Numbered from the stretch's first letter, positions 1 to 64,000 are shown. The stretch is 64,000 nucleotides of DNA from an uncultured Caulobacterales bacterium (GCA_964352785.1 CAYGTI010000017.1:4494-68493); one strand, 5' to 3'. Notes: generated by a model not told the origin, from the sequence alone. A program made the numbers and translations.

Positions 1-124
1 CGACGTCATCAAGCTTTTCGTCTTGAGAACCGACCGGAGGCCCGTTTTGAGCATAGGCAATGCCGTCTATGTAAAATAAAGGCAGGGCTGCGAGAGCTGT
101 GATGAACAGGCGAGTATATCTCAT
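1..124 (-). CDS. hypothetical exported protein, N-terminal fragment (gene runs off the window start)
   Basis: My translation of the reverse strand from the ATG at comp(122..124) gives MRYTRLFITALAALPLFYIDGIAYAQNGPPVGSQDEKLDDV... This has a signal-peptide-like N-terminus and the frame stays open to position 1. It is absent from the ORF track because no stop lies in the window. Confidence 0.3.
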   Translation of the reverse strand, partial: MRYTRLFITALAALPLFYIDGIAYAQNGPPVGSQDEKLDDV

Positions 125-205
125 AACGCCAGATACAATGACGCCCCTAACCAGATATGGCAAGAGGCGTAGACAGTCTTTGCGGAGCATAGGCCCCAAC
201 GCGTA

Positions 206-331
206 CTAACCTTGACGGGCTTTAAACCGTGGGTCAGTTTTGTTTATGACATAAAGGCGACCTTTGCGGCGCACAACTTGACAATCGCGGTGACGGTTCT
301 TGAGTGATTTTAAAGAGCTACGGACTTTCAT
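206..331 (-). CDS. rpmJ: 50S ribosomal protein L36
   Basis: This 41-aa ORF is too short for the ORF track. My translation is [41 protein letters not shown], which matches the alphaproteobacterial L36 pattern ([35 protein letters not shown]). An alternative upstream ATG at comp(344..346) would add MKAKT. Confidence 0.85.
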
Positions 332-537
332 GGTCTTGGCTTTCATATATTCAAAATTCAATGGCGCTCATTAGAGGGCTGAAAAGCCCGAGTCAATGGG
401 TTTTTGGGGCTTTGTATGGCATCTAAGAGCCAAAAATGCAGACTACGCTTTTTGTTCGTCCACACTCAATTCGTATTTGGAAATTGACCTTTTGCGTAAT
501 TCTGACACGATATCTCAAAAGACGAAATGAGGGATTT

Positions 538-2301
538 ATGTTGAACCGTATTTGGATGCCTGTAATTGTGGGGATGAGTCTGGTCGGGCTTTGTTATGCC
601 AAAGAGCCTGCTGGTGAATTGCCCGGTGCCAATGCTGTGATGAGCTTTGACTCTCGCTTCCATCCCGTGATTGCACTGAACGGTATGGTCGCGGCGCAAG
701 ACCGGATCGCGGCAGAAGTTGGCCGGGACATTCTTGTGCGCGGCGGCAATGCCATTGATGCCGCTGTTGCGACGGGCTTTGCTCTTGCTGTGACCCACCC
801 TCAGGCGGGTAATTTAGGCGGAGGCGGGTTTATGATGGTCTCGCTACCAGGGCAAGATGAGGTTATCGCGATTGATTTTCGCGAAATGGCACCCGCCAAA
901 GCAGCCCGGGATATGTATCTAGGGCCTGACGGCGAGGTTGATAACCAGCTTGCGCAGTATTCTCACCTGTCCGCGGGCGTGCCGGGGACTGTCATGGGGT
1001 TGCTTGAGGCTCTAGAGACTTATGGTACCATGTCCCGTAGGCAAGTCATTAGTCCCGCCATAAAGTTAGCCTATCAGGGGTTTCCGGTTAGCTATGGCCT
1101 TTCAGCGTCGCTATCCGCCAATAAGGCCGTAATGTCCACTGACCCGTCCACGCTGGATTATTTTTTCCCTATTGATCACAAGGCGCCCGTTCCGGGAGAT
1201 ATACTTGTACAAAAAGACTTGGCGCAAACTTTGCGCCGGATTGTCAAGGACGGCACTGATGGATTTTACAAAGGCAAAACTGCAAAACTGCTGTTGGCGG
1301 AGATAGAAGCCGGCGGGGGTATCATGACACAAGCCGATCTTGATAATTATAAAACAGTGATACGTTCGGCGGTCACCGGAAATTATAATGGATATGAAAT
1401 AGCCTCTATGCCGCCGCCCTCGTCTGGTGGTGTTCACATTGTGCAAATGCTCAATATTCTCTCCGGCTACGATCTCCAAGCGGATGGGCATAACAGCGCC
1501 AATTATTTGCACAAACTCACCGAGGCCATGCGGCGGGCTTATGCGGATCGGTCTAAATATCTGGGCGATCCGGATTTCTTCGATGTTCCAGTGGATGAGT
1601 TGATAGATCAGACTTACGCAGACTATTTGCGCACAACAATTGATCTGGAACGTGCAAGTTTATCGTCCGACATCGGCCCGGCCCAATCTCTCCCGTATGA
1701 AAGCAATGAAACAACCCATTACTCCGTCATGGACAAGTACGGGAATGCCGTCTCAGTGACGTATACGCTGAACTTTTCTTATGGCAGTGGATTTACAGTC
1801 GATGGGGCGGGGTTCCTGCTGAACAATGAAATGGATGATTTTTCGGCAAAGCCTGGATCACCCAACGGATATGGCCTGATTGGCGGCATTGCTAACCAAA
1901 TTGAACCCGGAAAGCGGCCTCTTTCGTCCATGACGCCGTTAATCATGAAAAAAGACGGCCGCGCTGTGCTGGCAACGGGCAGTCCGGGCGGTAGTACGAT
2001 TATCACGGCCGTATTGCAGATGGTACTAAATGTGGCCGAATTTGATATGAATGTGGCTCAGGCGACAGCCGCCGCGCGTATGCATCACCAATGGCTACCA
2101 GATATTGTCATCACCGAGCCGGGGGTTAGTCAAGATACTCTCAATATTTTAGCTTCGCGCGGGTTTATTATACCGCGTACAGATAATGGCGATTATGCCC
2201 GTACGGTTTTGGGGCGGGTTAATTCCGTCGCGTACAAAGACGGTGTATTCCAAGGGGCTGCAGATTCGCGCGGGCCCAAGTCTGCAGCAGCGGGTTATTA
2301 A
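538..2301 (+). CDS. ggt: gamma-glutamyltransferase
   Basis: The ORF 436..2301 carries GGT family motifs (GGNAIDAAVA, PPPSSGG, autoprocessing-site context ETTHYSV, GSPGGSTIIT). I moved the start to M35 (ATG 538), where the signal peptide MLNRIWMPVIVGMSLVGLCYA begins. Confidence 0.9.
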   Translation: MLNRIWMPVIVGMSLVGLCYAKEPAGELPGANAVMSFDSRFHPVIALNGMVAAQDRIAAEVGRDILVRGGNAIDAAVATGFALAVTHPQAGNLGGGGFMMVSLPGQDEVIAIDFREMAPAKAARDMYLGPDGEVDNQLAQYSHLSAGVPGTVMGLLEALETYGTMSRRQVISPAIKLAYQGFPVSYGLSASLSANKAVMSTDPSTLDYFFPIDHKAPVPGDILVQKDLAQTLRRIVKDGTDGFYKGKTAKLLLAEIEAGGGIMTQADLDNYKTVIRSAVTGNYNGYEIASMPPPSSGGVHIVQMLNILSGYDLQADGHNSANYLHKLTEAMRRAYADRSKYLGDPDFFDVPVDELIDQTYADYLRTTIDLERASLSSDIGPAQSLPYESNETTHYSVMDKYGNAVSVTYTLNFSYGSGFTVDGAGFLLNNEMDDFSAKPGSPNGYGLIGGIANQIEPGKRPLSSMTPLIMKKDGRAVLATGSPGGSTIITAVLQMVLNVAEFDMNVAQATAAARMHHQWLPDIVITEPGVSQDTLNILASRGFIIPRTDNGDYARTVLGRVNSVAYKDGVFQGAADSRGPKSAAAGY

Positions 2302-2410
2302 AAGCTAAATTTTAGTCTGTATGAACGTTATGAAAATATGCGATAAAAGCCTTAAGCCTGACGCGGTATTGAGTAAGGTTATCAGGACTTAGAATCAGCA
2401 AGAGACAGAC

Positions 2411-3013
2411 ATGCCGCATACTGCCAGTCCGGAAATAGAACGCCTCATTAGTCTGTTGTCAAAATTACCGGGTCTCGGCCCGCGGTCTGCGCGGCGGGCG
2501 GCGCTGGATCTCATCCGAAAACGGGACGTCGTCATGCGCCCTTTAGCCGAGGCCATGGCTCTCGCGGCGGAACGCATTAAAACTTGCGGGGTATGCGGTA
2601 ATATAGATGTGAACGACCCTTGCGCTATTTGTGCTGCGCCGGGCCGTGACAAGAGCGTTATATGCGTCGTGCAAGATGTGGGCGATCTGTGGGCGCTTGA
2701 GCGCGCTGGAGCCTATCGCGGGCAGTATCATGTGCTCGGCGGAACATTATCGGCGATTGATGGTGTGCGGCCAGAGGATTTGCGTATATCAGGCCTGATC
2801 TCGCGCGTGGAAAGCGGCGATATTTCCGAGGTGATCTTGGCGATGAACGCAACTGTGGACGGGCAAACTACGGCGCATTACATAACAGATCACTTGGAAA
2901 AAAATGATGTGAATATCTCCCGCTTGGCGCACGGTGTGCCTGTGGGCGGGGAGCTTGATTATCTTGATGACGGTACAATAACTGCTGCGCTCAAGAGCCG
3001 AAGACCTTTTTAA
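2411..3013 (+). CDS. recR: recombination protein RecR
   Basis: 200 aa with the helix-hairpin-helix [13 protein letters not shown], the C4 zinc finger CGVCGN..CAIC and a Toprim region [14 protein letters not shown]. Confidence 0.95.
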
Positions 3014-3618
3014 TGCAGGCACTACGCAATAATATCAAAGCGACACCGGCTCTGATTTTTTTGCTGCTCGTCAATCTAATCCCGGTTCTGGGTGTCTGGC
3101 TGCTCTCGTGGGATATTGCAACCATCATCGTACTCTATTGGCTCGAAACAGTGATTATTGGTCTGGTCAACATTCCTAAAATGTGGGCTTGCGAAGGCGG
3201 GGTTGGCACAAAAGTCTTCATCACTCTATTTTTCCTTTTTCACTTCGGTATGTTTTCTTGGGGACACTTGACCTTTCTTATCCAAATGTTTGATGCGGGC
3301 CGGATTATAGGCGGTCTTAGAGACGGTGGACCTGTGGTGTGGACCGCCGCATCACTGTTAATCAGTCATTTATTTTCTATGATTGTGAATTTCTTTGGAC
3401 AGAAAGAATATAAGGGCCGCGCCGTAAATACGCAGATGTTCTTCCCGTACGGTCGCATCGTGGTGATGCATATTGTCATAATATTTGGCGGCGTACTGGT
3501 GATGTCATTCGGAGCGCCTGTTTTGGCGCTGCTGCTTTTAATCGGTTTAAAGATTATCATGGATATGACAGCACATAGTTTGGAGCACAGCGGGAAGCCT
3601 ATGCACATGATGAAATAA
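3013..3618 (+). CDS. polytopic membrane protein of unknown function (resembles DUF6498-type proteins)
   Basis: 201 aa with about six hydrophobic helices. The start ATG overlaps the recR stop by 1 nt. The family resemblance comes from memory of the motif LYWLE.V.IG..N..KM. Confidence 0.55.
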   Translation: MQALRNNIKATPALIFLLLVNLIPVLGVWLLSWDIATIIVLYWLETVIIGLVNIPKMWACEGGVGTKVFITLFFLFHFGMFSWGHLTFLIQMFDAGRIIGGLRDGGPVVWTAASLLISHLFSMIVNFFGQKEYKGRAVNTQMFFPYGRIVVMHIVIIFGGVLVMSFGAPVLALLLLIGLKIIMDMTAHSLEHSGKPMHMMK

Positions 3619-3624
3619 CCGGGA

Positions 3625-3963
3625 TTATATTTCTTCGATGACCGACGTGCCTTTCGCGTGTGTTCCGCAGGTCCATTGCCAACGCTCGTGCAACCTTATT
3701 TTACCATTTGGCAGAATTTCCGGTCGGGATTTGCAGCGCCCCGTCATCAAGAACCCGTCAAGATTGACGTGGTGATAGCGCATATTGATATGACCCTTTT
3801 CGTCAACCAAGCCAATTAAGTGCCCATAGTCGATCTCCCCGCCGGAATAGTCTGCGGTCAAAAGGTCGCCTTTTTGTGTATAGCGGAAAATGGTTTCTCC
3901 GCTGGTCTCGCTGCCTTTACTGGCCTGCACTGGGCGAAAGAGCCGTCCATCATAATAAATCAT
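3625..3963 (-). CDS. hypothetical protein (small beta-rich, lipocalin-like family sometimes mis-annotated as N-acetylglutamate synthase)
   Basis: A 112-aa ORF with no competing ORF, tightly packed next to rmuC. Confidence 0.45.
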   Translation of the reverse strand: MIYYDGRLFRPVQASKGSETSGETIFRYTQKGDLLTADYSGGEIDYGHLIGLVDEKGHINMRYHHVNLDGFLMTGRCKSRPEILPNGKIRLHERWQWTCGTHAKGTSVIEEI

Positions 3964-3973
3964 ATGCCGTTTT

Positions 3974-5110
3974 TCATGCGCCTGTTTGCCGGAAATCTGT
4001 CACATTTGGCGTAGCGGGCGCGTCTTCCATATCTAAAGCCTCAATTTTATCGGCGCGTTTAGTGATTTTTTCCGTTGAAATACGGATTTTACGAATGTCT
4101 TCGCTGGATTGATTAAAGTGCTGTTGAAGCTTGCTAACCCGGTCATCAAGAAGTGTAACGTCCTTGGCCATCATGCCGACTTCTTTCTGGATGATATGGG
4201 CCTGTTCTCTCATCTGCGCGTCTTTCATCACAGCGCGCATGGTGTGAAGCGTCGCCATAAAGGTCGTTGGGGATACAATCATGACCTTTTGAGAAAACCC
4301 CTCTTCTATGATGTGGGGGAAATGGGCATAAAGCTCCGCGTAGACCGCTTCGCTCGGCAGAAACAAAAGCGCCACATCATGTGTTTCGCCAAAAATCAAA
4401 TACTTGCTTGCAACGGCTTTGAGATGGAGACGCACGTCGCGGGCAAAGTCGCGCTGAGCGGACGTTTCGTCTGTATCTGATGTGGGATCCGAGAGCCGCC
4501 TCCAAGATTCAAGGGGAAACTTGCTATCAACGGCCACGTCGCCTTGATCACCTGGCAAGTGTATCAGAGCGTCAACGCGTTTGCCGTTAGATAACGTTGC
4601 TTGAAATGTATAAGATGAGGACGGGAGGTAATCCTCGATCAAGTCCTGCATTTGCTTTTCGCCAAATGCGCCGCGCGCTTGTTTGTTTGAGAGCAGGTTT
4701 TGCAGACCTGAGACCTCGCCTGATAATGTTTCAATGTTTTTTTGCGCGCGGTCAATCAAGGCGAGACGTTCGTGGAGTTGTTTGAGGTTGGCCGAATTGC
4801 GCTCCTGCGTTTCGGTGATAGATCGCCCGACCCGCTCCGAGACTTGCGACAAGCGGCTATCGAGTGATTCGCGAAACAAGGTGTCGCGCTGCGCTGTGTC
4901 TTCAGCAAATTGCGATAGGCGGCCTTGCAGCGCGTTTTGCCTGTCTGTCATGTCCGAAAGATGCACTTTAAGATCACGCGCGCCGCGCCGCGTTATCACC
5001 AACGTCAGCATTGCGCCAATTAACATCAATGTTAGGCCGAGAATAAGTTCGACGAGACTAATTTCTAGGCCCTGATATGATATGATGGAGTCCATACGCA
5101 TCAGTCCCAC
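3974..5110 (-). CDS. rmuC: DNA recombination protein RmuC
   Basis: 378 aa with an N-terminal TM helix, a long coiled-coil and a C-terminal RmuC nuclease-like region (VDALIHLP..VAVDSKFPLE, LFLPSEAVY, IVSPTTF). Confidence 0.85.
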   Translation of the reverse strand: MGLMRMDSIISYQGLEISLVELILGLTLMLIGAMLTLVITRRGARDLKVHLSDMTDRQNALQGRLSQFAEDTAQRDTLFRESLDSRLSQVSERVGRSITETQERNSANLKQLHERLALIDRAQKNIETLSGEVSGLQNLLSNKQARGAFGEKQMQDLIEDYLPSSSYTFQATLSNGKRVDALIHLPGDQGDVAVDSKFPLESWRRLSDPTSDTDETSAQRDFARDVRLHLKAVASKYLIFGETHDVALLFLPSEAVYAELYAHFPHIIEEGFSQKVMIVSPTTFMATLHTMRAVMKDAQMREQAHIIQKEVGMMAKDVTLLDDRVSKLQQHFNQSSEDIRKIRISTEKITKRADKIEALDMEDAPATPNVTDFRQTGA

Positions 5111-5296
5111 ACTTTGACGTTATGCGCAATTCACTGGAGTGTTGAATTTTGAGCTATGTATAACTTAGGGCGGAAATAAGGCAGGTATTGTCAAAACACG
5201 GCCATAATCGATTGTTAATCATGTTTTCGTAAGACCACTATAACCGCTTTTGATGTGGGCGTAGTCGTCAGATTCACGTTAAAGGCTGGGGAGATA

Positions 5297-6004
5297 ATGA
5301 TGGCCAAAATTTATCTTGTTGATGATGATGAGAATATTCTCACATCTGTTTCGATGTTCCTTGAGAGCGAAGGTTATGAGGTGCGCAAATTTTTCGACGG
5401 CGCAGCGGCGCTGGATATCTTGCGCAGCGATCCGCCTGACTTGGCAGTTTTCGATATCAAAATGCCGCGAATGGATGGTCTGGAACTTCTGCGGCGTTTG
5501 CGCCAGACGTCCAATTTGCCTGTGATTTTTCTGACATCCAAAGATGATGAATTCGACGAAGCCATCGGCCTTAATATGGGTGCTGATGATTATATCAAAA
5601 AGCCTTTTTCGCAGCGCTTGTTAGGAGAGCGCATCAAAGCTGTTCTGCGGCGCGCTTCATTGACAAATATTGAACTCCCAGAGCCAAATGTGGATGATGC
5701 CAAAGTTATGACGCGCGGAAAGCTTGTTTTGGACCCAAACCGTCACGCGTGTAGCTGGGAGGGCCAAGCGGTACGCTTGACCGTGACGGAGTTTCTGATT
5801 TTAGAAGCCTTGGCCCGGCGTCCGGGGTTTGTGAAATCGCGCGACCAATTGATGGACGCCGCCTATGATGACCAGATTTACGTGGATGACCGCACAATTG
5901 ATAGCCACATCAAACGCCTGCGTAAGAAATTTCGCAAGCATGATAAAACATTTGATGGTATCGAAACGCTCTACGGCGTTGGCTACAAATATAAAGAAGC
6001 ATAG
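5297..6004 (+). CDS. chvI: OmpR-family two-component response regulator ChvI
   Basis: Receiver domain ([27 protein letters not shown]) plus a winged-helix domain ([36 protein letters not shown]). It lies directly upstream of the chvG-type kinase. The start is set at ATG 5297, preceded by GGGGAG; the GTG at 5255 would add 14 non-conserved residues. Confidence 0.85.
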
Positions 6005-7656
6005 GATACTCTCTGGCTCGCTCTCCCAAAACTAAGGATAAAAGCGCGGAGCGTTCTATCGTTTTCTCCCGTCTCGCGCGGGTCATTTTCCTATCCAACC
6101 TTATTGGACTGGCAATTCTCATTGTCGGGTCTTTGGCCCTTAATCAATACACGGCGGAACTCATTAAGGCGCGGGTTGAGAACTTACGCTCACAAGCGAG
6201 CTTGATCAGTTCTGTCATCGGCGAGACAGCGTCAGGTTTTGAAGGCAATGCCGCGCTTGATGTTCCTCGCGCGCGTGACTTTATTGAACGTATTGAACTA
6301 CCAAAGGGATGGCGCATTCGATTGCATGATAATAACGGGATACTGCAACTCGATAGAGACAGTTTTGATGATGAAATTTCTATTACGCCGCTGGGCCCCA
6401 TCGAGCCCGCTGCTGGACGAGGTATAAACCTTACAGAATTATGGGCGGCCATGCGCGCCCGTACAGGCGCGATGATGCATAACTTGCCATGGCGGGTTTA
6501 CCGCCGGGAGTTTTTACAACGAGACTTGCGTGGAGATATCAGGCGCGCGCTCGCAGGCGAAACAATTGGCGGTGAAAGGTATGATGAAAATGACGATCTG
6601 ATCGTGACCGTGAGCCTGCCCGTCACGCGTGTTCAAAATATTCTTGGCGCTGTGACGCTCGAATCCTCTGATGTGCAAGATATTATCGCGAGTGAACGGC
6701 GGGCTTTAACACCGTTCATTGGCCTTGCTATTGTCGCGGCGCTTCTGTCTTCGATTGCGTTGACAATTTCGATTGTTCAGCCTCTTCGTCAGCTATCCCG
6801 CGCCGCAGAAATTGTGGGTAAGTCGAGCACTAAACGCGGAGATATTCCTGATTTTTCCAGCCGGGGCGATGAGATCGGTGATTTGTCTGTTGTTATACGA
6901 AACATGACCCTTGGCCTTTATTCACGGATTGACGATATCGCAAATTTTGCAGCGGATGTGGCACATGAAATTAAAAACCCGCTGACCTCTTTGCGTTCGG
7001 CCTCTGATACGCTCAGGCATGTCAAGACAGACGAGCAAAGAGAAAAACTCATCGCAATTATTCAAGAGGATGTTGGGCGCATGGATCGCTTGATCAGCGA
7101 TATCTCGCGGGCGTCCAAAGTGGATGCTAATTTGGCACGCGACACGGCGCAAAGCATAAATATTTATGATATTTTGACAAACATTACAGAGTTTTATCAA
7201 CAAACTCGTTCCGGCGAAAATGCGTCTGTCGTTCATATATCTACAGACCGTGCGCACGACATGGATCCGGTTATGATACGCGCTTTTGAAACACCTTTTG
7301 CGCAGGTCTTGCGTAACCTTATTGATAATGCGTTGACATTTTCACCGCCTGACGGACTCGTTCGCTTGTCTGCTAAGCCTAGTGTCGAAGGGCAAAAGGG
7401 CAAAGTCATTATAAGTGTGGAAGATGATGGGCCAGGCATCCCGCCCGACAATTTGGAAACGATTTTTGATCGCTTTTATACTGAACGCCCGAAAGGCGCG
7501 CAATTTGGATCCCATTCTGGATTAGGTCTTGCAATTTGCCGTCAAATCGTAAGAGCACACAAAGGTAAAATTTGGGCTGAAAACAGGCAAGGCGAGGCTC
7601 ACGTATCAGGTGCGCGCTTTATGATCGAGCTGCCCCGGGATTTCCCGGCGAATTAA
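6001..7656 (+). CDS. chvG: sensor histidine kinase ChvG/ExoS-type
   Basis: The protein has a HAMP region, the H-box [15 protein letters not shown], the N-box [10 protein letters not shown] and G-boxes EDDGPGIP / [11 protein letters not shown]. The first TM helix ([25 protein letters not shown]) is encoded at 6061..6140, upstream of the track's TTG start (6133). The frame opens at 5995 and contains no ATG/GTG/TTG before 6133, so I place the start at ATA 6001, which overlaps the chvI stop TAG. CTG 6013 is the alternative (see findings). Confidence 0.75.
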
Positions 7657-7665
7657 CTGGCCCTC

Positions 7666-7753
7666 AAGTCCTGAAAATCTACCTTTTTCAATAAAAAGTC
7701 TTTTCAATGTCAAATATTCCTGTTTATTGAACTTTAGACTTTTTTCAGGACTT
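7666..7753 (+). promoter_or_regulatory. nested imperfect hairpin filling the chvG-EIIA intergenic gap; the 3' arm covers the EIIA Shine-Dalgarno sequence
   Basis: The outer 12-bp stem pairs AAGTCCTGAAAA (7666..7677) with TTTTCAGGACTT (7742..7753). A middle stem pairs TCTA (7678..7681) with TAGA (7735..7738). The inner 9-bp stem pairs TTCAATAAA (7687..7695) with TTTATTGAA (7723..7731). AGGA at 7747..7750 lies 6 nt before ATG 7757. Confidence 0.4.
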
Positions 7754-7756
7754 TGA

Positions 7757-8161
7757 ATGATTGGACTTGTTATTGTTACGCATGGCCGACTCGCTATTGA
7801 GCTTCGGCATGCCATGGAACATGTGGTCGGTGAGCAAGAGCACATGGTTACGGTGTGTATTGGGCCCGATGATGATATGGAGCGCCGCCGCGAAGATATT
7901 CGTATGGCGATTGAAACCGTCAATAACGGGAAGGGCGTTCTGGTTTTGACCGATATGTTTGGCGGAACACCTTCAAATTTAGCTATATCTTTACTCGATG
8001 AGGGCCGGGTCGAAGTTATTGCCGGAGCAAATCTTCCAATGCTGATTAAAGTGGCTGAGGCTCGATACGATGTTGACTTGCCGACAGCTGCGATAAAAGG
8101 TAAAGAAGCGGGGCAGCGATATATTGCGATTGCCTCAGAAATTTTAGCTGGCGATACTTAG
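7757..8161 (+). CDS. PTS EIIA component, mannose/fructose family (PTS-Ntr EIIA-Man-like)
   Basis: 134 aa. The N-terminus MIGLVIVTHGRLAIEL with the phosphorylatable His (THG) and LTDMFGGTPSN are typical of EIIA-Man. The gene sits upstream of the HPr-like gene, as in alphaproteobacterial PTS-Ntr clusters. Confidence 0.8.
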   Translation: MIGLVIVTHGRLAIELRHAMEHVVGEQEHMVTVCIGPDDDMERRREDIRMAIETVNNGKGVLVLTDMFGGTPSNLAISLLDEGRVEVIAGANLPMLIKVAEARYDVDLPTAAIKGKEAGQRYIAIASEILAGDT

Positions 8162-8166
8162 GCTAT

Positions 8167-8457
8167 ATGGCGACTCCCGTTAGTATCAGGGTGACACTCG
8201 TAAATGAGCGCGGGCTGCATGCAAGAGCCTCTAATAAATTTGTGTCCTGCGCCATGCAATATGATGCCGAGGTTCACGTTATAAGCCACAATGATGTGTG
8301 CGCGGAAACGGTTATTGCCGATTCAGTGATGGAGCTTTTGCTTTTGGGTTCCGCTTATGGCGAGGACATTACGATCACGGCCACAGGCGTTCAGGCAAAA
8401 GAGGCTGTTGAAGCCTTAGCAGCACTAGTGTCCTCGCGGTTTGGAGAAGCTCAATGA
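8167..8457 (+). CDS. HPr-family phosphocarrier protein (NPr-like)
   Basis: 96 aa. His15 context NERGLHARASNKFV and Ser46-equivalent context ADSVMELLLLGS; the size and order are those of HPr. Confidence 0.85.
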   Translation: MATPVSIRVTLVNERGLHARASNKFVSCAMQYDAEVHVISHNDVCAETVIADSVMELLLLGSAYGEDITITATGVQAKEAVEALAALVSSRFGEAQ

Positions 8458-8876
8458 AAGCGCCTCTTTATATTTTTCTTGGGCTTACTTTATTGACTTT
8501 GATAGCGTGCGCCACGAAAGACACATTCGTACCGCAAAGCGAGTACCCGCCCGACCCTTGGGTTAAAGGTTATTCTAACCCGGATGACTGCTTGGGCGGA
8601 GAAAGGCTGGCTGCACGGGTTCTTGATTTGCCTGAATACCCTAGGCGGGCTTTTAATTCGGGTCGCCAAGGTTGGGTGATAATTCGGTTGGATGTTAACG
8701 AGGCAGGGTCCGCCGAGAATGTAAATATAGAGAGAGTGTTACCTGATGGCTTATTCGGAGCTAATGCGCGAAATGCCGTCAAGAAATGGCGGTTCGAGCC
8801 GCCAAAAGGTGGAGCCCTTCGAAATTGCCGTGTTTTAATCCGCTACAGGTTTGGAACAGTCAGCCTTGGCGGATAG
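8454..8876 (+). CDS. lipoprotein with a TonB C-terminal-like domain
   Basis: 140 aa with the lipobox LTLIAC and a TonB_C-like segment YPRRAFNSGRQGWVIIRLDVNEAGSAENVNIE...ARNAVKKWRFEP. The ATGA overlap with the HPr stop suggests translational coupling. Confidence 0.6.
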   Translation: MKAPLYIFLGLTLLTLIACATKDTFVPQSEYPPDPWVKGYSNPDDCLGGERLAARVLDLPEYPRRAFNSGRQGWVIIRLDVNEAGSAENVNIERVLPDGLFGANARNAVKKWRFEPPKGGALRNCRVLIRYRFGTVSLGG

Positions 8877-8963
8877 CTAGGCGACATTGCCTCTTTTCTA
8901 TTTTTTAAGTTCACTGTAAGTCTGTAAATAATTAATTTTATAGGTTATTCGGAATTTACACTT

Positions 8964-11420
8964 ATGTTTTCAGAAATACCTGAAATGTTTGACTTCCTTA
9001 TCGTCGCTATCTCTCTGGCTGTCGCTCTTTTGGCTGGCCTTTTCGCGCTTCGGTCGGTTATGCAGCGTTCCTCAACTGAGTCCGGCACCTCCAACGGTTT
9101 GAGTGAAAAATATACCGAGCTCGAGCAAAAACTCTCACGAATGGATTCTATATTTGGAGCCTATCCCGGATTGATTATGATATGGGAAGAAAAAATCCCA
9201 GATCCTGAATCTGATTGGGGGCAACCAAAAATTTATGGCTCACCTGCGGCTATGGCCTCAATGCAAAGGTTCGCGGAGCCCGGAAAATCACGCGATGTGG
9301 CCCGGAGTATTTTAGGCGGCTTGGGGGATATGGATACGATCAGCAATGATGATGAAATGTTGACCCTGCGAACCCATCTTGGGCTATTGCGCCGAAAAGG
9401 GGAACCCTTTTCGATCTCGATCGTGCTGCCCGGGGGTAATGTCATAGAAGCAGATGGCCGGGTCGCTGGACGCCAAGTCGTTCTTTGGCTCGAAGACGCC
9501 TCTATCCGGGGTGAAGATGAGCGTACTGCAATCAGCCGTTTTGAGAGTCAAAAGGATCTTGCGGCTCAAGACCCGGTTGGGTTTATAGATATGCTGACTC
9601 GTGCGCCTTTTCCCGTTTGGAGGACCTCCGGCGCTGGCCGAGTTGTTTGGGTTAATCCCGCCTATGTGGATGCCGTCGGGGCCGAGTCTGATGCGGAAGT
9701 TCTAGGGCAACAAATTCAGCTCGACAGTCATGCGGCTGAAGATGCGCGGGGTGTGCTATCCAGTTATAAGCCAATCGAGACCATTAGAAACGTCATTATT
9801 GACGGGCGCCGAAAGCCTGCAATGATTACAATGTTTCCCATTTCTGGCGGCGTTGTTGGGATGGCCATGGACGCGACGGAAACAGCGGCTCTTAAAGAGA
9901 CGCTGACGCGTCATATCCGCGCTCATGACGAAATGCTAAATAATATGGATGAAGCCATTGTAATTTTTGGCGGTGACCAGCGTATGGGCTTTCATAATAC
10001 GGCCTTTGCAAATCTTTTCAAACTTGACGAGGGGTGGTTTAAGAACCGGCATAGCCACTCTGAATGGCTGGATCACTTGCGTGAGAAAAGCCGTTTGCCA
10101 CAAGAGCCGGATTATAGTGACTGGAAGCAACGCGAACTAAGCTATTATACGGATTGGCCTGATGAGGTGCCAGACGAAATTTGGACGCTGGCCGACGGAA
10201 CCAATTTGCGTCTGGCGCGCATGCGCGATCCACAAGGTGGAATTTCGCTTCTGTTCAGCGATATCACTAATTCTGTGACGCTTCAAAGTCAGTTTAATAC
10301 GTTAATCAATGTGCAAACAGCAACGCTCGACAAGTTGAGTGAGGGAATCGCTGTCTTTGGTCCGGATGGCCGCCTTAAACTCTCAAATACAGCGTTTGCC
10401 AAGCTGTGGAATTTGTCAGACGAAGATACCAAAGATAACCCGCCTTTTGCCAGGTTGATTGAAAAATGCTTGCCGCTTTATCACGACCGTATGTTCTGGT
10501 CGGAACTTAAAGCCCGGACGACAGATCCGAATCCCGAGGTGCGCTTACATGTGGACGGAGAGATTAACCGCTCTGATGACTCAATGCTAACATGGCTCTC
10601 GCGGCCTTTGCCTGACGGGGCCACCTTGGTGGCCTGGGACGATGTGACAAGCGCGCGGCGCACAGAGGCGGCTTTGATCGAACGTGCTGAGGCTCTGGCA
10701 ACAGCCGATCGGCTTAAATCAGAATTTGTAGGCCATGTGAGCTATCAGCTGCGCACACCGCTCACGACGATTTCAGGCTATGCAGACTTTTTGCAAAACC
10801 AAGGCGCGGGGGAGCTTAACGATAAGCAAAGCGAATATATTTTTGCTATTCAAAGCGCTTCAGATGAGCTTGCGAAAACCATTGCGGATATACTCGACAT
10901 AGCTGCGATTGATGCAAATGTCTTAGATTTGGATTTAGGAGATGTAGATGTTCGTGCATTGCTCGAGCAATCCCTCGATTATGTGGCGACCAAAGCTGAA
11001 GATACGAAGAAGTCTCTGGTGCTAGATTGCCCCGAAGACGTCGGCATTATCCGTGCGGATGAACAACGGCTCAAACAGGTTGTTTATAACCTTCTCTCAA
11101 ATGCTGTGCGCTTTACCAAGCCTGGAGATGTGATTGAGCTCGGCGCTCGGCGCGGCAAAAATGGCGGCGTGACAATTTGGGTCAAGGACGACGGTGTTGG
11201 CATTCCATCAGACAAACAACCTCAAGTCTTTGAGAGTTTCAAGTCAACCCGTGGTGGGGCTGGCTTGGGTCTATCGCTAGTGCAAAAATTTGTTGAGCAG
11301 CACGGCGGTTGGGTCGATCTCGAATCTGAAGAGGGCGAAGGCACACATGTTACGATTTATCTGCCCAAGGAAGCCGCGACAACGCAGGCGCATCCGGAAT
11401 TTGACTTTGCCGCGAGTTAG
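8964..11420 (+). CDS. membrane-anchored multi-PAS sensor histidine kinase
   Basis: 818 aa with an N-terminal TM helix, repeated PAS-like segments, the H-box FVGHVSYQLRTPLTTISGY, the N-box VVYNLLSNAVRFT and G-boxes KDDGVGIP / GAGLGLSLVQKFV. Confidence 0.85.
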   Translation: MFSEIPEMFDFLIVAISLAVALLAGLFALRSVMQRSSTESGTSNGLSEKYTELEQKLSRMDSIFGAYPGLIMIWEEKIPDPESDWGQPKIYGSPAAMASMQRFAEPGKSRDVARSILGGLGDMDTISNDDEMLTLRTHLGLLRRKGEPFSISIVLPGGNVIEADGRVAGRQVVLWLEDASIRGEDERTAISRFESQKDLAAQDPVGFIDMLTRAPFPVWRTSGAGRVVWVNPAYVDAVGAESDAEVLGQQIQLDSHAAEDARGVLSSYKPIETIRNVIIDGRRKPAMITMFPISGGVVGMAMDATETAALKETLTRHIRAHDEMLNNMDEAIVIFGGDQRMGFHNTAFANLFKLDEGWFKNRHSHSEWLDHLREKSRLPQEPDYSDWKQRELSYYTDWPDEVPDEIWTLADGTNLRLARMRDPQGGISLLFSDITNSVTLQSQFNTLINVQTATLDKLSEGIAVFGPDGRLKLSNTAFAKLWNLSDEDTKDNPPFARLIEKCLPLYHDRMFWSELKARTTDPNPEVRLHVDGEINRSDDSMLTWLSRPLPDGATLVAWDDVTSARRTEAALIERAEALATADRLKSEFVGHVSYQLRTPLTTISGYADFLQNQGAGELNDKQSEYIFAIQSASDELAKTIADILDIAAIDANVLDLDLGDVDVRALLEQSLDYVATKAEDTKKSLVLDCPEDVGIIRADEQRLKQVVYNLLSNAVRFTKPGDVIELGARRGKNGGVTIWVKDDGVGIPSDKQPQVFESFKSTRGGAGLGLSLVQKFVEQHGGWVDLESEEGEGTHVTIYLPKEAATTQAHPEFDFAAS

Positions 11421-11436
11421 ACGCTAGGTCTAATCT

Positions 11437-11760
11437 CTATTGGCTTTCAGGCGTCGAAACTGTAATGCCGTCAAGATCATCAGACATAAGTATTTGACAA
11501 GACAGACGGGAGTTGTCCTTCACGTCTTCGGCGAAGTCCAGCATGCTGTCTTCCATGTCGTCTTTGTCTTTTAACTTGCCGAGCCAAGTTTCGCCGACAT
11601 AGACGTGGCATGTTGCGCAAGCGCAAGCTCCGCCGCAATCTGCGTCAATACCAGGAATCATATTTTGAACGGCAGCTTCCATAATGGAGGTTCCGTTTTT
11701 GGCCTCGACGTCGCGGGACGTCCCGTCATGGTCGATATATATGATTTTTGGCATGATCAC
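11437..11760 (-). CDS. 2Fe-2S ferredoxin (adrenodoxin/putidaredoxin type)
   Basis: 107 aa with the cluster ligand pattern [12 protein letters not shown] and a distal Cys in RLSCQI. Confidence 0.85.
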
Positions 11761-11825
11761 TCCTAAGTTTTATCCAATCCGTATGTAAGGCGTTGCATTC
11801 ATTTTGCAAGTGCGTATCACGGCGT

Positions 11826-12260
11826 ATGCAATCCCTTTATTTGGCAGACGAAACCGCGACATTGGCCCTCGGGGCCCGGCTTGCACAGACGTTAAGTGCC
11901 GGTCATGTGGTGGCTTTGAACGGTGATCTTGGCGCAGGGAAAACAACGCTCGCGCGAGGGGTGATAAAAACGCTCTGTGATGTAGATGAAATTCCGTCGC
12001 CAACTTACACGCTTGTGCAGATATATGACGGCCCCGATGCGGAGCTTTGGCATTGTGACATGTACCGTCTTGAGCGCCCCGAGGATGCCTTTGAGCTTGG
12101 TCTCATTGAAGCCTTTGATGAGGCTATTTGTTTAATTGAGTGGCCGGATAAGCTCGGCGATGTATTGCCCGTGGAGGCCTTTCGCGTGAATATAGCCTTT
12201 GAAGGTAAAGGCCGCCGGGCGGACTTAACTGGCTGGGAGGACGGCGCCTTTGACACGTAA
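11826..12260 (+). CDS. tsaE: tRNA t6A37 biosynthesis ATPase TsaE
   Basis: Walker A motif LNGDLGAGKTTLARG and the motifs SPTYTLV, HCDMYRL, IEWP. The start is moved to ATG 11826 (M12 of the track ORF). Confidence 0.85.
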   Translation: MQSLYLADETATLALGARLAQTLSAGHVVALNGDLGAGKTTLARGVIKTLCDVDEIPSPTYTLVQIYDGPDAELWHCDMYRLERPEDAFELGLIEAFDEAICLIEWPDKLGDVLPVEAFRVNIAFEGKGRRADLTGWEDGAFDT

Positions 12261-14052
12261 AGCATATATTCAGTCTTTCCTAGAGGCCGCAGACTGGGGG
12301 CATGCGGAGCGTAACCCCGTGCCGGGCGATGCATCGACAAGGCGATATGAGCGCCTGAGTTTGGACGGCGATAGAGCTGTATTGATGGACGCGCCTAGGG
12401 GCGTAGAAGCCCCGTGCGAACCAGAAGGAGCAACTGTGTCTGAGCGCCGGGCGCTCGGCTACAACGCAGTTGCAAGGCTTGCGGGCCCAAACCTCGAGAG
12501 TTTTTCAGCGATAGCGCGAGAGTTAAGCCGCCGGGGGTTTTCAGCGCCAAGAATCATCGCCGCCGATCACCAAAAAGGTTTAATGCTTCTTGAAGATTTG
12601 GGCGATGATTTGTTTGCCAGAGTGATTGCGAGAAACCCGGCGCAAGAACGAGACCTTTATGTGGCTGCAGTTGACACGCTGGCAGCCATTTATCGATCAA
12701 GCTTTCCAGACATATTTGATGAATATGGCGAACCGTGGCGTGTTCGCAGCTATGATAACGCGGCCTTGCAAGCAGAGGCTGATTTGTTCCTAGACTGGTT
12801 TGTACCGGATGTCGGGGGCAACCTATCCAAAGAGGCCCTTAACGAATGGCACATAATATGGGCCAGGCTTTTCTCAATCTTAAGCGCTCACGCTCCGGGA
12901 CTTGCGCTGCGCGACTTTCACGCCGAGAATTTGTTTTGGCTTCCGGCGCGGCAGGGCGTGGCCCGCGTGGGTTTGATAGACTTTCAGGATGGTCTGTTTG
13001 CCCATCCGGCTTATGATCTTGTGTCTCTGCTCGAAGATGCGCGCCGGGACGTATCGCAAAACCTACATAAGGAAATGATTGCACGTTTTTGCGCAAAAGC
13101 CGGCCTTGATTATGATGAGACCTTCAAAGCCGCATACGCTGTCATGGGTGCGCAAAGAAATGCTAAAATTTTAGGCATTTTCGTTCGCTTGGCAAAGCGC
13201 GATGGTAAGCCTCATTACCGTGATTTAATGCCGCGCGTTGCTAAACTTTTTGTATCTGACCTTGCGCACCCTGCCTTGTCAGACTTGCGGCAATGGGTTG
13301 AAAAATATGTCCCGCAAGTTTTGAAAGCGCCGCCCAAAATCACAACCGCTATGGTGCTCGCAGCAGGGCATGGGACGCGCATGCGCCCGCTCACGGATGA
13401 CCGCTCCAAAGCGATGGTTATGGTTGATGGCAAACCTTTGATTGATCATATGCTGGACCGTTTGGCGCAGGTTGGTGTCACGCGTGCGGTCGTTAATATC
13501 CATGCCCACGCAGATCATCTTGAAGCGCACTTGAACGCGCGCACGGGATATCCTGAAATCATCATATCGGATGAGCGTGCGGCGCTGCTGGAGACTGGGG
13601 GAGGGGTTGTTAAAGCCTTACCCTTGCTTGGTCATGATCCGGTCTTTATTTGTAATATCGATGCAATTTGGCAGGAAAACCTGCCCGCGTTAAGCTCATT
13701 AATCGAGATGTGGGACCCTAACCATATGGATGACCTACTGCTTTTGGCGAGCCGGGATCAAACGTTAGGGTATCCGGGAGCGGGCGATTTTGATGTATCA
13801 GCCATTGGCCGAATTTCCCGGCGCGAGAACGAAACGTCAAACTTTGTTTATGCGGGCGTACAAATTGCCAGCTTAGCGCCGCTCAGAAATTTCGCCCCTG
13901 AGCCGTTTTCAAGAAACAAAGTTTGGGACATATCTCTTAACGCTGGCCGTGCGTTTGGCTGCGTCTTAAATGGATTTTGGATGCATGTTGGCGACCCTAG
14001 CGCCCGGGATGAGGCCGAGGTTCGGCTAAAACGTGATAATATTGATGGGTAA
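12250..14052 (+). CDS. fused anomeric MurNAc/GlcNAc kinase (AmgK-like phosphotransferase) and MurNAc-1-P uridylyltransferase (MurU-like nucleotidyltransferase)
   Basis: A single 600-aa frame. Residues 1-367 are APH/choline-kinase-like (GDASTRRYERL, LRDFHAENLFW, LIDFQD). Residues 368-600 begin at the in-frame ATG 13351 with the nucleotidyltransferase N-terminus MVLAAGHGTRMRPLTDDRSKAMV.VDGKPLID. No stop separates the two halves. Confidence 0.7.
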   Translation: MTRKAYIQSFLEAADWGHAERNPVPGDASTRRYERLSLDGDRAVLMDAPRGVEAPCEPEGATVSERRALGYNAVARLAGPNLESFSAIARELSRRGFSAPRIIAADHQKGLMLLEDLGDDLFARVIARNPAQERDLYVAAVDTLAAIYRSSFPDIFDEYGEPWRVRSYDNAALQAEADLFLDWFVPDVGGNLSKEALNEWHIIWARLFSILSAHAPGLALRDFHAENLFWLPARQGVARVGLIDFQDGLFAHPAYDLVSLLEDARRDVSQNLHKEMIARFCAKAGLDYDETFKAAYAVMGAQRNAKILGIFVRLAKRDGKPHYRDLMPRVAKLFVSDLAHPALSDLRQWVEKYVPQVLKAPPKITTAMVLAAGHGTRMRPLTDDRSKAMVMVDGKPLIDHMLDRLAQVGVTRAVVNIHAHADHLEAHLNARTGYPEIIISDERAALLETGGGVVKALPLLGHDPVFICNIDAIWQENLPALSSLIEMWDPNHMDDLLLLASRDQTLGYPGAGDFDVSAIGRISRRENETSNFVYAGVQIASLAPLRNFAPEPFSRNKVWDISLNAGRAFGCVLNGFWMHVGDPSARDEAEVRLKRDNIDG

Positions 14053-17005
14053 GCCCAGTATTTATACCATGCCTTCTGGGGTGCCTTTTTTACCTGCGCT
14101 AGCGGCAGGTTTGCGGGAGAGGTTGGGGGCAGAATTTTCTCAAGCTTTAATCTTGCTGCCAACACGCCGGGCGGTTCGCCAGCTTGGAGAGGCGTTTGTC
14201 GGCGAGCAAAGCGCGAGTCTTTTGCCGCGTATGCGGACGCTGGCTGATATTGATCCCGAGGAACCCCCGTTTGAACCGGGATATTTGACGGGCCTTGTGC
14301 GTCCCGCCATGCCGCCCGCGCAAAGGCGGTTTGCGCTGGCGCGTATTGTCGCCCGTTATCACAGCTCTATTACTGACCTTCCCATTGACCCGGCGGGGAT
14401 GCTCGCGCTGACAGATCCTCTGATAGCCATTTTAGACGACGCCGCCTTGGAAGAGGTCAACCTGTCTGATGTCAGTCAACTTAAAGAGATTGAAGATTTT
14501 GCGGCGCGGCATTTCCAAAACGCGGCGACGCTTTACAAAATCATTCAGGAGTTTTGGCCGGCTTATGTGTCAGAGCAAGGCTTGATGGAGCCGATGGCAA
14601 GGCGAGTCGCTTTGCTCAACGCGCTTACGGCGCTTTGGACGGACACGCCGCCCGATCATCCGGTGATCATTGCCGGGTCGACGGGAACCCTAGGGGCGTC
14701 AGCGCGCCTAATGCGCTGCGTTGCGAATATGCCCGGCGGGCTTATTGTCTTGCCGGGATTGGATACATCACTACCTGAAAGCTCATGGGATCAAGTGGGT
14801 GCTGAACATCCCCAGAACTCATTGAAAAACCTACTCAAGATTATTGGTGTTAACCGAGGCGCCGTTGATGAGTGGACTCATGCGCCTGAGCCGCAAGGAC
14901 TGAGGGCGCGTAGGCGCGTGATCTCTGAAAGCCTCGTTCCGGTGGACGCTACAGCAGACTGGCCGGGCCGCATTGCGCGGCTAAGGGATTATGACAGTTC
15001 GGGCGATATCTTTGGTGCCGCGCTCAAAGGTCTATGCGTTGTTGAAGCCAATACAGATGATGAAGAAGCTTTGGCCATCGCGCTGATGATGCGCGAGGCC
15101 CTTGAGACGGAAGATGCTACGGCGGCTTTGGTCACGCCCGACCCGGCTTTGGCGCGGCGGGTCAAAGCGCGTTTGCGCCGCTGGGATATTGAGGTCGATT
15201 ACTCTCAAGGTGAACCGCTTGAGGAAACTTCACTTGGGAGTTTTCTGTCAGTAATTTTACGGCTTGCGCAAGACCCGCAAAACCCTGTGGACTTGGCCGC
15301 AATGTGTAAGCACCCGCTTTGCAGTATCGGACGAAAGCCCGGAGATTTAAGGCGTGACTGGGCCTTAGACGAAATAAAGTATTTTCGTGGTGCGCGTCCA
15401 AAAAATAATTTTGAGTGTAATGTTCTAGAACACGTTCATGAAAGACTTCAGTTCTTGTGCGACAAGGCTGAGGCGCAATCGGCTTCAGAATGGGCTCGGA
15501 CGCTCGCAATTACATTAGAGAGTGTTGCTGCCACTGATAAGCTCTCCGGCGCGGCTGTTTTATGGGCTGGGGACGCAGGTGAAAGTGCCGCGTCTATGCT
15601 GGAAGAGCTTATCGGTTTTGGGGGTGATTTAGGCGTTATGACTTTAGGCGATTTCGCGCGTCTCGTCGGGACGCTGATGCGCGGGCGTGTTGTTAGAGCC
15701 CGTTTTGGGATGCATCCGCGATTGCAAATATTAGGACCACTTGAGGCCCGTATGCTGAGTGCTGACCGGATTATTCTCGGCGGCTTGAACGAAGGTGTTT
15801 GGCCAGCGGGGCTTCCCGCCCAGCCGTTTCTGTCTCGGGGTATGCGCTCTGCACTTGGGCTTTCACTGCCGGAACGCCGTTATGGTTTGGCCGCGCACGA
15901 TTTTGCTGAGCTTGCTGCTCACCGCGACGTTTTTCTAACGCGGTCAAAACGCGCAGATGATGGCCCACGCGTGGCCTCGCGCTGGCTTTGGCGGTTGCAG
16001 ACACTTGTTCGCGGCGCGATGGGAGTAAACGGCAATCACCTTGAAGCGAAACACCCCTATCTGGAATGGGCAAGGGCTTTGGATCATGTACCCGCTGATA
16101 AGGTACGCCCGGCAGTTCGCCCTGCGCCGATGCCCCCTGTAGAGGAGCGCTGGCCGAGCGGGCGTAAACTCTCCGTGACTCAAATTCGAACATGGGTGCG
16201 CGACCCCTATGCGATTTACGCCAAAAAGATTTTAGGTCTTGAGCCTCTGCGCGAACTTGATGAGGTGGTCGGGCCGAGAGAATATGGCAGCGCTGTTCAT
16301 AAAGGCCTAGAGGTTTTTACCAAGGCCTTTCCAGCGGATTTACCGCAAGACGCGCCCCGACAACTCGCCCGCGCCTTCGAAGATGCACTCATAGCGGCGG
16401 GCTTTTCAGAGCATCACCTCGCCAAAGAGCGCGTACGGCTCGCGCGCGCTGCCCAAGATATGACAATATTTATGAAAGAGAGGCGAGCGCAGGGGTGGGC
16501 ATTTTTTAAAGCTGAAAGTTATGGGCGTCTTGATCTATCCGAAGTCGATTTTACGGTGTCAAGTCTGGCGGATTTAATCGAGAAAAGCGCTGAAGGTTAT
16601 GCGGTTCTGGATTATAAAACCGGCGCGCCTTCTACTGAAAAAGTGATCCAAGCTGGCTTTGATCCGCAGCTACCTTTAACGGCGTTGATGTTATCGCGTG
16701 GTGCCTTTGACAATGTGCCGGCGGGTTATACGGCGGAGTTATTATATGTCCGCGTCAAAGGTGCTGGCGGCGGCACGGCCCCAAAAGTTATTGCGTCAAA
16801 CGAAGATTCAAAAGGTTGGAGCGCGCAGGATTATCAAGACGAAGCGCTGGCGGACTTAAAGCAGCTTGTGCGCGCGTTTGATAAAAAAGAGACCGCCTAT
16901 GTGTCTCAGCCGCGGCTGCAATATACAAATGATTATGGCGACTATGACGATTTAGCTCGGCGCGGTGAGTGGGCGCAGCTCGGCGATGATGGGCAAGGAG
17001 CGTGA
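14045..17005 (+). CDS. addB: double-strand break repair protein AddB (alphaproteobacterial type)
   Basis: About 987 aa, directly upstream of and overlapping addA, with the C-terminal PD-(D/E)xK nuclease motif GYAVLDYKTG. The start is set at ATG 14045 (MGKPSIYTMPSGVPFL). Confidence 0.85.
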   Translation: MGKPSIYTMPSGVPFLPALAAGLRERLGAEFSQALILLPTRRAVRQLGEAFVGEQSASLLPRMRTLADIDPEEPPFEPGYLTGLVRPAMPPAQRRFALARIVARYHSSITDLPIDPAGMLALTDPLIAILDDAALEEVNLSDVSQLKEIEDFAARHFQNAATLYKIIQEFWPAYVSEQGLMEPMARRVALLNALTALWTDTPPDHPVIIAGSTGTLGASARLMRCVANMPGGLIVLPGLDTSLPESSWDQVGAEHPQNSLKNLLKIIGVNRGAVDEWTHAPEPQGLRARRRVISESLVPVDATADWPGRIARLRDYDSSGDIFGAALKGLCVVEANTDDEEALAIALMMREALETEDATAALVTPDPALARRVKARLRRWDIEVDYSQGEPLEETSLGSFLSVILRLAQDPQNPVDLAAMCKHPLCSIGRKPGDLRRDWALDEIKYFRGARPKNNFECNVLEHVHERLQFLCDKAEAQSASEWARTLAITLESVAATDKLSGAAVLWAGDAGESAASMLEELIGFGGDLGVMTLGDFARLVGTLMRGRVVRARFGMHPRLQILGPLEARMLSADRIILGGLNEGVWPAGLPAQPFLSRGMRSALGLSLPERRYGLAAHDFAELAAHRDVFLTRSKRADDGPRVASRWLWRLQTLVRGAMGVNGNHLEAKHPYLEWARALDHVPADKVRPAVRPAPMPPVEERWPSGRKLSVTQIRTWVRDPYAIYAKKILGLEPLRELDEVVGPREYGSAVHKGLEVFTKAFPADLPQDAPRQLARAFEDALIAAGFSEHHLAKERVRLARAAQDMTIFMKERRAQGWAFFKAESYGRLDLSEVDFTVSSLADLIEKSAEGYAVLDYKTGAPSTEKVIQAGFDPQLPLTALMLSRGAFDNVPAGYTAELLYVRVKGAGGGTAPKVIASNEDSKGWSAQDYQDEALADLKQLVRAFDKKETAYVSQPRLQYTNDYGDYDDLARRGEWAQLGDDGQGA

Positions 17006-20000
17006 CAGACATACGCCTGGATATTGAGGAAGCCAGCCACTATCAACGCATGGCGGCGGATCCACGTGCTACGCGCCTAGCCTCTGCAAATGCGGGGTCT
17101 GGGAAGACTAAGGTTTTGGTCGAGCGGGTTTCGCGGCTTTTGCTCGGCGGCGCTGACCCGGATAAAATTCTTTGTTTGACCTATACGAAAGCCGCCGCGA
17201 GTGAAATGCAAACGCGACTGTTTGATACTTTGGGCCTTTGGTCAGTTATGGATGACCGTGATTTGAATGCGGCCTTGGATCAATTACTGGGAGAGAACAC
17301 AAAGCGGGCAGATGACAGGTTGGGGCAGGCACGGCAATTATTCGCTCGCGCACTGGAGACGCCTGACGGCTTAAAAGTTCAAACAATTCATGCGTTTTGC
17401 GAGCGCGTGTTATCACGGTTCCCTATTGAAGCGGGGATTATGCCGGGTTTTGAGCCCATGGAGGACGCAGACAGTGCCTTACTTCGTGCGCAAACCGAGG
17501 AGGATATTTATGCGGCGGCGTATGTTGATAGCGATAGCGATCTGGCGGTGGCTCTGCGCCTTTTGGCGCGTGAGAAAGCCGACATGTCACTGGATGTCCT
17601 GTTTCGCTGGATGGCAAGCAGCGGAGATGCCATCAAAAACTGGGAGAAAGGCGGGGGAATTAGCGGCCTTGCAGGCTTACTTGGCATTGATATGTCTACA
17701 AGCCTTGAGCATTTGTATATAAATACATGGAACCATGAAATAAGAGATATAATAAAATCTGCAGCAACGTCACTACGGCAGAGCGCAAACGCGAATGATC
17801 AAACAAAAGCAAACTTAATTTTAGGGGCTATAACCGAGCCTGATTTGGCCGGCGCCTTCGAGACTTATTCAAATATCTTTTTAACGCAGAAAGGTACATT
17901 AAGAAAATCCGTTGTCACTTTAAGTGCGCCTGACGACGCGCAAACATTTTTTGGAACAAGTAAGCTCGCTGCTACGCCCGAGGCGCAGCGCGTTTTGAAA
18001 GTTTGCGAGGACTTACTGTCTATCACATGCCTCGACATGACCCGAGCGGTTTACATCCTGGCCCAAGATTATGCACGAAGGTATGAGCAAGCTAAGCGAG
18101 CGCGGCGTTGGCTAGATTTCAATGATCAAGTTTTACTTGTGCGGAATTTACTTATGCGCAGCGAAGTTGCCGAATGGGTGCGTTACAAGCTGGATGGCGG
18201 TATCGGGCATATTTTAGTTGACGAGGCACAAGATACGGCCCCGGATCAGTGGCAAATTATTGACGCGTTAAAAGACGGGTTCACTGCGCCGGATCCGGAT
18301 TGGCCGCATGATCAGGTTAAGACATTTTTTGCCGTCGGCGATGAAAAACAATCCATTTATTCTTTTCAAGGTGCGCGGCCTGAAAAGTTCATCGAAAAAA
18401 TTCGCATGTATGTATCCGAAGATAAGGCTGCGTCTATCCGCATGCGCATGTCATTTCGCTCGGCTCCTGATGTTCTGCGTGTCGTTGACGGGGTGTTTAA
18501 TGATCAGCGCGGCATGACCCGTATGTTTGATCCAGAGACTGTAGATATAGCGTCTGACAGTGTGACGCACAGTGCATTTCGTTGTGACAGAGGGCTTGTT
18601 GAGTTATGGCCGCTTGCGCCAAGGCCTGATGCACCGCCCCAAGAAAAAGCGTGGGATACAAGGCCTGTGGACGCGCCGTCGCAATCGAGCCCGCGCGAAC
18701 GTCTTGCTGTTGAAATTGCTCAGCAAATTAAAACTTGGCTTGATCAGGGTGAACCCATTTTTGATCGAAACCTTAAAGTAACGCGCGCCATGCAGCCTGA
18801 GGATATTTTAATTCTTGTGCGCCGCCGTAACGATTTTTTTGATGCCGTTATTCGCAATATGAAAATGATAGGCGTGCCTGTTGCAGGCGCTGACCGTCTT
18901 GTGCTCAAGGAGTCTGTGGCGGTAAAAGATATGCTGGCTTTAACCCGCTTCGTTTTACTCCCGCAGGATGATTTATCATTAGCCGAGGTCTTGAAAAGTC
19001 CCATCATTGGATTTGATGAGGATATGCTTTTCGACGTCGCAAAGCGTAGGGAAGGTCAGTCTTTGTGGGCGGCGCTCCAGTCTAGTGAGCTTGGGCAAGC
19101 CCGGTGCGCGGCTGAAAACCTGTCGATAATCTGCAAATACGCCCGCCAATATGCACCCTATGAGTTTTATGCGCGTGTTTTGGACATGCGCTTTGGCTTA
19201 GAGGCGAGCGTGTTAAAGAAAATGTACACCCGCCTCGGCATTGAAGCCAAAGATGCACTTGAGGCCTTCTTGGCGCGGGCGCTCTCTCACCAGAGGCGCG
19301 GGGCTCCGTCTTTGCAGCTCTTCTTGCAATCCTTTATAGGAGATTCTCAAGACATAAAACGCGAGATGGATTCTGGGAGCGGCGACGTGCGCGTTATGAC
19401 CGTTCACGGCGCAAAAGGTCTTGAAGCGCCCGTCGTGTTTTTACCCGATACGACGCAAACACCAACAAGCCGCAGCGGCTCCGGGATTGTGTCCGTTGAG
19501 AATGGTTTTGCTTATATACCGTCCAAGGACGCAACCCCGACAGCTCTCATCCCTATGAGGGATGCGGTCTTTGCGCGAGAAAAAGAAGAATATATGCGGC
19601 TACTTTACGTGGCGATGACCCGGGCAGAATCGCGGCTGATTGTGTGCGGATTTGAAAGCGGGCATCCTAATGGCAAAGGCTATAGCGACGGCTCTTGGTA
19701 TCAGGAGGTTCATACTGCGATGATCGGGCTTGGGGCGGTTGAGGGCGAACCTCGGTTTGATGTAGGGCCAATGCTGCGCTACGGCATTGATCCGCAAAAC
19801 CCCGATAAAGGGGTTCAATGTGAGGCAGGTAAGACGGTAAGAGTTCCAGACTGGGCGCATGATGCGGCCCCTCGCCAAAGCCTCCGGCGCAGACAGGTGA
19901 CGCCCTCTCATCTCTTAGTGCCGCTGCCCGGGGCCGGTGCGCCCGTTCGCTCGCCCATAAGCGGGGGGCCTGACCGTTTTCGGCGGGGCAATATTATTCA

Positions 20001-20496
20001 CAAATTGCTTGAAACTCTGCCCAGCTTAGAGCCCAAAATACGCAAAAGCGCGGCGGGAGCTTTTTTGGAGAGCTACCAACATGTGTCCCAAGATGATCGC
20101 GACCAAATTATAAAAGAAGTTTTTGCTGTTATCGATCACCCAGACTATGCGGCTATTTTTGGTCCAGGCAGTCAGGCCGAAGTTTCTTTGGCGGGCCGCG
20201 GCGGGCGTTTACCTAAAGGTCTTTATCTGAACGCACAAATTGACCGGCTGGCCATGACGGATGACAAGGTTTTCATTGTCGATTACAAATCCAACAGACC
20301 GCCGCCGCAAACACAAGAGGCCGTTGCGGACCTATACTGGGGACAAATGGCCGCTTACCGGGAGCTCGCACGGGAGATTTATCCGGGCAGAGAGGTTATA
20401 TGCGGTCTACTGTGGACGGATGTGCCGCGCATGATGATTCTTGATGCAAAACGGCTCGACCATGCCTTGACGCTGATTGCAGGGCTTCCTACTTAA
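17002..20496 (+). CDS. addA: double-strand break repair helicase-nuclease AddA
   Basis: 1164 aa with UvrD/Rep helicase motifs (ANAGSGKTKVL, ILVDEAQDT, VGDEKQSIYSFQGA, VMTVHGAKGLE, LLYVAMTRA) and the C-terminal nuclease motif IVDYKSN. GTGA overlap with the addB stop. Confidence 0.9.
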   Translation: MTDIRLDIEEASHYQRMAADPRATRLASANAGSGKTKVLVERVSRLLLGGADPDKILCLTYTKAAASEMQTRLFDTLGLWSVMDDRDLNAALDQLLGENTKRADDRLGQARQLFARALETPDGLKVQTIHAFCERVLSRFPIEAGIMPGFEPMEDADSALLRAQTEEDIYAAAYVDSDSDLAVALRLLAREKADMSLDVLFRWMASSGDAIKNWEKGGGISGLAGLLGIDMSTSLEHLYINTWNHEIRDIIKSAATSLRQSANANDQTKANLILGAITEPDLAGAFETYSNIFLTQKGTLRKSVVTLSAPDDAQTFFGTSKLAATPEAQRVLKVCEDLLSITCLDMTRAVYILAQDYARRYEQAKRARRWLDFNDQVLLVRNLLMRSEVAEWVRYKLDGGIGHILVDEAQDTAPDQWQIIDALKDGFTAPDPDWPHDQVKTFFAVGDEKQSIYSFQGARPEKFIEKIRMYVSEDKAASIRMRMSFRSAPDVLRVVDGVFNDQRGMTRMFDPETVDIASDSVTHSAFRCDRGLVELWPLAPRPDAPPQEKAWDTRPVDAPSQSSPRERLAVEIAQQIKTWLDQGEPIFDRNLKVTRAMQPEDILILVRRRNDFFDAVIRNMKMIGVPVAGADRLVLKESVAVKDMLALTRFVLLPQDDLSLAEVLKSPIIGFDEDMLFDVAKRREGQSLWAALQSSELGQARCAAENLSIICKYARQYAPYEFYARVLDMRFGLEASVLKKMYTRLGIEAKDALEAFLARALSHQRRGAPSLQLFLQSFIGDSQDIKREMDSGSGDVRVMTVHGAKGLEAPVVFLPDTTQTPTSRSGSGIVSVENGFAYIPSKDATPTALIPMRDAVFAREKEEYMRLLYVAMTRAESRLIVCGFESGHPNGKGYSDGSWYQEVHTAMIGLGAVEGEPRFDVGPMLRYGIDPQNPDKGVQCEAGKTVRVPDWAHDAAPRQSLRRRQVTPSHLLVPLPGAGAPVRSPISGGPDRFRRGNIIHKLLETLPSLEPKIRKSAAGAFLESYQHVSQDDRDQIIKEVFAVIDHPDYAAIFGPGSQAEVSLAGRGGRLPKGLYLNAQIDRLAMTDDKVFIVDYKSNRPPPQTQEAVADLYWGQMAAYRELAREIYPGREVICGLLWTDVPRMMILDAKRLDHALTLIAGLPT

Positions 20497-20523
20497 TATT
20501 GAAATGACATACAGGAGAAGAAT

Positions 20524-20844
20524 ATGGCCAGCGTTAAAGTCACAGATGATAGCTTTAAAGACGATGTTATTGGTTCCGATACACCGGTATTAGTAGATTT
20601 TTGGGCGGGGTATTGCGCGCCATGTAAACAGATTGCGCCCGCACTCGAAGAGATTTCCGAAGAGTTTACAGGCAAGATGAAAGTTGCGAAGATCAATATT
20701 GAAGAAGACCCTGAAACAGCGGCGAAATTCCATGTCCGCGGCATTCCGACTATGATGATCTTCAAAGACGGACAAGTCGTCGCGACCAAGGTCGGCGCGA
20801 TGACCAAACGAAAGCTAGCCGAGTGGGTTGGCGAACACGCTTAA
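20524..20844 (+). CDS. trxA: thioredoxin
   Basis: 106 aa with a thioredoxin fold (VLVDFWAGYCAPCK, GIPTMMIFKDG) in the conserved position after addA. The active site reads CAPC rather than CGPC. Confidence 0.9.
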   Translation: MASVKVTDDSFKDDVIGSDTPVLVDFWAGYCAPCKQIAPALEEISEEFTGKMKVAKINIEEDPETAAKFHVRGIPTMMIFKDGQVVATKVGAMTKRKLAEWVGEHA

Positions 20845-20923
20845 GCTACGAAGGCTGTAATAACGATTTATTGTCACGAACGGCTCGTACTTTGACAAAT
20901 CCGTAAAAGAGCGTCATTTTGCG

Positions 20924-21478
20924 GTGATGGATTATTCAACATCACCTTTTCATAGATTTACGAGCTGGAAAATTCTGGCGCTCTTGGCAGTAACACTTGC
21001 CTACTCTCTCTGGTTTACTACATCTGGGCCTTACTCAGCCCTATCCGACCTCGCGCCCGGGATGCCGCTTGAGGAGCAAGGGTTTTACACGGGCAACTAC
21101 GCTGTAGAGACGCTTGAGCAGCTAAATTCTGATGGCCGCCGCGCTAAGTTTATTTCTCTCATATTTGACATTCCTTACATGATTTTATGGGCGCTTGTAT
21201 TTGAGGCCCTGATAGGATTTGGTGTGCGGCGGCTTGCTTTTATCAGGCCTGTCTGGACATTGTTATTTGTTTTGCCCATCGCGTTTCTCCTCACCGACTT
21301 TGCCGAGGATAGCTTTCTGGCTTTAACGCTTGTCACGGGCTCAGAATTAATGGGCGCCTTTGCGGGCGTAATGACATTTTTGAAATTTTTAACGTTCACC
21401 GCCGCCGGGCTGATCGGGTTTGGTCTTAGTGTGGCTGGTCTTGTCGTTTGGTCCTTAAAAGACCGTTCTAAGGCCTAG
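20924..21478 (+). CDS. hypothetical polytopic membrane protein
   Basis: 184 aa with 4-5 hydrophobic helices. I recognise no family. Confidence 0.45.
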   Translation: MMDYSTSPFHRFTSWKILALLAVTLAYSLWFTTSGPYSALSDLAPGMPLEEQGFYTGNYAVETLEQLNSDGRRAKFISLIFDIPYMILWALVFEALIGFGVRRLAFIRPVWTLLFVLPIAFLLTDFAEDSFLALTLVTGSELMGAFAGVMTFLKFLTFTAAGLIGFGLSVAGLVVWSLKDRSKA

Positions 21479-21824
21479 AGTTATGAATAAGATCGCGTTT
21501 GATGCGCGTGAGCGTGAAGCCTAGATTTACCCGGCGTAAATCTCTTGGTAGTTTTGCGAGCCGGGCTTCGTAGGTTTTTCCGTATGTTTTACGCAAATCG
21601 AAATGCATCGAGCGGATCATAATGAGATGACCTCCCCGTATAAGGACAAAGTAAACGGTGAAAAAAGTAAAAACAACACTCGTCTCTGTTTGGTAAGTGT
21701 TATCTTTAAGAATTATGGGCAGACTTAAAAGTAGTCCAATGAGGGTTAGCACCGACGGCAACACGCAACGTTGCACCCAATGACGTAAAGACAGCCAGCC
21801 TGTTTCAAGTTCAGCAGAGGTCAT
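21468..21824 (-). CDS. hypothetical membrane protein
   Basis: 118 aa with two hydrophobic helices, 28 nt downstream of the sigma-factor gene on the same strand. Confidence 0.4.
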   Translation of the reverse strand: MTSAELETGWLSLRHWVQRCVLPSVLTLIGLLLSLPIILKDNTYQTETSVVFTFFTVYFVLIRGGHLIMIRSMHFDLRKTYGKTYEARLAKLPRDLRRVNLGFTLTRIKRDLIHNSRP

Positions 21825-21852
21825 ACTGAGTGCTGCAATCTATTCTGAGTCA

Positions 21853-23097
21853 TTACGATAAAATGTCTTCCAAACGGCCTTTTAAGAACAGTTTCTCATT
21901 CTTATTGGTAGATAAGTCAATTGCGTGCAAAAAATTCGCTTTCGCTGGATCAATACGGCCTACCCTCAGCAGCAGATCAGCTTTTGCGGCAAAATATGGC
22001 TGATACTTTGAGAGTGCTGCGACAGGTATTTGGTCGAGAACTTTCAATCCAGCTTGAGGTGATTGTGCATAGGATGTTGCAACGGCTTGGTTGAGCTTAA
22101 TGACAGGCGTTGGCCTCATTTGATAAAGTAAATTATACAAAGCTAGTATTTGCGGCCAATCTGTGTCTTCCCATGAATGGGCTTCGACATGGAGCGCGCT
22201 AATTGCTGACTGCACTTGATATGGACCGACACGTTGTTTTTCTAAGGCTGACTTAAGTATCTGTCGGCCTTCTTCGATCTTGTATTTATTCCATAATTTG
22301 CGGTTCTGCAGCTCCAAAGAAATAATGTTCCCGAGAGGATCCAAACGAGCCTCTCGGCGAGCCTCATGCAATAACATCAGTGCTAGAAGTCCTGAAACTT
22401 CGGTTTCATCAGGCATAAGGCCGCTCAGAATTCGCGCTAATCTGATGGCTTCATCAATCAAGCTTATGCGCTGCTGGGAATCACTGGATGAGGCTGAATA
22501 ACCCTCGTTAAAAATTAAATACACGACGGCAAGTATTCCGACTAGGCGCTCCGGTAAATCGTCATAGTGTGGTACTTGGTAAGGAATTCCTGCAAGCCTA
22601 ATTTTTGTCTTTGCGCGTGCCAGCCTTTGGGCCATGGTTGCGGGTTTATCTAAAAAGGCCGCTGCGATGTCCTCTGTGGTTAACCCGCCAAGCGTTCGCA
22701 GCGTAAGAGCTATTCTTGTTTTTTCGGGCAATGCAGGGTGGCAACATGTGAACATCATTTCCAGGCGTTTATCTGGAATAACCCCAATCAGCATGTTTTC
22801 TTGTTGGCACGGCGTGTCCCATGCAGCTTGAATATCATTTTGTTTCTGAAGAAATGTTTTCTGTCGCCTGAGGCTATCTACCGCTTTGTTGCACGCGACC
22901 GTCACAAGCCATGCGGCGGGGGAGGCGGGTATCCCGGTTTCAGGCCAGCGCTTTAAAGCCCTTTCAACGGCGTCTTGAAGACTGTCCTCGGCAAGCTGAA
23001 AGTCTCCAAAACGCTGTGTCAAATAAGCAAGTATGCGCCCCCAATCTTCTTGAATAACGGCTTTAATAGCGGTGTTAATATTAATTGGGGGCTGCAT
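21853..23097 (-). CDS. ECF-like RNA polymerase sigma factor with a long C-terminal TPR-like extension (COG4941-type)
   Basis: 414 aa with sigma region 2 (AEDSLQDAVERAL..WP...IP.SPAAWL) and region 4 (ALTLRTLGGLTTEDIAAAFL...TMAQRLARAK). The roughly 200-aa helical C-terminal domain and pairing with a YciI/DGPF gene are typical of this family. Confidence 0.8.
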   Translation of the reverse strand: MQPPININTAIKAVIQEDWGRILAYLTQRFGDFQLAEDSLQDAVERALKRWPETGIPASPAAWLVTVACNKAVDSLRRQKTFLQKQNDIQAAWDTPCQQENMLIGVIPDKRLEMMFTCCHPALPEKTRIALTLRTLGGLTTEDIAAAFLDKPATMAQRLARAKTKIRLAGIPYQVPHYDDLPERLVGILAVVYLIFNEGYSASSSDSQQRISLIDEAIRLARILSGLMPDETEVSGLLALMLLHEARREARLDPLGNIISLELQNRKLWNKYKIEEGRQILKSALEKQRVGPYQVQSAISALHVEAHSWEDTDWPQILALYNLLYQMRPTPVIKLNQAVATSYAQSPQAGLKVLDQIPVAALSKYQPYFAAKADLLLRVGRIDPAKANFLHAIDLSTNKNEKLFLKGRLEDILS

Positions 23098-23105
23098 GAA
23101 GCGGC

Positions 23106-23456
23106 TTAATCAAATGTCATAACGGGCCGAATTTCGATTCGGCCATGGGCGGCTGTGGGTATCATAGCTGCGTAGCGCGCGGCTTCATCGAGATCTTTGC
23201 AGTCAAGCAGATAGTACCCGCCAAGTTGCTCCTTCGTTTCTGCAAAGGGTCCGTCCATAATGTCCACTTTACCGGTTTCCATGCTAACTGTTGTCGCAGT
23301 GGTTGTCGGCTGGAGTGCATCGCCAGCGATAAAAATACCGTCATTTTGAACCGTTTCAGTGAAATGATTATAAGCTTGCATGTAATCGCTAAACTCGGGT
23401 GTTCCGGGCTGCGGGCCTTGATGCTCGTTAGAGTAAATGAGACAGATATATTGCAT
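23106..23456 (-). CDS. YciI-family (DGPF domain) protein
   Basis: It carries the motif DGPFAETKEQLGGYYLLDC. The start is moved to MQYICLIY (comp 23454..23456). It is co-oriented immediately upstream of the sigma-factor gene. Confidence 0.8.
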   Translation of the reverse strand: MQYICLIYSNEHQGPQPGTPEFSDYMQAYNHFTETVQNDGIFIAGDALQPTTTATTVSMETGKVDIMDGPFAETKEQLGGYYLLDCKDLDEAARYAAMIPTAAHGRIEIRPVMTFD

Positions 23457-23595
23457 GTTTTTTCCTTCTCTAGGTGCAGACCTCATGGTCTGTACTTATA
23501 TGACGAATGTAATTTATCAAAATCGACATGCGTTATGGAAAAATATTGTACAATTGGATTAGTGACACACATTAACCCTTGAGGCAAATAGAGCT

Positions 23596-25338
23596 ATGCC
23601 TGCACCTGTACCTTTAACGGCTTGTGACCCGCCCCGCCTTGATTGGTCTCGTCCCGGCATGCCTGTGGCGCTGGATTTTGATGATATTTATTTTAGCGCG
23701 GATGGCGGCCTTGCTGAAACCGAGGCGGTTTACCTTGCGGCGTGTGGCCTACCCGACAGATGGCAGGGCCGTCAAAATTTTGTGATTGGTGAGCTTGGGT
23801 TTGGTTCTGGCTTAAATTTTTTGGCGGCGTGGCGGTTGTGGAGTAAAACTAAACCCCTAAACGGACATTTGCATTTTATTTCGATCGAGAAATACCCTTT
23901 CTCCGGGCAGGATTTAGAAAGAGCACTTGGCGCGTGGCCGGAATTATCGGACTTTACCGAGCGGCTAATTGAAATTTGGCCCGGGCGGGTTAAGGGGGCG
24001 CACATATTACAGATCAACTCCAATGTTACTTTAACGCTGTTGCATGATGATGTTCTCGTGGGTCTTAAAGCTCTGCAAGGGCAAGTGGATGCGTGGTTTT
24101 TAGATGGTTTTTCGCCCGCAAAAAACCCGGATATGTGGTCAGAAGATGTTATCGGCGAACTTGGGCGCCTGTCTGCGCCGGATGCCCGGATTGGGACATT
24201 CACCGTGGCCGGGAGCGTGCGCGAAGCGCTAAGTCGGGCGGGCTTTGAGGTCACTAAAAAGGACGGTTTTGGACGCAAGCGCCATAGGCTTGAGGCTGTA
24301 TTTCCTGAGGGGCCTGCCGCGCTGGTGTCAAACATTGACCCAGTGATTGTTGGCGCCGGCATTGCGGGCGCGTCTCTTGCGCGCGCTTTTATGCGGCGCG
24401 GCATTGTGCCGACGTTAATTGATCCGCATGACGGCACAGCGGCAAGCGGAAATAAAGCCGCCATTGTTAAACCTCGGCTGGACTTACAGGACCGCCAGGA
24501 AAGCCGTTTCTTCTTGGAAAGTTATTTATATGCTCTGCGCGCATACGCCGAAGATGGTGCCGTATTATCCAAAGGTGTTTTTCACGCCGCTAAATCCGAT
24601 AAAGACATAGAGCGGTTTAAGAGGTTAGGTATTTATCAGTCTTTACCGCCTGAGCAGATGTGCTTTGCGATAGGGCCAAAGGGACTTCCGGGATTAAATT
24701 TTCCTGAAGCATTGGTGATCGACCCTATTAAAACATGTCAGTTATTTAGATCTGGCGCAAAATTCATCTTAGGCAAGGCCGTAAACGTAGAGCAGCACTC
24801 AGGAAAGACTTTTGTGAAAGACGCCGATGGGCACACCCTCGGCTCAGGAAGCCATGTGTTCGTCGCTGCCGGCGCGGGGATCTCTTCGCTCGGGTTAGAG
24901 GCGAATTTCCCGCTACGTTACAGCCGGGGGCAAGTCACGACAACTGCGAGAGTCGATGTTGACGGTGTGTTGACTTACGGCGGATATGCCATCCCTTTGG
25001 GGGATTACGCGCTGTTGGGCGCAAGCCATGCACGTCTTACAGATATCGACCCTTATGCTGTAACCAAAAGTGATGATGTTGAAAATATCGAAAAATTCAA
25101 GGCAGTCACAGGTGTGATAGCAGAGCCACTTGCTGGCGGGTCTCGCGCCTCTGTTCGGGTCACGCAATCCAGCACGTTGCCGCTGCTGCGAAAAAACAAA
25201 AATATCTTCACGTTGACAGCTTTAGGGTCACGCGGTTTTGTCTTTGCACCGCTTTTAGCAGAGCATATCGTATCTGAGGTCTGCGGTGAGCCGCGAACTT
25301 GTCTACCGCCGGGGATATTTGTATCGAAAACCTACTAA
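23596..25338 (+). CDS. mnmC: bifunctional tRNA (mnm5s2U34) methyltransferase / FAD-dependent cmnm5s2U34 oxidoreductase MnmC
   Basis: 580 aa with an N-terminal SAM methyltransferase domain (FDDIYFS, ELGFGSGLNFL, DAWFLDGFSPAKNPDMW) and a C-terminal DAO-type FAD domain (VIVGAGIAGASLA). Confidence 0.85.
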   Translation: MPAPVPLTACDPPRLDWSRPGMPVALDFDDIYFSADGGLAETEAVYLAACGLPDRWQGRQNFVIGELGFGSGLNFLAAWRLWSKTKPLNGHLHFISIEKYPFSGQDLERALGAWPELSDFTERLIEIWPGRVKGAHILQINSNVTLTLLHDDVLVGLKALQGQVDAWFLDGFSPAKNPDMWSEDVIGELGRLSAPDARIGTFTVAGSVREALSRAGFEVTKKDGFGRKRHRLEAVFPEGPAALVSNIDPVIVGAGIAGASLARAFMRRGIVPTLIDPHDGTAASGNKAAIVKPRLDLQDRQESRFFLESYLYALRAYAEDGAVLSKGVFHAAKSDKDIERFKRLGIYQSLPPEQMCFAIGPKGLPGLNFPEALVIDPIKTCQLFRSGAKFILGKAVNVEQHSGKTFVKDADGHTLGSGSHVFVAAGAGISSLGLEANFPLRYSRGQVTTTARVDVDGVLTYGGYAIPLGDYALLGASHARLTDIDPYAVTKSDDVENIEKFKAVTGVIAEPLAGGSRASVRVTQSSTLPLLRKNKNIFTLTALGSRGFVFAPLLAEHIVSEVCGEPRTCLPPGIFVSKTY

Positions 25339-25449
25339 TTGCCATGAAATCGTTACATAAATGATACAAAGCGGGTGTTGTTCCGTGTGATAATAAGATT
25401 TAACATTATAACTAGGTCAAAACCTAGCCAGTTTGAAAGAAGAGCGTGA

Positions 25450-26268
25450 ATGGGAAAATCAGCCGAGACATATGGCTCAAGCCGGCTGATCCTAGCGGCA
25501 GAGTTGGCGCTCGTGCTCCTGATTGCTTATTTGTGTGTACGCACAGTGATTGTCTTTGTTGCGCCGCAAAGCCTGTGGACGGAGCCGAGTTCGACTGTCG
25601 TGGCTGCGAAACAAACGCAAATTCGCAAAACGGCTTTCAACCCGGGGTTTGATCCGTTCAACCGTAGCAAAGAAGTTGAACCTGTAGATATGGGACTAGA
25701 CGCCCCAGAAACGAGCCTCAACCTCAAATTAACGGGACTACGCTCTGGCGATAACGGTTCCGCTGTTTTGCAAACGCCGGACAATTTGCAAAAAGCTTAC
25801 AGTATTGGTGACGAGATTATTTCAGGCGTGACGCTACATTCTGTAACTCCCCATTATATTGTTTTGTCTCTTGGGGGACGCCTTGAGCGGCTCACGTTTG
25901 AACGGGCCCAGAAAAACACTTTGCTAGCAAGGCCTGAAGGTTCGTCGCCAAACTCAATTATGGGCGGTAGCGCCGCGCCAAAAGTAATGATGGCACCTGA
26001 AAACCTTTTATCCGCAGTCCGATTAGAACCTGTGATAACCGACGGGCAGATGAAGGGGTTTCGCATAGCAGCTAGAAACGGGTCTATAAATTTGACAACT
26101 TATGGTCTTCGTGATGGCGATATTTTAACCCGAATTGATCGTGTCGATTTAACTACAGGCCGCCCTGATATTCAGAAGGTTATGACGTTGCTGGACGATA
26201 CATCCGGGGTGGATGTTTCGGTTCTCCGCGGCGGGCGTTCCATCACCGTGAAAGTAGGTTCGCAATGA
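25450..26268 (+). CDS. gspC: type II secretion system protein GspC
   Basis: 272 aa with an N-terminal TM anchor, an HR-like region and a C-terminal PDZ-like segment (GFRIAA..GLRDGDILTRIDRVDL). It is the first gene of the gsp operon. Confidence 0.75.
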   Translation: MGKSAETYGSSRLILAAELALVLLIAYLCVRTVIVFVAPQSLWTEPSSTVVAAKQTQIRKTAFNPGFDPFNRSKEVEPVDMGLDAPETSLNLKLTGLRSGDNGSAVLQTPDNLQKAYSIGDEIISGVTLHSVTPHYIVLSLGGRLERLTFERAQKNTLLARPEGSSPNSIMGGSAAPKVMMAPENLLSAVRLEPVITDGQMKGFRIAARNGSINLTTYGLRDGDILTRIDRVDLTTGRPDIQKVMTLLDDTSGVDVSVLRGGRSITVKVGSQ

Positions 26269-28142
26269 ATAAATTTCTCAAAACAAGTCTGACCGCTGCC
26301 GTGCTTTTAATGGCGACCACAGCCCCGGCTTACGCAGCAGGTGATCATTTGATTACCATGCAGCAAGCAGATATTCGCGCGTTCATTGATGACGTCTCCA
26401 TGGTCACAGGAAAAACTTTTCTAGTGGATCCCCGGGTTCAAGGAAAAGTCACAATCTCGTCCGAGCAGTCTCTGAGCCCCGGAGAGGTTTTTGAGGTCTT
26501 CAAAGACGTCATGCGGGTGCATGGCTACACGCTGGTGCGCACGGCAACGGGCGAATATCGGATTACGCTGATACAAGGCGCGGCGCAGGATGCACCATTT
26601 GTAAAAAATTCCGGGTACAATGGTCAGTTTGCTACAACGGTCATTAAACTCGTCCATGCCGACGCTGCCGAAGTGGCCAAGCTGATAAAGCCCGTACTGC
26701 ACAGCCAAGGTGTCTTAACGGCTAATCCGGGCGGAGATGTTATTGTTGTCACAGATTTTCCTGAAAACTTGCGCAAAGCCCGTGAAATTATTGCCGCGAT
26801 GGATACAGATGGCCGTGTTATGGACACGGTACAGCTGATGAATATTACAGCGCTGGATGCTGAAGAGGTTATGAAAACCCTTGGAGGCGTGCGGCCATCC
26901 TTTAAGGCTATCGCTATGCCGGGTAGTAACAGCCTTTTGCTTGAGGGTGAGCCCGCAGAACTGGTCCGTCTCAAAGCGGTTTTAGAGCAAATGGACAGCG
27001 GCGGCGGGTCACCTCGCGGCGCGGTCAGTGTCGTACCGTTGCGGTTTGCTGATGGTGAGCCTTTAGTTGAAATGATCAACACATTACTGCCAGCCTACAC
27101 CCGCGAAGGGCAACCTCAGCCGACGGTTGCGCTTGAGAGCGGCAGCAACACAATTGTTATCAGTGCGTCTGGCGAAACGCAGCAGGCGCTTGAAAGCCTC
27201 ATTCGGCGGCTTGACGTGCGCCGGCCACAGGTTCTTGTCGAGGCTATTATCGTCGAAATTTCGGATGATATTGCTAAAGAACTTGGTGTTCAATTCGCTC
27301 TTGGCGGAGTAGATGGCAGCACTATTCCGTTTTTAGGGACAAATTACTCCCAAGAAGCTGCCAGTGTCTTGTCGTTAACAGGGGCTTTGGCGGCAGATGA
27401 TTTGGGCCTGAGCACGACAACGCAAAGCAGCCTGGAAACAGCCGCCATTAATTCTTTGCTAGGCCTTGAGGGGGCAGTGATTGGCGGCGCGGGGCGCAGC
27501 GGGGACACATTATTTTCTGCCATCCTTCGCGCCGTAGAAACGGATGATAATTCTAATGTGCTCTCGACACCGTTTGTCACCACGCTTGATAATATTCCGG
27601 CGACATTTTTGGTTGGCCAAGAAATTCCTGTGACAACAGGTGAAAGCATTGGCAGTGATTTGGCGAATCCGTTTCGAACCTTTTCACGGCAAGAGGTAGG
27701 CATAAAACTTGAAGTGCTACCGCAAATTAGCGAGGGCGATGTAATCCGGCTTGAGATCAAGCAAGAAGTCTCATCTATTTCCGGCGCGCTCACCAGCCTC
27801 TCGTCCGACTTTGTCACCAATAAGCGCGAGATCGGCACGACAGTCTTGGCCAATGACGGCGAAATTATTGTGCTCGGCGGTCTTATTCAAGATAGCGAGG
27901 AGGTGAATGCTGACAAAGTGCCTGTGCTGGGCGATATGCCTGTGCTGGGTAACCTTTTCCGCTCTAAGGCGACGACCCGTACAAAGACAAATTTGATGGT
28001 CTTTTTGAAACCGACGATTATTCGCACCAAAGCCGACGCGCAGCCTTTGACGCAGCAACGCCTTGACTATATGCGGCAACAAGACAGGCTTCAATCTGGC
28101 CGCGAAATATCCAAACTGGATGACGTTTTAAAAAGTGAGTGA
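26265..28142 (+). CDS. gspD: type II secretion system secretin GspD
   Basis: 625 aa with a signal peptide (LLMATTAPAYA), N0-N3 repeats and a secretin core (VLSTPFVTTLDN, VPVLGDMPVLGNLFRS, LMVFLKPTIIR). Confidence 0.95.
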   Translation: MNKFLKTSLTAAVLLMATTAPAYAAGDHLITMQQADIRAFIDDVSMVTGKTFLVDPRVQGKVTISSEQSLSPGEVFEVFKDVMRVHGYTLVRTATGEYRITLIQGAAQDAPFVKNSGYNGQFATTVIKLVHADAAEVAKLIKPVLHSQGVLTANPGGDVIVVTDFPENLRKAREIIAAMDTDGRVMDTVQLMNITALDAEEVMKTLGGVRPSFKAIAMPGSNSLLLEGEPAELVRLKAVLEQMDSGGGSPRGAVSVVPLRFADGEPLVEMINTLLPAYTREGQPQPTVALESGSNTIVISASGETQQALESLIRRLDVRRPQVLVEAIIVEISDDIAKELGVQFALGGVDGSTIPFLGTNYSQEAASVLSLTGALAADDLGLSTTTQSSLETAAINSLLGLEGAVIGGAGRSGDTLFSAILRAVETDDNSNVLSTPFVTTLDNIPATFLVGQEIPVTTGESIGSDLANPFRTFSRQEVGIKLEVLPQISEGDVIRLEIKQEVSSISGALTSLSSDFVTNKREIGTTVLANDGEIIVLGGLIQDSEEVNADKVPVLGDMPVLGNLFRSKATTRTKTNLMVFLKPTIIRTKADAQPLTQQRLDYMRQQDRLQSGREISKLDDVLKSE

Positions 28143-29646
28143 GCAGGCTGACATATCTTTGACGCGCTTGTCTTATGGGTTTGCCAAGCAGCACGGCGTC
28201 ATAGCTGTTATACAGAACGGGGCTGCGCTCCTCATCCGAAGGCAAGACACGACCTTGGCGGCTATGCTAGAGGCCCGCCGGGCGGCCGATATGCCTTTGC
28301 CAATTAAGAATGTTAGTGCGGCTGATTTTGAGGCTCTGCTGGCGAAAACCTACGCCCATGGTGATCTGACCGAAACGGCAGCCACAGCCATGGGCACTCC
28401 CGAAGATTTAAATGCACTGGCTGATAATTTACCGCGCACATCTGATTTGCTCGATAGCGAAGATGATGCGCCCGTCATTCGGTTGATCAACGGTATTCTC
28501 CAAGAAGCTATTCGTACGCGCGCCTCAGATATTCATATTGAGCCTTATGAAAATCGATTGGCCGTGCGCTTTCGTATTGATGGCGCGTTGCGCGATATGC
28601 TCAATCTTTCCTCGAAGTTGTCATCTGTTTTAGTCAGCCGGGTCAAGGTCATGGCGCAACTCGATATTGCCAAAAAACGTGTCCCGCAGGATGGGCGGTT
28701 CTCGCTGAACTTGGGCGAGCGCGCTGTTGACGTGCGGGTCTCTACGCTACCCTCACAATATGGCGAGCGGGTTGTGATGCGGATATTGGAAAAAACGAGC
28801 TCGCTGATGAACCTCTCTGACTTGGGGTTGCCAGCGTCTGAACTTGCGGCACTAGAGGCGGCGCTGCAAAAACCTAACGGAATTTTGCTTGTGTCCGGTC
28901 CTACGGGCGCGGGTAAAACCACAACACTTTATGCGGCGCTGAACAAACTTAATGATGGCTCACGCAATATTTTAACTGTCGAAGACCCGGTCGAATATGC
29001 GCTTGACGGGATTGGCCAGACGCAAGTCAATAACCGCGTAGGGATGAGTTTTGCGGCTGGACTGCGGGCTATCCTGCGCCAAGACCCGGATGTCGTTATG
29101 GTAGGCGAAATTCGCGATCCTGAAACCGCAGAAATTGCGGTTCAGGCCTCTTTGACGGGGCACCTTGTGCTCTCGACGGTTCACACCAACTCAGCCGTCG
29201 CGGCGATTACGCGGTTGCGGGATATGGGAATTGAGCCCTTTTTATTGGCATCCACTGTCACGGCGATTGCGGCGCAAAGGCTTGTTCGACGCCTCTGCGA
29301 GAGCTGTAAAGTGCCGTACACACCGACAGCGCGAGAGCGCCAAGATTTAGGGCTATCGGCCCGAGGCGAGGATATATTTTTTAAAGCGTCCGGTTGCGAG
29401 ACCTGTCATAATATTGGTTATGTTGGCCGTATCGGGCTTTATGAAATTGTGATTATGGATGATCACTTGCGGGCTATGATTCATGACGGCGCGCGCGAGG
29501 TGGACATGGCGTCCTATGCGTTTAAAAATCGCAAAACGCTGCTTGAGAGCGGCGCGGGTCATATTTTATCCGGCATCACCAGCGCTGAGGATGTGCTGCG
29601 GGTGTGCCGCTCCAAAACATCCGAGAGCGGCTTAGGGGATCTCTGA
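28135..29646 (+). CDS. gspE: type II secretion system ATPase GspE
   Basis: 503 aa with Walker A SGPTGAGKTTT, Asp/His boxes (TVEDPVEY, DPDVVMVGEIRD, GHLVLSTVHTN) and the tetracysteine motif CESC...CETC. Confidence 0.95.
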   Translation: MSEQADISLTRLSYGFAKQHGVIAVIQNGAALLIRRQDTTLAAMLEARRAADMPLPIKNVSAADFEALLAKTYAHGDLTETAATAMGTPEDLNALADNLPRTSDLLDSEDDAPVIRLINGILQEAIRTRASDIHIEPYENRLAVRFRIDGALRDMLNLSSKLSSVLVSRVKVMAQLDIAKKRVPQDGRFSLNLGERAVDVRVSTLPSQYGERVVMRILEKTSSLMNLSDLGLPASELAALEAALQKPNGILLVSGPTGAGKTTTLYAALNKLNDGSRNILTVEDPVEYALDGIGQTQVNNRVGMSFAAGLRAILRQDPDVVMVGEIRDPETAEIAVQASLTGHLVLSTVHTNSAVAAITRLRDMGIEPFLLASTVTAIAAQRLVRRLCESCKVPYTPTARERQDLGLSARGEDIFFKASGCETCHNIGYVGRIGLYEIVIMDDHLRAMIHDGAREVDMASYAFKNRKTLLESGAGHILSGITSAEDVLRVCRSKTSESGLGDL

Positions 29647-30851
29647 TGGAGACCTTTGACTATGCAGCCATTGATGCGGCAGGTAAGCGCCTCACCGGGT
29701 CTGTTTCAGCGTCTACGGCCCGAGAGGCTCGCGATATTTTAAGAGCGCAGACGCTGACGCCCATTGACCTTAAAGCGGCCAAAATAAAGACCGTGTCGGG
29801 CTTGTCGTTTGACCGAAAAGTCAGCCACAAAGATGTCACTCAAGCGACGCGGCAAATCGCTATTTTGATTGATGCGGCCACGCCGGTAGAAGAAGCCTTA
29901 AAGGTCACGGCGCTGCAATTTGAGCGCTCGCCCATGCGCCAAGTTCTACTCGATGTGCGGGCGAAAGTTTTAGAAGGCGAGCGGCTGTCAGGCGCTATGC
30001 GGTTTTACCCCAAAACATTCTCTTCGCTTTACACCGGAATGGTAGCCTCCGGCGAAACCTCAGGGCGGCTAGCGGATGTGATGGACCGCCTGGCCAGCGA
30101 CATGGAAGCGGCGCAAAAATTGCGCGGTAAAATCCTTGCAGCAACAGTTTACCCGATTGTTCTAACAATTGTGGCTTTGTCCGTGGTGACTATTTTGATG
30201 GTTTTTGTGGTGCCCAAAGTTGTCGCGCAATTTGACAGTTTTGGGCAGGATTTACCCGCGTTGACCAAAGCGGTTATTGCAATATCAGCTTGGATGAAGG
30301 CGTATGGCGTTTTTGTGTTGATATTACTTTTTGTTGTAGGCTTTGCCGGATTTCAAGCGCTTAAGCGCCCTCACGTGCAAAGGCGTTGGCATAGATTTAT
30401 TCTGCAGCTCCCGCTAATTGGCCGTTTATCTCGAAATCTAAATGCCGCGCGGTTTGCCCGCACTATTGCGGGCCTCATCCAAAGCGGGACGCCCGCTCTG
30501 ACAGCGATGGAGACCGCGCGTCACACGCTACGGAACAGCTTGATGCGAGACGCGGTAGAAAGCGCGTCGCTTAAGATTCGCGAAGGAACGTCTATGAGCG
30601 CGGCTTTACGCGCAACCAAAGTCTTCCCGCCGCTTGTTGTGCAGATGGTGGCGGGCGGCGAGGCGGGCGGCGATGTTGGAAAGATGTTCGCCAAGTCTGC
30701 TGATTACCTTGAAGGTGAATTTGAAAATACAACAAATATATTTTTGAACCTACTGGAACCGCTCATCATTATCGTTTTGGGCGTCATCGTGCTATTAATT
30801 ATAGGCGCAATAATTCTACCGATTTTACGGCTTAATACGTTGGCATTTTAA
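29646..30851 (+). CDS. gspF: type II secretion system inner-membrane platform protein GspF
   Basis: GspF/PilC duplicated cytoplasmic domain with three TM segments. The start is set at ATG 29646 (METFDYAAIDAAGKR), overlapping the gspE TGA by 1 nt. Confidence 0.9.
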   Translation: METFDYAAIDAAGKRLTGSVSASTAREARDILRAQTLTPIDLKAAKIKTVSGLSFDRKVSHKDVTQATRQIAILIDAATPVEEALKVTALQFERSPMRQVLLDVRAKVLEGERLSGAMRFYPKTFSSLYTGMVASGETSGRLADVMDRLASDMEAAQKLRGKILAATVYPIVLTIVALSVVTILMVFVVPKVVAQFDSFGQDLPALTKAVIAISAWMKAYGVFVLILLFVVGFAGFQALKRPHVQRRWHRFILQLPLIGRLSRNLNAARFARTIAGLIQSGTPALTAMETARHTLRNSLMRDAVESASLKIREGTSMSAALRATKVFPPLVVQMVAGGEAGGDVGKMFAKSADYLEGEFENTTNIFLNLLEPLIIIVLGVIVLLIIGAIILPILRLNTLAF

Positions 30852-30856
30852 GTCTT

Positions 30857-31315
30857 ATGGAGATGATTATGAAAAAGTTTAAGAAGAAACACACCCTCCG
30901 CGATCAGGGTTTTACACTCGTTGAGGTCATGGTTGTTATGGTGATTATCGGTTTGCTGGCCACATTCGTTGTGATCAATGTTCTGCCCAGCCAAGACAAA
31001 GCGATGGTGCAAAAGGCCAAGGCGGACATTCGTTTGCTCGAGCAAGCTCTCGAGATGTACCGTTTGGATATGCTGGACTATCCCGACCCTGATGCCGGAT
31101 TGTTGGCCTTAAAGGCATTGCCAGCGGGAAGTGAAAATGTAGACCGTTACCGCGAAGGTGGCTACGTGAAATTTTTGCCGGATGATCCGTGGGGCCGTCC
31201 TTATCTTTACGTCTATCCAGGTGAAAACGGCGTTTTTGATATTATGTCATACGGATCGGACGGGCAGCCTGGCGGTGAAAAACAAGCCGCAGACATTGTA
31301 AGCTGGCAACAATAA
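30857..31315 (+). CDS. gspG: type II secretion system major pseudopilin GspG
   Basis: Prepilin leader and cleavage motif ...RDQG|FTLVEVMVVMVIIGLLA, and the GspG C-terminal signature DPWGRPYLYVYPGENGVFDIMSYGSDGQPGG. Confidence 0.95.
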   Translation: MEMIMKKFKKKHTLRDQGFTLVEVMVVMVIIGLLATFVVINVLPSQDKAMVQKAKADIRLLEQALEMYRLDMLDYPDPDAGLLALKALPAGSENVDRYREGGYVKFLPDDPWGRPYLYVYPGENGVFDIMSYGSDGQPGGEKQAADIVSWQQ

Positions 31316-31785
31316 GACGCGCGGCCCGCATATCACAGGCGGGATTCACGCTCGTCGAAGTTTTAACTGTCTTGGTTATTATCGGGCTGGTGTCCAGCGC
31401 TGTTGTTTTAACATTGCCCGGCGATAAGCCTGCAGAAGAGACCTATGCGAAACAATTAGTACGCGGGTCCAACGCCATGTCTCAATCCAGTTTACTGACA
31501 GGCATGCCTTCGGCGCTTGGCTTATCCGAGGATGGTTACGCGCTCATGGTTTTTGAAAACGGCACTTGGGTTGTGAAGTCAGAGCAAGCTCTACCCGAGG
31601 GTGTCCGTCTGACGTTTGAGAGAGAGGCACTCCCGGTGAAGCTTTCCGAAGACATAATGCCCGCTGCTATTTTTGAACCGTCCGGCCAAGCAACTGTGTT
31701 CTCCTTGGTGCTTTCGGGGCCGCAAAGACGCTATGAGCTTATTAGTCGTGGTGATGGACGTGTTGTTTTGGAGAGAGCTTCGTGA
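31312..31785 (+). CDS. gspH: type II secretion system minor pseudopilin GspH
   Basis: The prepilin motif QAG|FTLVEVLTVLVIIGL is encoded at 31336..31380, upstream of the track's TTG start (31372). The frame opens at 31279 with no ATG/GTG/TTG. ATA 31312 overlaps the gspG stop (ATAA) and gives a textbook leader (M)RRAARISQAG|F. CTG 31303 is the alternative. Confidence 0.7.
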   Translation: MRRAARISQAGFTLVEVLTVLVIIGLVSSAVVLTLPGDKPAEETYAKQLVRGSNAMSQSSLLTGMPSALGLSEDGYALMVFENGTWVVKSEQALPEGVRLTFEREALPVKLSEDIMPAAIFEPSGQATVFSLVLSGPQRRYELISRGDGRVVLERAS

Positions 31786-32156
31786 TGCCGCGTAAGCCTA
31801 AAAACCAAGCAGGGTTTACTCTGATAGAAGTGCTCGCCGCGCTGCTTGTGTTCTCTATTGCTATTATTGGCCTGACCCACGCCGGCACGGAAAGTGCTCG
31901 CGCTGTTGCGGCCATCAATGATAAAACACTCGCTGGTATTGTCGCAGACAATCAGCTGATTATGGCGCGCCGCACGTTTCCGCAAACCGGAGTGACCTCC
32001 GGTGAGGTTGCTGCGATGTCGCGTGAATTTATTTATGATGTTGAGACGACACAGACAGATGCGAGTGATCTCTACCGCTTAACCGTCAAAGTTCGGGCAA
32101 AGAGCCGCGACCAAATAATTGTTGAACGCACAGCCTTTCAGGCGGGAACGCCGTGA
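31782..32156 (+). CDS. gspI: type II secretion system minor pseudopilin GspI
   Basis: 124 aa with the prepilin motif NQAG|FTLIEVLAALLVFSIAIIGL. The gene order supports the call. The start is GTG 31782 or ATG 31785, overlapping the gspH stop. Confidence 0.85.
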   Translation: MMPRKPKNQAGFTLIEVLAALLVFSIAIIGLTHAGTESARAVAAINDKTLAGIVADNQLIMARRTFPQTGVTSGEVAAMSREFIYDVETTQTDASDLYRLTVKVRAKSRDQIIVERTAFQAGTP

Positions 32157-32791
32157 GCGCGCCGCGCCGTGATGCTGGCTTTACACTTGTTGAAGTGCTG
32201 ATCGCGATGTTTATTTTCGCGCTTATCTCCGCTGGGACCATGACTGCGCTGACTTCCACGCTACGGGGCAAGGCGCAAATGAATGAATGGCTAGATGATA
32301 TTAGCCGTATTGATTCCGCGCGCGCGCTCATGCGCTCAGACTTTTCCAACCTTTGGTTGCTGCCTGTTCGGGATGCTTACGGCAGTAACGAACTCTATGT
32401 CATGTCAGGCGGGGTTGATAATTTGATAGAATTCACCCGGGCGGGACGCAGCAACCCAGGAGGACTTGATGCGCGGAGCGAATTTCAACGGGTGAGTTAT
32501 GTCTTTGAAAATGGTGATCTTATCCGGCGCAGTCTTGTGCATGATAATCCTGCGCCTCAAACGCGGGCCATAGATCGTGTCCTGCTCAGCGGCCTTGAGG
32601 CCGTCTCTGTAAGATTTCATTTGCGTGTTGGCGGGACTGATCAACCCTCAAATTCGCGCCAACCTGACCTTGTGCAAGATTATATCTTGGTTGAAGCGGG
32701 GCAAACCCAAACCTTGCCTTACATTGTGAGTGTGGATGCCGCATTTAAAAATGGTGATAGATTGGTTCAACATTTTGAGCTGAGCCTATGA
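32153..32791 (+). CDS. gspJ: type II secretion system minor pseudopilin GspJ
   Basis: 212 aa with the prepilin motif RRDAG|FTLVEVLIAMFIFALISAG. GTGA overlap with gspI. Confidence 0.85.
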   Translation: MSAPRRDAGFTLVEVLIAMFIFALISAGTMTALTSTLRGKAQMNEWLDDISRIDSARALMRSDFSNLWLLPVRDAYGSNELYVMSGGVDNLIEFTRAGRSNPGGLDARSEFQRVSYVFENGDLIRRSLVHDNPAPQTRAIDRVLLSGLEAVSVRFHLRVGGTDQPSNSRQPDLVQDYILVEAGQTQTLPYIVSVDAAFKNGDRLVQHFELSL

Positions 32792-33780
32792 CCCGCTCAA
32801 ACAAAGAAGACGGTGCTGTCCTTCTCACGACCCTGCTCGTCATGGGCCTTATGGCAGCGTTGGCTGTGGCTCTGATCGAAGATGTACGATTTGCAGTTAA
32901 ACGTACGGGACATGTTCAGGCCTACGCGCAAGCCGACTGGTATGCTCAGGGCGCAGAGGCATTCGCGCAGACTTATCTCTCAAATCAGATCAAAAATTTG
33001 GACGGATCACAACTCAACACGATTATTCTGAACGCAGATCCAATAATTTTTCCTTATGAGGGCGGCGCGATGTCGTTAAGTCTTCAGGATGGATCAGGGT
33101 GCTTTGACTTGAGGCAGCTCTCAACCGAGCCTGGGCGTAAAGTCTTTCGGCAGCTTTTAACCGTTCTTGGATGGAACCCGGCGACTGCGGCGCGCCTCAC
33201 GTCAATTGCCATAGATTGGCAAGATGTGGACAGTCAGGTTTTGCCCGACGGAGCGGAAGACTACACCTATCTTGGACGACAGCCCGCTTACCGCACGCCC
33301 AATCGGGAGTTTGCTAGCATCACAGAGCTGCGCGCGCTGGAGACAATGACAGAGGCGAAATATCAAACCTTAAGGCCTTTTGTTTGCGCGCGCGGGGCAA
33401 GCGGCAACAGTACATCTGCCGGCGGCATCAATATTAATACGTTGACGCCTCGCGGCATGCCTTTGTTGGCGGCCGTTCTTGGCGGCGTTGACGGGATGCA
33501 GGTTGCGCAGCAACTGGTCACACAGCGCCCTGCCGGTGGATATGTTGACGAGGCACAGTTTCTCGCAGCGCCGGCCTTGGAGGGATTTACGATAAAACCC
33601 GAGATGGCTGTGGTGACATATGTGCCAGACTATATCCGTATTGAAGCCGACATCGTATATCTTCAAGCGCGGCGGCGAGCAGCCTATGAATTTTCGATTG
33701 AAGGCAGCGCAGCCGTCCGTATATATCGCGGGTTCGGAGACGAGGCTATGCGCCCCAGATTGGATACCCCGCCGACATGA
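32788..33780 (+). CDS. gspK: type II secretion system minor pseudopilin GspK
   Basis: 330 aa with a GspK-like N-terminus (GAVLLTTLLVMGLMAALAVAL.ED) and a helix-hairpin-helix-like C-terminal part. ATGA overlap with gspJ. Confidence 0.85.
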   Translation: MTRSNKEDGAVLLTTLLVMGLMAALAVALIEDVRFAVKRTGHVQAYAQADWYAQGAEAFAQTYLSNQIKNLDGSQLNTIILNADPIIFPYEGGAMSLSLQDGSGCFDLRQLSTEPGRKVFRQLLTVLGWNPATAARLTSIAIDWQDVDSQVLPDGAEDYTYLGRQPAYRTPNREFASITELRALETMTEAKYQTLRPFVCARGASGNSTSAGGININTLTPRGMPLLAAVLGGVDGMQVAQQLVTQRPAGGYVDEAQFLAAPALEGFTIKPEMAVVTYVPDYIRIEADIVYLQARRRAAYEFSIEGSAAVRIYRGFGDEAMRPRLDTPPT

Positions 33781-34835
33781 GTGATGATCTATATATATGG
33801 CTTGCTGAGGATATGTCCGGGCCTTGGTATTGGCGCTGCGGAGACGCAGCGGGCCTAGCGGGTAATGACATGGATAAAACAAAACTTGCTGACTTCGGAG
33901 CCAAGATCGTGAGCGCCGTTGTGCCGGGGCAGTCAGTGCGGATGCTAACGCACGACTTACCTAAGATGAGCGGCGCGGAGCAACGCGCCGCGGCCAGTTT
34001 TGCCATCGAAGATCAAATTGCACTGCCTTTACCTGATCAACACATTGTCCTGGGCCCCAGCCAAGACAAACGGATCGCCTTGATCACCAAGAGTAAAATG
34101 TCTGAAATTTTATCTGCGCTGCGCTCGCAGGGTTTGCGCCCCGGGGGCGTGTACGCTGACTTTGACGTTCTGCAAAGTGATGCGCCTGTGTTGCTGCCGG
34201 ATCGCCTCATTCATCCTGGGCCTTTGGGGTATGCGCTGGACCGGGATTGGGCCAATAGTGAGCAAGACGAAGAGCATCCAAACGCTGTTTTGGCCAGAAT
34301 TAATACTCAAGCAGCAGTGAATTTGATGACGGATGAATTTGCGCCAAAGAGCGCCTTCAGTTTAAAGCCCGCTCAAATGATGCGCGTCGCGGCTTTGTTG
34401 TTGGCTGTAGGCATTGTGTCCTTGGTGCTTGTTGCCGGGCAAAGCCGGGCCGTGTTTAAGCAAGCAGATTATATACGGGCGCAAACCGCCGAAATGTATT
34501 CTGATTATACAGGGCAACCCGCGCCCGCAAATCCAGCCTTGTCAGTTACGCGCGCCGTAAAGAACTCTGGCGGGGAAACCTCTGACTTTCTCGCGCTCTC
34601 GAGCCTTTTGTTCAAAGCTCTTGAAACATCAGACGGAATTACCGTCGATACGCTCCAATTTGACAATGCACAAAACAGATTGACGCTACGGCTTGTCTAT
34701 CCCCGGTTTGAAAGTGCGAGCGGGCTTGAACAATCCGTGCGTGCGGCGGGGGGTGAGTTTCGCTCGGGCGGCGTGCGCGAGCAGGGCGGGCGTCTTATCG
34801 GAGATGCGGTTTTGAGCGTTGGAGGCGGATCATGA
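33777..34835 (+). CDS. gspL: type II secretion system protein GspL
   Basis: 352 aa with a cytoplasmic actin-like domain, a single TM helix (MMRVAALLLAVGIVSLVLVAG) and a periplasmic domain. Position and ATGA coupling support the call. Confidence 0.8.
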   Translation: MSDDLYIWLAEDMSGPWYWRCGDAAGLAGNDMDKTKLADFGAKIVSAVVPGQSVRMLTHDLPKMSGAEQRAAASFAIEDQIALPLPDQHIVLGPSQDKRIALITKSKMSEILSALRSQGLRPGGVYADFDVLQSDAPVLLPDRLIHPGPLGYALDRDWANSEQDEEHPNAVLARINTQAAVNLMTDEFAPKSAFSLKPAQMMRVAALLLAVGIVSLVLVAGQSRAVFKQADYIRAQTAEMYSDYTGQPAPANPALSVTRAVKNSGGETSDFLALSSLLFKALETSDGITVDTLQFDNAQNRLTLRLVYPRFESASGLEQSVRAAGGEFRSGGVREQGGRLIGDAVLSVGGGS

Positions 34836-35287
34836 CCTTTTTAGCGGACAGAACACCGCGCGAGCGGATATTGGTTATGACGGCTCTCGCACTTGTGATT
34901 TTATTCGCGGGTTGGCAGTTTGGAATCAAACCTATCTTCGAGCGCAAAGCCGAGGCCGAGCAGGCGGTTGCAAACGCGCAGCGGGATATGGATATTGTGC
35001 GTTTAGGCCTTCCAAAAATTAGCACGGCTGCCACGTCTAATTTACAAGCATTCAACCGCGACGCCGCGATACAAACAGCCATACGTTTACAGCTTAACAT
35101 AGCGCGTATGCAGCCATCAGGAAATAACGGGCTGCAAATTTGGTTTGAAAATACGCAAAGTTTGACCGTGTACAGATTTATGACTGAGCTTACGGCCTCA
35201 CATAATGTTGCGATTCAGCGTGTGCAAATGACAGGCCGTGAGAACGGCTTTGTGAGCGCGCAAGTGACCTTGGCACCTATTTCATGA
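34832..35287 (+). CDS. gspM: type II secretion system protein GspM
   Basis: 151 aa with an N-terminal TM helix (RILVMTALALVILFAGW) followed by a short periplasmic domain. Gene order supports the call. Confidence 0.8.
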   Translation: MTFLADRTPRERILVMTALALVILFAGWQFGIKPIFERKAEAEQAVANAQRDMDIVRLGLPKISTAATSNLQAFNRDAAIQTAIRLQLNIARMQPSGNNGLQIWFENTQSLTVYRFMTELTASHNVAIQRVQMTGRENGFVSAQVTLAPIS

Positions 35288-35988
35288 AAAAACTTGCCGT
35301 TTTAGCGGTTTTTTGCTCCGCGCTTATGGGGCTTGTTTTGCATTTTCCGTTATCATGGATTGGCGCTTTGGTCCTGCCAAAAAACATATCTCCGAAGCCT
35401 GTTTTGTCCGGCACGGTCTGGCAAGGTAGCGTCAGCGGAATACCGCAAATCGGCGTGATCCATACATACGTCTCGGTGATAAATTTATTTACAGGACAGC
35501 CGCCTTTGTCATTTGAGTCGCGCGCGCCGTACTTGCAATTTTCCGGAACTGCGGGCATCAAAGGGTCCATAGCCGTCTCTTTGCAGGGCGATGTTCTGGG
35601 TATGACGTCTATTGATCGGCGGTTTTCAGGTCTACGGGGAACCTATTCGCTCACGCTCTCAGACATGATTTCTGGTAGTGGCTGCGAGGTGGCGTCCGGT
35701 ACATTCACAAGTGATATTTTGCAGCGTAACCGCGACGTGTGGAGGTGGCTGGGACCAGCCTTATCTGGGCCTGTAAGCTGTGAAGCAGGGGATGTGGTTC
35801 TTAATGTTAGCGGGCGTGATAATATGAATGATATTCAGGCAATTATTCGTATTGGGCCGTCTGGAACCTACCGGGCTGAGATTGATGTCACCACACAAGA
35901 CCCAAATATTGATACGGTATTGCCAATTTTTGGATTTCAAAAAAATGGCCCATCCTACAGATTATTGGAGGCGGGACGGTGGTATTAA
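35284..35988 (+). CDS. gspN: type II secretion system protein GspN
   Basis: 234 aa with an N-terminal anchor MKKLAVLAVFCSALMGLVL. It is the last canonical position of the operon. Confidence 0.7.
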   Translation: MKKLAVLAVFCSALMGLVLHFPLSWIGALVLPKNISPKPVLSGTVWQGSVSGIPQIGVIHTYVSVINLFTGQPPLSFESRAPYLQFSGTAGIKGSIAVSLQGDVLGMTSIDRRFSGLRGTYSLTLSDMISGSGCEVASGTFTSDILQRNRDVWRWLGPALSGPVSCEAGDVVLNVSGRDNMNDIQAIIRIGPSGTYRAEIDVTTQDPNIDTVLPIFGFQKNGPSYRLLEAGRWY

Positions 35989-36449
35989 GATGGCTATACA
36001 GCGCGCTATCTTGCGCTATATTTGCTGCGGGGTGTACGACCTTGCCAAGTATCCCTGCGTCTGTTGTCGCAGGGCCAGAGAGTGCTCTTACCCGTCTTTC
36101 GCCGATCACGTTGGGCGCGGGTGAATGCGGGCTTTTCGTTTGGACGGCCAGCGCGCAAAAGCGGTTTGTTTTGTTCAGTCAATCGCAAGAGGGAACGGGC
36201 GTATGGGTCAGTGAAAGCGGCGAGGAAAACCTAACGATAGATCAACAAGAGGGCACGTCCGCCCATAGTCAACGGCCAAAAATAGAGTTTAGAACGCCGC
36301 GTCAAGAACGGCTGGAACTGGACTTACGTCAAAGCCAAGCCATTACTGACGGGATGCGTTATAAGTCGGGAACGTTGACATTGACGTCTTTGGAGGGGTG
36401 GGAAAAGGTAACGCCCGTCGTCGGTTTATCGGCCTGTCAGGCCTTATAA
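35979..36449 (+). CDS. hypothetical lipoprotein, translationally overlapping gspN
   Basis: 156 aa with a GTG start 10 nt inside gspN and the lipobox IFAAGC. I recognise no family. Confidence 0.5.
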   Translation: MVLRWLYSALSCAIFAAGCTTLPSIPASVVAGPESALTRLSPITLGAGECGLFVWTASAQKRFVLFSQSQEGTGVWVSESGEENLTIDQQEGTSAHSQRPKIEFRTPRQERLELDLRQSQAITDGMRYKSGTLTLTSLEGWEKVTPVVGLSACQAL

Positions 36450-36537
36450 TGTATTTCACGTTTAGTCGTACTTAGATCGCAATGGGGAAATGAGTGAGAA
36501 AAGCCCAATTTCCTATTCACGAGAATTGCGCTAATGT

Positions 36538-37041
36538 TTATGAGATTAAAGCCGCCGTCCAAACCATGAAAATACCCAGCGCAAGACATGGCCCAAAGGG
36601 AATGCGTCCTTCGTCGGCGAGTTTGCGAAACGACGGAAACATAAGCGCAGCCAGTCCCATACCGCTCGCAATTAAAACAATGAACGGCAGTCCGTACCAG
36701 CCGCACCATGCTCCGCCCGCAGCCAGCAGTTTGGCGTCGCCTCGTCCAAGGCCGTCAACGCCACGTAGCTTCTTGAATGCGATTTCAATCAGCACAAAAA
36801 CGCCGTAACCAATAGCTGCGCCTAGGAGACTGGCTTTTATGTTGCCGGTGAGCACCCATGATTGCAAAATACCCATAAGAATAAGTGGCAGTGTCAGATT
36901 GTTTGGCAGACGAAAGGTCTTTAAATCAATCCATGACAAGACCGCCAAGATTCCGAAAAGCACCGCTGTAAAAATATAGATCAAATCGATTATGTCCGGG
37001 GCTTGCGGCGTGGAAAAGACCAACCAAACAAAAGCGCGCAT
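36538..37041 (-). CDS. A24-family prepilin peptidase, short form without the N-terminal methyltransferase/zinc-finger domain
   Basis: This is the C-terminal 167 aa of track ORF 36538..37428. The first catalytic Asp context is LSWIDLKTFRLPN and the second is GLGRGDAKLLAAGGAW, across about 5 TM helices. The start is set at MRAFVWLVF (comp 37039..37041), because the upstream 129 codons are R/C/H-rich and overlap the TRIC gene. Confidence 0.7.
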   Translation of the reverse strand: MRAFVWLVFSTPQAPDIIDLIYIFTAVLFGILAVLSWIDLKTFRLPNNLTLPLILMGILQSWVLTGNIKASLLGAAIGYGVFVLIEIAFKKLRGVDGLGRGDAKLLAAGGAWCGWYGLPFIVLIASGMGLAALMFPSFRKLADEGRIPFGPCLALGIFMVWTAALIS

Positions 37042-37604
37042 CCACGGACAATAAAGGCACATGTTCCGCCAAGTGCCAACGCCGTGATTTCCGGCGTTCC
37101 GTAGCGCGCGGCAAGGCAATAGACGAGCCCGCCGATGAGCGCGGCGGTGGCGTAAATCTCTTTTTGCAAAATGAGCGGAATTTCGTTGCAAACAATATCC
37201 CGGATCATCCCCCCAGCAGCAGCCGTGACAATGCCCATGGCCACGCTGATCGTTATATTTTGTGTGAGTGCGTAAGTTTTTGAGGCACCCAAAACGCAAA
37301 AAAGAGCCATACCTACAGCATCTGCCCATTCCAGTACGGTGAGCCGTCTGCCGATGCGCGGCGGAAATGTAAATATAAGAATTGCGGCGCAAATGGCGAG
37401 CCAAATATAGACAGGAGCGCCGAGCCAAAAAACGGGCACATCGAGGATAAGGTCGCGCAAAGTGCCGCCGCCGATGGCTGGAAACATGGCTAGAACGATG
37501 TGCCCAAAAATATCCATATCATTGCGGTTAGCGGCCAGTGCGCCTGTCAACGCGAAGACGAAAACGCCTAAAAAGTCTAAATATGTAATGATTGAAAGAC
37601 CCAT
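36990..37604 (-). CDS. trimeric intracellular cation channel family protein (UPF0126/YadS-like)
   Basis: 204 aa with two UPF0126 repeats (FVFALTGALAA...GGGTLRD and MGIVTAAAGGMIRD) and seven hydrophobic helices. Confidence 0.75.
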   Translation of the reverse strand: MGLSIITYLDFLGVFVFALTGALAANRNDMDIFGHIVLAMFPAIGGGTLRDLILDVPVFWLGAPVYIWLAICAAILIFTFPPRIGRRLTVLEWADAVGMALFCVLGASKTYALTQNITISVAMGIVTAAAGGMIRDIVCNEIPLILQKEIYATAALIGGLVYCLAARYGTPEITALALGGTCAFIVRGCALLFGWSFPRRKPRT

Positions 37605-37609
37605 CTTAT

Positions 37610-38626
37610 TTAGAAGCGATAGCTGATTCGGTCAGCGGCCCGGCAAAATAGATCAAGTTCGTTCAGGCAAACGCGTTCCATATTCGTTACCAATTGTGGC
37701 AAACTGATATCCTGCCCGTCTTTTGTTTGAGACGCTTCTTCGATGTCCCGGACATATTGCTCGTACCGGGTTTGAGATTGTTCTTCGAGCAAGGCATTAT
37801 CCATAATGGCCTCAGTCGACCCAAGAATGAAAAGCGTGACAGCCGTAAAGTCGATCCAGGCTGTATCAAGACCTGTCCAAACCGGTTCTGCGATTTTTAC
37901 CCCTAAAGAGATAAAGGCGAACACTGCTGCGCCCAAATAAATCATATCCTGTGTTGAGTTGAAAATGCGCCGCCGTCCTGAAAAGGCCACAACTTCGCCA
38001 AGGGCAAAATTGCGTTGATAAGCTACCCTGAGTTCCATGTAGGCCTCGCGCGCCATTGTCGCGATCCCGGCATGAGCGGCTTTCTTAGGCAGCTTCATAG
38101 GCTCCATAACGGTGCCGGGTGAGAAGTTTTTTAAAACAGCAATTCCAGCATTCATTTCATTTTCTAATCTGGCGAGGTGTTTTTGCACGAAAGTTTGAGT
38201 CAGTGTCTCAAGGTGATCTGTATTTTTTGCAGACTGCGCTAGTTGAAACGCTTGAAATTTTAAACTCCGCAGACGCTCAGCGGCAAAACGGTTTAATATC
38301 CATTTTTGTTTTTGCTTGGTCCCAATCAAATACCACTGGAGCACAATCCCAATTCCGGCCATGGTCACAGCGGCGAACTTTAGAATGACATTATTGAGAA
38401 TACCTTTGAGTATCAAAGCCTCGGCGATAGTAAAAATAGCGCTCGCGGCCACCAAGAGGATCGCGATCTGACCTAGATAATGATACCGTTTTTTTGCTGC
38501 ATTTGCCTGCCGCTCATGACCTATGAAGACATCGTCAAGTATCGCTAAATGGATAAGCGGGGTGATGAGTTTGTAGTGTGACTGCGTGGTGTCAGTGGCA
38601 AACAAGTCACGGTTTGGCGTTTGCAT
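37610..38626 (-). CDS. four-TM protein with two SLATT-like (2TM) modules
   Basis: 338 aa. Module 1 has helix AKKRYHYLGQ, TM ~50-72, TM ~79-101, then KWILNRFAAERLRSLKFQAF. Module 2 has REAYMELRVAYQRNF, TM ~228-245, TM ~255-275, then RYEQYVRDIE. The AGAGG SD precedes the ATG. SLATT is assigned by pattern memory only. Confidence 0.5.
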   Translation of the reverse strand: MQTPNRDLFATDTTQSHYKLITPLIHLAILDDVFIGHERQANAAKKRYHYLGQIAILLVAASAIFTIAEALILKGILNNVILKFAAVTMAGIGIVLQWYLIGTKQKQKWILNRFAAERLRSLKFQAFQLAQSAKNTDHLETLTQTFVQKHLARLENEMNAGIAVLKNFSPGTVMEPMKLPKKAAHAGIATMAREAYMELRVAYQRNFALGEVVAFSGRRRIFNSTQDMIYLGAAVFAFISLGVKIAEPVWTGLDTAWIDFTAVTLFILGSTEAIMDNALLEEQSQTRYEQYVRDIEEASQTKDGQDISLPQLVTNMERVCLNELDLFCRAADRISYRF

Positions 38627-38695
38627 AAGGAGCCTCTTGTCGAATTTCCCATGACTCTACGAAGCCTTGCAAGAATGAGCAAGTCAGTTACAGTT

Positions 38696-38730
38696 TTATC
38701 AGTGAACGGCTGGAGCATTTTATCTGATAA
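38696..38730. promoter_or_regulatory. inverted repeats in the divergent SLATT-like / protease promoter region
   Basis: TTATCAG (38696..38702) and CTGATAA (38724..38730) form an inverted repeat. The right arm is part of an 11-bp palindrome TTATCTGATAA (38720..38730), 22 nt upstream of the protease ATG. Confidence 0.3.
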
Positions 38731-38751
38731 GCTGTTTGCTAGGGAGCGCAT

Positions 38752-41139
38752 ATGCCTTGTTTGTCTAAGAACTTTCTTATTTTAGCTGTGTTTACAATCG
38801 CTTTGATGGAGACATCTGGCGCTCAAACAAACTCAGACTTTATCCCACCGCCTGAAAAACCTTTGGTGGAGGGCAAGGACATAAAGTCAAAGGATTATTT
38901 CCCGATAGACCAAAGACTAGTTGACAAAAGGGCGGAGGATACAAGGCGTTATTGTGAGCCTATAATAGCCGCTGGTCAAAGATGTACGCCGCCAGTCTCG
39001 TCTTTTCGATCTGTACCTGTTCCGCGTTACGCCGCACCTTTTCAGGTTCAGCTTGTGACAACGGCAAAGCTTGTCACGGATAAATATTTGACAGACACCT
39101 ATAAAGACCGCCCCATGTGGGAGCTGCGCCATGCCTGCGGCGGTGCTTTGATTGACCGCGAATGGGTCCTGACCGCCGCGCATTGTTTTATTGATAACGC
39201 AAAGCCGGAGCATTACGGGGTTAGGCTTGATGTAGATAATATCTCACAGTCGGCATCTGATACGTTCGAGATAAAAGATATAATCACGCCGGAAAATTTC
39301 AACCGCACAGATATAGAAAATGATATTGCTCTGGTCCGCATTGAGGCGGCGGATGCAAAGCTTATTATCCAAGACTATTCCCCCATTAGAAATGGAGCTA
39401 AGCGTGAAAACGCAGTTGTGAAAAGTTACGTCTTTAGGAATGGGCGCACGCTTGTCACGGTAGGGGCGGACCGCCAACTCAAGGCGTGGGATACAGAGAG
39501 CGGAAAGCTGCTTGCTCAAAGAGAAACTTTGAACGCCGAGATGGGCGAAGGTTTAATTGAAAGAAATGGGTCTTTATTTGGAGCTGATCAGCAGGGCATA
39601 TGGAGTTTTGATCTGGCTTCCGGTCGCGCGGGCGCAAAGCTGCAAACGGATAAGGCGTATGGCTGGGCGTTATCAGAGGATGGAAAATGGCTAATGACTT
39701 ACGCAGAGGGCCACGCTGCGCAGCTTTGGGACGTTAAAACGGGCACGAAGGCTGCAGCCCTCGATCATGGCAACGTTGTAGATATTATTGATTTTGTTGC
39801 TCGCGGCCGGGCCGTAACAGCCTCATATGAAGGTGATCTAAAATTATGGGATATTAATCGCCAAACCGTACTGGCATCTGTTTCAAACGTGAGAGGCGAC
39901 CCAGCTTATATGAGCTTTGATAAAGGGCGTAAGCTTTTAGTGACAACAGATAGTTCAATGACAATTATTCAGATGCGCGATGGCAAGATTTTAAAAACGC
40001 TCGATGCAGAAGGTTTAAATGATGCACGCCTTCCGCCAATGATTGTAGCTGACGAACAAGCACTCGTGACATGGCAATTTAATGAACCCGTTAAAATATG
40101 GGATTTAAAGCAAGGGGATCTGCGCCGCCACATTTCTGTTGGCCAAAATATTTCATCTTTAATTTTTGACCACAAAAGCGATCGGTTATTGGGGTGGGAT
40201 ATGTCTGGGCATATCGAAGTCTGGGATGTCAAAACAGGAAAAATCCTCTCCAAAAAATATCTCGAAGAGGCGAACTTCAATTTAAGCGTCTCGTTTTTTG
40301 ATCAGGGCCGCAAATTTATGACGAGCCTTGCGAGCGGTGTGACTCAAGTGTGGGAGGCTGAGAAGAGCGACAATCTCTATACCATTGATCATAGCCTTCC
40401 TATAGCCGGAGCGCGTCTATCGGAAAATGAGCGGTATATATTGAGCTGGAGTGAGCATGGAACGGCTGAGATATGGGACGCCAAAACCGGGCGGGCGATA
40501 AAACGTTTGTTTCACGGGGCCTCGGTTGAAGGCTTGTCTTTGTTTAATAAAGACCGCTCGCTACTCACATGGGGACGGGCAGGCAAAGCCAGGATATGGG
40601 ACATTAAATCAGGCCGAGAAACTGCCCGTGTGGTGCACCCCAGGCCTGATACCGATAGCATTCAAGACCGCTCATCACACCGCGATGCCAAGCCCTCACT
40701 CGTGAGCGTTGTCGACCTTGCGCGCGGCGAAGCTGACTTGTTGGCGGATGACGTACTTTTTACTTATGGCTGGGGTAAAACGCGACCTGTCGCTGGGTTT
40801 GAACCGTCATCGACATTGAGAATGGTTGGGCTGCAACGTTTGACCAATGCCGCATGCCTTGAAACGTCTGGCTGGGGCGACGATGTTTTAGACAGCAGTG
40901 TTTTTTGTGCCCATGATGCGCGCCGTAAAACCTGTTACGGGGATAGCGGCGGGCCCGTAATAGGCAATGATAGGGTCGTTGGCGTTGTCAGTTGGGGCTC
41001 CGGTACGTGCGGCGAAGACGGAAAACCAGGGGTGTACACCCGCGTGTCAGAGCATTTGGCTTGGATATATCGAGCGGTTTGCCCGAAATATCCAGATGCG
41101 AATAATCGTCCCGCATTTTGTCCCAGCCTTAACCCTTAG
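38752..41139 (+). CDS. secreted trypsin-fold (S1) serine protease with an internal ~10-repeat WD40-like insertion
   Basis: 795 aa. It has a signal peptide ending SGA|Q, His motif WVLTAAHC (H144) and Asp motif NDIALVRI (D191). Ten ~41-aa WD-like units lie between residues ~215 and 630. These are followed by FTYGWGKT, CYGDSGGPV (S732) and VVSWGSGTCG..KPGVYTRV. AGGGAG SD. Confidence 0.8.
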   Translation: MPCLSKNFLILAVFTIALMETSGAQTNSDFIPPPEKPLVEGKDIKSKDYFPIDQRLVDKRAEDTRRYCEPIIAAGQRCTPPVSSFRSVPVPRYAAPFQVQLVTTAKLVTDKYLTDTYKDRPMWELRHACGGALIDREWVLTAAHCFIDNAKPEHYGVRLDVDNISQSASDTFEIKDIITPENFNRTDIENDIALVRIEAADAKLIIQDYSPIRNGAKRENAVVKSYVFRNGRTLVTVGADRQLKAWDTESGKLLAQRETLNAEMGEGLIERNGSLFGADQQGIWSFDLASGRAGAKLQTDKAYGWALSEDGKWLMTYAEGHAAQLWDVKTGTKAAALDHGNVVDIIDFVARGRAVTASYEGDLKLWDINRQTVLASVSNVRGDPAYMSFDKGRKLLVTTDSSMTIIQMRDGKILKTLDAEGLNDARLPPMIVADEQALVTWQFNEPVKIWDLKQGDLRRHISVGQNISSLIFDHKSDRLLGWDMSGHIEVWDVKTGKILSKKYLEEANFNLSVSFFDQGRKFMTSLASGVTQVWEAEKSDNLYTIDHSLPIAGARLSENERYILSWSEHGTAEIWDAKTGRAIKRLFHGASVEGLSLFNKDRSLLTWGRAGKARIWDIKSGRETARVVHPRPDTDSIQDRSSHRDAKPSLVSVVDLARGEADLLADDVLFTYGWGKTRPVAGFEPSSTLRMVGLQRLTNAACLETSGWGDDVLDSSVFCAHDARRKTCYGDSGGPVIGNDRVVGVVSWGSGTCGEDGKPGVYTRVSEHLAWIYRAVCPKYPDANNRPAFCPSLNP

Positions 41140-41184
41140 GTCTAAAATCAGAGCTTTAGCAGTATTATCGCTAGATAAACCTTA

Positions 41185-41382
41185 TCACTGATTTTCGATA
41201 GGCCCGGTAAGTCCGCCGCCCGTTGGGCATTTGGGGTATCCCGGAGTTTTAGGCGTACAGGCTTGCTTCGTGGATTCGCTTGATGGCTTGTCCACTGCCT
41301 CGTCTGTCGTCTTTGTGTTGGTGTGCGCGCAACCTGACATTATTAAAAACAATGTCGTGCCTATAATACCGTATAATTTCAT
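41185..41382 (-). CDS. small lipoprotein (65 aa), downstream of the TIR gene
   Basis: Lipobox LIMSGC. The mature peptide of about 48 aa is Thr/Pro/Lys-rich with two further Cys (QACTPKTPGYPKCPTGGG). It starts 25 nt after the TIR-TPR stop on the same strand. Confidence 0.45.
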   Translation of the reverse strand: MKLYGIIGTTLFLIMSGCAHTNTKTTDEAVDKPSSESTKQACTPKTPGYPKCPTGGGLTGPIENQ

Positions 41383-41407
41383 AAAAACTCTCCCCTTCTA
41401 AGTATCT

Positions 41408-43351
41408 CTAATCCGAAAACCCGAGCGCGGCAAGCATATCTGAAAACTCTGTCTTTGACCTCAGCGGATCAAGTGCCGGGTCGACCTTTGCAAGGATAAG
41501 GCCCGAGTCGTTTAATTTAATCGCTTTTTCCATCATTTTAACCGCCAAATCGACCTCTCCCCATTGAGACAAGATTTGAACTTGTTGATAAGCCCCCGCG
41601 TCGCCAAAAGTATCTATGAGTTGTTTTTGCGCCGCTTTTGCCTGATCAGTTCTCCCCAACTTGTTGAAGGCAATCGCGAGGCAGGGTAGGCGTTCCATCT
41701 GATTTTTTTCATCTTCGCAGACGTTAGTTGCTTCTTCAAAGCGGCCGAGCGCAATCAGTGCATTGCCGATCTGAGATTTAGCATTTGTATGTTTTGGAGA
41801 TAAATTCAACGCGTGCTGCGTGGCCTTGATTGACGCCTCATAGCGGCGTGAAAAGTATAAAATCGTCCCATCAGTTCTATGGATTGTTGGATTTAAAGGG
41901 TCGAGTGTTTTGGCGCGGTTAATTGAACTGATGGCTTCAGTTTGTTGTCCGGTAACCGCTTTGTAAGTCGCGTAGCGGGCCAAGATTGTTGCGCTTCCAA
42001 ATCCAAGTTCCCTAGATTTTTCATAAGGGACTTTAGCGCCCTTAATATCAAGCTGGGCGAATTTGACATAGGCGAGTGAGGATTGTGCTATGGCTGAATT
42101 CGGGCTTTGCCTAACGGCCAAATTCGCCGAGTTCAGAGCTGCTGCAAAGTACGAACTTACCGTCTCTTGGTCGGAACTGGTTGCGCCAAGCCAAAGAAGT
42201 AGTCTGGCTTTTGCGGCGTGTGCTCGGCTAAAACTGGGATCAAGGTTTACGGCTCTGTCAAGATGTTCGAGGGCTACGAGATTGGAGGTGCGGCTGATGT
42301 TTGATCTAAAAAGGTCAGTGCCTTTGAGGTATTCGGTAAAGGCTGCGGGGTTTTCAGTTTCTGCAGTTTCTGCCGCGATATTTGTTTGGCTCACTTTTTG
42401 AGTCAACACGCCTGTAATTGCTTCGGCAATTAGATTGTGGATTTTCAGGGTCTCGTTTTCTGTATGCTGAAACGTTTTGCCCCAAACGTTAAAACCTGTT
42501 TTGCCATTTATAAGCTCTGCTGTGACGCGCATATCTGCGCCTTCGCGGCTTACATTCCCATCCAAAATATGAGCGACGCCCAAGCGTTTTGCGATATCTT
42601 TTGCCGTTAATGATTGACTGGCCAGAGCTTCTGAAGAGGAGCGCGAGACGACTTGAAGCGCTTGATTGCGTGCAAGGCTTATGCGCAGTTCTGATGATAG
42701 CCCGGCTGAAAGGTAATCTTGCGCGCTATCACCGCTGGCGTTACGAAAAGGGAGTACGGCGACGCCGTTCTCAAGAAGATTTGCGCCCTTTGCAAAAAGC
42801 CCGCTCGTGATGGAGAGGCCGCCGCCAATAGCTACCACAGCGCTCGCGCCCGCCATCATCACATGTCTACGCGAGAGTACCGCTTTGGGTTTTGAGTGCA
42901 CGGCCCGTCGTTTTGGGACGTTTCCTCCGTGCATAACTGCCAGCATGCGTACTAACTCTTGGATGCTGGACGAGGTGTCATCGCCGTCCCATTTTTGGAT
43001 GTCGATAAGTTGAACTTGCCGAAATCCCAAAGGCGCGATTGTTCCGTCCAATGTTAGAGGAATGAGCCTCTCGCGTACCCGTCCGCTCGTGGCTTCATCA
43101 CGCACCCAATGAGACGATATGGAGGTCTTTGACCATAGCACGACAACGGCTTTGGCAGACTCGAGGGCCTCTTCGGTTGTTTCTAAAAAACTGGTGCCGC
43201 CTTCAAGCATGCCGTCCCACCACACGCGGTATCCGGCTGCTTCAATGGCGTCAATAATAGGAAGAGCTTGTGCTTGGTCGACTCGCGAATAGCTGAAAAA
43301 GACGGTCGTAAGTTCCGCGTCTTTATCGTCGTGTTCGTCTGATTGCGCCAT
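41408..43351 (-). CDS. TIR domain - TM - periplasmic TolB-N-like/TPR repeat protein
   Basis: 647 aa. The N-terminal TIR domain reads TVFFSYSRVDQ...YRVWWD...AKAVVVLWSKTSISSHWVRDEA, with the conserved Glu at residue 86. A TM helix spans ~164-187 (VMMAGASAVVAIGGGLSITSGLFA). Next comes VAVLPFRNASGDSAQDYLSAGLSSEL.., a motif seen in periplasmic modules of TPR-linked receptors. TPR-like helical repeats then run to the C-terminus. Confidence 0.8.
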   Translation of the reverse strand: MAQSDEHDDKDAELTTVFFSYSRVDQAQALPIIDAIEAAGYRVWWDGMLEGGTSFLETTEEALESAKAVVVLWSKTSISSHWVRDEATSGRVRERLIPLTLDGTIAPLGFRQVQLIDIQKWDGDDTSSSIQELVRMLAVMHGGNVPKRRAVHSKPKAVLSRRHVMMAGASAVVAIGGGLSITSGLFAKGANLLENGVAVLPFRNASGDSAQDYLSAGLSSELRISLARNQALQVVSRSSSEALASQSLTAKDIAKRLGVAHILDGNVSREGADMRVTAELINGKTGFNVWGKTFQHTENETLKIHNLIAEAITGVLTQKVSQTNIAAETAETENPAAFTEYLKGTDLFRSNISRTSNLVALEHLDRAVNLDPSFSRAHAAKARLLLWLGATSSDQETVSSYFAAALNSANLAVRQSPNSAIAQSSLAYVKFAQLDIKGAKVPYEKSRELGFGSATILARYATYKAVTGQQTEAISSINRAKTLDPLNPTIHRTDGTILYFSRRYEASIKATQHALNLSPKHTNAKSQIGNALIALGRFEEATNVCEDEKNQMERLPCLAIAFNKLGRTDQAKAAQKQLIDTFGDAGAYQQVQILSQWGEVDLAVKMMEKAIKLNDSGLILAKVDPALDPLRSKTEFSDMLAALGFSD

Positions 43352-43426
43352 GTTTCTGCCCTTGCAGGTTCTTATAACCTTTTGCGGGAAAAAAGCGAGA
43401 GGTGTTGATACAGGGCTGTTATAAAC

Positions 43427-44485
43427 TTAGCGAGGTTTGCTGGGCTTTTTGAGATCAAGCGCAACATCAACAATCATATCCTCTTGTCCGCCGACCATTC
43501 TGCGCCGCCCCAGCTCAACCAGAATGTCACGCGTGTCCAAGCCGTAATCTTGGGCGGCTTTTTCTGCGTGGCGCAAGAAACTGGAATAGACTCCTGCATA
43601 ACCAAGGCTCAAGGTCTCGCGGTCAACGCGGACGGGCCGATCTTGTAAGGGCCGAACTAAATCTTCTGCGGCGTCCATCAGTTTGAAAACATCACAACCA
43701 TGGTTCCATCCCTTTTTATCAATAGCTGCAATAAAGACTTCAAGCGGGGCATTGCCTGCGCCTGCGCCCATAGCCGCCAAAGAGGCATCGATGCGCCGTG
43801 CGCCGTTTTGGACGCCAACAATAGAGTTTGCCACGCCAAGGGATAAATTATGATGCGCATGTACGCCGCGCTCGGTTTCCGGCTTCAGGATATCATTGTA
43901 AGCTTGCAGCCGCGCCGCATAGCCGTCCATATCCAGAGCACCGCCAGAATCGGTGACGTAAATACACTCTGCGCCGTAGTCCTCCATCAACTTGGCTTGC
44001 TGGGCGAGATGACCGGGCTCTGCCATATGGCTCATCATGAGAAAGCCTACCGTATCCATGCCAAGCTCTCGGGCCATTTCAATGTGCTGTCGTGAGACGT
44101 CGGCTTCGGTGCAGTGGGTGGCCACGCGCACAGAGCGTACCCCTAAATTATAGGCGCGCCGTAGCTCGTCGATAGTCGCAATCCCGGGCAAAATAAGTGT
44201 TGTGACGATGGCGGTCTCTACAACATCACAGACGGCTTCGATCCATTCCCAATCTGTATGCGCGCCAAATCCATAATTAAAAGCCCCGCCGTTCAGCCCA
44301 TCCCCATGAGCAATCTCAATGGCGTCCACACCGGCCTCGTCGAGCGCTTTGGCAATGGCGCGCACATGGTCAACCGAATATTGGTGCCGAATAGCATGCA
44401 TGCCGTCGCGCAGTGTCACGTCTTGGATATACAGACGGTCTTTGCACGGATCGGTGATCACGCCCTTGTGTCTCTCCTGGCTCAT
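43427..44485 (-). CDS. dmpG: 4-hydroxy-2-oxovalerate aldolase
   Basis: 352 aa with the DmpG/MhpE/BphI signature [42 protein letters not shown] and [15 protein letters not shown]. Confidence 0.9.
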
Positions 44486-45420
44486 GCCGCAGCCCCAAAT
44501 TTTAGTTTTGCGATTTTCTCGGCTGTACCCAGTGCCGCCGAGGTCATAATGTCGAGATTACCTGCATAGGCTGGTAGGTAATGCCCGGCACCTTCGACTT
44601 CGAGAAAAACGGTGACTTTCATGCCCTCATAGGTCCCAAGTCCGGGGATATGTAGCTTATTATTTCCGGAAAAATTCTCAAACTGTACATCCTGTTTTAA
44701 GCGGTAACCCGGCACATAGGCCTGCACATCACTGACCATCTCCGCCACGGACTTGCGGATATTAGCCTCGTCTCCGCCCACAGATAAAGCGTAGACCGTA
44801 TCTCGCATGAGCATAGGAGGTTCTGCCGGGTTTAAAATGATGATTGCTTTGCCTTTTTGTGCGCCGCCAACGCTTTCTATGCCGCGCGCCGTAGTGCGCG
44901 TAAATTCATCAATATTGGCGCGGGTGCCCGGTCCCGCCGAGCGGGACGAAACCGACGCGACGATTTCTGCGTATGGTACGCTTTGGCTCACGCGGGTGAC
45001 AGCATGTACAATCGGGATCGTTGCTTGACCACCGCAAGTGACCATGTTCACATTTGGCGCATCAAGATGTTCGTCTATATTGACGACAGGCACGCAGTAA
45101 GGGCCAATAGCGGCCGGCGTTAAATCAATCATCTGCTTGCCTTGGCTCGTGCAAATATCTGAATGCAGTTTGTGGGCATAGGCAGATGTGGCATCAAAAA
45201 CGATATCAACATCAGGCCAAATATCCAGCGCTTGCGCCCCGTCTATGCCTGTGTGGCTGGTAGAAAAACCGCGATTCCGGGCCATAGCCAGACCTTCCGA
45301 AGCTTCATCGATACCAATGACGCAGCCCACGTCTAAAATGTCTGACATATGCTGTATTTTCAGCATCAGATCTGTACCGATATTTCCGGAGCCGATAATA
45401 GCTGTTTTTATTTTAGCCAA
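44482..45420 (-). CDS. dmpF: acetaldehyde dehydrogenase (acetylating)
   Basis: 312 aa with the Rossmann motif [13 protein letters not shown] and the catalytic Cys context [12 protein letters not shown]. It overlaps dmpG by 4 nt, as in known DmpFG pairs. Confidence 0.9.
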
Positions 45421-45633
45421 TGCTGGCTCCTGTTATTCTGTGTTTAGGGTCAATATTTCAGACTTGCTCAGCATCTTTGCTGAACTTCCAGCGTTATTGC
45501 TAGCATATAAAACAATCGGATAAAATGTTTCCGCGTAAGAAACCTCCAAAAAAAGTACGCAATTTTATGACTTTGAAGAAAATTATGCTCACTTTGCGTA
45601 AGAAAATGAAAGTTTGGTGACTTTTATGTATCG

Positions 45634-45703
45634 TTGATTTTTCAACATTTGTTGATTTTGTCGCAGGGCATTTTGTCCGCTCGCCGTGCTCACATTTTTG
45701 TGA
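45634..45703. promoter_or_regulatory. palindromic/direct-repeat elements upstream of ccoN (possible FNR/FixK-family operator region; the spacing is non-canonical)
   Basis: GTTGATTTT occurs twice (about 45633 and 45651). There are two 14-bp palindromes: TCAACATTTGTTGA (45642..45655) and TCACATTTTTGTGA (45690..45703). They lie 40-110 nt upstream of the ccoN ATG. Confidence 0.3.
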
Positions 45704-45743
45704 TAATCGTGTGATCGTAATAAATCAGGGGGTTTGTACGCTT

Positions 45744-47444
45744 ATGTCACAGCAAGGTTTCGCATCGCATATTAAAGAGGATGGATCGGCTCTTCCGATC
45801 TTTGCTATATTGATCCTCGGGTTTTTCTGGGCGCTTTTCGCTTCGGCACCTACGGGTGTTCCTGCTATGGTTTATCCCACCTTGGAAATGCATGGTTATA
45901 TGATGGTGGCGGGATTCCTGATCGGGATACTTGCACTTGTTTATAAAATTTCGCAGGGCAAACTAATTATTGACCAGACGGAGTATGAGGACGGCGTTAT
46001 CAAGGCCGGAGTCATTGCGACAACGTTTTGGGGCATTGCGGGTATGTTGGTGGGGGTTATTATTGCGTGCCAACTCACGTGGCCAAATATCTTCTATTTT
46101 GAAAACCTGCCTTGGACGAATTTTGGACGGTTACGCCCTCTCCATACATCGGCAGTTATTTTTGCATTTGGCGGTAATGCGCTGCTTGCGACATCATTTT
46201 ATGTGGTGCAACGCACCTGCCGTACCCGGCTTGCCGGCGGTATGTGGCCTTGGTTTGTTTTCTGGGGTTATCAGTTTTTCATCGTTTTGGCGGCTACGGG
46301 TTATTTGGCGGGTATTACGCAATCCAAAGAATATGCTGAGCCTGAGTGGTATGTCGACATCTGGTTGACCATTGTCTGGGTTGCGTATTTGCTCGTATTC
46401 CTTTGTACGCTCGCTAAACGTAAAGAATCGCATATCTATGTAGCGAACTGGTTCTATCTGGCCTTTATTGTCACGGTTGCAATCCTTCACTTGGTCAATA
46501 ATTTGGCACTTCCGACAGGTATGTTTTCAGCGAAAAGCTACTCTGCCTTTGCGGGTGTGCAGGACGCTATGACCCAGTGGTGGTACGGACACAATGCTGT
46601 GGGCTTCTTCCTAACGGCTGGCTTCCTCGCGATTATGTATTATTTTATACCGAAGCGCGCTAACAGACCGGTCTGGTCTTATAAGCTGTCCATTGTTCAC
46701 TTTTGGGCTGTTATCTTCATCTATATATGGGCTGGACCGCACCACTTGCACTTCACAGCCCTGCCGCAATGGGCACAGACGCTTGGAATGGTATTCTCTA
46801 TAATGTTATGGATGCCGTCTTGGGGTGGTATGATTAATGGCTTGATGACGCTTTCCGGGGCGTGGGATAAGCTGCGCACAGACCCCGTCCTGCGTATGTT
46901 GGTTGTCTCTGTGGCATTTTACGGCATGGCGACGTTTGAAGGCCCTCTCATGTCGATCCGTACGGTTAACGCTCTGTCGCATTACACAGACTGGACAATT
47001 GGGCATGTGCACTCCGGTGCATTGGGCTGGAACGGCTTTGTCACATTCGGGGCGCTCTATTGCCTTGTGCCGTGGCTCTGGAAAAAGAAAGATCTATATT
47101 CCAACCGTCTAGTCGAGTGGCATTTCTGGCTCGCCTCTATTGGTATTCTTTTCTACATCACGTCGATGTGGGTCGCAGGTATCATGCAGGGATTAATGTG
47201 GCGGACTTACACCAGCTTTGGTTTCTTGGAATACTCTTTCATTGAAACCGTCTCTGCGATGCATATTTCTTATGCCGTACGGGCGCTGGGCGGCGGCTTG
47301 TTCCTCGCAGGTACACTGATCATGGCGTATAATATCGCGATGACAATCAAGGGACGCGGGGACGCGCTCGCGATTGATGGCGAAGCCCCGGTTGCGAATA
47401 AACCCTTCTTAAAAGACGCCGAACCTGTGTTGGCAGGAGAATAA
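45744..47444 (+). CDS. ccoN: cbb3-type cytochrome c oxidase subunit I CcoN
   Basis: Twelve or more TM helices and haem-copper oxidase motifs ([50 protein letters not shown]). The start is moved to ATG 45744, preceded by AGGGGG. Confidence 0.95.
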
Positions 47445-47445
47445 G

Positions 47446-48180
47446 ATGCTCAAAATTCATCAATATCTCGAAAAGAAATCCTTCGCTCTAATGCTGGGCA
47501 TTATCGGTGTAGTATCCATCGGGGGTCTCGTGGAAATCGCGCCGCTTTTTTATGTTGATAACACCATCGAAGAAGTTGAGGGTATGCGCCCTTATACGCC
47601 GCTAGAGCTAGCAGGGCGCAATATCTATATTCGCGAAGGATGTTACACATGTCACTCCCAAATGATCCGGCCACTCCGCGATGAAGTTGAGCGTTACGGC
47701 CACTATTCTTTGGCGGCTGAATCTATGTACGATAGACCCTTCCAGTGGGGATCAAAACGTACGGGTCCCGATGTTGCGCGAGTTGGCGGAAAATATTCTG
47801 ATGAGTGGCACAAGCTTCATTTGGAAAACCCCCGGGCGGTTGTACCCGAGTCTATCATGCCCCCCTACAAATTCCTCAGCAAACGCAAGCTTGATTACAA
47901 GAATATTGCAAGTGATTTGAAGGCAAACCAAAGGCTTGGCGTGCCCTATACGGACGAAATGGTTGAACTCGCGGTGTCGGATTTAAAGACGCAACTTGAT
48001 GAATATGCCGACGATTATGACGGCTTTGTCGCGCGTTACCCGAAAGCGGTTCTGCGCGATTTCGATGGTGATGCGAGCAAAATTTCGGAAATGGATGCTA
48101 TGATTGCCTATCTTCAAATGCTCGGTACCCTGGTCGATTTTGACGAGTATGAAGCTGAAAAAGATGAGAACTTGCGATGA
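47446..48180 (+). CDS. ccoO: cbb3-type cytochrome c oxidase subunit II CcoO (monohaem)
   Basis: 244 aa with an N-terminal anchor, the haem motif CYTCHSQ and the segment [18 protein letters not shown]. Confidence 0.95.
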
Positions 48181-48341
48181 GCTACGACACAATTTCACAT
48201 ATCGCGAAGCTTGGCGGCACGGTGTTCTTTACGGGCTTTTTCACGTTGACCATCATTTACGCCCTTTGGCCCAAAAACAAAGCGCGGTTTGACCGCGCAG
48301 CGCAGTTACCGCTGCTAGATACCGACCACCCAGAAGTCTGA
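48177..48341 (+). CDS. ccoQ: cbb3-type cytochrome c oxidase subunit CcoQ
   Basis: This 54-aa ORF is below the track cutoff. My translation is [54 protein letters not shown]. It has a single TM helix, an ATGA overlap with the ccoO stop and the canonical position. Confidence 0.75.
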
Positions 48342-48349
48342 GACGGATT

Positions 48350-49252
48350 ATGCAAAACGAACCAAAAGTTGATGAAATTTCAGGCACTGAGACAACGGGC
48401 CATGAGTGGGACGGGATTGAGGAACTTAATACGCCTATGCCGCGTTGGTGGTTGGGTTTGTTTTATGCGTGTATTGCTTGGGCAGTAGTTTACGCAATTT
48501 TAATGCCGTCAATTCCTTTACTCAAAGGTCATTATAAAGGCGTGCTTGGATTGTCTGATCGGGCGGCCGTCGCTGATGAAATTAGGACTGAACAAGCCAA
48601 GCGCTCCGTTATGGGTACGCGCTTGATTAATGCGGATCTCCCAACGATCGCTGCGGATCCAGATTTGTTCCGTTATGCGATGGCTGCGGGTAGGTCGGCA
48701 TTCGGTGATAATTGCGCGACCTGTCATGGATCTGGTGCTCAAGGTTTCAAAGGTTACCCCAACCTTAATGATGATATTTGGATATGGGGTGGCTCTTACG
48801 AGGATATTCGACAAACTTTGACCGTAGGTATTCGAGCCACTCACGATGAGACCCGCATTGGCTTGATGCAAGCCTTTGGCCGAGACGAGCTTTTGAGCTC
48901 TGATCAAATCAAAGACCTGACCCAGCATGTGCTCAGCTATTCTAGCCGAGAGACGGATGTCGAGGCAGCGGTTAGAGGCTCAGAGTTGTTTCAGCTACAA
49001 TGCGCGTCATGCCACGGCGTAGAAGGTTTGGGAGACCGTACGCAGGGTGCGCCGAATTTAACCGACGCCGAATGGATTTATGGCGGTGAGGCCGACGACA
49101 TTCGCACATCGCTTTACTACGGACGTCAAGGGGTTATGCCAAATTGGAACGAAAGACTCACGCCGGATACCATTGCTGCATTGGCCGTTTATGTCCACTC
49201 GCTGGGCGGCGGCGAAACACCAGTCGGTGCGCTTCCGGAATCAGAAGGTTAA
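48350..49252 (+). CDS. ccoP: cbb3-type cytochrome c oxidase subunit III CcoP (dihaem)
   Basis: 300 aa with the N-terminus TTGHEWDGIEELNTPMPRWW and two haem motifs, CATCHG and CASCHG. Confidence 0.9.
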   Translation: MQNEPKVDEISGTETTGHEWDGIEELNTPMPRWWLGLFYACIAWAVVYAILMPSIPLLKGHYKGVLGLSDRAAVADEIRTEQAKRSVMGTRLINADLPTIAADPDLFRYAMAAGRSAFGDNCATCHGSGAQGFKGYPNLNDDIWIWGGSYEDIRQTLTVGIRATHDETRIGLMQAFGRDELLSSDQIKDLTQHVLSYSSRETDVEAAVRGSELFQLQCASCHGVEGLGDRTQGAPNLTDAEWIYGGEADDIRTSLYYGRQGVMPNWNERLTPDTIAALAVYVHSLGGGETPVGALPESEG

Positions 49253-49266
49253 ATCCCTAAACCATT

Positions 49267-50757
49267 ATGACGACTCTGATTGACAATACCGAGCCGCGCA
49301 AAACCGCTGCTCCGGGTGTAGAACAGTCACGCGCGGTTGCGACATCACCCTCTACGCCGCAAAGTCTGTATGCCAAGCGGGTAAAGCTTTATCCAAAGCT
49401 GGCACACGGGTTTTACCGGAACATTAAATGGGTCGCGCTGTTTGTATTACTCGGCATTTATTACATTACGCCATGGATCAGGTGGGATAGAGGACCGGAT
49501 CAACCGTCTCAGGCTGTCTTGGTTGATTTTGAACATGCCCGTTTCTATTTCTTCTTTATCGAGATTTGGCCTCAAGAGGTTTATTATATCACGGGTTTAC
49601 TGATCTTGGCGGCTCTTGGTTTATTCCTTGCGACGTCATTATTTGGGCGGGTTTGGTGCGGATATGCGTGTCCACAAACCATATGGACAGATTTGTTTAT
49701 TCAGGTCGAAAAGTTTTTCGAAGGTGATCGCAATGCACGCATGAAATTGGACAAAGCGCCGTGGACCGCCAAAAAGATTTATAAAAAAACGGCCAAGCAT
49801 TTTGTTTGGCTTATTATTGCGGCAGCGACCGGCGGGGCGTGGATTCTCTATTTCCATGATGCGCCCACCATTGCCCGGGACTTTCTAAGCGGTCATGCTC
49901 AGCTAACCTCATATGTCTTTATGGGTATTATGACGTTTACTACCTATACTCTTGCGGGTCACATGCGAGAGCAGGTTTGTACATATATGTGTCCATGGCC
50001 ACGGATTCAGGCCGCCATGATTGATGAAGAAGCGCTAAATGTCACCTATCGATATGATCGGGGCGAGCCGCGCGGGCCACATAAGAAAGGCGCGACGTGG
50101 GACGACCGCGGGGACTGTATTGACTGCCGTCAATGCGTCGCTGTTTGCCCGGTTGGTATTGATATTCGTGATGGACTACAGCTTGAATGTATCGGCTGCT
50201 CGCTTTGCATTGATGCGTGTGATGAAATCATGGTCAAAATCGATCGCCCGAAAGGGCTGATTGCATTTGATACGGATGCGAATGTGCAGCGTAGACTAAA
50301 TGATGAGAAGCCCAAGTTTAATCTCGTGCGTCCTCGAACTGTGGTCTATGCGATTTTATTTACAGCGGTCGGGTGTCTGATGCTGTTCTCCCTGCTCACC
50401 CGGACAACACTGGATTTAAACGTTTTGCGTGACCGGCAGCCTAATTTTGTACGCTTATCTGACGGGTCGATCCGCAACGGTTATACGGTAAAGGTTTTGA
50501 ATAAAGCAACTCAACCACGTGATTTAGTGCTCAGCGTTGATATGCTAACGTCGCCGATTATTACGGTTGCCGGGCAGCCAGCAGAGTCGCAAACCACATT
50601 TCGTGTACCGGCTGATGAAACCATGGACTTCAAGGTCTATGTGGCAGAGGATGATGTCGCAAATCTTGAAAAGAAGACGGATATGACGTTTTTGATTACA
50701 GATCAAACAACAGGTGAAGTAGCAAAACGTCGTGCAATTTTCATTAGTGGTGAGTAG
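49267..50757 (+). CDS. ccoG: cytochrome c oxidase accessory protein CcoG/FixG (4Fe-4S)
   Basis: 496 aa with TM helices and the ferredoxin motifs CTYMCPWPRIQ and CIDCRQCVAVCP...CIGCSLCIDAC. Confidence 0.9.
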   Translation: MTTLIDNTEPRKTAAPGVEQSRAVATSPSTPQSLYAKRVKLYPKLAHGFYRNIKWVALFVLLGIYYITPWIRWDRGPDQPSQAVLVDFEHARFYFFFIEIWPQEVYYITGLLILAALGLFLATSLFGRVWCGYACPQTIWTDLFIQVEKFFEGDRNARMKLDKAPWTAKKIYKKTAKHFVWLIIAAATGGAWILYFHDAPTIARDFLSGHAQLTSYVFMGIMTFTTYTLAGHMREQVCTYMCPWPRIQAAMIDEEALNVTYRYDRGEPRGPHKKGATWDDRGDCIDCRQCVAVCPVGIDIRDGLQLECIGCSLCIDACDEIMVKIDRPKGLIAFDTDANVQRRLNDEKPKFNLVRPRTVVYAILFTAVGCLMLFSLLTRTTLDLNVLRDRQPNFVRLSDGSIRNGYTVKVLNKATQPRDLVLSVDMLTSPIITVAGQPAESQTTFRVPADETMDFKVYVAEDDVANLEKKTDMTFLITDQTTGEVAKRRAIFISGE

Positions 50758-50761
50758 GTGA

Positions 50762-51256
50762 ATGGCAAAGGGTAATGCGCGCAAAAAAGAGCTTACGGGG
50801 CGGCATGTTTTAGTCATGCTGTTGGCCTTCTTTGGCGTTATGTTTGCGGTTAATGGCTACTTTACGGTTGCGGCCGTGTCGTCGTTCCGAGGGGAGGATG
50901 TACCGCGCTCCTACCGTCAAGGTCTTGAGTATAACAAAACAATAGAGGCTCGAACGGTACAAACGGGTTTGGGGTGGACGGCCAGAACAAATCTGATTGA
51001 GACTGAGGGTAATCTACCGATTTTAATTTTAATGTTACAAGATGCAGATGGCCGCGGCTTGGAAGGGGTTTCCTTTGAGGCTGTCCTTCGCCATCCAACG
51101 GATACAATGAATGATACGGTGATTACATTCGAGGGCACAGGCGCTGGACGTTATGTGGCCCCCATTGATGTGGCATCCGGGAACTGGGATGTTCGTGCCA
51201 CGGCGATTAAAGGCCTTGATCGATTTAAGCTACGGCAAAAAATATGGGTCAATTAA
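50762..51256 (+). CDS. ccoH: FixH/CcoH family protein
   Basis: 164 aa with an N-terminal TM helix (HVLVMLLAFFGVMFAVNGYF) and the motif SYRQGLEYN. It sits between ccoG and ccoI. Confidence 0.8.
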   Translation: MAKGNARKKELTGRHVLVMLLAFFGVMFAVNGYFTVAAVSSFRGEDVPRSYRQGLEYNKTIEARTVQTGLGWTARTNLIETEGNLPILILMLQDADGRGLEGVSFEAVLRHPTDTMNDTVITFEGTGAGRYVAPIDVASGNWDVRATAIKGLDRFKLRQKIWVN

Positions 51257-53472
51257 CGCCAATTTCGCCAAAAAAAATAGGGTGTCCCTCCGGATTGCAA
51301 GATGTCCCTATATCTGAGACGGACCCAAATGCTGCCAAGCTCGATTTAACGTATTTTGTCAGCCATAAAGACGGCCTTTCGGCAATTGACCTTATCGTGC
51401 AAGGGGCGCATTGCGGTGGCTGTATGGCTAAAATTGAGCGCTGTATGAAGGCGATTGACGGCGTAACAACCGCCCGTATGAACCTCTCGGCGATGCGGTT
51501 GCATCTGGCTTGGAAACAGGACAAAACGGATCCGCAGCAACTCATTCAGACACTGACAGATTTAGGTTATGGCGCTGCGCCCTACGCCGCTAATGATGCC
51601 CAGGTGCAGTCTGAAAACCGCCTGAAATCATTACTCAAGGCTCTGGCTGTGGCCGGATTTGCGATGACGAATGTGATGCTTCTTTCTATCGCCGTCTGGT
51701 CAGGTCATGGGGAGATGAGCTTGTTCACCCATAATATGCTGCATTGGGTATCCGCTTTGATTGCCCTGCCGGCCATCGCTTATGCCGGGCAGCCCTTTTT
51801 CCGCTCTGCATGGTCTGCGCTAAAAAGCGGGCGCACCAATATGGATGTCCCGATCTCACTGGCTGTATTTCTAGCCTGCGCATTAAGCATTTATGAGACG
51901 GTCAAAGGTAATCCGGATACTTATTTTGATGCCGCTTTGATGCTGTTATTCCTTTTACTGATCGGGCGGTATTTGGACGCAAAGTTGAGGTTTAAAACCG
52001 GAGAAGCCGCTCAGCGTCTTGCAGCAATGCAGTCTACTTCCGCAACACGGATCAAGATTGACGGTGGTCTTGAGACAATTCCGGCTATTCAAGTCCGCGC
52101 GGGTGATCACCTCTTAATTCCGACGGGACAGCGTATTCCGGTTGATTCTCAAATTATTGAGGGCAAGTCCGAGATTGATAATCAAATCGCAACAGGCGAG
52201 AGTCTGCCCGAGTTGATGGGCCCGGGCGATATGATTTATTCGGGAACATTAAACCTAACGTCGCCTTTGACCGTTAAGGCTGCCGCCCGGCATGAAGACT
52301 CTTTTTTGTCCGAGATCACACGATTAGTCGAGGCCGGGGAGCAAAGTAAGAGCCGGTTTGTCAAGATTGCTGACCGTGCCTCCCGTGCCTATGTACCGAT
52401 TGTTCACACGCTTGCTATCGCTACTTTTTTGGGCTGGCTTTTGATGGGGGCAGACCTTCGGCCCGCTGCGCTTAACGCTATTGCCGTTTTGATTATAACA
52501 TGCCCCTGCGCGCTAGGGCTTGCAGTGCCTGCGGTACAAATCGTGGCAAGCGGGCGGTTGTTCAGCCAGGGTATTTTTGTACGTTCCGGCGATGTGTTAG
52601 AGCGGCTCGCTAAGGTTTCCCATGTTGTTTTTGATAAAACAGGAACTCTGACTCAGGGAAAATTTCAGCTCGTGAATGTGGCTGAGCTTTCGCCGGTCGC
52701 CATAGAGACGGCGGCGGCATTAGCGTCTCAATCACGGCACCCTATTTCAAAAAGCTTGCATGCTTATGTTGGCAGGATCAAGGCTAGTGATGTGTCTGAA
52801 GTGCCAGGGCAAGGGCTCTCGGGTCTTATTGACGGCGAGCTTGTGAGCTTCGGCGCACGTGGTGACATACCGCCGGGTGATGACGTTTTAACAGAGAGTT
52901 GGCTCCGCCGTGATGGAGATGACCCCATAAGATTTGTGTTCTCCGACACTGTGCGAACTGACGCTAAATCCACAGTCCAAGCGATGAAGGCTTTGGACCT
53001 GTCTACAGAACTGCTGTCCGGTGATAAAGCTGCGATTGCGGCTCACCTTGCGGGGCTACTTGGGATTTCGCAAGCTACGGGCGGGGTGTCGCCGCAGGAC
53101 AAGCAAATCCGCTTGAAAGACTATGAGAGCCAACACAGCCTCACTTTGATGGTCGGCGACGGCATTAACGATGCCCCCGCATTGGCGGCAGCGCATGTCT
53201 CAGCGTCTTTGGCAACGGCGTCTGATATTAGCCGCGCCGCGTCCGATATGATTTTGCAAGGCGATCAACTTGCCAGCTTGCCAAAGGCGGTTGAAATTGC
53301 GCGAAAAGCGCACCGCCGAATGATTGAAAACCTTAGTCTTGCTGTAATTTATAATTTTATAGCTGTGCCGCTCGCGGTGTTTGGGTTTGTAAACCCCTTG
53401 ATCGCTGCGCTTGCGATGTCGGGGTCATCTTTGATCGTTACCCTTAATGCCCTGCGGATGATGCGCGCATGA
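51244..53472 (+). CDS. ccoI: copper-translocating P1B-type ATPase CcoI/FixI
   Basis: 742 aa with the HMA-like CGGC motif, the CPC transport motif (ITCPCALGLA), the phosphorylation site FDKTGTLT and the hinge MVGDGINDAPALA. Confidence 0.9.
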   Translation: MGQLTPISPKKIGCPSGLQDVPISETDPNAAKLDLTYFVSHKDGLSAIDLIVQGAHCGGCMAKIERCMKAIDGVTTARMNLSAMRLHLAWKQDKTDPQQLIQTLTDLGYGAAPYAANDAQVQSENRLKSLLKALAVAGFAMTNVMLLSIAVWSGHGEMSLFTHNMLHWVSALIALPAIAYAGQPFFRSAWSALKSGRTNMDVPISLAVFLACALSIYETVKGNPDTYFDAALMLLFLLLIGRYLDAKLRFKTGEAAQRLAAMQSTSATRIKIDGGLETIPAIQVRAGDHLLIPTGQRIPVDSQIIEGKSEIDNQIATGESLPELMGPGDMIYSGTLNLTSPLTVKAAARHEDSFLSEITRLVEAGEQSKSRFVKIADRASRAYVPIVHTLAIATFLGWLLMGADLRPAALNAIAVLIITCPCALGLAVPAVQIVASGRLFSQGIFVRSGDVLERLAKVSHVVFDKTGTLTQGKFQLVNVAELSPVAIETAAALASQSRHPISKSLHAYVGRIKASDVSEVPGQGLSGLIDGELVSFGARGDIPPGDDVLTESWLRRDGDDPIRFVFSDTVRTDAKSTVQAMKALDLSTELLSGDKAAIAAHLAGLLGISQATGGVSPQDKQIRLKDYESQHSLTLMVGDGINDAPALAAAHVSASLATASDISRAASDMILQGDQLASLPKAVEIARKAHRRMIENLSLAVIYNFIAVPLAVFGFVNPLIAALAMSGSSLIVTLNALRMMRA

Positions 53473-53633
53473 CGTCTATTTTGTGGCTGATACCGCTGGC
53501 ATTGTCTTTAGGCGGGCTCGGCCTGTGCGCTTTTTTTTGGGCCATAAGATCAGGCCAGTTTGAAGATACACAAGGTGACGCGCAGCGTATTTTAATGGAT
53601 GATGAGGGCCCCATCGTGGACGATGAGGGCTAA
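53469..53633 (+). CDS. ccoS: cbb3 oxidase maturation protein CcoS/FixS
   Basis: This 54-aa ORF is below the track cutoff. My translation is MTSILWLIPLALSLGGLGLCAFFWAIRSGQFEDTQGDAQRILMDDEGPIVDDEG. It has an ATGA overlap with the ccoI stop and the conserved SGQF.D motif. Confidence 0.8.
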   Translation: MTSILWLIPLALSLGGLGLCAFFWAIRSGQFEDTQGDAQRILMDDEGPIVDDEG

Positions 53634-53640
53634 GCGCTCT

Positions 53641-53895
53641 TTAGGCCACTGGGTGGCTGTTGTCTTCATCACTGCAGACGAGGTCTTTGGTACAGCAAAT
53701 CGCGTGGCAGGCTTTCGGGTGAGGCAGAGGGCGCTCATCTTTTTGTGAATCGACCCCCAAATCTAATTTAATGAGTTTGCCTGAGCCGCAGACAGGTAGC
53801 CATAGAGCATTATCCTTAGCAAACATTGGAGCGCCCGCACTCGCAATAGGCGCGCTGCCCAAAACAAGGGCCAAGCATATGGCTAAACGTCTCAT
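53641..53895 (-). CDS. small exported Cys/His-rich protein
   Basis: The start is moved to MRRLAICLALVLGSAPIASA (comp 53893..53895). The mature ~64 aa contain five Cys, including KACHAICC. It is convergent with ccoS. Confidence 0.4.
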   Translation of the reverse strand: MRRLAICLALVLGSAPIASAGAPMFAKDNALWLPVCGSGKLIKLDLGVDSQKDERPLPHPKACHAICCTKDLVCSDEDNSHPVA

Positions 53896-54073
53896 ATTAA
53901 CCGTATAACACAAGAATATCATTCTGTGAAAAACAAACCTATCGTAATGGGCGAAATGCCGCGTTTTCAAATGTACTAATTCTTTATCCAAGGATCATGG
54001 TTAACCCCGTCTTAACGGCTTGCATGCAGCCTGAGCCATATGATTCGTTGCTGTTTATTTCTTGGAGTCAATT

Positions 54074-54646
54074 ATGGCGCTGACAGCCCCGCTTAGTAAA
54101 ACTGCCATAGCAGCCTTGTTGCTCTGCGGTCTTGGTCTTTCCGCTTGTGCGGTGCAGCCCGGAGCATCGCGTTACGGAGGTGAGTGTGTCGACCCGTGCG
54201 GCATGTCATATGCAACCGGGCATTACGGCGGCGCTCAATACGCCGCCCTGACATATTACCAGATGCCGGATTATCTAAATTCTCTATCATCCGACCCCGC
54301 CCTTCGCGTGCCAGGTACTGAATTGTCCGGCTCACACATGAGTTCATATAGTGGACAAGCTTTTGGAAGCGCGTTGGAATGTCCTGCTGGGACAACGCTC
54401 CAAGCAAACGGAACATGTCTTCAGAGCGGATCATTTACCGCAGATCAGGTCACGCACAGCACATATAGCGCGCCTTCATCAACGCAAGTGAGCGGTGATA
54501 TGCTAAGCTGCCCGGCGGGCACAAGTCTGCAAACAGATGGAACCTGTCTTCAAGGCTCGATTACGATTTTCGATCAAAGCCATACGGGCGGTTACAAACC
54601 CACACCACCAAAACAAACGCAATATTACAGACCGGCTCGTAAATAG
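54074..54646 (+). CDS. lipoprotein with duplicated CPAGT.LQ..GTCLQ motif
   Basis: Lipobox GLGLSAC. There are two copies of CPAGT(T/S)LQ(A/T)(N/D)GTCLQ(S/G) about 50 residues apart. The start is set at ATG 54074. Confidence 0.5.
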   Translation: MALTAPLSKTAIAALLLCGLGLSACAVQPGASRYGGECVDPCGMSYATGHYGGAQYAALTYYQMPDYLNSLSSDPALRVPGTELSGSHMSSYSGQAFGSALECPAGTTLQANGTCLQSGSFTADQVTHSTYSAPSSTQVSGDMLSCPAGTSLQTDGTCLQGSITIFDQSHTGGYKPTPPKQTQYYRPARK

Positions 54647-54790
54647 CCTTAGGCTACAAGCAAGAGTACCAAATTATCTAAGCTAAAGACTCTCCCGAGC
54701 ACGAATTGCTGCGGCTCTTTAGTTGCGTCTGGGCCGCCCTTTGCTATAAGGGAGAAAATTTTCCAAGATTGACCGAAAAGGATTTCACCT

Positions 54791-57466
54791 ATGGCTTCAC
54801 TTGACAGTTTTAAGTGCGAACGCGAGCTGATCGTGCGCGGCGGAACATATACATATTTTGATTTAAAAGTCGCCGAGGCTAATGGGCTTTCGGGTATTTC
54901 CAAACTTCCGCGCTCACTCAAGGTTTTGCTCGAAAACCTCTTGCGATTCGAAGACGGCAATACGGTCAAAAAAGAAGATATCGAAGCCATGGCCGCGTGG
55001 CTACAAACCAAAACATCCACACATGAAATTGCTTACCGCCCCGCGCGCGTTTTGATGCAGGATTTCACAGGGGTTCCTGCCGTTGTAGATTTGGCCGCGA
55101 TGCGCGACGCGATGTCAAATTTGGGCGAAAGCCCTGATAAAATTAATCCGCTGAACCCGGTTCATCTTGTAATCGATCACTCCGTGATGGTGGATTATTT
55201 CGGAACCCCGCAAGCGTTTGAGAAAAATGTGCAGCGCGAATATGAGCGCAACGGTGAGCGTTACGATTTCTTGAAATGGGGCCAAAGCGCGTTTGATAAC
55301 TTTGCTGTTGTGCCTCCGGGCACCGGGATTTGTCACCAAGTCAATCTTGAGCATTTGGCGCAAACGGTTTGGACCAAAACAGAAGATGGCAAAACCTACG
55401 CATTCCCTGACACACTTGTCGGCACCGACAGCCACACAACCATGATCAATGGCCTGTCTGTTTTAGGCTGGGGCGTTGGCGGTATTGAGGCCGAAGCGGC
55501 AATGCTCGGTCAGCCCATATCTATGCTCATCCCCGAAGTTGTCGGGTTTGAGCTGACCGGTAAATTACCAGAAGGCGCAACGGCAACTGATCTTGTGCTG
55601 CGCGTTGTGGAAATGCTCCGCAAGCACGGCGTTGTCGGAAAATTTGTTGAGTTTTACGGCTCAGGCTTGAATAATTTGTCCCTCGAAGATCAGGCGACAA
55701 TCGCGAATATGGCGCCTGAATACGGCGCAACCTGCGGGTTCTTCCCCGTCGATGACGATACTTTGCGCTATTTGAACGCGACGGGCCGCGATACCCAGCG
55801 CATCGAATTGGTTGATGCATATTCCAAAGCCCAAGGGTTGTGGCGTGATGAAACTGTCGCGACCTATACAAGCACACTCGGGCTTGATGTCGGAACAGTG
55901 ACGCCGTCTATCTCCGGCCCCAAACGCCCGCAAGACAGGTTCGATCTGAAAGGTGCGAACAAAACGTTCGCAAAAATTCTGCGTGATGAGTATAAAAAGC
56001 AGCCGATGGGCGATAGCGCCATTGACGTGAGCGGAAAAGATTTCTCAGTCGATCACGGCGACGTGTTTATTGCTGCGATTACGTCATGTACAAATACGTC
56101 CAACCCCTCCGTGATGATGGCGGCTGGCCTTGTCGCGGAAAAAGCCAACAAGCTTGGCCTGACCGTCAAACCTTGGGTCAAGACGTCCCTTGCGCCCGGC
56201 TCTCAAGTCGTGGGCGAATATCTTGAAAAGTCGAAACTGCAGGATGAGCTCAACCAGCTTGGTTTTGATGTTGTCGGCTATGGCTGTACGACCTGTATTG
56301 GTAACTCTGGTCCGCTCGCCCCTGAACTGGCCAAAGCCATCGAAGATGGTGATTTAGTGTCATGTTCCGTTCTGTCTGGTAACCGAAATTTTGAAGGCCG
56401 GATCGGCCCCGATATCAAAGCCAACTTCTTGGCGTCACCGCCGCTTGTCGTCGCTTACGCACTGGCTGGTTCGCTTCACCATGATTTTGATGCAGACCCT
56501 CTGGGAGTCGACAAGGACGGTAACGAGATTTATCTCAAAGACATTTGGCCGACGTCGCAGGAAATCGCCGCCGTTGTACGCAAAGTCATCACGCGCAAAA
56601 TGTTTACTGAACGCTACGCAGATGTCTTTAAAGGTGACAAGCAATGGCAGGATATTAAAGTCGAAGGAGGTGAAACCTATAATTGGAACCCAGCCTCAAC
56701 CTATGTGCGTAACCCGCCTTATTTTGACGGTATGACCATGACGCCGGATCCGGTGGAGGATGTTAAAAACGCCAATATCCTCGCGCTTTTGGGCGACTCT
56801 ATCACAACCGACCACATCTCGCCTGCGGGCGCGATCAAGCATGATGGCCCAGCGGGCGTGTATCTCTCTGAGCGCCAAGTTCCAAAAGCGGAGTTCAACT
56901 CCTTTGGTTCACGGCGTGGTAATCACGAAGTCATGATGCGCGGCACGTTTGCCAATATTCGTATCAAAAACTTGATGGCACCCGGCACAGAAGGCGGCGT
57001 GACCAAATACGTCCCGACAGGCGAAGTGATGAGTATTTTCGATGCGTCGGAAAAATACCTTGCGGATGATAAAGACCTCGTTGTTTTCGCCGGATCGCTC
57101 TACGGGAACGGCTCCTCTCGTGATTGGGCCGCTAAAGGTACGATCTTACTCGGCGTAAAGGCTGTGATTGCCGAGAGTTTTGAGCGTATTCACCGCTCTA
57201 ACCTCATCGGCATGGGGGTTCTTCCACTTGAATTCCAAGACGGTCAAAGCTGGGAAAGTCTTGGTATGACAGGCGATGAGACCGTCGATATCAAAGGCGT
57301 TGAAAACCTTGAGCCGCGCGGGACTCTCAATGTTGAGATTTCTTATCCAAACGGGGATAAGAAAATCGTGACGGCGAATGTCCGAATTGATACGGATAAT
57401 GAGCATGAATATTACAAGCATGGTGGTATCTTGCACTATGTGCTGCGGAACCTCGCCGCGGCTTAG
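54791..57466 (+). CDS. acnA: aconitate hydratase AcnA
   Basis: 891 aa with aconitase/IRP family motifs (RVLMQDFTGVPAVVDLAAMRD, GTDSHTTMINGL, ITSCTNTSNP, GYGCTTCIGNSG, NRNFEGRI, GSSRDWAAKG). Confidence 0.95.
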   Translation: MASLDSFKCERELIVRGGTYTYFDLKVAEANGLSGISKLPRSLKVLLENLLRFEDGNTVKKEDIEAMAAWLQTKTSTHEIAYRPARVLMQDFTGVPAVVDLAAMRDAMSNLGESPDKINPLNPVHLVIDHSVMVDYFGTPQAFEKNVQREYERNGERYDFLKWGQSAFDNFAVVPPGTGICHQVNLEHLAQTVWTKTEDGKTYAFPDTLVGTDSHTTMINGLSVLGWGVGGIEAEAAMLGQPISMLIPEVVGFELTGKLPEGATATDLVLRVVEMLRKHGVVGKFVEFYGSGLNNLSLEDQATIANMAPEYGATCGFFPVDDDTLRYLNATGRDTQRIELVDAYSKAQGLWRDETVATYTSTLGLDVGTVTPSISGPKRPQDRFDLKGANKTFAKILRDEYKKQPMGDSAIDVSGKDFSVDHGDVFIAAITSCTNTSNPSVMMAAGLVAEKANKLGLTVKPWVKTSLAPGSQVVGEYLEKSKLQDELNQLGFDVVGYGCTTCIGNSGPLAPELAKAIEDGDLVSCSVLSGNRNFEGRIGPDIKANFLASPPLVVAYALAGSLHHDFDADPLGVDKDGNEIYLKDIWPTSQEIAAVVRKVITRKMFTERYADVFKGDKQWQDIKVEGGETYNWNPASTYVRNPPYFDGMTMTPDPVEDVKNANILALLGDSITTDHISPAGAIKHDGPAGVYLSERQVPKAEFNSFGSRRGNHEVMMRGTFANIRIKNLMAPGTEGGVTKYVPTGEVMSIFDASEKYLADDKDLVVFAGSLYGNGSSRDWAAKGTILLGVKAVIAESFERIHRSNLIGMGVLPLEFQDGQSWESLGMTGDETVDIKGVENLEPRGTLNVEISYPNGDKKIVTANVRIDTDNEHEYYKHGGILHYVLRNLAAA

Positions 57467-57525
57467 TCCGGCTTTCCGCCGCTCCGGCGCGTTCGGGGTG
57501 GCCGTTCAAAATTATAAATAATTCA

Positions 57526-57562
57526 GCGCGGGTTTCATAATATCGGAGCCCGCGTTTTTTTT
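57526..57562 (+). terminator. Rho-independent terminator after acnA
   Basis: The stem GCGCGGG (57526..57532) / CCCGCG (57549..57554) is followed by T8 (57555..57562). The loop is rather long at about 16 nt. Confidence 0.55.
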
Positions 57563-57664
57563 GTGCGTGGCTTGAAACTGCTGGAGTTTGGGCGGCTCTC
57601 GAATTTACCCGCTGGAGCATTATTAAAATTCCACCGCTGACCTATTATGAAGGCAGGGAGGGCA

Positions 57665-58573
57665 TTAAGGATATTGTGTTGAGTATTCTTTTTCGATTCG
57701 GCTTTGTAATTTCTTTGAAATAGAATTCGCATAATTTTTACATCCATCTATCGAATTAAGCTGTCCGTCTTTAAGACGGTCCCTCATCTTGCTTGCAGAC
57801 GGATGGGGCGTCACCAAAAGCGTGCAATTGAGTTGACTTAGCTTACCCACACCAACTTTGTAGCTAGCTAGATAACTAGGATGAGCTGAAAATTTGTAGT
57901 CATCTCGACTTATCGGGGAAAGACTATCCGCGTAGACAATCCATTCACATAAATCGTCCTCACAATCCTCCCATTGCCAACTCAGAGCTCCTTGCGTATG
58001 TCCCGGTGTTTCGATCGCTCTTAGTGTTATATTACCCAGATGAATAACTTCACCATCCTGAACAGTTCGCGCTACATTTGCGGGTGGAAAAGGCTCATGC
58101 ATGCCATGTTGCGGATCAGATGAAATACTTTTTCCGGTCGTCAAAACGGGTTGCGCGGCTTTCGACGCATATAGCTCTGCCCCGGTAAGACGCTGAAGTG
58201 CAGCTAGTCCTGCGACATGGTCAAAATGCTCATGACTATGAAGCAATAGTTTCACGTCAGATAGATTATAACCCAAGGACCTAATATTCTCAGAAATGAT
58301 GAACGCACCACTCTCAGTCCCGCCATCGATAAGAATGTGACCTTTTTCGCCGACAATAAGAATTGATGTAATTCCACATGTGCCAACATAGTAGCTGTTA
58401 GCGTAAATTTGGAAAGGGGGGCCGGGTTTATCCCAGTCGTCCCAGTCACTACACGTATTGATCCAGAGATTTTGAGACTCGCTTCTAGTAATCACTTCTG
58501 TAGAATTGATTATAGGTGATGAGCAACCATATAGTGCTAATAAACACATTGTCATCAGAGTTACCAGTTTCAT
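57665..58573 (-). CDS. subclass B3-like metallo-beta-lactamase (lipoprotein-type signal)
   Basis: 302 aa with the signal/lipobox LLALYGCSS. The zinc ligand motifs in B3 order are LLHSHEHFDHVAG (H-x-H-x-D-H), ETPGHTQGALSW and LLVTPHPSAS. The Cys pair CTLL...DGC flanks the last motif, as in L1-type enzymes. Confidence 0.75.
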   Translation of the reverse strand: MKLVTLMTMCLLALYGCSSPIINSTEVITRSESQNLWINTCSDWDDWDKPGPPFQIYANSYYVGTCGITSILIVGEKGHILIDGGTESGAFIISENIRSLGYNLSDVKLLLHSHEHFDHVAGLAALQRLTGAELYASKAAQPVLTTGKSISSDPQHGMHEPFPPANVARTVQDGEVIHLGNITLRAIETPGHTQGALSWQWEDCEDDLCEWIVYADSLSPISRDDYKFSAHPSYLASYKVGVGKLSQLNCTLLVTPHPSASKMRDRLKDGQLNSIDGCKNYANSISKKLQSRIEKEYSTQYP

Positions 58574-58822
58574 GATATTCCCTTCCCAGACTAAGTCACT
58601 ATAGCTTCTAAATTGGCACTAAATAATGTCAATTTATGGGTAGCATAAGGCAGTGTCTCTTTTTCAACTTAACGCAATTTCGACATATGCCTAAAACCCG
58701 CAGGGGGGATTAATCCTTAATTACGCATCTTTTTTGCTCTTAGAACCCGTTGCAAATCAGCGGCTTAGAATTTTTAGAAACAAACGCCTCCTCGCTACCC
58801 AATCCGGCGGTAATGTGTTTTC

Positions 58823-59446
58823 ATGACAGATGACCCAACAACGCAGATAGAAGAGATGGTATTATATTCCAGCCGTCTAGCCTCGCAAGATCGCGTCGGC
58901 CGGGCTGTGTGGTATGAGCTCATTCTGTATCGGTTTTTGTGTTTGCTCTATGCGCGCGGCGTTCTTAGCCCGGCCCGGTTTCGGCGCGCAGTTCCGCTGC
59001 GTTTCCGCGCCACTACGTATTTTTACGTGCCCCTAATAGTTCCGGGGTGTGAAAATCTCCGGCAAGCGGTGCAGCAGCACGGCGGACATATTATAGGTGA
59101 CCTTGAGCTTTATGAGGACACCTGTCTTACAGAGCCACCCGCATGCACGCTGAAAGAATGGCGGGCCGTGCAGACTTTAAAGTTCACCCAAACCGCCAGA
59201 GCGGCCAATAGTCTACTGGCTTTATGGTCCGATAGTTTGGCGCTGATGAATACTATTCGCGGATCGCCCTCGCGTCCCTGTAAAGCCGTATTATCTTGTA
59301 TTCTATTTAGGGTCTTGCAGTTTTCTCATGATCAGAGATTCATTGGAAAACGCTTAAAAAGCACACTCCGGATAAATGTGAAATGCTTTAGTCGTCCGGA
59401 TCACAGGCCCGTTTTAAAAACTCAGAACGTTTTTCACCGTTCATAA
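58823..59446 (+). CDS. questionable ORF (orphan or non-coding)
   Basis: This is the only ORF of 60 aa or more in an ~800-bp gap. It has no SD and an R/L/C-rich composition, I recognise no motif, and its 3' end overlaps the convergent lipoprotein gene by 59 nt. Confidence 0.2.
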   Translation: MTDDPTTQIEEMVLYSSRLASQDRVGRAVWYELILYRFLCLLYARGVLSPARFRRAVPLRFRATTYFYVPLIVPGCENLRQAVQQHGGHIIGDLELYEDTCLTEPPACTLKEWRAVQTLKFTQTARAANSLLALWSDSLALMNTIRGSPSRPCKAVLSCILFRVLQFSHDQRFIGKRLKSTLRINVKCFSRPDHRPVLKTQNVFHRS

Positions 59447-59846
59447 GAGATATATGAGCATCCAAGCGCCCGGGGCTAGGCGAATAGGTAATGACTTGTG
59501 GGTAATCGTGCGCGGCGTTCACAAATTGGTATTCATTCGCTGCGCCTGTGTCCTCACGTGTAAACTCAACCACATCGCCCTTTGAGCCAGTAACGACAAG
59601 TACTTGGCCGCCTTCATGTGGTTCAATCCGCATGTGCTCAAAGAAGGTGACGCGCCCGTCCTCCTGGTGGTTTGCGGAGTAACCAAAGAGCCAAGCTGAG
59701 GAGTCTTGCGTCCACACTTCGCGCGACAGCCCGTCCTCGCTTTGCCAACATCCGGCGAAAGGGTGCTTCAGATCCGGAGCTTGAATGGTATTATTGCAAG
59801 CCATAACGGCGAGGCTTAGCAGAATAATAGAAATGTAGTTTTTCAT
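59388..59846 (-). CDS. hypothetical lipoprotein
   Basis: 152 aa with the lipobox LAVMACNN and a compact beta-rich look (FAGCWQSEDG...). Confidence 0.55.
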   Translation of the reverse strand: MKNYISIILLSLAVMACNNTIQAPDLKHPFAGCWQSEDGLSREVWTQDSSAWLFGYSANHQEDGRVTFFEHMRIEPHEGGQVLVVTGSKGDVVEFTREDTGAANEYQFVNAAHDYPQVITYSPSPGRLDAHISLMNGEKRSEFLKRACDPDD

Positions 59847-59882
59847 AAGTCCAAACTATCCAAAATGTGCATAGCGGCCAAT

Positions 59883-59923
59883 AAAAAACCCGGCCCTAAG
59901 AATTATCTCGGAACCGGGTTTCT
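59883..59923 (-). terminator. probable Rho-independent terminator after pnp
   Basis: The reverse strand reads AAACCCGG-(loop)-CCGGGTTTTTT, with stem arms at 59889..59895 and 59913..59919 and a T-run from the A6 at 59883..59888. The loop is about 17 nt. Confidence 0.45.
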
Positions 59924-59943
59924 ACACACTTATTTAAGAGGCT

Positions 59944-62151
59944 CTATTCCTCTTCGCCTTTTGGCTTACGCCGAGAGCGGCTACGGCTGCGCTTTTTTGG
60001 CTCGCCTTTATCGTCATCGCCTTTGTCTTCACGCGGCTCACGCGGGAACTCTTCGCCGGTTTCTTGATCCACATATTTCATGTTCAAGCGAACCTTGCCG
60101 CGATCATCAAAGCCCATCAGTTTGACCCAGACTTCTTGACCTTCTGATACAACGTCGGACGGGTGATTAACGCGCTCGTTTTTCATTTGAGAAACATGCA
60201 CAAGGCCGTCTTTGGGGCCGAAGAAATTCACAAAAGCCCCAAAGTCGACAACTTTGACGACTTTACCTTTATAAATCATACCGACTTCCGGATCCGCCGT
60301 CAGGCCGTGAATCCATTCACGGGCCGCGTCGATTGACTTTTGGTCGTTAGATGCGATTTTGATTGTGCCGTCATCTTCAACCGAGACGCGGGCGCCTGTG
60401 GTGTCAACGATTTCGCGGATCACTTTACCGCCGCTACCAATGACGTCGCGGATTTTATCAACCTTGATTTTCATGGTTTCAATACGCGGTGCGAACTCAC
60501 CAACATCAGCGCGCGCGCCTTCGAGAGCTTTGTTCATTTCGCCAAGGATGTGCATGCGGCCGCCATGAGCTTGCTCTAGGGCTTTGGTCATGATCTCTTC
60601 GCTAATACCCGCAATTTTGATATCCATTTGAAGGGATGTAATCCCTTCGGATGTTCCGGCGACTTTAAAGTCCATATCACCAAGATGATCTTCGTCGCCA
60701 AGGATATCAGAGAGAACAGCGATATCGTCGTCGTCCTTGATAAGGCCCATCGCGATACCAGAGACAGGGCGCTTGATCGGCACGCCTGCGTCCATCATGG
60801 CAAGGGAGCAACCACAAACGGTGGCCATAGACGACGAGCCGTTTGACTCCATAATTTCTGAGACCAAACGAATTGTGTAAGGGAAGTCCTCGGGCGTTGG
60901 TAGAACAGCTTGGAGCGCGCGCCATGCGAGCTTACCATGGCCGTGTTCTCGGCGGGACGTTCCGCCCATCCGGCCGCATTCACCGACAGAGTATGGCGGG
61001 AAGTTATAGTGCAGAAGGAACTTGTTTTTGATGGTACCTGTGAGTTGATCTACGAACTGCTCATCATCGGATGTTCCGAGCGTCGCGACGCACAAAGCTT
61101 GTGTTTCGCCGCGCGTGAACAAAGCAGAGCCATGGGTACGCGGAAGCGGGCCGGCCTCAGAAACAATCGGGCGAACCTGATCAAGTTTACGGCCATCAAT
61201 ACGTTTGCCTGTTTTGATAACGGAGGAGCGAACTACGGAAGATTCGATAGATTTGAACACATCGCCAAAAACGCCGCCGGAAAGACCGTCCGGATTGTCT
61301 TCGGATTGACCCAGAGCTGCCCATGCCGCGTCTTTGGTTTCGCCGAGCAAGGCTTGACGTTCCATTTTGTCGGTTTTCTTATAGGCGGCTTTAATGCCTT
61401 TTTCGGCTTGTTTCGCGACAAGTTTCTTCTCGGCTGAATAATCAGGCGATGTAAACTCGCGGGCAGGTTTGCCAGCTTTTTTAGCCAGTTCAACAATCGC
61501 ATCGATGACGGGTTGGCAGCTCTCATGGGCAAACATAACCGCGCCGAGCATTTGCTCTTCGGTTAGCTCTTTGGCTTCTGACTCCACCATCATGACGGCG
61601 TCAGATGTACCCGCAACAACAAGGTCAAGCTCAGAATCGACAAGCTCGGAGAGCGTCGGGTTCAGAACATATTCGCCGTCGATGAGGCCAACGCGGGATG
61701 CCGCGATGGGGCCCATGAACGGAAGACCGGAAATTGAAAGGGCAGCAGACGCGCCGATCATACCAATGATATCCGGCTCGTTTTCAAGATCGTGCTGCAG
61801 AACCGTAATAACGATCTGTACTTCGTTCTTGTAGCCTTTGGGGAAAAGCGGGCGAATCGGACGATCTGTCAGGCGGGATATCAGTGTTTCGCGCTCAGTT
61901 GGACGGCCTTCGCGTTTAAAGTAGCCACCTGGTACTTTACCGGCAGCATAGAATTTTTCCATGTAGTTGACGGTCAGAGGGAAGAAATCCATGCCCGGTC
62001 TTTGCTTGGTGGCGCCGACGACGGTCGCCAGCAATTTTGTATCGCCATAAGTGGCCAGAACGGCCCCATCAGCTTGGCGGGCCATGCCGCCTGTTTCGAG
62101 TGTGAGAAGGCGTCCGGCCCAATCAAGTTCTACTGAGTGTTTATCAAACAT
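59944..62151 (-). CDS. pnp: polyribonucleotide nucleotidyltransferase (PNPase)
   Basis: Two RNase PH domains, a KH domain and an S1 domain (start [14 protein letters not shown], then [45 protein letters not shown]). The start is moved to comp(62149..62151). The protein ends in a basic/acidic tail containing RSRSRSRR. Confidence 0.95.
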
Positions 62152-62381
62152 AGTGTACGTTTTCTTTCGTGTCATACATACATGCACATCGTGTGCATTT
62201 TGTGGTTAGCGCTTCCTTGCGCGTATGTGCATTAAATGCACTCGTGCAATTCCTGTTAAATCAGAATCAAAAATTAGGCCTTATTTGCCTATTTTCTGAT
62301 GCTTTCCTGAGTGCGATTAAACAGGAAATGCACTAAAGGCCGCCCTCATGGCGACCTTTCGTTTTGAGGCTGTAAGCCGCT
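62152..62381 (-). promoter_or_regulatory. rpsO-pnp intergenic leader with the rpsO attenuator hairpin and several further hairpins
   Basis: On the reverse strand, the hairpin AAAGGTCGCC-ATGAGG-GCGGCCTTT (62335..62359) has only a weak U-tract. A long imperfect hairpin pairs TCCTGTTTAATC... with ...GATTTAACAGGA (62251..62325). Three hairpins are built on GTGCAT/ATGCAC arms (62182..62198, 62227..62241, plus flanking copies). Confidence 0.5.
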
Positions 62382-62651
62382 CTAGCGGCGCAGACCCAAT
62401 TTCTGGATGAGATCCTGATAGCGGCTCTCATCTTTTTTCTTGAGATAATCCAAAAGGCGGCGGCGAAGCGTCACCATGCTGAGGAGGCCTCGGCGTGAAT
62501 GGTTATCTTTTTTATTCGTTTTAAAATGCTCGGTGAGGTTCACAATGCGTTCCGTGAGGATGGCAACTTGAACTTCGGGTGAGCCTGTATCGCCGGGCTT
62601 AACGGCATAGTCTTTGATCAAAGCGGCTTTGCGCTGGGGTGTGATCGACAT
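62382..62651 (-). CDS. rpsO: 30S ribosomal protein S15
   Basis: 89 aa starting [15 protein letters not shown]...[40 protein letters not shown]. Confidence 0.95.
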
Positions 62652-62669
62652 CGTATTTCTCCAAAATAA

Positions 62670-63587
62670 CTACAGATTAAAAACACGTTTCGGCAGGAGT
62701 TTCCCGTCTTGCGCGTCACAAAGAGCGATGGCTTTGCCCTCCTCTTTCACCAAAACCCAGTTGGGCTGCTCTGTTATATCAGCGCGGAGAAAGTGCGAGG
62801 GCGCGGCTATTGCCCGTCCGTGTTTCAGGTCGATGGTTTCTTGCGGTGTCGCGGCCAGCACCGGGATGTCGTCCAGTGCGGTCTCAACAGGCAAAAGCCC
62901 TTCTGAAACGTCGCCCATATGGCAGAGTTTTTCCAGCGCGTCTAGGGTAAAAGAGTGGTCCAGTACAAAGCGCCCAACGCGGGTACGGCGCAAAAATGTC
63001 ACGTGGCCGCACGTTCCAAGCCTCGCCGCAAGATCGCGGGCGATGGATCGCACATAGGTACCTTTGCCGCATGTTAGTCGCAAGGTTACGGTATCCGGCG
63101 TGATCTCGCTGATATCAAGACTGTGCACATAAACAGGTCTGGGTTTCAGCTCAACAATCTCTCCGGCGCGGGCCAAATCATAGGAGCGGCGGCCCTCAAC
63201 TTTGATAGCCGAGAACCGCGGCGGTGTTTGCTCAATATGGCCGATAAACGTCGGAAGGGCCGCTTCGATGTCGGCGCGCGAAGGCCGCACATCTGAGGTT
63301 TGCGTTGCCGTACCTTCGGCGTCCCAGCTATCCGTGTTTTCACCCCACGTGATTGTAAAAATATAGTCCTTATCGGCGTCCATGGTAAACGGAACCGTTT
63401 TCGTCGCGTCGCCTAGCGCAATTGGCAAAATGCCGGAGGCAAGTGGGTCGAGCGTACCCGCATGTCCCGCCTTTTGTGCCTTAAACAGCCAGCGCACTTT
63501 CCCCACAGCCTGCGTGGAGGTCATGCCGAGTGGTTTATCAAACACCACCCATCCGTGAACCGGATTGCCTTTGCGTTTTCTTGCCAT
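62670..63587 (-). CDS. truB: tRNA pseudouridine(55) synthase TruB
   Basis: 305 aa with motifs GWVVFDKPLGMTS, the catalytic Asp context GHAGTLDPLASGILPI and PPRFSAIKV.G.R.Y. Conserved truB-rpsO-pnp order. Confidence 0.9.
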   Translation of the reverse strand: MARKRKGNPVHGWVVFDKPLGMTSTQAVGKVRWLFKAQKAGHAGTLDPLASGILPIALGDATKTVPFTMDADKDYIFTITWGENTDSWDAEGTATQTSDVRPSRADIEAALPTFIGHIEQTPPRFSAIKVEGRRSYDLARAGEIVELKPRPVYVHSLDISEITPDTVTLRLTCGKGTYVRSIARDLAARLGTCGHVTFLRRTRVGRFVLDHSFTLDALEKLCHMGDVSEGLLPVETALDDIPVLAATPQETIDLKHGRAIAAPSHFLRADITEQPNWVLVKEEGKAIALCDAQDGKLLPKRVFNL

Positions 63588-63768
63588 AATTACACTCTAG
63601 AACAGCCCAGCAAATTGCGGGATTAGCCATCTATTTATAGCTCCAATTAAAAATGAATACTTGAAAAACAAGAAAAATGACTGGTGTTACAAAGTGCTTT
63701 ACTTTTAGTTGTAGTGCGCGTACCGCTACCGTCGATTGTTTGGGTGCTAAATTTTTTGGGAGTATGTC

Positions 63769-64000
63769 ATGAAGCTATATGTGAAAATCGTCACGGTTGC
63801 GGCGGTAGCGGTTTTGTTGCCAGCTTGTTCAACAATTGTGAATGGCACGAACCAAAGCGTATCTTTTAATACTGGTGAAGTTACAGGCGCGGCCTGTGAC
63901 CTGACTGGCGGAAGTGAATTCTCTGTGAATGAAAAGTTCACAACACCTGCTGTTGTTCAAGTTCCGCGTAGCAAAAAAGCGTTGCAACTGGATTGTAAAA
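63769..64000 (+). CDS. hypothetical lipoprotein, N-terminal fragment (runs off the window end)
   Basis: My translation from ATG 63769 gives MKLYVKIVTVAAVAVLLPACSTIVNGTNQSVSFNTGEVTGAACDLTGG... with the lipobox LLPAC. The frame is open to position 64000. Confidence 0.45.
   Translation, partial: MKLYVKIVTVAAVAVLLPACSTIVNGTNQSVSFNTGEVTGAACDLTGGSEFSVNEKFTTPAVVQVPRSKKALQLDCK

Follow-up and report, generated by a model that had tools for sequence, protein, structure and literature searches.

A TIR-domain receptor with a predicted periplasmic CadC-like sensor, encoded in a conserved cassette with a lipoprotein, a secreted S1 protease and a SLATT-type membrane protein

Receptors of the ToxR/CadC type, as exemplified by CadC of E. 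coli, carry an N-terminal cytoplasmic output domain, one membrane segment and a C-terminal periplasmic sensor, and several of them are regulated through periplasmic proteolysis. The characterised bacterial TIR systems (Thoeris, SPARTA, TIR-SAVED, retron-TIR and AbTir-like) read cytoplasmic cues, and TIR NADases are switched on by oligomerisation, as in SARM1, AbTir, SPARTA and the plant TNLs. In the two-gene operon of type VII Thoeris, encoding a TIR protein and an effector, the TIR protein ThsB makes cADPR for the SLATT effector ThsH (bioRxiv 10.64898/2025.12.03.692087). We describe here a receptor that is predicted to have the same order of parts as CadC, but in which the winged-helix DNA-binding output is replaced by a TIR domain, and whose gene is accompanied by genes for exported partners and a SLATT-type protein. 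A search of the accessible literature on TIR with TolB, TPR, CadC, periplasmic, trypsin or SLATT yielded no account of this architecture, and the paper that introduced SLATT proteins (Burroughs et al. 2015, NAR) may mention it.

The locus lies in a window of 64,000 nucleotides, the whole stretch of DNA analysed here, from an uncultured Caulobacterales bacterium (GCA_964352785.1 CAYGTI010000017.1:4494-68493). The receptor gene is an open reading frame called on the minus strand, with an ATG start and a product of 647 residues; the coordinates assigned to it in a preliminary description of this DNA, 41408-43351 (minus strand), are exact, and all of the peptides quoted there are found in the translation. 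That description did not mention the lipoprotein and SLATT partner genes, the resemblance of the anchor to a Tat signal or the existence of a populated family with this architecture. The features of the locus are as follows, with the basis of each call in brackets.

41408..43351, minus strand: receptor gene, TIR / single anchor / periplasmic sensor (ORF, Pfam and NCBIfam matches, homologues, AlphaFold model)
42953..43303, minus strand: TIR domain, aa 17-133, predicted cytoplasmic (TIR_2 match, Glu alignment, fold matches)
43094-43108, minus strand: W82-x3-E86, putative catalytic motif (alignment)
42791..42871, minus strand: Arg161-Arg162 and Gly/Ala-rich hydrophobic segment (aa 164-187), predicted membrane anchor, Tat-like (Kyte-Doolittle, RR conservation)
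42401..42775, minus strand: membrane-proximal alpha/beta sensor subdomain (aa 193-317), FlgO/TolB_N-like, first residues VAVLPFRNASGD (AlphaFold strands and helices, relatives)
41423..42349, minus strand: TPR solenoid (aa 335-643) with TPR end-cap, predicted periplasmic (Pfam, NCBIfam, fold matches)
41185..41382, minus strand: small lipoprotein gene, 65 aa, lipobox LIMSG/C (ORF, lipobox, Shine-Dalgarno-like GGGGAG)
38752..41139, plus strand: secreted S1 (trypsin-fold) serine protease, 795 aa, signal peptide, WD40 insert (Pfam Trypsin, triad)
37610..38626, minus strand: SLATT/DUF4231-like membrane protein, 338 aa (sub-threshold Pfam and orthologue matches)

In the receptor, an N-terminal TIR_2 domain is followed by a single segment of moderate hydrophobicity (residues 164-187) and then by a C-terminal part of 460 residues consisting of an alpha/beta domain and a TPR solenoid; the AlphaFold model of the protein has a mean pLDDT of 82.7. 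The homologue search recovered the same architecture in more than 333 full-length homologues, and relatives are encoded in 310 of about 185,000 species genomes, mostly of Hyphomonadaceae-type and Sphingomonadales bacteria, and the build is therefore more than a chance arrangement. The family has no match in the phage collection, and the single full-length match in plasmid records is on a 1.8-Mb chromid of Novosphingobium, which together rule out a phage-borne or mobile plasmid system.

The TIR assignment is confirmed by Pfam TIR_2 (PF13676), which matches residues 17-133 at E=7.1e-22 and 78.6 bits, far over the cut-off of 28. Because generic TPR matches dominated a fold search with the full-length protein, the domain was placed with a TIR-only model, for which the top Foldseek matches are AbTir (7uxu), SPARTA and SARM1; plant TIRs are also close, the TIR domains of TLR15 and MyD88 are also among the fold matches, and no ThsB occurs within the best 50. 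With PADLOC matches to SPARTA-type Aga_TIR (7e-8), SAVED-TIR (1e-6) and ThsB (0.013), the domain is closer to NAD+-depleting effector TIRs than to ThsB. W82 and E86 (codon 43094-43096) align with the ‘WCLDEL’ of plant TIR NADases (7xoz, RPP1 5teb) and the ‘WTNYEL’ of AbTir, and both residues are invariant in a 26-sequence alignment; the Glu86 position reads DE in 114 and AE in six of the homologues listed, giving a Glu in 120/120. The proposal that Glu86 occupies the catalytic position, which hinged on such an alignment, is thus upheld, and the domain is probably competent for NAD+ cleavage. The WxxxE motif is common to the receptor and to the TIRs closest to it in fold, those of AbTir, SPARTA TIR-APAZ, SARM1 and the plant TNLs, although these proteins are soluble, cytoplasmic and responsive to cytoplasmic cues, and none is anchored with an extracytoplasmic sensor.

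Following the TIR domain is the sole Kyte-Doolittle peak in the receptor (1.71 at residues 164-187, 19-residue window). The N-terminus is acidic (MAQSDEHDDKDAEL) and no hydrophobic peak occurs ahead of residue 157, in agreement with the reported absence of a signal peptide, and the basic stretch that had been noted ahead of the segment is real: the preceding 20 residues contain seven K/R and no D/E and the following 20 contain two K/R and one D/E, a bias (7:0 versus 2:1) in line with the positive-inside rule. The 113 family members all have a single hydrophobic segment (113/113, with a Kyte-Doolittle maximum over 19 residues of at least 1.2 in all, a median of 1.73 and a score below 1.6 in 24%), which is kept in position and not in sequence, with a net charge of +3 on its N side and +1 on its C side and with Arg-Arg ahead of it in 111/113. 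The pattern [STN]RRx-hydrophobic-hydrophobic is present in 78/113, the window receptor having LSRRHVMM and then AGASAVVAIGGGL, and Gly makes up 26% and Ala 25% of the h-region. By pattern match, the anchor would fit a Tat substrate (S/T-R-R-x-hydrophobic-hydrophobic and a weakly hydrophobic Gly/Ala-rich h-region), and there is precedent for an internal Tat motif in the Rieske protein (PMC3471235). A simple Hessa-type sum gives an insertion energy for the window segment of about +2.7 kcal/mol, indicating marginal hydrophobicity, whereas the best 19-mer of the C-terminal region has a median of +7.8 across the family, and the segment is far more hydrophobic than every other stretch of the receptor. 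AlphaFold places no helix at the segment, and pLDDT is about 30 over residues 150-190. The predicted order is that of a cytoplasmic TIR domain, one membrane segment and a periplasmic sensor.

The C-terminal part superposes on the entire periplasmic sensor domain of CadC (3lya), with a TM-score to target of 0.65 and an rmsd of 4.4 Å. Pfam TPR_8, TPR_2, TPR_1 and other TPR families match residues ~360-615 and NCBIfam TPR_END_plus matches residues 593-640 (E=5e-13), confirming the TPR call, and pLDDT in the solenoid is mostly above 90. The ‘TolB-N-like’ label previously given to the membrane-proximal subdomain fares less simply, in that neither Pfam TolB_N nor FlgO matches the window protein at E<=0.1, whereas among 50 relatives from a query with residues 188-335, which recovers 58,028 related cluster representatives, FlgO (PF17680) is found in 26/50 and TolB_N (PF04052) in 15/50; JGI also names homologues ‘TolB-like protein’ (COG5616). 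Outputs on these 50 relatives include Guanylate_cyc (14), Pkinase (5), BTAD (5) and Trans_reg_C (4), as expected from the suggestion that the same module serves cyclase and DNA-binding outputs, and sequence-level matches of the sensor are to a cyclase-linked model (TIGR04510) and to HilA/EilA-type receptor models. Receptor cyclases, Ser/Thr kinases and BTAD/Trans_reg_C regulators (e.g. TIGR04510) thus have a homologous membrane-proximal subdomain and a TPR sensor, but they differ in their cytoplasmic output, and the three non-TIR loci of sensor relatives that we examined have no protease or SLATT neighbours. The TIR match, the CadC-fold sensor and the other outputs on homologous sensors together support the view of the preliminary description that TIR replaces the usual output domain here. 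Relative to CadC, the fold of the whole periplasmic domain is matched, although the receptor has a longer canonical TPR solenoid and dedicated lipoprotein, protease and SLATT partners. Because it has no Trans_reg_C match and its N-terminal domain is a TIR, the receptor would work like the ToxR/CadC class and is not a member of it.

The neighbourhood evidence is drawn from the loci of receptor homologues, and linkage was counted in 52 loci with full flanks, with SLATT-type genes scored within 7 kb. Partner genes are present at every one of these loci (0/52 are without any), with the lipoprotein at 40/52, the protease at 46/52, a SLATT-type gene at 30/52 and the complete four-gene set at 24/52, and the cassette is kept while the surrounding genes vary between genera. 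The receptor gene therefore belongs to a conserved cassette with a lipoprotein, a secreted S1 protease and a SLATT-type protein, and the interest in neighbouring secreted proteases expressed in the preliminary description is rewarded by a trypsin-family gene adjoining the TIR gene in 46/52 loci. The exported partners fit with a periplasmic sensor, and the co-inheritance of the receptor with a pore-type protein as well as with the lipoprotein and the secreted protease makes the whole look like an undescribed system that reports periplasmic events through TIR chemistry.

The lipoprotein reading frame starts 25 nt past the receptor stop codon behind a Shine-Dalgarno-like GGGGAG, and an equivalent lipobox reading frame lies ~30 nt downstream of the receptor at 55/71 loci. 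It is predicted to be a lipoprotein from its signal peptide and lipobox (MKLYGIIGTTLFLIMSG followed by C), and the mature product consists of an acidic low-complexity tether and then a Cys-loop and a TGGGLTGPI motif at the end. The tail is conserved in character: 42/60 have K/R among the last four residues where 11.9 would be expected, and 19 have a Gly cluster where 2.2 would be, neither value being reached in any of 500 shuffles. The +2 residue is Asp in only 1/60, which by the E. coli rule suggests sorting to the outer membrane. The protease gene is convergent with the receptor operon, and its product matches Pfam Trypsin (E=3.5e-40) in two stretches, with the triad His144 (TAAHC), Asp191 (NDIAL) and Ser732 (GDSGGP); a WD40 beta-propeller insert separates the last two of these residues (propeller families match residues ~220-630). 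In the family, 70/83 reading frames pass a crude signal-peptide test, and TAAHC and GDSGGP are found in 70/83 and 68/83, respectively. The S1 position is Lys726, where trypsin carries Asp189; most members have Lys or Arg and not Asp at the S1 base, and classical trypsin specificity is rejected for this protease.

The SLATT-type gene of the window is divergent from the protease gene, and both are outside the receptor operon. Its 338-residue product has hydrophobic helices at residues 54-72, 80-98 and 228-246, the first two forming an adjacent pair within residues 54-98, and it matches DUF4231 (E=1e-4, 23.1 bits, under the cut-off of 24.7) and SLATT_3 (E=1.4e-3) below the Pfam thresholds. The family adjoins the TIR gene in 12 loci (38-66% identity), and DUF4231 is matched in 10/12 and SLATT_3 in 8/12 of these orthologues at E<0.01. 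A second neighbouring family, of 660 residues, matches SLATT_1 in 22/22 members, and since hhalign gives a probability of only 9% for the pair, the two are treated as separate families that both match SLATT-clan models. Some SLATT genes immediately follow the lipoprotein gene and take the same place in the operon (L024, L045 and L079), and others are divergent at 30-230 nt. No SLATT-type gene is found within 7 kb in 22/52 full-flank loci (42%), and SLATT therefore cannot be an obligatory effector.

The likeness to type VII Thoeris is that of a TIR with a catalytic-type Glu encoded near a SLATT-type membrane protein, which makes it plausible that a TIR product opens a SLATT pore. However, the TIR here would serve as the output domain of a membrane receptor that has a predicted periplasmic sensor of 460 residues, and it is not close to ThsB models; a lipoprotein and a secreted protease are added, and SLATT is absent from 42% of loci.

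The reading that we favor, and to which we give roughly even chances, is that of a ToxR/CadC-style receptor with a TIR NAD+-cleaving output inside a conserved cassette, controlled by the protease and lipoprotein in the periplasm and acting through SLATT pores and/or NAD+ depletion. The receptor would be a single-anchor inner-membrane protein with TIR in place of a DNA-binding, cyclase or kinase output, the TIR facing the cytoplasm, the site of NAD+, and the FlgO/TolB_N-like domain and TPR solenoid facing the periplasm. The lipoprotein, probably co-transcribed with the receptor, would combine a tether that is acidic and disordered with a C-terminal tail that is basic, Gly-rich and conserved, and in the rest state this tail and/or the protease may bind the TPR sensor and hold receptors apart. 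The trigger would be a periplasmic event, for which invasion or damage sensed by the propeller-protease and cleavage or loss of the lipoprotein tether are candidates. Receptors would then cluster, and the clustered TIR domains could build the composite active site required by TIR NADases and cleave NAD+, such that a cADPR-type product opens the SLATT pore and/or NAD+ runs out, leading to growth arrest or cell death. In this model we infer the topology and enzymatic activity of the receptor, what triggers it, which way it is regulated and how the TIR connects to SLATT. Counting against the model are the marginal hydrophobicity of the anchor and its lack of a modelled helix, the sub-threshold SLATT match of the window protein and the weak alignment between the two SLATT-type families, the 22/52 loci without SLATT, the position of the window protease and SLATT genes outside the receptor operon, a TIR nearer to NAD+-depleting effectors than to ThsB, and the setting of the locus, which lies in no recognisable defence island, is flanked by housekeeping genes and belongs to a family missing from phages and nearly so from plasmid records.

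There are several other explanations to consider. With the receptor and its periplasmic module unchanged, the TIR could itself be the terminal effector, clustered TIR just depleting NAD+ in the manner of SPARTA, TIR-SAVED and SARM1 and SLATT being an optional add-on or unrelated, and this has some appeal given the 22/52 full-flank loci without a SLATT-type gene, the position of the window SLATT gene outside the receptor operon, PADLOC matches that are best for NAD+-depleting effector TIRs and not ThsB, and AbTir, SPARTA and SARM1 as closest folds. We nonetheless consider it doubtful. Two SLATT-type families that look unrelated have come to stand beside the receptor, each in different lineages, and some of these genes are right after the lipoprotein or divergent within 30-230 nt, a recurrence that argues for a functional link. 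Somewhat less probable is a resident role in envelope surveillance with neither immunity nor suicide, in which the tethered lipoprotein would report outer-membrane or cell-wall status to the receptor, much as in RcsF-IgaA and LpoB-PBP1b, and the TIR would make a low-level NAD-derived messenger. The family is indeed chromosomal, being absent from the phage collection and with its one full-length plasmid-record match on a chromid; the flanks are conserved in Novosphingobium, where 2-oxoacid dehydrogenase E1/E2 genes are downstream in several loci; the window locus is flanked by housekeeping genes (dmpFG, ccoNOP and a glycine-transporter family gene); and the rarity of Asp at the lipoprotein +2 position suggests outer-membrane sorting. 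Against this, SLATT pores, caspase-propeller proteins (found in eight loci) and propeller-proteases are typical vocabulary of conflict systems (PMC7159879). Another point against is that, of about 185,000 species genomes, only 310 encode the family. To our knowledge, all bacterial TIR NADases characterised to date have a role in defence or are toxins.

Two further alternatives concern the nature of the protein itself. That TLR15 and MyD88 appear among the fold matches raises the notion of a non-catalytic TIR adaptor, signalling in TLR/MyD88-like fashion by recruitment of another protein, but we regard this as very improbable in view of the invariant W82 and E86 and of a Glu that is shared by the 120 homologues listed. 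This Glu is generally missing from non-catalytic TIRs, and around the receptor loci we see no recurrent gene for a second TIR or a death-like adaptor. Least probable of all is that residues 164-187 are not a membrane anchor and that the whole is a cytoplasmic TIR-TPR protein. Such proteins exist (bioRxiv 10.1101/2023.05.26.542521), and both the marginal hydrophobicity (Kyte-Doolittle 1.71, with 24% of the family below 1.6) and the lack of a modelled helix at the segment point in this direction. However, the segment is conserved in position and not in sequence and has RR ahead of it in 111/113, the fold of the sensor is one known from a periplasmic domain, a lipoprotein and a protease with a signal peptide are inherited along with the receptor, and homologous modules are found behind anchors in cyclase, kinase and wHTH receptors.

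Returning to the favored reading of a ToxR/CadC-style receptor with TIR output, we note that it goes beyond a mere exchange of domains in having a protease and a lipoprotein dedicated to it. A periplasm-facing TIR receptor would widen TIR/NAD+ signalling to surveillance of the cell envelope, permitting detection of the earliest steps of phage entry, of periplasmic predators and of envelope-targeting toxins. The cassette is found in hundreds of environmental alphaproteobacterial species, and its four genes offer a compact and tractable model both for extracytoplasmic control of TIR assembly across a membrane and for a possible response of SLATT pores to TIR products.

The arrangement also has an analogy, and only that, in animal Toll/TLR receptors and the Spaetzle-Easter cascade, in that a solenoid predicted to lie outside the cytoplasm would be joined through one membrane segment to a TIR inside it, with genetic coupling to a trypsin-fold protease and a small exported protein that, by conjecture, is a possible ligand. 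The solenoid of Toll is of LRRs whereas here it is of TPRs, the TIR is N-terminal here such that the order is inverted, and the catalytic-type Glu is retained here; we see no evidence for common descent of the whole receptor with Toll receptors. It is unlikely, though worth stating, that this is a functional Toll-like bacterial pathway in which the trypsin-fold protease switches the receptor on by acting on the lipoprotein tail and TIR nucleotide signals open SLATT pores. If that were so, an invader or damage would be detected in the periplasm before anything enters the cytoplasm, the receptor would be the first bacterial TIR immune receptor sensing outside the cytoplasm, and it would have converged strikingly on Toll/Spaetzle logic or might conceivably lie at its distant root. 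The architectural parallel itself bears on the evolutionary assembly of TIR-based immunity.

Two minor observations concern the neighbouring genes. Promoters and terminators predicted between 37.4 and 43.7 kb were about as numerous as in shuffled sequence, and such elements were therefore not used to define operons. The N-terminal ~300 residues of the 660-residue SLATT proteins are weakly similar to nucleoside 2-deoxyribosyltransferase (PDB 7m5h, E=0.32), with Pfam Nuc_deoxyrib_tr matched in 2/22 members, and this region may be a SLOG-type ligand sensor.

The receptor-like domain order proposed for the 647-residue protein is real, and the interpretation placed on it in the preliminary description is supported. 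The reading frame lies exactly where it had been put (41408-43351, minus strand, ATG start, 647 residues) and contains all of the peptides quoted from it. HMM searches uphold the TIR and TPR calls, with Pfam TIR_2 on residues 17-133 (E=7.1e-22), a dozen TPR families on residues ~360-615 and an NCBIfam TPR end-cap at residues 593-640, and the N-terminus is acidic and has no hydrophobic stretch, in keeping with the proposed lack of a signal peptide. The receptor is a family member and no freak fusion, with more than 333 homologues in a large protein collection and relatives in 310 species in a scan of one genome per species. The 120 homologues listed, from sources including Henriciella, Algimonas, Sphingopyxis and Sandarakinorhabdus, all have the TIR_2 domain, are 39-57% identical to the receptor and are 629-709 residues long with query coverage of at least 95%, except for one 551-residue partial match (81% coverage). 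The features considered with the receptor are as follows.

43094-43096, Glu86 codon of the receptor gene
41185-41382, minus strand, lipoprotein ORF of 65 residues, MKLYGIIGTTLFLIMSG followed by Cys
38752-41139, plus strand, S1 protease with signal peptide, His144, Asp191 and Ser732
37610-38626, SLATT-type protein of 338 residues, just under the Pfam threshold for DUF4231 and SLATT_3
36538-37604, minus strand, glycine-transporter (TRIC-like) family gene and an overlapping ORF, by eye prepilin-peptidase-like
35979-36449, plus strand, putative small lipoprotein of 156 residues, lipobox FAAGC, no family match, just past the cassette

The TIR domain is the best-conserved part of the receptor, and invariant positions in a 26-sequence alignment include F18, S20-Y21-S22-R23, W44-W45-D46, W82, V83, D85, E86 and G90, together with the block P107-L108-G109-F110. 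The Glu is kept in all 120 homologues listed. Glu86 had been proposed as the catalytic residue, and it is no chance Glu, since HMMER places it on the catalytic Glu of known TIR NADases, aligning HWVRDE of the receptor with SWCLDE of the plant enzymes 7xoz and RPP1 and DWTNYE of AbTir, and W82 with the conserved Trp of all three. A TIR-only AlphaFold model (pLDDT 82.8) is closest to AbTir, SPARTA TIR-APAZ, SARM1 and plant TIRs, which are NAD+-cleaving TIRs activated by oligomerisation, and ThsB is not among the best 50 folds. We predict that the receptor TIR is catalytic, and consider this likely.

The sole Kyte-Doolittle peak in the receptor (residues 164-187, 1.71 over 19 residues) is preceded by 20 residues with seven basic and no acidic side chains and followed by 20 with two basic and one acidic. 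In 113 family members a single hydrophobic segment occupies this position (median 1.73, minimum 1.2); its sequence is itself unconserved, Arg-Arg precedes it in 111 of the 113, and net charge falls from +3 on its N side to +1 on its C side. By a simple Hessa-type sum, with the scale values of Hessa et al. 2005, the insertion energy is +2.7 kcal/mol in the window protein and +1.9 at the family median, against +7.8 for the best 19-mer of the C-terminal ~450 residues that form the predicted periplasmic part, so that no other stretch clearly qualifies as a candidate anchor, although this one is marginal. AlphaFold models it at low confidence and without a helix. The predicted extracytoplasmic location of residues 190-647 is supported by three independent lines, a fold match to CadC, the FlgO/TolB_N family and the exported partners, and we regard architecture and topology together as very probably correct. 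Residues 158-187 (42791-42880) also resemble a Tat anchor set 160 residues from the N-terminus, L-S-R-R-H-V-M-M being followed by a weakly hydrophobic Gly/Ala-rich stretch; Gly makes up 26% and Ala 25% of the h-region, and 78 of the 113 family members have the pattern [STN]RRx-hydrophobic-hydrophobic. The folded TPR sensor could, on this resemblance, be exported via Tat from an internal signal-anchor, as has been described for a Rieske protein (PMC3471235).

A model of the full-length receptor (pLDDT 82.7) can be overlaid on the periplasmic sensor of E. coli CadC over the whole of that domain (3lya; rmsd 4.4 Å over 322 columns, TM-score to target 0.65). The family of the membrane-proximal subdomain is very large, numbering 58,028 cluster representatives at E<=1e-3, and is of the Pfam types FlgO or TolB_N. 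TPRs are present in 46 of 50 relatives of residues 188-335, and the outputs of the 50 include adenylate/guanylate cyclase (14), Ser/Thr kinase (5), BTAD (5) and Trans_reg_C (4); the sensor part also matches cyclase-linked TIGR04510 and the HilA/EilA regulators weakly in NCBIfam and, taken alone, hundreds of plasmid records from Rhizobium and Sinorhizobium. Because of these differing outputs and matches, both the premise that the same sensor module serves other outputs and the inference that TIR replaces the usual one hold. Very large proteins that rank above the TIR family itself in the sensor-subdomain search (P0121-P0135) repeat the FlgO/TolB_N-like subdomain 2-7 times in tandem, with TPRs after every copy, and reach 2,837 residues. 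A further relative (32% identity, residues 197-643 only), annotated 'tetratricopeptide repeat protein', lies on Polymorphobacter megasporae plasmid p29362-2 (locus L086, 4844-7362), and may be a TIR receptor truncated by insertion, since its start directly follows an IS5 transposase gene.

The receptor gene is part of a cassette, which was surveyed at 80 genome loci, the window's neighbours having first been seen at two homologue loci. Of the 71 loci whose downstream sequence is long enough, 55 have a small same-strand lipobox ORF beginning ~30 nt past the receptor stop; the window's copy is the easily overlooked 65-residue ORF, 25 nt past the stop with GGGGAG ahead. The mature lipoproteins have a median of 61 residues, are rich in Ala, Glu, Gly, Asp, Thr and Pro, and have a net charge of about -6. 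Hyphomonadaceae-type members have one or two copies of a Cys-loop with a Gly-rich motif after it (C-x-P-x4-6-P-K-C-x-T-G-G-G-x-x-G-P-I); those of Sphingomonadales lack Cys and end in sequences such as GDPNGNPIKP, QGGGEGLKP or DQGST repeats. The tail is conserved in character: K/R occurs among the four C-terminal residues in 42 of 60 (11.9 expected), Gly clusters are seen in 19 (2.2 expected) and the pattern G-x(0-2)-P-[IVL] in 11 (1.0 expected), each value being reached by none of 500 shuffles.

The survey for a neighbouring secreted protease suggested in the preliminary description finds a trypsin-fold gene adjoining the receptor gene in 46 of the 52 loci with full flanks, usually convergent and directly past the lipoprotein gene, and most members of this protease family retain the TAAHC and GDSGGP motifs and satisfy a crude test for a signal peptide. 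The window protease has a ~400-residue WD40 beta-propeller within its catalytic domain, between Asp191 and Ser732; large inserts occur in 19 family members, and the Sphingomonadales members are plain. Lys726 occupies the position of the trypsin specificity residue Asp189, and since the S1-pocket base in 71 partner proteases is mostly Lys (36) or Arg (4), 40 together, and Asp in only 13, classical trypsin specificity is unlikely. At the level of a hint, the partner proteases could conceivably prefer acidic residues, which would match the acidic tether of the lipoprotein. Some Novosphingobium loci (L032, L044 and others) have the plain trypsin-like gene as two or three tandem paralogues downstream of the receptor.

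The 338-residue neighbour has orthologues that match DUF4231 (10 of 12) and SLATT_3 (8 of 12). At 24 Sphingomonadales loci it is replaced by a different 660-residue protein, whose gene is often divergent within 30-230 nt or directly past the lipoprotein gene, and SLATT_1 matches 22 of the 22 members tested. In these (L020:18180-20183 and 21 other loci, alignment A3) a ~300-residue Rossmann-like N-terminal domain with conserved TGHR and WDG...VGGTxHT motifs is joined to the SLATT_1 module; we found no firm family match for this domain, which shows a weak likeness to nucleoside 2-deoxyribosyltransferase (E=0.32) and could be a nucleotide-ligand sensor.

Lipoprotein, protease and SLATT genes occur together in 24 of the 52 full-flank loci and lipoprotein and protease genes in 13, no such locus lacks every partner, and the cassette is retained while flanking genes vary among genera. 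Linkage is tight to two exported proteins, and extends to a SLATT-type protein in 58% of loci. Three non-TIR sensor-relative loci, a small control sample, have neither protease nor SLATT neighbours, and the genes at 35979-36449 and 36538-37604 do not recur beside the TIR gene in other loci. We consider it highly likely that the cassette is functionally linked.

We propose that the lipoprotein tail and the propeller-protease would detect an event in the periplasm, that this event would alter the oligomeric state of the receptor, that the TIR domains would then assemble and cleave NAD+, and that the cell would be arrested through SLATT pores and/or loss of NAD+. Periplasmic proteolysis controls several ToxR-type receptors, TIR NADases require TIR-TIR assembly, and SLATT proteins are pore-type effectors; the whole chain from periplasmic event to arrest is put forward tentatively. 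One of its two main rivals is depletion of NAD+ alone with no SLATT signalling, which is favoured by the 22 full-flank loci without SLATT and by the closeness of the receptor TIR to effector-type TIRs. The other is a non-immune role in envelope surveillance, which the chromosomal, non-mobile setting supports.

The system draws on kinds already described, namely TIR NADase systems and receptors of the ToxR type, and is no new category. The receptor works like those of the ToxR/CadC class but is not a member, because it has no DNA-binding domain, and its sensor is found in receptor cyclases and kinases too. In type VII Thoeris a TIR makes cADPR for the SLATT effector ThsH (bioRxiv 10.64898/2025.12.03.692087), and the cassette likewise pairs TIR with SLATT, although its TIR is membrane-anchored with a large external sensor, protease and lipoprotein are added, and SLATT is optional. 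The layout, with its solenoid outside, single membrane segment and TIR inside, together with a trypsin-fold protease and a small exported protein, parallels that of Toll receptors, by analogy only. No description of the receptor architecture or cassette was found in the searchable literature, a scope that does not extend to the 2015 SLATT-defining paper. The cassette is an addition to the earlier proposal and heightens the significance of the receptor.

The window contains no tRNA or tmRNA genes in its 64 kb, and G+C at 38-42 kb, across the cassette, is 0.47-0.49, slightly under the ~0.50-0.53 of most of the window. Eight loci additionally encode a propeller-caspase protein (L047:6243-9374 and seven others) of ~1,050 residues, in which a signal peptide and propeller repeats of WD40/PD40-like type are combined with a caspase domain at the C-terminus (Peptidase_C14, E=1.6e-7; NCBIfam 'caspase, EACC1-associated type', E=1e-12), and in some Sphingomonadales its gene lies ~3.3 kb downstream of the TIR receptor.
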